The notes below the pieces were generated by a model that had not been told where the DNA came from, did not search any database, and was given only the letters and a program-made list of their open reading frames with translations. The position numbers and the translations under genes are program-made. This document shows positions 1 to 64,000 of a stretch of 64,000 nucleotides of DNA, piece by piece. The DNA lies in NCBI GenBank assembly GCA_002269645.1, contig NIVC01000108.1, positions 248,001 to 312,000 on the forward strand, read 5' to 3'. This stretch comes from Macrostomum lignano. Its lineage: Eukaryota. Every line of letters begins with the position of its first letter. The first letter of the stretch is position 1.

Positions 1-369
1 GCCAGGTACTTGGAGTTCTCGAGAAAAGGGCGCGAGGATCGCTACGTGAGACTGCGCTCTGCTCACGGAGACCTGGTGGTCACGGAGGGCGCGATCGAGG
101 ACCTGTACATCCACCGGATTCCCAAGGATCCGATGGCCCGTCGCACGAGCTACACGTTCTCATTCCGGTACATCAACCCGGTGAAGAAGGCGGAGGAGGT
201 CCCGAAGGTCGCCGAGGCGCCGGCCAAGGCCGCCCCGGAGTCGTCGGAGAAGCTGGCCGAGGCTCCGAAGGCGGAGCCGGCTGCCACTGAGGAGACCTCC
301 GCGACCCCGTCTGGCAAGAAGGGCAAGAGCCCCGGCCCGGTGGGCAGCGGCAAAGGCAAGAAGAAGTGA
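1..369 (+). CDS. 3' part of an AlkB-family (ALKBH2/3-like) dioxygenase paralog with a Lys/Ala/Glu/Pro-rich tail; 5' end lies outside the window
   Basis: Nt 1-199 match 2643-2841 at all but one (synonymous) position. It encodes ARYLEFSRK...HGDLVV...HRIPKD...TFSFRY, then a unique tail ending GKGKKK*. Confidence 0.8.
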   Translation, partial: ARYLEFSRKGREDRYVRLRSAHGDLVVTEGAIEDLYIHRIPKDPMARRTSYTFSFRYINPVKKAEEVPKVAEAPAKAAPESSEKLAEAPKAEPAATEETSATPSGKKGKSPGPVGSGKGKKK

Positions 370-1263
370 GCGGTGCCGGTCGGCCCTGCCGGATGCTGCG
401 GACTGCTGAGCTGCCGGTGTGTTTTGTTAATTCGCTTGCTTGTTGTTTAAAGATAAGTTTTGACAGTCGAGCTAGTTGTTGAACAAAAGCATAAATCCTC
501 AAAGTTATTAATAAAGTTTAAGCAATCTTCATTTTCTTTATACGCTTTTTTGTTAGCTCCATTTTCTGTTTTTCTATTGAATTACTTAGTAAGTTGGTTT
601 GCGTCCTCTCATTGCCTTCAATATTACTAAGCAACAGGTCGCACGCTAGTCAAGAAGCAGGACTGTTCCTCCCTGGCCACCTTTATGAGTCGCTGCAACT
701 ATCCATTCAATGTACTAAATTGTTTTTCCGTATTCAAAAATTCTCAGCTTTGTCGCTTTTTTATTTATCAATCGTAACTTTAAGGTTCGCTTTTGTTTGC
801 TAGTGAGCTGGCCTGGTGGCTGACTCGGGTCTTGTTTTTTCTATGCAGGTCTGTTGCGCAATATTATCAATAAGAGACTAATAAATCAACCACAGCTGCA
901 ATCAGCTTCCAGTACCCGTTTTGGGTCTGTTCTCTCTGCAATGTTTAGCTTGCTAAATTAAAGTACATTTGTGTGTAGTCGCGCGCTCCTACCCAGTCTC
1001 CGATCATTGCGATTGGGAGTTTTCTACTACTAAATAGTTTTTGTTCTAATAATATCCGCTGTAGCGGAGCCCGGCTCGTGTGAGACGCCGACCGCTTGGC
1101 GCCTCGCTAGGGCGCCATCGGTTTGCGCCTCAATTTATTAGCGTTGGCTCATTTTGGAATCGCTGTTTTGAAGCTGTTGGATCTTGCAATAAAATAGGAA
1201 ACAGTCCTGGTTTAAGCGCGTCGCATTTCTGTGTTGTTTATTTTGCGGTAGAACATGGTTCCA

Positions 1264-1725
1264 TAAGCAGGACTCTGAAGTGTTATGCTGAGGCTGTAGC
1301 TAAGCAGGACCCTGAAGTGTTATGCAGAGGCTGTAGCTAAGCAGGACCCTGAAGTGTTATGCTGAGGCTGTAGCTAAGCAGGACCCTGAAGTGTTATGCA
1401 GAGGCTGTAGCTAAGCAGGACCCTGAAGTGTTATGCTGAGGCTGTAGCTAAGCAGGACCCTGAAGTGTTATGCTGAGGCTGTAGCTAAGCAGGACCCTGA
1501 AGTGTTATGCTGAGGCTGTAGCTAAGCAGGACCCTGAAGTGTTATGCTGAGGCTGTAGCTAAGCAGGACCCTGAAGTGTTATGCTGAGGCTGTAGCTAAG
1601 CAGGACCCTGAAGTGTTATGCTGAGGCTGTAGCTAAGCAGGACCCTGAAGTGTTATGCTGAGGCTGTAGCTAAGCAGGACCCTGAAGTGTTATGCTGAGG
1701 CTGTAGCTAAGCAGGACCCTGAAGT
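1264..1725. repeat. 37-bp minisatellite, about 12.5 copies (TAAGCAGGACCCTGAAGTGTTATGCTGAGGCTGTAGC)
   Basis: Period 37 read directly (units start at 1264, 1301, 1338...). Confidence 0.97.
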
Positions 1726-1817
1726 TTAATAAAGTTTCTATGTCACAATGGCACAGGCTTTCGCATAACAACGCAGTAAGGTTATTTGCTTCATCCAATT
1801 ACAGATTCGACGTAAAG

Positions 1818-2879
1818 ATGGAGAAAGTCCCGATTGATGCCTCTGAGATCCTGATCCTGGCCTGTCCTCAGTGCCAGTTCATGACGCTGAAGGTGGCGTC
1901 TCTAGATGGCCACCTGAAGGAGCACAACTGCAGGATCCACGTGAAGCTGAACAAGTGCAAGCAGTGCGGCATGATCACCAACTCAGACAAGGTGATTGAG
2001 GAGCACTTGCAGATCTGGCACCCAAGCAAGGACGTGAAGGAAAACATTGCCATTGTGTTTGATGAGACTTACAACCAGGACAAGCCGGCTAGTGAGCCCA
2101 AGGCAGTGACGAATGCTGGTGGTGGTGGTGATGCTCAGAAGTCAGGAAAGTCGAGCATTGCTGGTCTGCCGCAGATCAATCTGCTGCAGCTGATGTACAT
2201 GGCCCACGGACCTGTGGAGATCAACCTGCCTGGCAGTTACCAGCTGGACAGGACCAAGGACGGGGTGCACGCGTGCATCTCGTTCATGCCGAGCTTCTTG
2301 AACCGGACTGTCGGTGAGAACTTCATGGAGAGTCTGAAGCAGGATCTGTCGTGGAAGCAGCTGACTTTGACAACAAAGGACGGCAAGGAGCGTCAGGAGC
2401 CTCGCCTGACCTGCTATGTCGGTCCTGACTTTGAGTATTGTGGCAACAAGTTCGAGAACTGCAACGACTGGAACCCGAAGCTGAAGGATCTGAAGGAGAT
2501 CGTAGAGAAGGCGGTTGGGCGGGAGTTCAACGCAGTGATTTGCTACATGTACCGCAACGGCAGGGACAGCCTTGGGTGGCACTGCGAGAAAGAGAAGCCG
2601 CTTGGTGAGCACCCGTACATTGCGGCTGTGAGTTTGGGCCAGGCCAGGTACTTGGAGTTCTCGAGAAAGGGGCGCGAGGATCGCTACGTGAGACTGCGCT
2701 CTGCTCACGGAGACCTGGTGGTCACGGAGGGCGCGATCGAGGACCTGTACATCCACCGGATTCCCAAGGATCCGATGGCCCGTCGCACGAGCTACACGTT
2801 CTCATTCCGGTACATCAACCCGGTGAAGAAGGCGGAGGAGGCCCCGAAAGCCGCCGGTGCTAGCGGTGATTCAGCCTGA
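1818..2879 (+). CDS. Intronless C2H2 zinc finger (x2) - AlkB 2OG-Fe(II) dioxygenase fusion protein (ALKBH2/3-like domain)
   Basis: CPQC-x12-H-x3-H and CKQC-x12-H-x4-H at 1863-2021. C-terminal half has EPRLTCY, FNAVICYMYRNGRDSLGWHCE, IAAVSLG, HGDLVV and HRIPK, matching ALKBH2/3 motifs. The ORF opens at 1740; ATG 1818 (AAGATGG) is the likelier start. Confidence 0.85.
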   Translation: MEKVPIDASEILILACPQCQFMTLKVASLDGHLKEHNCRIHVKLNKCKQCGMITNSDKVIEEHLQIWHPSKDVKENIAIVFDETYNQDKPASEPKAVTNAGGGGDAQKSGKSSIAGLPQINLLQLMYMAHGPVEINLPGSYQLDRTKDGVHACISFMPSFLNRTVGENFMESLKQDLSWKQLTLTTKDGKERQEPRLTCYVGPDFEYCGNKFENCNDWNPKLKDLKEIVEKAVGREFNAVICYMYRNGRDSLGWHCEKEKPLGEHPYIAAVSLGQARYLEFSRKGREDRYVRLRSAHGDLVVTEGAIEDLYIHRIPKDPMARRTSYTFSFRYINPVKKAEEAPKAAGASGDSA

Positions 2880-3436
2880 ACAAAAGTACTCGGTGTCACA
2901 TGAAACTGTTTAGGTTGGTTGGCCCATTGAATGCGACTTATCGCGATTCGACATTGGTTTTCCATTAGAGTGCATTGCGGCGCTTTTGTACCGACTTTTG
3001 TTGCTGCTAATTTATTTCCTGGTCGCCTCTTCGCCCATTTTGTCACCCTGTCTCCAAAGTTTCCAAAGCCTACTACAGTTAGAGTTGTTCCTGTTCCAGC
3101 AATGTTCTGTGCCAGTCCGGTTTGTGCTGCGTTACAATTCAAGTCCGGTTCCACTTGCAGAGACTCCAGAATCCCGCTCCAGTGTTTTCCTTCTCATTCC
3201 CTCGAGTTTGAAACTGTACTATGTGAGCTCGTCCCTAGTAGCGCCTGTTGACGCTTTAACACCTTTTTGTACTCGACAGGTCAGCGATTTGTTTATTTTT
3301 TCTGTTCACATAAAAAAATAGATCCACAACGATTATGGATACACATGACTGGATAAAACCTTTTAATTATATTTTTTATTTCATTTATATGGTCGGGTAG
3401 ATTATATGTAATAATTTGAAACTGCCAGCTAGCGCC

Positions 3437-3933
3437 TCAGGTTGGTCCTCCACCTTCCCAGATCGTCAGGTTGGTCCTCCATCTTCCCAGATCGTCAGGT
3501 TGGTCCTCCATCTTCCCAGATCGTCAGGTTGGTCCTCCACTTTCCCAGATCGTCAGGTCGGTCCTCCAGCTTCCCAGACCATCAGGTTGGTCCTCCACTT
3601 TCCCAGATCGTCAGGTTGGTCCTCCATCTTCCCAGATCGTCAGGTTGGTCCTCCACCTTCCCAGATCATCAGGTCGGTCCTCCAGCTTCCCAGACCATCA
3701 GGTTGGTCCTCCACTTTCCCAGACCACCAGGTTGGTCCTCCACTTTCCCAGACCATCAGGTTGGTCCTCCACTTTCCCAGACCACCAGGTTGGTCCTCCA
3801 CTTTCCCAGACCATCAGGTTGGTCCTCCACTTTCCCAGATCGTCAGGTTGGTTCTCCATCTTCCCAGATCTTGTTGGTCCTCCAGCTTCCCAGATCGTCA
3901 GCTTGGTCCTTCATCTTCCTAGATCATCAGCTT
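3437..3933. repeat. 29-bp degenerate minisatellite, about 17 copies (CAGATCGTCAGGTTGGTCCTCCATCTTCC)
   Basis: Directly visible tandem units; explains ORFs 3416-3954. Confidence 0.93.
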
Positions 3934-4474
3934 GATTACCATTTTTGCCTTTAATAACAGGTGGGTGGCATCCAGGACCATTCGAGCCATATGTAGACAT
4001 ACTTTAGGAATCTACTGTATACCAGCACCCGCGACATGATCGGGATGAATAAGTCCTAGGACTCACTGAGTCACTGCAAATTGTCCTCGGATTTCCCTTG
4101 ATGCTGTGTGCTCAATTAGGTTGTGTGTACCCGCCTCTGTACCCGCGCAGAAGCGCGACTGACCGCTCCGAGCTGACATAAATTAGCTTAGCATCGGGAC
4201 ACTGGGGTGGCTAAACCTGCAAGTACTGTACACACCCGAGCGCTGTGCTGAGTGAGTTATTCGGCTGTTTATGGTGACACTGGTCGCAGGGGTCTCTGCC
4301 TCTGCCTGCCGTCCTCCCATTGTTTGCTGACAGGCCAGATGCGACGCCTGCGCATTCAGAGTTACTGAGGAGGGGGTGGAGGTGGGGTGGCAAGTGAGAT
4401 AAGCAAATGCCTCAGGCTAAGAGAGAAAAGCAAACGGCAAGAGGCCGCGCCTGCAGAATTATTGGAATTATTGG

Positions 4475-5284
4475 ATGGGCATCTCCATGCAGCTCTCTGC
4501 AGTTGACGCCGCCGTGAATGGAAGCTGGCTGGCCGGCGCAGCTGTCAATAACAGCGTTCCGATGAACCCGACTCGGCTCCCGAATGCTACCACCTCGCTC
4601 CGTCTGGTGGTGACCGTGGCAATCATGGTTTGCGCCGCCCTTTGCGGCTGGCTGGTGGCCAAGCTGTTGAACTGCTATCTGGCCCGGGCGCCGCTGCCCA
4701 GCAATGGCGACACGGACAGCGAGATGAGCGAGCACACCGTACGGCTGCTGCGCCTGCAGCGCCAGCGAGGCCGCCAGCTGCAGCTCTCCGAGGTGGAGAA
4801 GGCTAATTTTCACAGCGTAGTGGTGGACATGTGGCGCCAGCGACCCCACAGCCTCGATCTCAACGCATTGCACGGCGGAGGCGACAGCGCTCTGCAGCGG
4901 TTGCGAAGTGCCTGGCGTCAGCTGCGGCCGCTGAACGAAGTCGAAGGCGAGGACAAGTCTGGGGAGCCGGACCAGTCGATCGAGCTGGAGCGGCAGCGAC
5001 GTCTGAGTCTTTTGGTGCAGCGCCTGGGAGCAGCCTGGCTGGCAGCGAGCCGAGGGACAGCCCAGCTCCAGGTGTCGGAGGGGCCACTTGGTGAGGCTCA
5101 GGCAGCGGACAAAGCCGAGGATGTTGAACAGGCGGAAGCTGTGCTGGTGACCCCGGCTAAGGTGACAAATAATACTAATTACGGTCTTGAAGCGGTACCC
5201 GAGGAGTCTCCTGAGCTGACTGGCGATGTTGCAGAGACTGTCGAGACCGGGTTCTTGGGCAGGTGGACCTGTTCACTCATGTGA
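4475..5284 (+). CDS. Uncharacterised intronless single-pass membrane protein (269 aa)
   Basis: GC-rich ORF with codon use like the other host exons and one hydrophobic segment (LVVTVAIMVCAALCGWLVAKLL). No family recognised. Confidence 0.55.
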   Translation: MGISMQLSAVDAAVNGSWLAGAAVNNSVPMNPTRLPNATTSLRLVVTVAIMVCAALCGWLVAKLLNCYLARAPLPSNGDTDSEMSEHTVRLLRLQRQRGRQLQLSEVEKANFHSVVVDMWRQRPHSLDLNALHGGGDSALQRLRSAWRQLRPLNEVEGEDKSGEPDQSIELERQRRLSLLVQRLGAAWLAASRGTAQLQVSEGPLGEAQAADKAEDVEQAEAVLVTPAKVTNNTNYGLEAVPEESPELTGDVAETVETGFLGRWTCSLM

Positions 5285-5556
5285 GATGAGGGAGGACTCT
5301 GCAAGTGCAGTGAGGCTTGCACACTGAGTGACTGAACACGTGTGACAACTTTCGCTAGTCACTACCTGTTGTCCGTTTGCACACGCGGCATTAACCAGCT
5401 CTGGAGTGGCGGCAACCTGACGCGTTAGCTAAATTACATGTACAAGCTGATTAATCGTATGTGACTCGCATTCCTCTCATACTACCGTATTTGCAGTACA
5501 CTTGCATGCTATTCCTAAGTACATGTCATTGTCCAACTCACATTAGTGCCTCAGAA

Positions 5557-5796
5557 CAAGTAGACTTAATTATAGCTCGTATGTTCATCAGATTTTATAC
5601 TTTGCTTTTCGTTGACTTACGAACTTCGCAGTCTTAAGAAATGTTAAGCATTAATTTTAGATAATTAGAGTCGAATATAAATTTGCATGCGATGGCTGAT
5701 CAATTCGAAAGTTCGAAGAAAATCGGTTGAGCTGTTTTTGCTAAAAATCGATCACATACCTACCTGGATACCGACAGACCATTTTTATTATATGGA
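5557..5796 (-). mobile_element. Possible short non-autonomous Helitron-like element
   Basis: Minus strand begins A|TCCATATAATAAAAATGGTCTGTC (typical Helitron 5' end) and could end CTTG|T. No clear 3' hairpin seen. Confidence 0.3.
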
Positions 5797-5854
5797 TTTA
5801 ACATTACAAGCTTTAATTTCGGTGAACGCGACTCTAACACGGAGTTTGACTCTA

Positions 5855-6275
5855 AGGGTGAGTTAGACACGACTATAGGGGTGAGTTAGACACTAATCTA
5901 AGAGTGAGTTAGACACACTAGGGGTGAGTTAGACACACTAGGGGTGAGTTAGACACGACTATAGGGTTGAGTTAGACACGACTCTAGGGGTGAGTTAGAC
6001 ACTAATCTAAGAGTGAGTTAGACACACTAGGGGTGAGTTAGACACACTAGGGGTGAGTTAGACACTAGGGTGAGTTAGACACGACTCCAAGGGCAAGTTA
6101 GACACTAATCTAAGGGTGAGTTAGACACTCTAGGAGTGAGTTAGACACTCTAGGAGTGAGTTAGACACTAATCTAAGGGTGAGTTAGACACTCTAGGAGT
6201 GAGTTAGACACACAGGGTGAGTTACACACGATTTGGGTGAGTTGCAATCTACTCTGGGGGTGAGTTAGATACGAC
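5855..6275. repeat. Degenerate minisatellite with core GGGTGAGTTAGACAC, variable unit of about 18-25 bp
   Basis: Core motif repeated more than 15 times. Confidence 0.9.
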
Positions 6276-6399
6276 TCAAGAGAATAATTTAGAAAATATA
6301 AAAAACCAAAAAGTTGTTTAACAGGAGAGCATTTTGCTTATCTAATTTATCTAGAACAGACTTTGCTTATTACTTTAAGTAGTTTGGTGGACAATAAGT

Positions 6400-7430
6400 G
6401 GAATATCGATTTGCATTTGAAACATACTCGACTGATGTATTTAACTTGTTAAATCTCCTATTCAAATCGTCTTCAGGCACGTCTTTTAATTTTTTGCTAA
6501 CCATAACCATCCACAAGCCTATAATGGTGATGGCTTCCGTGCTCACAACTCACTCTCTGATCCTCATTCTCCTCAAACTTCCGATAGATCTTACCTAGCA
6601 CTTTCTCCTGAAGGCTCGTCTTATTCTTACTTCAAGTGGTAACATTCTTTTCTTGCACTTCTATATATAAATTTCTTAAACTCTTGTCTTCCAGCAGAAG
6701 AAAAAGTTTTAACTTTTCCCTGGTTTTCCCATGGATTCCCCCGTGGCTTTCCCTACACCGCTCCCGGGGCTTGCCCATGGGAAGTTCCCTAAGACGTGTG
6801 TGCAGTCCAGTTGTCTCTCATCCAATAAGAATGCGTCGGATGAACTCCTCTGTACTCCGTGTGTGCGATTTGTACGGAGCTTTTTGGTTCCATATTTCTC
6901 TAATCTAATAATAGCTCTCTACGGCTTCAAACATCCACCTGTGGATGGAGCTGGCTGTGGTTTTCCACAGAGCCTGCTTCGAACAACGAGAGGACCCTAT
7001 ACTACTCTAGGAAATTATTTTAGAAAATTAACAAATATTTTTTAACACCGAAACACGTGCCGAGCACCAGACTCAGGGATTTGCTGAGCTGCTGGATAAT
7101 TTGCAGTTGGAGACTGTTGCGACTTTTATATTAATGATGAAGTTGTTAGATTTTGCAAGACAAGCATTGCATGAATATACCCGGATGGAGCTAGTGCAGA
7201 TATTAGAAGTTTAGCAACTAACTTCGCTATTAACCTCTCAGTAAGCATAATTAACAAGAACAGAACGACGCGCATAAAAAGCTACTTCAACAGCGAATTG
7301 TTTTGATGCATAGTTAAGCAGAAAGAAGAGTTCGGTGATGCTGCAAGCGTTCATTCAAGCTTGACAGCGTCACTTTCTGGATATAAACATTTGATCATAC
7401 AGTTTGGAAAATCCACCTTACTAATAATAG
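6400..7430. pseudogene. Decayed coding remnants of unknown family (minus about 6400-7000; plus about 7060-7430)
   Basis: Protein-like stretches broken by stops or frameshifts, e.g. TSLQEKVLGKIYRKFEENED (minus) and FAELLDNLQLETVATFILMMKLLDF (plus). Confidence 0.3.
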
Positions 7431-7479
7431 TAAAAATACTAAAAACAGTATTAATAATATAATAAATATAACTATAGTA

Positions 7480-8253
7480 TTAGGCGTGGTTGATATTCGG
7501 TTTATACATGTACTTGTAAACAGCATTTGGGGGTACATTAAATACATTTTTAATACATTCGATACTACGGATTTTTACAAGAAAAATTGGGCGTCTATCA
7601 TAACTAGGCTGAGACACATAGAAGCCATGCTCCTTGAGTCCATTTGTAAGTTTAGGACTGCAGTTATCGATAACGAAAATCCGACCTCCGAGGCTGAGGA
7701 TCTGCGGCACGGCCTGACCCAGAAGCTCGATCTTGTCCACCGCCCGGGCGTAGCTGGAAATTACCAGATCGAACTGCATTCCGTGTTCGATGCAGTACCC
7801 CACGTAGTCGGCACAGTCTACTTTGTACATAGTCCAGTGGACAGCAATATTTGATTCGCACATAGCCATGAGCTGATTTACTTCTGTTTCAAAAGGCTTC
7901 ATGTCCCAGGACGCCACATCTACTCCGGTGCAGATTATCTCCATCGGTGCGCCAGCAGACGCGTCGGCGAAGGCCCTGACGGCAGCCAGCAGGTCCGTGC
8001 CGGGTCCCGAGCCCAGAGACAGGACTCTGAGCTGAGGCACTGGCAGCCGTGGCCAGTTCTGGTTCATCATTCTGGCATCCAAACAGCAGTGGAGCAGATC
8101 TTCTACTTCGGAAGCGATGCATCTGTAGCAGCCCCGAGCTTTTGGTACCATTTCTTTTGTGTATGAGTCTCGGAACTCTTGTTGATGGTAGTAGTCCATT
8201 CGGTCCTTGTTGTGCTCCCGCTGCCAGTCCTCGTAATTGGAGCTGTGTGCCAT
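7480..8253 (-). CDS. Class I SAM-dependent methyltransferase, intronless, 257 aa, substrate unknown
   Basis: Motif I LRVLSLGSGPGTD, acidic motif II CTGVD, FDLVISSY and LSLGGRIFVID occur in Rossmann-fold order; reading frame uninterrupted. Confidence 0.75.
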   Translation of the reverse strand: MAHSSNYEDWQREHNKDRMDYYHQQEFRDSYTKEMVPKARGCYRCIASEVEDLLHCCLDARMMNQNWPRLPVPQLRVLSLGSGPGTDLLAAVRAFADASAGAPMEIICTGVDVASWDMKPFETEVNQLMAMCESNIAVHWTMYKVDCADYVGYCIEHGMQFDLVISSYARAVDKIELLGQAVPQILSLGGRIFVIDNCSPKLTNGLKEHGFYVSQPSYDRRPIFLVKIRSIECIKNVFNVPPNAVYKYMYKPNINHA

Positions 8254-8425
8254 CTTGCAGTTTTAGTGACTTGCTATGCAGGTATAAGCTTGTTTTTTTA
8301 CGCGGTCTTTTACGCTCGTATAAATGGGCCTGTGGGAATGCTAAATTTAGCTGTTGACTAACGCGCCGCAAATTCATGCACAATCTGAGACGATCGTGCG
8401 GCGCTCCGGCTACACTGCCACACGG

Positions 8426-8537
8426 AAGCCACGGAAATACCATGGGGCCTCCTAGTGAGACATAGATCAATGTGTTTGCATGGGAGAACTCTGCCGCAGG
8501 AAAAGCCACGGAAATACCATGGGGCCTCCTAGTGAGA
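8426..8537. repeat. CCATGG-rich dispersed repeat; direct copy at 11618-11710, diverged inverted copy at about 6720-6780
   Basis: AAGCCACGGAAATACCATGGGGCCTCCTAGTGAGA occurs at 8426 and 8503. 8439-8524 matches 11618-11710 with one indel. The reverse complement of 6720-6780 shares AGGGAAAGCCACGG...CCATGGG. Confidence 0.8.
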
Positions 8538-8844
8538 ATAGGCAGAGGGGGGTAAGGGGGTACACACGCGCAGTAGTGAAAATGGGGTGAGTCAGAGGGG
8601 GGAGGACGGCCAGACCGGCCCGGCGTAGGAAAGTGCACTGACTCGCATAATCACTACAACACATTGTATCACGCTGGAGCGTGTTTAATGTATTATTTAT
8701 CGTGTGCGCATCAAACGCAAGATTTCAACAATAGTAACTAGCGTGCATCTAACGCATTCAATGCACGGAAACCAATATGAAGGCGGTATATTTAGTGTAG
8801 TTTTAAAGATACGAGTAGTATCAATAATGTGATGATAATAAAAC

Positions 8845-9215
8845 GTACAGTCATTAACATAATAAGGAAGAAAACGATAGCGGAACGGCCGCGTAATAGC
8901 ACCCTCTGGAGATTTCCGACTAAAGTAGCTCGTAGTCAGACAGCCTCTTCATGTCGACAGGTTCGATGGACTGGAAGTGTCGGACGCGTGTACCTCAGGC
9001 AATGAAAATTCTGCCCATTGACTTTAGTGTGGCATTGGAAGCGTATAGAATTCATCATCAGAATATTGATTGAGGCGTCTTGTCGACATAAAATTCCGGT
9101 AGAGGGGCAGCTCAAATGCAAATCAACGTGGCCGGAGCAAAATAATCGCCATCCCGCTTGCGAAGGGTACCATAAAAGTACCGCAACAGTTTGTCGATCT
9201 CTCGCGGTGTAGCAG
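8845..9215 (-). pseudogene. Crypton-type tyrosine recombinase remnant (DUF3504/ZMYM-KCTD1-related N-terminal region)
   Basis: Across frameshifts and stops: EIDKLLRYFYGTLRKRDGDYFAPATLICI*AA, DDEF..SNATLKS, HFQSIEPVDMKRL, YFSRKSPEG, IVFFLIML. These are colinear with the Crypton YR N-terminus as I recall it. Confidence 0.6.
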
Positions 9216-9235
9216 TTGCTAACCCGTTATAGGAC

Positions 9236-10522
9236 TTTCATTAGGACTTTAGTTGGTGGTTCTATATTTGCCAAATACACTTGTAACCCGTAACTAAAGA
9301 TTGACTCGCGCAAACAGATAAGGCGAGCAAAACCAACGCGAGCAGCCTTTAACCGGAGGGGGTGGGTGCGCGCGGACAGAGAGACGGAGGGGGGAGGGGC
9401 GCGACGGAGGGCGAGAGAGTACATAGCGGCCAGGCAGGGGAGCGCAAACGAAACTCGAAACTCGCTTAGACTTTGCGTGACTTACGCGATTCGTAAGTCT
9501 AGTTAAGTCGATAAAATGTTGTCTATGGAAGAGAAGACAAAAAATCAAATCTAAAAAGCTAATTTTAATGATATGGATTTCTTGCTTTACTTTTTACTAA
9601 CAGTAATAGGAAATGGGCACCAGTTTTATTTTTATTTTATTTTAAGAAAGTACCCAAAGAAATACATGCATGTACAAGCAAAAGATTATAATGTTTTAGA
9701 ACGCGAGCAGTTGTTAACCAGTTTTTTTGGCTTGACAGTTAAAAGTCGTAACAGATCAACTCAATTAAAGTAGACAATCAACCCGCACAACTCCACATTG
9801 ACCCCTAAATCACAGAACACACCAGTTGTGGACATCTTAGCTGCAGGGCTGTCCCGGGGGGACACAGCGGGAAGGCGCGAACGCCCATTCCGCTATGTCG
9901 TGGACATCACTACCAATCACACCCTCAGACTTTAGCATTGATAGTATCGAGGTACTTGTTTACGTAATTCACCAACTCTTCCTTTTCTCCAGGCGAGAAG
10001 TTGGGTTGACGCTTGGTCGCCATGATCTTTGTTGTCACTTGCAGTATTAAAGATATCGTACCCTGAGATCTTTCCGATAAGTGCTTCTTACGACTGATAC
10101 CGAGCAGTCGTAGGGTTAAGATCAACCTTACGAAAGACCATAGACATACGAACGTTTCGAGAAACGGTCTTTTGCGCAAAGTTACGAGCTCGCAAAGTTG
10201 CGATCAATCGTACGTCGTTTCAAGTTGCGAGACTTTCGAGCAAGCCATAAGCACTTCCTCCCAACTTACGTCTATGGCCGATCGTAAGTTGCTTTCGAGA
10301 AAGACCCCCCCCCCTGGCCGCTTTGTACTCCGTATGTACTCTCTCGCCCTCCGTCGCGCCCCTCCTCCCTCCGTCTCTCTGTCCGCGCGCACCCACCCCC
10401 TCCGGTTAAAGGCTGCTTGCGTTGGTTTTGCTCGCCTTATCTGTTTGCGCGAGTCAATTTTTAGTTACGGGTTACAAGTGTATTTGGCAAATATAGAGCC
10501 ACCAACTAAAGTCCTAATGAAA
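9236..10522. mobile_element. Non-autonomous DNA element with about 200-bp terminal inverted repeats, enclosing Harbinger-like sequence
   Basis: 9236-9434 is the near-perfect reverse complement of 10313-10522. The interior ends in TTTCGAGAAAGACCCC (Harbinger-like terminus; second copy near 10770-10785). Confidence 0.75.
9925..10023 (-). pseudogene. Truncated Myb/SANT-like DNA-binding ORF typical of PIF/Harbinger ORF2
   Basis: MATKRQPNFSPGEKEELVNYVNKYLDTINAKV* resembles the start of MSANTD-type domains. Confidence 0.5.
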
Positions 10523-10852
10523 TGATATCCGGATTGTCAACCGAAGAGATTGGGGCCATTTTGGATGAGCCTGACGATCTTCCGGAGTCTGTGATAGCTA
10601 GATCCAAAGGACGAGGATATTCTGGATTCATTGTTCCAGGCGATACCCAACTAAAAGGTTCATCTGTTTGAGCTGGAAAAAAATAGTTTCTGAAATCGAG
10701 GATGCCGCTGCTAGCAAGCCATAAGCACTTCCTCCCCAACTTACGTCTATGGCCGATCGTAAGTTGCTTTCGAGAAAGACCCCCTGAAACTGGCTTTTCG
10801 AGAAACTGGCTTAGTATTGATCTTACGCAGAGCGTAAAGTTCGTAAAGCGTA

Positions 10853-11588
10853 ATGTTGAGTGCTTAAATGGTCTATCTTTAAATATACCATTTTCCAAGC
10901 AATTGAATCCTTAGTGGGAAAATAAACCTATTGAAGACTTGCTTTCCACTGTCTATGGCCCGAAAGGGGGTCTATGGAGCAACTCATTTGAGAATTTGGG
11001 CGCGCTATTAATCCTTTCCACAGTTGTGCAAGCCTTGGACCATAGAAAAATAGCAGATTTCATTAGACAAACATAGATATGGCAGACGAGGAATTTAGCG
11101 AGCAGAGCAGTGCCGAAAGGTTTGCTTCGGGTTTGATTTGATCGGGTTTGATTTCAATCTGTCCAACACTGTTTTGAGAGACACGATTGTTCTCGGCTTA
11201 TACTGTATGCCATGGTTTTGCCTTTGCCATGGGACCTGTTTTGATTGGTTTCTTTGAAATCAAAGTGTTAATGTCAATCGTTTTTTGATATCTACTTGCC
11301 ATCTATTTGCTGACGTTATTTCAGTGAAGTTATTCGTGAAGGAAATACGAGCACTGCGTGTGAAAAGGATTAATTGCGCGCCCAGTTTCTCAAATTGGTT
11401 GCTCCACAGACCCCCTTTTGGGCCATAGAAAGACAAGTCTTCAATAGGTTGATTCTCCCAATAAGGATTAAATTGCTTGCTCCTAGGCTCGATTGGCTTG
11501 GAAATGCTATATTTAAAGATAAACCATTTAAGCCAACCAAATGCAAATGCAAATAAACCAAATAATTAGACCACTAAGCACTCAACAT
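10853..11588. mobile_element. MITE-like element with long imperfect inverted repeats
   Basis: 10853-11020 is reverse-complementary to about 11362-11588, with indels (ATGTTGAGTGCTTA...TAAGCACTCAACAT). Confidence 0.65.
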
Positions 11589-13518
11589 CGATATATGAAT
11601 CCTACATTCATGACAAAACCATGGGGCCTCCTAGTGAGACATACGAGCTAGGTCTGCATGTTTGCATGGGAGAACTCTGCCGCAGGGAAAGCCACGGAAA
11701 TACCATGGGGACCATGGGGACCATGGGGGACAGTCAAAACCTGGTCAGGAAGGGGGCGGCCGTCCTGACTTTCACAGTGAGGCGCTGCTGCGATCAGAGG
11801 GGCTATTCAGCATTTTGGTCGGGCCACTGCACATGGGAGCCTGTTACAGCCAACAATCAGATTGTCACAACTCATCCACTCAGGTTCTCTCATAATCGCA
11901 GCCGAGCAGAGAAGGTGCCTTCTCAACTCTGCGGTGCTAAGAGAAATCTAAATAATAAGGTCGCTGCTCTGCGCAGAAATGAATTGAGGTGCGGGTCACA
12001 TGCATCCTGTCACCCTGATCGTCTGGCGGAGGGAAGGCCTGAAGGAAGTCCCGCCTACAGATGTCCCCAGACTAGAGGCTTGTGCACTGATGCACCGCAA
12101 GGAGGAGGAGAATTTTTGCTAGATCCCTATATTCTCTCTCCTCTCTCTTCATCATTTTCCTCCACCCGCTCGATCAACTCCTTCAGTTTAACAGAGCGAG
12201 CCTCTGAGCCTACTCGGGTCCGAGCCTCCACCAGAGCTGGCACTCCAGCTACTAGAATCCACCAGCGTAGATTTGCTTGGTACAGTCCTCTCCATCCCTG
12301 CTTGATTAAATTTTGTTTCGTCATGTAGATGTTGTGCTTGAATTCTTCTTTGCTCACCAGTTTCGAGTGTAGAAATTCTCCAAAAATCAAAGTCGATAGA
12401 CTCTTAGTTTCTTCCAGTGGTCACTGGATACTACTTACAGTAATCAGGCACACCCTGCAGCAACTTGCTGGACCCAGCCGGATCCAGATAGTTGATAGTA
12501 CAAAGCTGCATTTCCCGCTCAGCATCCTGCACAGCATCCAGGCAGACCCCCGGCAGCCTTGTCAGCGGGCTGTCTGACAGCGAATCACTCGAGCACTTTT
12601 TAACCCCGGGCGTTGGCAGACTCGACAGCTGGGTCCGGATGAGCTGCTACCGGTAATGAATCGGCACAACAATGACCCCGGAGAGGCAGGCAGGCCGAGT
12701 ATTCATTATCTGCGCGGCTTTGCCGAAATCTTCTTCTGGGGGCAAAGTCCGACTTTCACTCCGTGCCCGGCTTCCCACCCCGAACCGCAGAGGCAGCGGT
12801 AGAGCGGGGGCAGCGCCGCATTCGCCTCCTCCACTCCAGCTCCGATGCCCCCCGCTGCCAGCAAGCCTGCGGAACACGCCCTGCAAAGAGGATTAAACAA
12901 GCAAAAGAAGAAGAGAGCTGCGGAAGCCAGCGGAATTCCTGAAGCCGCAACTGCAGGTGGCTGCAGCCCCCCCCCCCGAGCCGGCGGCCTCCGCACTGAT
13001 AGTTTTCTCCCGTACTTGATCAACAGCCCGCAGAAAGTTCCCACAGCACAAAAACTTCTACAGGCCTTCAACTCGCCAAGTTGCTATGCCGCTGACAGGG
13101 AATCAGGGCTGAAGAAGACGCGAACTCGAACCTCTCACCGATGTTGCCAAGCCAGTAGGTTAACAAAACTTCAAGTTTAATGGCGAGAAGTTGCTGATTT
13201 TAATTTTTTTTTCAAAGCTAGCAAAAGATTTTGTACAGTTCTGCACAGTTTAGGCGACACAAAAAGACGCGGAAGTGCAGGAAATGTCAGCAGCAGCTGG
13301 GACGGGCCATTCCATCATCTTTTTTATCGGTGTGTTTCAATTTCTGTGCTGCAGTAGTCGAAAAGTGCTGCTGCTAATGCTGCTGTAGGTTATTTTGCAA
13401 CTGCCGTCAGACCCTCAATGAATTTGGCCTCTCCCATGTTTGTAGCTCTGCACCTGTTCAGCAACTTCATGGTCTGGTGTCATGCAAGACAACAGTCTTA
13501 CTGCTTTCACAAGTTCAG

Positions 13519-13818
13519 TCACTGTGCAGTCACAACCTCCAGTTCCTGTGCAGTCACAGCCTTCAGTTCCTGTGCAGTCACAAACTTCAGCTCCTGTGCA
13601 ATCATGATCTTCAGTTCCTGTGCAGTCACAACCTTCATGCAGTCACAACCTTCATGCAGTCACAACCTTCATGCAGTCACAACCTTCATGCAGTCACAAC
13701 CTTCATGCAGTCACAACCTTCATGCAGTCACAACCTTCATGCAGTCACAACCTTCATGCAGTCACAACCTTCATGCAGTCACAACCTTCATGCAGTCACA
13801 ACCTTCATGCAGTCACAA
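13519..13818. repeat. 17-bp minisatellite (GCAGTCACAACCTTCAT) with 24-bp variant units at the 5' edge
   Basis: Period 17 read directly. Confidence 0.95.
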
Positions 13819-14317
13819 GCAGCAGCCACAGAGCGATCATGAGCTTAAGCGATTTGTCAGCCCAGCTAACCTTACAGCCCGGCAGCACTCTTGCTGTATA
13901 CTTGATTAACCCCCCTCTCAAGTCTCCCGCAGTCAGTCGATGGAATGGCATTCGATGCGTGCACGGGCAGCCCGAACTCCCGGCTGCAAAAGCAGACACT
14001 GATACAAGCTGTTCAAGTCCATTCGCTTTATCTGAATTACCGCCAGGGTCTGCAAGGGCCAGACATTAACTCGCACTTGCAATCGGTCATTAGCGCTGGA
14101 TCCCGCTAGTTCCGCTTCCCATCCCAGCTTTTCTCTCTTTTGACTGCTGTTGGCAGGAATCGTTCCTGACGCCCGCTTTCTACACTTCGCCGTCGAAAAT
14201 TAGTGGCTTGCTGACCCCGAATGCGAGCCCTTGCACCTGCTGCTGGCGGCCTTTTAGTACATAATTATTGCTGCACTTCAGAATCTCCATGCTGCTTGGC
14301 TGCCTGTTAGACAGATC

Positions 14318-14528
14318 GTCTTGTCCATCTCATCCCCTACTGTCTTGTCCATCTCATCCCCTACTGTCTTGTCCATCTCATCCCCTACTGTCTTGTCCAT
14401 CTCATCCCCTACTGTCTTGTCCATCTCATCCCCTACTGTCTTGTCCATCTCATCCCCTACTGTCTTGTCCATCTCATCCCATTCTGTCTGTCTTGTCCAT
14501 CTCATCCCATTCTGTCTGTCTTGTCCAG
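14318..14528. repeat. 24-bp minisatellite, about 8.5 copies (TCTTGTCCATCTCATCCCCTACTG)
   Basis: Directly visible. Confidence 0.95.
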
Positions 14529-15241
14529 TGCAGAAAAACGGTTGTCAATCAGCCTCCCAGACGACCCGCGCGCAGCAGAAGTGCACCAGTGCCGCTTGCA
14601 CCCCAGACCCCGGTTAATTTATGCCAGTTTGCCACCAAAGAATGTTCCCATTGTCCCCACCTCCTCCGCGCAAGAATCCCAGTGTTCCCAGCACACATCC
14701 CGAGTCCCAGAAAAAAAACCTTTTCAGTCTGCTGCGGAGGTTGATGAGCGACAAGCGGGGGGGGGGGCACCCGCACCCGCTTGACTGATGGCCCCCTCCG
14801 CTTCCCTGTTGGATGGCTTTTAAAAATCGAAAATTCGGAAATTCATTTGAAAACCAACTCGAGCGCTGACTTACGATGGGACTCGCGACAATCTCGACCT
14901 ACCTGCTGAAAGCAGACTCGATTAGCAATTGGGACAGGAACAGTTTTATTCAGGCTGCATTTAGAAGGCAATTGCAATCGGACAGACCAGCACAACGTAC
15001 GCAGCAATGCTTAAAAGCAATACAAATCTATTCAATAGAAAGTACATCAAGACCTTCAAGCAGGATTCCGAGACCGCATTCCGATAAAAAATTAGCAAGT
15101 GGAAAAAATTTGCCCACAATTTTGCAAAGCTTTGGCTGGCTGGTTTTGCCGGGGGCTGCTGGCGCGCGTTGAAGGTCGCTGGGGATGTACATCGAATTCA
15201 TTCACAGTGTGTAAAGTCCGCAGAGTCCATCTCGGCGAGAG

Positions 15242-17091
15242 TCAGCCGCTCGGGCAGTTGTCATAGTAGGACCCCTGCTGCACGTGATTCGCCTGTCCGT
15301 CAGGCGATGCCAGGGCGCCGCCCTGCTGTTGCAGCAGCAGCAGCTCGACAGTAGCCGCCGCCACGGCTCGCTGGTTGGCTCCCGCTGCCGGCCCGTTGCT
15401 GTCAACGCCGCCGCCGCCGCCGCCGCCGTCTTCCGCTGTCTGGTCGAGCCGCCGCAGCCGCCTGGCGGTCAGGTAGATGAGTTCAACCAGCTCGAAAGCG
15501 CAGGTGAGGGTGACCCCGATGGTCAGGCTGCCCAGGCCTCCCAGGCGGCTCATCAGCGCGCTGGGGGTGATCTGCAGCGCCTCCTGCTTCACCAGGGTGT
15601 TGTAGTTCATCCGGGTCACCGTGACCAGGGCCATCTTCTCGGCCAGCTCCGACTCGAACACCTTCAAAGCTTCGACCTCGGGCGCGCCGGCCACGGACTC
15701 AAGGTCGGTGAAGTTGATGAGGCGCTGCAGCTGCTCGCTGAAGTGCTGATCGAACGGGTTGTCCATCACCTGCTTGAGGGCGCTGCTGATGTGCATCATC
15801 CAGTGGATCTGCCACACCTGCGGAGTCCAGTTGGAGGAGGACAGGTGGCTCTCGTAGTGAAACGTGGTGCACGGCTTCTGGCAGGTGGAGTGCATCACGC
15901 TGGCCATCAGATTGCTGAGGTTGAGGTTCCTGACGCAGTCCAGCCTGCGGATGAAGTCAAGCGGGTTCTCGGCGCTGTAGTGGCCGCAGTAGGGCGCGGC
16001 CGGCCCCGCCGCTGGCGGCGCACGTGGAAGGCGGAGGTGCAGTTGCACTGGCGGCGGATCAGCTGCCCAATTTGGCTGCTCAGGCAGGCGGCGAAGGTGT
16101 ACTTGTACCGACTATCGTCATCCAAAATGTCCGGCAGGCGGGCGCTGTCCGCGCACTCGCCGGCCGGATAGTCGAGCTTCTGGACCTTCACGGCCTTGTA
16201 CTTGATCAGCGTGGAGGTGCGCATCTGGACGCTGAAGCCGTCTGTGTCGGCCAGCGGGTGCGTGCCGGGCTCGTGCAGCACAATGCGGAAGCCGGCGCCC
16301 TGATTGAAGATGTCGAACACGTGCTCCTTGTCAGCCGGGTCACGCGACACCCGGACGCCGCCGCCAGCCGTGGAGCTGATGTTGTGCAGCAGGTACTCGT
16401 TGAGATGCGCATTGGAGAGGATCAGCGACAGGCTGCTGACGTAGATTGACTCGGCGTCGTCCAGCTCGAGGTCGTAGCAGACCAGGTACTCGGGGTGGTG
16501 CAGGCGGGCCCCGGTGACCTTGAAGTTGCACTTCTCCTCGTGCGCCACGCTCGGGTTGGCGTTGTTGCTGTGCCGCATGACGCAGAAGGGGACGAGCTCG
16601 GCCAGCTGATGGCCCAGCTGGGTGGCCTGCGACTCGCTGATGAACTGGAAGTAGGTGGCCATCTTGTCGTTGCGGAACAGGCTGGCGGCGTCCGCGTACC
16701 GGCCCAGGCGGACCATGCGGCCCATGCCGTGGCGCAGGTCGCGGGAGAACCTGGCCGGGCTGGGCACCTCTCCGGAGCGCCACAGTGAGGCGGCCTCGGG
16801 CGAGAACGGGCTGAGCGAGCAGACGGTCAGGCTGGGGAACGGGGTCGGGTCATTGAGCACCTCCTCAATCTGGTAGGACTTGTTGTAGGTGAAGAACTCG
16901 GCGAAGAGGTTGAAGGAGCCGTAGGCGAGAATGACGGTCATGCTGGCAATGTAGAAGAGCCAGTGCAGCCGCAGGGCCGCGTACCGGCTGCCGCAGCACT
17001 TGCGGAAGCCGCGCATGCTGGTGTTGTCGATGAAGGTGGCGAGCAGGAAGCTGCAGAACGACCGCTCCCTGCGGGCTGCCTCGGAGGTCAT
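15242..17091 (-). CDS. Intronless DEG/ENaC (ASIC/FaNaC-like) channel subunit with a single 1-nt frameshift at about 16020
   Basis: Pre-TM1 FIDNTSMRG, TM1, FPSLTVC, GFRIVLHEPGT, Cys-rich thumb (KYTFAAC...CNC, CQKPC) and TM2 SRLGGLGSLTIGVT. ORFs 15907-17091 and 15242-16048 join if one C is added after CAC GTG. Confidence 0.85.
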
Positions 17092-17244
17092 GGCGACTGC
17101 GGCTGGCGGTTTGGCGGCCGGGAAGCCGCGAGGTTGTGCTGGGCAGCGAAGCAGAGCGGCCGGCCAGATAAAGGCTGCAGCGAGAGGCTCTCTGGCCCGC
17201 CCGATTGGCTGCGGGTCTTTCTTTAGATGGGAGAAAATCCTCGT

Positions 17245-17692
17245 TTATGAGCGATTCTCCAGGCTGTTCATGAGCGATTCTCTAGGCTGTTTATGAGCGA
17301 TTCTCTAGGCTGCTTACGAGCGATTCTCTAGGCTGCTTATGAGCGATTCTCTAGGCTGTTTATGAGCGATTCTCTAGGCTGTTTATGAGCGATTCTCTAG
17401 GCTGTTTATGAGCGATTCTCTAGGCTGTTTATGAGCGATTCTCTAGGCTGTTTATGAGCGATTCTCTAGGCTGTTTATGAGCGATTCTCTAGGCTGTTTA
17501 TGAGCGATTCTCTAGGCTGCTTACGAGCGATTCTCTAGGCTGCTTATGAGCGATTCTCTAGGCTGTTTATGAGCGATTCTCTAGGCTGTTTATGAGCGAT
17601 TCTCTAGGCTGTTTATGAGCGATTCTCTAGGCTGTTTATGAGCGATTCTCTAGGCTGTTTATGAGCGATTCTCTAGGCTGTTCATGAGCGAT
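17245..17692. repeat. 23-bp minisatellite, about 19 copies (TGAGCGATTCTCTAGGCTGTTTA)
   Basis: Period 23 read directly; lies about 150 bp upstream of the DEG/ENaC ATG. Confidence 0.97.
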
Positions 17693-18272
17693 CCTCTGAT
17701 GAGATCAATGATTTGAGAAATCAATATTTTTTTCTTACGCCTTTCGCCTCAGGCCTTTAAGTCGATTCTAATTTTGAAAACTGGTTCGATTTTTTAAAAT
17801 TGATTCGAAAAAGTTTTCCTTCTCATGAATAATTAATGAGATGCGGCCACATGTCTGGCCCAGTGACCAGAATGACAGCCCGAAGCACTATCTTGCGCAC
17901 GGATTCAAGTGCACAGATTATCCTGCCAGCCAAAACGGCCCATCAAAGTACGGAATGCGGCCATGTAACCCAGATTGACCGCAGGCCTCTTCTACTAGGA
18001 GACAGCTGCAGCAGACAGGCGACAAGATCAAATGCTTCTTCTCTACCACGGAGAACAGGGGCTGTTTCTTTTGCCTCTTCTAGAAGAAAGCGGTTGCAGA
18101 CAGTTTGCTAATCTGATTGTTGCTTATGGTCTCTAACAAGGGAATTAGCGCTGCATGCATATCAATAAAAATGAGATTACTGCCTGGGTTGCTAAAGTGC
18201 AACTTAGAAATAAGACGGTCAGGAACCTAAGGGAACATCTGTCTGTGGATTATCCTACAGAGTAGATTTCGC

Positions 18273-19721
18273 CAGGGGTGTCGCCACAGGGGAGGACAGG
18301 GGGACATGTCCCCCCCCCCAGTAAAAAGGCGCTAAGGCGCTAAGATGAGTGCCTGCGGCGCTAAAACAAGTGCCTGCGGCGCTAAGATGAGTGCTTGCGG
18401 CGCTAAGATGAGTGCCTGCGGCGCTAAGATGAGTGCCTGCGGCGCTAAGATGAGTGCCTGCGGCGCTAAAACGAGTGCCTGCGGCGCTAGGATGAGTGCC
18501 TGCGGCGCTAAGATGAGTGCCTGCGGCGCTAGGATGAGTGCCTGCGGCGCTAAAATAAGTGCTTGCGGCGCTAAGATGAGTGCCTGCGGCGCTAAGATGA
18601 GTGCCTGCGGCGCTAAGATGAGTGCCTGCGGCGCTAAAACGAGTGCCTGCAGCGCTAAAATGAGTGCCTGCGGCGCTAAAACGAGTGCCTGCGGCGCTAA
18701 GATGAGTGCCTGCGGGGCTTAGATGAGTGCCTGCGGCGCTTAGATGAGTGCCTGCGGCGCTAAAACGAGTGCCTGCAGCGCTAAGATGAGTGCCTGCGGC
18801 GCTAAGATGAGTGCCTGCGGGGCTTAGATGAGTGCCTGCGGCGCTAAAACGAGTGCCTGCAGCGCTAAGATGAGTGCCTGCGGCGCTAAGATGAGTGCCT
18901 GCGGGGCTTAGATGAGTGCCTGCGGCGCTTAGATGAGTGCCTGCGGCGCTTAGATGAGTGCCTGCGGCGCTAAAACAAGTGCCTGCGGCGCTAAGATGAG
19001 TGCCTGCGGCGCTAAAACGAGTGCCTGCAGCGCTAAAATGAGTGCCTGCGGCGCTAAAACGAGTGCCTGCGGCGCTAAGATGAGTGCCTGCGGGGCTTAG
19101 ATGAGTGCCTGCGGCGCTTAGATGAGTGCCTGCGGCGCTAAAACGAGTGCCTGCAGCGCTAAGATGAGTGCCTGCGGCGCTAAGATGAGTGCCTGCGGGG
19201 CTTAGATGAGTGCCTGCGGCGCTTAGATGAGTGCCTGCGGCGCTTAGATGAGTGCCTGCGGCGCTAAAACAAGTGCCTGCGGCGCTAAGATGAGTGCCTG
19301 CGGCGCTAAGATGAGTGCCTGCGGCGCTAAGATGAGTGCCTGCGGCGCTAAAACGAGTGCCTGCGGCGCTAAGATGAGTGCCTGCGGGGCTTAGATGAGT
19401 GCCTGCGGCGCTAAAACGAGTGCCTGCGGCGCTAAAACGAGTGCCTGCGGCGCTAAGATGAGTGCCTGCGGCGCTTAGATGAGTGCCTGCGGCGCTAAAA
19501 CGAGTGCCTGCGGCGCTAAGATGAGTGCCTGCAGCGCTAAAACGAGTGCCTGCGGCGCTAAGATGAGTGCCTGCGAAGCTTAGATGAGTGCCTGCGGCGC
19601 TTAGATAAGTGCCTGCGGCGCTAAGAGAGTGCTGACAACACCTGTTCTGAAAATAATGTACATGTACATGTAGAACTCTCGGCTTTGTCCCTCCCACCAT
19701 TAATCCATGGCAACGCCCCTG
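18273..19721. mobile_element. Non-autonomous hAT element (MITE) filled with a minisatellite
   Basis: 14-bp imperfect TIRs CAGGGGTGTCGCCA / TGGCAACGCCCCTG and a perfect 8-bp TSD GATTTCGC (18265-18272 and 19722-19729). Confidence 0.88.
18335..19625. repeat. 21-bp minisatellite, about 60 copies (GCCTGCGGCGCTAAGATGAGT), inside the hAT MITE
   Basis: Period 21; explains the 513-aa SAAGTHL repeat ORF. Confidence 0.97.
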
Positions 19722-21026
19722 GATTTCGCAATGGCCGGCTCGTGCAGTCCAGAGCTGTAGCGACTGCTTTGTAGGAAAAAATTGAAACAAAATCACAGGT
19801 TAAAAATTATTTCAAGCGGCAGATCGGTGAAAACACAATAAAACGATTGTTACGGCTCGTAGCAGCAATTGTTGCAGAAGTTCCCTGGTGCTCAAGTGCA
19901 AGGCGCGCATGAAATTGCATTGAACAGATGACAACACATGCGGGGCGCTCCAGCCAGATTTAATGAGTCAATTACAGAAATTTCATTTGAAACCGAAAGT
20001 TTTGCAATTCGAAGAAACAAAAATAACATCGAAATTATTAAGAAATTCGGTTATTGAAGTAAAAATCTTCAATGTACTTTTGCTGCTTAAGTTCAAGGAA
20101 AAACTTCCTGACCTGAAAAAGAACTCGCAAAGTGCCCAGCTACTGTAAGTAGTGCAGCAGATTAAATTCGAATTTCAATCGATGGGATATTAAAAATCTA
20201 AAAAATGGGATGCCAACTTGATGCGTGGGATGAGTAGGATAATTTTGAGTGAGTTTTTATCCAGAATAGAAGCGTATTAATTTCATACACACTGAGAACT
20301 GAGATTTTTAACGTTTCTATGCTCATCTTGAGCACATTATTAGGCTTATTTTTTCAATATTTCTTGCCTGTTCCAATAGTGCTACATTGACATTTACGTT
20401 CTTTTTATTTGTTATGCAGATTCGATACCAAAGTTAAAAATTTTTGTTTAAAAATTATACAAATAATACAAACTTTAGATAGTTTTTTATTATGAAATAA
20501 ATTTTAATTGCTCTATTATTGCAAATATAATATAGATATACTTTTATTTAAAATAATTAGATATTAAAAATAAACGAGTTTGTTTAGAACCTTAATAAAA
20601 ATATTTTAATTCATATTCATAATAATTACAAACGAAAAAATTGATAATGATCATATAAACAAATAGTAAACTTATTATAATGTATAAACAATAAAGTTTA
20701 ATGAATAATAAATATCTACGCCATAGTAACTATTATAAAATAAATGACACATATACTAACAGACAGCAGAAACCAAATAAAAATATCATGCCGTGTTGTT
20801 TAAGGAGATTTATCTTGAATAATGCTAAAATTTTCTTGTAAAATCCCCCAATTCCCCAAAAGCTTTGCCAAAGTCAATGAGGCAACGAAACAGGCAAGTT
20901 AATTGGCCTTCAAATATTTTCTGAGAAACGAAACAAGCCGGCTTGAATTTCGGACTCTGAAGTTCATGAGACAATAAAATTAGTCCGATTAATTTATTCA
21001 ACACGCGCACCTCTTTAATTCTTCAT

Positions 21027-57642
<36,616 letters not shown>

Positions 57643-58512
57643 ATTTTGCCAGTCTCGGGAACAGGCAGGTTGGCCTCACTGCTCCGCGCCCCGTGCGGGT
57701 GAGGCAGAAATAGATAAGAAAAGCGCCAGCCCCCGGTCCATTGTACTCCCGCAAACAGGCATAACTCCGTGCACTACCCCTGGCCCTGCTGGTGTACTTT
57801 TGCAGCTGTGCGCCTGTACGCACAGGCAAATAAACAGTTTCTGCAGGTCAGCCCAGGTTGCGACCCCCCCCCACCCACTCCAAGCCATCCACAAAGCCTC
57901 TGCACTGCTGTTCATTGTTGGGTGACAGTCCAAAAAGTGCACGCACCCCGGGAGGGTGGAGCTCGGATTGCACTAACACAGTGTGGAATTAGTAACCGTT
58001 CATTATTAGTAATCCATGGACCACTGTAGCACAGCAGCTGACGTAAAACTCAAAGATCGTGTCACTTTTTAAAGGCCGATTTCCTGGAAAAAGTACACTG
58101 CGGAGATAGTAAAAATCGTTACAGCATGCTACTCTGCTATGTTTTTATATTGCTGTGTATCGAAATTTTCATTTTCAATTGATTTCTTTTTATTTCCTAT
58201 GCCTAAAGTTGTAAACACTAACTGTACAAATATAATTGATTCAAGAAGGAACAAAACAGAACGCTAATCCAATGCCACTTGAGAGTAGTTCCAAATTTGG
58301 GCTTATGAAATAAAAAACAATATGAAAATGAACCATTTAGGGCGCTTGTGCATTTTTTATTAATAGAGGCCTCAAGGCCAGCCGACAGTCTGCATAGCGG
58401 CTGCCACCGTTTTATTTTGCTTTTCTTCCCATAAAAATTCAAATGCTAAGCGGCAATTCAGGAGCTACTAATTTAATGTTCTTATATACTACTAACAACA
58501 GTAGGCCTGCTC

Positions 58513-59880
58513 TCAGGCCAGCATGGCGTCCCCTTTGGGCCGCAGGCCGGGCCGCAGCCGCTCAGCCTCGGCCTGCTGGACTCGCTGGCGGAGCTCATCG
58601 GCCTTGGCCGCCAGGTCCACGCTCTCCATGGCTGCCAGCGCCTGCTGCGCCACCTGCCTGTTGGCCGCGTGCCGGCGCTGCTGGCCCGACGTGCTGAATG
58701 GCGTCGGCCGGCCGTCTGCCGAAGGCGGGTGGAGTCTACTTACAGACTGGTAGCGAGTCTACTTACAGACTGGATAGTCTACTTACAGACTGGATAGTCT
58801 ACTTACAGACTGGTTAGCGTCTCTACTTACAGACTGGTTAGCGAGTCTACTTACAGACTGGTTAGCGAGTCTACTTACAGACTGGTTAGCGAGTCTACTT
58901 ACAGACTGGTTAGCGTCTCTACATACAGACTGGTTAACGTCTCTACATACAGACTGGTTAGTGAGTCTACTTACAGACTGGATAGTCTACTTACAGACTG
59001 GTTAGCGTCTCTACTTACAGACTGGTTAGCGAGTCTACTTACAGACTGGTTAGCGAGTCTACTTACAGACTGGTTAGCGAGTCTACTTACAGACTGGTTA
59101 GCGTCTCTACATACAGACTGGTTAGCGTCTCTACTTACAGACTGGTTAGCGTCTCTACATACAGACTGGTTAGCGAGTCTACTTACAGACTGGTTATGGA
59201 GTCTACTAACAGACTGGCTAGGGAGTCTACTTACAGACTGGTTAGGGAGTCTACTTACAGACTGGTTAGGGAGTCTACTTACAGACTGGTTAGGGAGTCT
59301 ACTTACAGACTGGTTAGGGAGTCTACTTACAGACTGGCTAGGGAGTCTACTTACAGACTGGCTAGGGAGTCTACTTACAGACTGGCTAGGGAGTCTACTT
59401 ACAGACTGGCTAGGGAGTCTACTTACAGACTGGTTAGGGAGTCTACTTACAGACTGGCTAGGGAGTCTACTTACAGACTGGTTAGGGAGTCTACTTACAG
59501 ACTGGCTAGGGAGTCTACTTACAGACTGGCTAGGGAGTCTACTTACAGACTGGCTAGGGAGTCTACTTACAGACTGGTTAGGGAGTCTACTTACAGACTG
59601 GCTAGGGAGTCTACTTACAGACTGGCTAGGGAGTCTACTTACAGACTAGTGGATAAAACTACAACCAGTTAAAGCACATGCTTTACCCACCGGCAAAAGT
59701 CCAGTCGGGCAAGTCAGTGAGAGGTCCCCTCTCGTTGCCATTTGGAGGGAGGCCCCGCCGCAGGCGGTACCAGCAGATGTTGGCGAGGCAGCTGGAAGTG
59801 CGCAGGCCAGCAGAGGGCACACGGAATGCGGCAGTCAGCAAGGATGCTGAGGAAGCAACCCCTGGCATGCAGTTAAGCAT
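58513..59880 (-). CDS. MRPL52: Mitochondrial ribosomal protein L52, 2 coding exons, about 130 aa
   Basis: complement(join(58513..58715,59691..59880)) gives [27 protein letters not shown]|[15 protein letters not shown]...LRPKG, matching the MRPL52 motifs GPLTELPDWSYADGRP.P..GQ.RR and LKPKG. GT-AG intron, phase 1. Start is 59880 or 59868. Confidence 0.88.
58731..59648. repeat. 24-bp minisatellite (GAGTCTACTTACAGACTGGTTAGC/G) filling the MRPL52 intron
   Basis: Period 24 with 20-bp variants. Confidence 0.97.
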
Positions 59881-62469
59881 CTGGAACAGGCAGAGCAAAG
59901 CTTTTACAATTCAGGAAAATACTGGCCCCATGTGGTCATTGAAGGCTTGCTGATTTGCAGATTCAGAGGTGCAATCTTGTGCAATGACAAGGTTTTGAAA
60001 ATTAAATTAATTCCTTTCTATCCTATATTCACATGCTTAACCTTGGAAATTTCACTGGCCATGCAGCTTAGTTTTGACTAAAATGTGATTTGCTAAAAAA
60101 CAAAGGAAATATTTATTTCATTGTCAAATGCTATGAAAAAAGTGAAAAAATGCAACTTAATAACCTTTGGTCTGCCACAATTTATGTTAGCTGGATGAGC
60201 TAGATTAGCTAGCAGTTGCTAATATATAGGTTGAATTGTTCCTTTTGTCTTAAGAAAAATTTCATGACTAGGTCTACACATTTTGCCAAGATATTTTGTC
60301 TAAATAATGCTTATAATTTGATTCCAAGATTAACTTGTCTAAATATATGACCATAAATTTTGAAGCTTATGTGGTATACCAAATAGAAAAAAATTACATA
60401 AAGCAATAGCCAATATCTAGATAACTGGCCATTGGAAAAGATAAGTGAAATTTTCTATAACCATACAAAGAAAATATAGATAACTAACTTGTTTAGAATG
60501 ATAAAAATTTGCATTTCTTATCTTATCAAAACTTTATGTTCAAAACTAGCCTGTTAAAATCAACGACAATGCAAATAGTTAGAAGAGATGGCTTAGTTTA
60601 AAATCCTAAGGTACTTAGACTGCTAAATTTCCTATATAGGCCTATTAGCTAGCTTAATAGGTTGCCTTAAAGAAACTAAAAACCCATTACATTTGTTTTG
60701 TTTGTATAAAATGGTTTAAATAAAATATAATGCTATAATGTTATAGGAAATTTTCAATAACTTTTGATAACCAACATTATTAAAGCCAGGGGTGTGGGGA
60801 TGGTGAGCCCCCTACTAGACTTACTAAAGCCAGGGGTATCAGGGTAGCAACCCTTATTAAAGCCAAGGGTTTGGATCTGTGTACATTGTATAAGTGGGCA
60901 AAGTCAAAGAGAGGCAGGGTGTGGATCAGTGGATGTGGGATATAAAACAAAATATAGCTTCTTAATTAGTTCTTAATTTGGGTTAAATGCCTATATGGCA
61001 AATATATATACACAATTCTTCACAATTCTGCCATATATTGCTTTTAGCATTTCAAAAAATGATAAACTCAAATAAAAAATATTGGCCTTAATAAATGTAG
61101 CCATCTACTTGGTTACTTAAAATCACAAAATATAGGCCCTAAAAACTACTTTAGCTTTGGCCCTTAGGCTTACCTAATTGTTTAAAGTTAATCTTAATCT
61201 TTTAAGTTACTTAAAAAGTCACAAATGAAACAACAAACCTAAAAAGCATAAAAACTAAGTCTAAAATATTAACTATCAAGTCAATTTACTATAATTTATG
61301 AGAGAGCCTAGGGGTTATTTTAATTTAGACCTATACAATAATTTATGACCTATAATCTAATTGTTTTATATCGTCGATTTTTGCTGTTGCAATAGGCTAG
61401 CCTAAGCCTATATTCCATCAATATCAAGTAGGCTAGGCCTAGCGCCTATACAAAAGCTGACGCCATTATTCCCAAAATACCCTACCTACTAGCAGTTTTT
61501 AGAAATTTAGACATATCGCCATTATTGGTTACCTATTTCATTTGGGTATGGTCAAATAGGACCAAGACTGAACTGAATGTGAGATCCAATCATCTACTAA
61601 ATTATGCACGTCCACACGATCCACATCACCAAACCCGCAAGGCTATAAATAACTCCTGGAAGATTTAGCCAAAATGAGTAGCGAACGAAAGTTGGTTGTT
61701 GCTCGACGCTCATACGACATACCATGGGTGTGGTCCATGCAGCCTTAACAGGATTCCAAATCTGATCAGTGCAGACAGTCATCATTTAACTTTTGATTAT
61801 TAATTCTTTAGTAAAGTGCGGCACTACTAGCTGGTGATACTCAACTCTCAACAAGTGAACTGACTGCTACCCACAATGACAATTCCCTAACCTCCTGTAG
61901 CAACCCTTATAATGCCCGCGTATATGTAAATCTATATCTGTATATTATCATTGAATCTATTTATTGTAACCAAATTCAAATGCAATTTTTGTGAGCAGCG
62001 ATTTTACAGTAGGAATACTGCAATTAGCCACTTTCCGCCTGTCGAAGTACATATGTACCAAAGAGGGGGGGGGGTTTGCTGCGCCGGAACGGAACAACGC
62101 AGGCACATGAAATTCAAGAGCACGAGCTGACTTTTTGTTGCGCACCTTCTCAAAAAAAGAATCAAGTCGCCAGCCCTCCGGACCGTCGAGATATTCGAGG
62201 TCGGATTTTTCCCATAAGCGCCAGTGTATTCAGTACACCCTTGTGCGCCAATCAGCACTGACCTCAACTGCTGGACATTCTCAGCCAGTCTCTCAAGCAT
62301 TCAGTCATCACCCCGACGCCGTGGGCACCCTCAGCAGATGGCACCAGGTGACTAGGACGTCCTGTTGCAACTATTCAAATATATATGTCAAATTTTTCTT
62401 TTCAAGCTTCAATAATAAGCAAACCTCAACTGCTGGGTATTTTCAACTAGTTTCTCAAGCATTCGGTCG

Positions 62470-63067
62470 TCATTCAGCCTTCGTCGCGGCATCTTCAATG
62501 AGACGAAACCATGACTATGAACACACAAAAGAGATTTAAAAAAATTCATTTTTAGCAGTTTTAGTACCTCTTACCTGATCTTCGATCAGCCCACACAGAA
62601 AATTCGAAAATTTATTTTTTCTGAAAAGCACAAAACAACAACAGAAAATGAAATTTAAATTTTGATCAATTGATTTCTTGGTTGTTATCCAGCACGTTAC
62701 TCTGAGTGCTGCACAGACATGAAGATGTTGTCACCGTTGCAGAGCCGCAGGCCAGCCGGTGTAGCTCCCGGTGTTAACAGCATCTTAGGCGCGACGTCCT
62801 CGCCAAAGATGTTGCCAAATTCGGCAGCGCCGTGATAGAATCCGTCCAAGCAGAAAGCCACCGGCCCGTTGCTGACCAGCCGCAGTCTCTGAGAAATCGT
62901 TCGCATCGCCGCGCCGAGTGGTTCAGTGTAGCGGACTTTGGTTGCTATGCTGAGCGTCCAGCGATTCAGGTTACGCGGACTGTAGCATTCGTTGCGGGCC
63001 AACGCGCCTGGTCGGGAGCTGGGTGTTGATGTTGAATGCTTGCCTTGTAACTTTGGCGAGCTCTTCA
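62470..63067 (-). CDS. Probable 3' exons of an unidentified gene
   Basis: Phase-consistent join of about 63067..62701, 62620..62575 and 62514..62470 with strong GTAAGA / TTTTCAG sites: ...CLDGFYHGAAEFGNIFGEDV...SVQHSE|KNKFSNFLCGLIEDQ|SWFRLIEDAATKAE*. No family recognised. Confidence 0.4.
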
Positions 63068-63289
63068 CTAGTTAACTCTACTTGTGGAAATTTTCTGCAT
63101 GTCACTCCATTTTAACCCCCCCCCCCCCCCGGTGGACTGCTGCCTACTGCACCTACTGAATTAAAACTAAGTGAAAGAGGCGACCAAGCTAAACGAATGA
63201 CAGGAGCTCAACTTCTGCAACCTCTTAGACATGGCAATGCAGGGCATCCACCTGGCCCAGGAGATCATAGGGGAGATAAGAGTAGGGTC

Positions 63290-63812
63290 GCCCAGCAAGA
63301 GACAGGGGCTGCCCAGCAAGAGACAGGGGCTGCCCAGCAAAGACAGGTGCTGCCCAGCAAGAGACAGGGGTGCCCAGCAAGAGACAGGGCTTTCCAGCAA
63401 GAGACAGGGGCTGCGCAGCAAGAGACAGCTAGGGGCTGTCCAGCAAGAGACAGGGGTTGCCCAGCAAGAGACAGGGGCTGCCCAGCAAGAGACAGGGGCT
63501 GTCCAGCAAGAGACAGAGGCTGTCCAGCAAGAGACAGGGGCTGCCCAGCAAGAGACAGGGGCTGCCCAGCAAGAGACAGGCTAGGGGCTGTCCAGCAAGA
63601 GACAGGGACGACAAGCAAGAGACAGGGGCTGCCCAGCAAGAGACAGGGGCTGCCCAGCAAGAGACAGGGGCTGCCCAGCAAGAGACAGGGGCTGCCCAGC
63701 AAGAGACAGGGGCTGCCCAGCAAGAGACAGGGGCTGTCCAGCAAGAGACAGGGGCTGTCCAGCAAGAGACAGGGACGACAAGCAAGAGACAGGGGCTGCC
63801 CAGCAAGAGATA
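63290..63812. repeat. 21-bp minisatellite (CAGCAAGAGACAGGGGCTGCC), about 25 copies
   Basis: Period 21. Confidence 0.96.
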
Positions 63813-64000
63813 GAGTAGATTTGGAAATAATTTTAATTCAATGAATAGTTTTATTACTCGTAATACTATTTTATTTATTACACTATATTATTCGCTTATG
63901 TTTCCGAACAGGTATTCATGTAGTTTCAAAAAAGCTATAGGAGGAGGAATGTTGAAGTTAATCAACAGTTAAGCAGAAAAGTCTGAACTTATTTTCTGAA

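Follow-up and report, generated by a model that had tools for sequence, protein, structure and literature searches.

The 64-kb stretch of Macrostomum lignano DNA analysed here (the window) contains, on the forward strand, an intronless open reading frame of 353 codons, copy B, in which two zinc fingers and a linker precede an ALKBH3-like domain (Table 1). The window opens within copy A, the tandem sister gene, whose 3′ end was matched by tblastn at 98.5% identity to residues 302–369 of the 379-aa ORF that results if copy B is read from a more upstream ATG. The AlkB C-terminus of copy A reads SYTFSFR as in copy B; beyond it runs a longer tail, rich in Lys, Pro, Ala and Glu, that ends in GKGKKK. 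No further copy was found within the window. Both copies are intact in a second assembly (L001), where copy A is complete at 10007–11200 and encodes 397 aa. Copies A and B are homologous in their coding sequence only, and the minisatellite in the spacer between them has approximately 33 copies in L001 versus 12.5 in the window.

The longer ORF, which starts from the ATG at 1740, was rejected: the L001 orthologue carries an in-frame stop within the extension, and the start of copy B was therefore set at 1818. Copy A is without any upstream ATG, and an exact-product look-up found the 379-aa ORF not to be on record. NCBI annotates the locus with a partial model that contains a frameshift; this frameshift (in P0001) is an artefact that fuses copy A to copy B.

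Table 1. Features of the copy A–copy B locus, with positions in the window.
Feature	Position	Strand	Basis
Copy A 3′ end, last 122 codons and stop	1..369	+	tblastn and translation
37-bp minisatellite, 12.5 copies, spacer between copies A and B	1264..1728	.	sequence analysis
Copy B CDS, intronless, 353 aa: two zinc fingers, linker, ALKBH3-like domain	1818..2879	+	ORF read
Zinc finger 1, C16-x2-C19-x12-H32-x3-H36	1863..1925	+	sequence, paralogue ligands, model
Zinc finger 2, C47-x2-C50-x12-H63-x4-H68	1956..2021	+	sequence, paralogue ligands, model
Gly/Lys/Ser-rich low-confidence linker, residues 85–111	2070..2150	+	pLDDT < 50
ALKBH3-type double-stranded beta-helix domain with nucleotide-recognition lid, residues ~120–335	2175..2822	+	Pfam, PDB match, AlphaFold/Foldseek
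Y243-M-Y245 for human N179-L-Y181; Asn lost, Tyr kept	2544..2552	+	alignments
H255-C-E257-K258 for H191-S-D193-D194; metal ligand Asp to Glu, base-pocket Asp to Lys	2580..2591	+	alignment
H313, distal metal-binding His (human H257), kept	2754..2756	+	alignment
S325-Y-T327-F-S329-F-R331 for R269-V-N271-L-T273-F-R275; first Arg lost, distal kept	2790..2810	+	alignment

Zinc fingers and the ALKBH3-type domain

The original prediction described two canonical C2H2 fingers ahead of an ALKBH2/3-like domain. Both fingers have the classical C-x2-4-C-x12-H-x3-5-H spacing and fold as beta-beta-alpha (hairpin-plus-helix) units in the AlphaFold model, and all eight ligands are invariant in three M. lignano paralogue families and in contig L003. 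The term canonical does not extend to their profile scores or to the way they are joined: the copy B fingers fall below the cut-offs of the Pfam C2H2 models (zf-C2H2_4, zf-H2C2_5 and CEP104_ZnF; E 0.004–0.6), and the 10-residue linker between them, NCRIHVKLNK, is not of the TGEKP type. TGEKP-linked tandem arrays are typical of sequence-specific DNA-binding C2H2 proteins. The homologous fingers of L003 pass several C2H2 Pfam models. A Foldseek search with the finger module alone returned weak generic C2H2 matches only (E ≥ 0.02). Residues 85–111, between the fingers and the AlkB domain, are predicted to be disordered.

The AlkB assignment was upheld and could be narrowed. Pfam PF13532 (2OG-FeII_Oxy_2) was matched at 51.7 bits, above its gathering score of 31.2, over profile positions 4–173 of 194, the match ending short of the C-terminal motif. 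Human ALKBH3 was matched in sequence with an E-value of ~2e-29 at ~32% identity. The AlphaFold model has a pLDDT above 90 across residues ~120–335, and its best Foldseek matches were ALKBH3 structures (8jnk, TM 0.94, rmsd 1.8 Å); the top ten were all human ALKBH3, with TM scores normalised to the target of 0.88–0.95, followed by ALKBH2. A neighbour-joining tree, with weak deep nodes, also grouped the gene with metazoan ALKBH3. Within ALKBH2/3, the copy B domain is specifically ALKBH3-like.

A remodelled pocket and its history

Alignment to human ALKBH3 gave the substitutions N179 to Y243, D193 to E257, D194 to K258, R269 to S325, N271 to T327 and T273 to S329, with Y181, H191, H257 and R275 kept and the lid residues R196 (human R131) and Y207 (Y143) conserved. 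HCE accordingly stands for HxD exactly at 2580–2588, as originally proposed, and the two other departures noted at that time were also borne out: the NxY motif reads YMY, with Tyr245 kept and the Asn lost, and the RxNxTxR motif reads SYTFSFR, in which only the distal Arg331 is retained, with Arg323 and Arg322 lying 2 and 3 residues upstream of S325. The first Arg of RxNxTxR and the NxY Tyr bind the C5-carboxylate of 2-oxoglutarate (2OG), the NxY Asn binds its C1-carboxylate, and the distal Arg is tied to O2 activation (PMC3985658). The metal motif of the superfamily is written HxD/E...H, and Asp135 of AlkB, the equivalent of D194, touches the base of the substrate (PMC10816986). H255-C-E257...H313 would fit this broad definition of the metal motif, but the D193 column is Asp in 252 of 257 AlkB-type homologues. 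In the same 257 sequences Arg occupies the R269 column in 254 and Asn the N179 column in 246; Ser at R269 together with Glu at D193 was seen only in the M. lignano paralogue.

That only this copy might differ had been raised as an objection to the original prediction. The same motif changes are present in intact ORFs of copies A and B in the second assembly, in copy B and the copy A 3′ end in the window, and in the 708-aa paralogue proteins P0003 and P0152. The AlkB domains of copy B and P0003 are 90% identical in protein sequence, and the window and L004, compared over 236 codons, share 213 identical amino acids (pN 0.088, pS 0.86). This pS lies above saturation, and in place of a Nei-Gojobori dS we compared 4-fold sites with their compositional expectation: they differ at 0.67 versus 0.75 expected if fully randomised, that is, near saturation, and omega versus P0003 is approximately 0.05. 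The rewiring reflects no sequencing error and no decay: the copies are intact, their changes are shared and omega is low, and these comparisons indicate that strong purifying selection maintains the rewired state.

The finger pair recurs in M. lignano, in three families of paralogues, and in two ENA contigs (L002 and L003). We did not see the zinc finger–AlkB fusion in any other named species recovered by homologue searches, and the architecture is absent from described animal ALKBH families, in line with the original prediction. Word-indexed protein searches, with the gene and with the family alignment, returned almost nothing outside M. lignano, and the relatives were recovered through exhaustive search; literature searches on the architecture, the locus tag and AlkB residue roles by E. 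coli numbering returned nothing relevant. The fusion is not common and makes up a small family, apparently centred on Macrostomum.

The nearest finger-bearing relatives (the P0007 family, L002 and L003) keep HSD and RxNxTFR, and in these canonical relatives the Asn of NxY is already replaced by Ile or Thr. Only one clade within M. lignano, comprising copies A and B and P0003, has the rewired pocket; since the other family members keep both motifs, the rewiring is a later event in one sub-clade. In the neighbour-joining tree this HCE clade has 100% bootstrap support and branches on a long stem, with L002 (HSDD, RINFTFR) as its sister. Of 45 near-invariant positions, 16–17 are altered in its proteins and 5–6 in the canonical relatives with fingers. 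M. lignano also retains canonical ALKBH3-type genes, namely P0006, P0013 and the P0007 family. Copy B has no introns, and L002 and the P0007 gene have two CDS introns each; these two place their introns at different positions, which makes shared intron positions a weak argument for a retrogene. By contrast, P0003 also contains an AlkB-like domain that has lost H/D/H and is fully dead, an example of relaxed decay in the lineage.

Function and alternative explanations

The best reading of the sequence evidence is that copy B is a functional, lineage-restricted ALKBH3 paralogue, neofunctionalised and under selection, with non-canonical or no 2OG turnover. The comparisons show that an ancestral gene which already had two N-terminal C2H2 fingers gave rise to an intronless copy, possibly by retroposition, and that this copy was duplicated in tandem into A and B. 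Some ten core positions that are invariant elsewhere changed on the stem of the clade, including (in human numbering) D193E, D194K, R269S, N271T, T273S, Q252E and W255Y, and the NxY Asn site now has a Tyr; strong purifying selection then froze the new state. The finger pair would be a putative tether to nucleic acid or a partner protein, the conserved lid and base pocket could still accept a base flipped out of single-stranded nucleic acid, and H255, E257 and H313 may still hold a metal ion. As both the Arg for the C5-carboxylate and the Asn for the C1-carboxylate are lost, canonical clamping of 2OG would be gone; the canonical ALKBH3-type genes of M. lignano would be left for repair. Given its strict conservation the protein is functional, but it is probably not a standard demethylase, against which the loss of the C5-carboxylate Arg argues.

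Our tentative first choice for its role, which we regard as quite possible, is that of a binder or regulator of modified bases, tethered by its fingers, whose 2OG-coupled turnover is very poor or absent. Against a mere binder, the whole metal triad with its conservative Asp-to-Glu change, Arg331 and Tyr245 are kept as would be expected of a catalytic enzyme, HxD/E...H is an accepted superfamily motif (PMC10816986), and Arg323, on the same strand face as S325, might stand in for the Arg that is lost. P0135, an unrelated protein of 202 aa, pairs HAEK with RIALSFR independently and keeps its first Arg, hinting that Glu, Lys and smaller residues at these sites are a workable catalytic configuration.

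An oxygenase with changed chemistry, possible but somewhat unlikely in our judgement, would have an active iron site (H255, E257 and H313, with R331) in a rebuilt pocket (Y243, S325, T327, S329, E308 and K258) that takes another co-substrate or none. In its favour, paralogues whose synonymous sites are saturated still share the triad, Arg331 and Tyr245, the changes are coordinated and clustered in the pocket rather than scattered, P0135 arrived independently at its HAEK / ERY / RIALSFR combination, and D194K reverses the charge at the base-contacting position equivalent to AlkB Asp135 (PMC10816986). The co-substrate may be a 2-oxo acid without a distal carboxylate, although the sequence points to no candidate, and the base may differ as well, for example being neutral or carbonyl-bearing rather than cationic m1A/m3C. 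We know of no AlkB-family member that works without the C5-binding Arg, and natural 2OG-oxygenase homologues that lose the C5-binding residue are usually inactive; both count against changed chemistry. In its boldest form, which we hold to be unlikely, copy B would be an active AlkB-family oxygenase freed from canonical 2OG dependence, by way of a different co-substrate or an iron site modified by Tyr/Glu, and aimed by its fingers at specific nucleic acids carrying a base other than m1A/m3C.

That copy B is an ordinary demethylase, 2OG-dependent and of ALKBH3 type, recruited through its fingers, with Glu257 serving for Asp and Arg323 or Arg322 for the lost Arg, seems rather unlikely. HxE is accepted in the superfamily, every HCE copy has Arg at −2 and −3 from S325, Ile or Thr had already taken the place of the NxY Asn in finger-bearing relatives that are otherwise canonical, and R196 and Y207 in the lid are conserved. 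However, three 2OG-contacting positions (N179, R269 and N271) have changed together, the R269 and D193 columns are almost uniformly Arg and Asp (254 and 252 of 257), the Pfam match ends before the C-terminal motif, and close relatives with an upstream Arg keep R269 too (QRCRINFTFR in L002). Finally, a decaying duplicate or an assembly or sequencing artefact, which a tandem duplicate in a repeat-rich genome with a partial, frameshifted NCBI model might suggest, is very improbable and largely refuted by intact ORFs with the same motif changes in two independent assemblies and three gene types, by omega of ~0.05 versus a paralogue with near-saturated synonymous sites, and by the origin of the P0001 frameshift in the joining of copies A and B.

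The oxidative repair and erasure of methylated bases is studied with AlkB-family enzymes as the reference, and the contacts these enzymes make with Fe and 2OG are taken to be invariant. An ALKBH3-type domain without the 2OG-clamping Arg and Asn, yet with its iron ligands kept and under strong purifying selection, is a natural experiment on the fold without canonical co-substrate binding, and sister genes of the same animal, with the same fingers and a canonical site, allow paired comparisons. In the boldest reading above it would be the first natural AlkB-type enzyme without the 2OG-clamping Arg; should it be merely an inactive binder, it would add modestly to the known pseudo-enzymes. Its function can be tested directly, since M. 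lignano, which retains DNMT1/3 and ALKB2 (PMC9246332), serves as a model of regeneration and the germline that is open to transgenesis and RNAi.

Comparison with known systems

Copy B shares its fold and lid with human and metazoan ALKBH3 (PDB 2IUW, 8JNK and 9NCZ; TM 0.94, rmsd 1.8 Å, ~32% identity) and keeps the equivalents of human R131, Y143, L177 (as Ile), Y181, H191, H257 and R275. It is unlike ALKBH3 in D193E, D194K, N179Y, R269S, N271T, T273S, Q252E and W255Y, in a RED motif that reads KDG, and in being intronless and tandemly duplicated with an N-terminal C2H2 pair. The canonical-site relatives, namely the P0007 family (Mlig015948, Mlig016819 and Mlig021096), L002 and L003, have the same finger module, eight ligands and ALKBH3-type domain as copy B, and the AlkB half of L003 is 42% identical to metazoan ALKBH3. 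Unlike copy B they keep HSD(D/N), the Q, the W and R-x-N-x-T-F-R and have introns, and L002 and L003 carry an extra third finger. P0003/P0152 (708 aa) have the same rewired AlkB domain as copy B (YMY, HCEK, SYAFSFR), but their finger pair is only ~31% identical to that of copy B, their GC3 is 0.49 versus 0.79, and a dead AlkB-like domain lies upstream within the same 560-codon exon.

Bacterial fusions of Ada_Zn_binding (PF02805) and AlkB also place a zinc module N-terminal to AlkB, but theirs is a Cys4 Ada-type module in prokaryotic proteins with canonical residues and of independent origin. In catalytically altered homologues of 2OG oxygenases, such as JmjC pseudo-enzymes, the double-stranded beta-helix fold has been kept under selection after the loss of cofactor-binding residues; these proteins usually lose metal ligands, whereas copy B keeps the triad and loses only 2OG contacts.

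Tandem locus and annotation

The open reading frame under study (copy B) lies downstream of a tandem sister, copy A, whose 3′ end falls within the window. An alternative start for copy B at the ATG at 1740 was rejected since the orthologous copy in the other assembly has a stop within the extension and the sister copy has no upstream ATG, and the start codon was therefore assigned to 1818. Both copies are intact in the older Macrostomum lignano assembly (locus L001), where A encodes 397 aa and B 353 aa. The database protein closest to copy B (99% identity) is BOX15_Mlig024840g2, a hypothetical protein from this free-living flatworm (L001 10001-14347), an NCBI model in which the start of A is wrongly spliced to B across the spacer and which has an out-of-frame end, accounting for its "partial" status. 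The locus is mis-annotated by NCBI as a single partial gene.

The two copies share approximately 98-99% similarity from 2 nt 5′ of the ATG to about codon 347 (window 1-214 and 1816-2856; L001 10005-11045), with unrelated flanks and different C-terminal tails, a pattern that suggests homogenisation or gene conversion confined to the coding sequence. The 37-bp minisatellite in the spacer between them differs in length between haplotypes or homeologues. Minisatellites are unusually abundant in the window (24 TRF rows with a score of at least 200, units of 15-212 bp) and several yield long spurious ORFs. Further downstream a LINE appears to have inserted into a 30-bp satellite, and a minus-strand ORF probably represents one exon of a DEG/ENaC gene.

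Features of the window and of the copy B protein
Feature	Position	Strand	Remarks
Copy A 3′ end	1-369	+	same SYTFSFR end as copy B, longer basic tail
37-bp minisatellite	1264-1728 (L001 12089-13322)		12.5 copies (about 33 in L001)
Copy B ORF	1818-2879	+	353 codons, uninterrupted
Finger 1	C16-x2-C19-x12-H32-x3-H36		copy B protein
Finger 2	C47-x2-C50-x12-H63-x4-H68		copy B protein
Linker	residues 85-111		Gly/Lys/Ser-rich, modelled as disordered
AlkB domain	residues ~120-335		from Pfam, solved-structure matches and AlphaFold2 model
Antisense ORF	2142-2756	antisense	204 aa, by-product of the codon bias of the gene
29-bp minisatellite	3437-3934		17 copies, ~560 bp 3′ of the gene; spurious 150-170 aa ORFs in three frames
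Sodium channel ORF	15907-17091	-	strong match to amiloride-sensitive sodium channel family PF00858, E 7e-32
30-bp satellite	45011-49642 and 55447-57141		one unit, rotated, split by the LINE; whole region 45011-57141
LINE ORF1	49924-51639		
LINE ORF2	51636-55340		endonuclease, reverse transcriptase, RNase H

Fold, fingers and cofactor pocket of copy B

The AlkB domain of copy B matched Pfam PF13532 with 51.7 bits (cut-off 31.2), the match ending at profile position 173 of 194, and its closest solved relatives were human ALKBH3 (E ~2e-29) followed by ALKBH2 (~1e-7). An AlphaFold2 model built with 68 input sequences had a pLDDT above 90 across the whole AlkB domain and superposed on ALKBH3 structures in Foldseek with a TM-score of 0.94 and an rmsd of 1.8 Å. 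Both fingers have C2H2 spacing and a beta-beta-alpha fold in the predicted model. The original prediction had proposed, as one of two readings, a sequence-targeted demethylase; sequence-specific DNA targeting by the fingers is conceivable but not supported, because they lack TGEKP linkers, score under the Pfam thresholds and gave only weak generic matches in a structural search.

The HCE motif in place of HxD lies at 2580-2588, exactly where the original prediction had placed it. Residue correspondences were taken from an alignment to human ALKBH3, with numbering anchored on Leu177, His191, His257 and Arg275 (PMC10816986).

Cofactor and base pocket residues, with conservation of selected columns
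Human ALKBH3	Copy B	State	Aligned homologues
N179	Y243	changed	Asn in 246/257
Y181	Y245	kept	
H191	H255	kept	
D193	E257	changed	Asp in 252/257
D194	K258	changed	
Q252	E308	changed	Gln in 253/257
W255	Y311	changed	
H257	H313	kept	
R269	S325	changed	Arg in 254/257
N271	T327	changed	
T273	S329	changed	
R275	R331	kept	

The metal triad is kept in the form H-x-E...H, and in the lid R131 and Y143 persist (R196 and Y207 of copy B), with Y141 replaced by Phe. In ALKBH5 and the family generally the C5-carboxylate of 2OG is bound by the first Arg and Tyr and the C1-carboxylate by Asn, and the distal Arg is tied to oxygen activation, its loss abolishing ALKBH3 activity (PMC3985658). From these roles it follows that copy B has kept its metal ligands along with the Tyr and the distal Arg, and has lost both polar 2OG clamps. 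The change at D194 reverses the charge at a residue whose AlkB counterpart, Asp135, touches the base of the substrate (PMC10816986). Of the 257 homologues, the M. lignano paralogue P0003/P0152 (708 aa) was alone in pairing Ser at R269 with Glu at D193. The motif changes are both real and rare.

Relatives, origin and constraint

When 1.84 billion representative proteins were searched exhaustively with HMMER, 4206 AlkB-type matches were returned, only five with E below 1e-30, and cluster and contig look-ups completed what is a small family. No protein of any other named species among the matches covered the finger part. All eight zinc ligands align across the finger-AlkB family, and the fusion therefore had a single origin.

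Members of the finger-AlkB family
Member	Source	Architecture	Motifs
Window gene (copies A, B)	M. lignano	two fingers + AlkB	rewired (YMY, HCEK, SYTFSFR)
P0003/P0152	M. lignano	different finger pair + dead AlkB-like domain + rewired AlkB	YMY, HCEK, SYAFSFR
P0007 family, three loci	M. lignano	two-finger module of the window gene + AlkB	canonical HSD, RINLTFR
L002	ENA ERZ25070786	three fingers + AlkB	HSDD, RINFTFR
L003	ENA ERZ3792534	three fingers + AlkB	HSDD, RVNFTFR

In P0003 a single 560-codon exon (L004 12457-14136), 3′ of its fingers, encodes a degenerate AlkB-like domain without H/D/H and then the rewired HCEK domain. In a neighbour-joining tree the rewired clade had 100% bootstrap support and a long stem, with L002 as its sister (100%; 51% AlkB domain identity to the window protein) and L003 next (93%); the Asn position of NxY is already I or T in finger-bearing relatives. 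Canonical sites are also present in ALKBH3-type genes of M. lignano that lack fingers (P0006/P0154 and P0013); P0013 appears to have a second, degenerate C-terminal domain. Partners in other AlkB fusions among the matches were PRP39 HAT repeats, reverse transcriptase, exonuclease, phosphoesterase and the bacterial Ada zinc domain; P0091, P0015, P0082, P0039 and P0118 include PRP39 HAT repeats + AlkB (barnacle, contigs), AlkB + reverse transcriptase, 3′-5′ exonuclease + AlkB and metallophosphoesterase + AlkB. The window gene has no introns and the rewired domain in L004 is likewise uninterrupted; the L002 and P0007 genes each have two coding-sequence introns, at different positions. Retroposition followed by tandem duplication is a plausible origin for the window gene.

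The same substitutions were found in two independent assemblies and three gene types. Between the window domain and that of P0003 (L004 13414-14130), 213 of 236 codons encode identical amino acids, with pN 0.088 and a pS of 0.86 that is past saturation. At four-fold sites in identical amino acids (n=83) 67% differ, against 75% expected for fully randomised third positions at the two genes' own compositions; arithmetic on the four-fold and pN figures with Jukes-Cantor correction gave dS ~1.7 and omega ~0.05. Part of the synonymous difference is a compositional shift, the window gene having a GC3 of 0.77-0.79 and the L004 paralogue (90% identical domain) one of 0.49; the codon comparison argues for strong purifying constraint on the rewired domain, and this reading stands despite the shift. 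Of the 45 positions where 21 canonical sequences agree to 90% or more, rewired proteins differed at 16-17 and canonical finger-bearing relatives at 5-6. The clade-specific changes are concentrated in the cofactor and base pocket and are the same in both rewired paralogues, save T/A at 327. This burst on the stem and the conservation after it are the mark of a functional shift and not of decay, which the dead domain of P0003 exemplifies in the same lineage. The window gene is real and under selection.

Possible function and relation to ALKBH3

Copy B has a modelled ALKBH3 fold with an intact lid, to which a flexible linker joins two conserved zinc fingers. The protein would still bind metal and a flipped base and could presumably not hold 2OG in the standard manner, and on these grounds we tentatively suggest that it may act as a finger-tethered binder or regulator, not as a standard repair demethylase. 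An oxygenase with an altered co-substrate or substrate is less likely. It is favoured by the conservative Asp to Glu change and by an unrelated 202-aa AlkB protein, P0135, on a compact prokaryote-like contig (L006 973-1581, Logan SRR33230377), which independently has ERY, HAEK and RIALSFR: the Asp to Glu and Asp to Lys pair recurs there, the final strand again has smaller residues, and the first Arg is kept. That copy B is a non-canonical AlkB oxygenase is doubtful, and would, if true, be of considerably greater interest. The same two observations also favour an enzyme that has stayed canonical, Arg323 making up for the missing Arg, a reading that we regard as improbable.

A literature search on the finger-AlkB architecture and on the locus found no paper, and M. 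lignano is noted only for its retained DNMT1/3 and ALKB2 (PMC9246332); sequences of the family are already public as uncharacterised hypothetical proteins. The AlkB domain of copy B descends from ALKBH3 and would resemble it in mode of action. In contrast to ALKBH3, copy B fails two defining cofactor motifs of the family and varies a third, and for this reason we treat it as a diverged paralogue derived from ALKBH3 and do not count it among the ALKBH3 orthologues.
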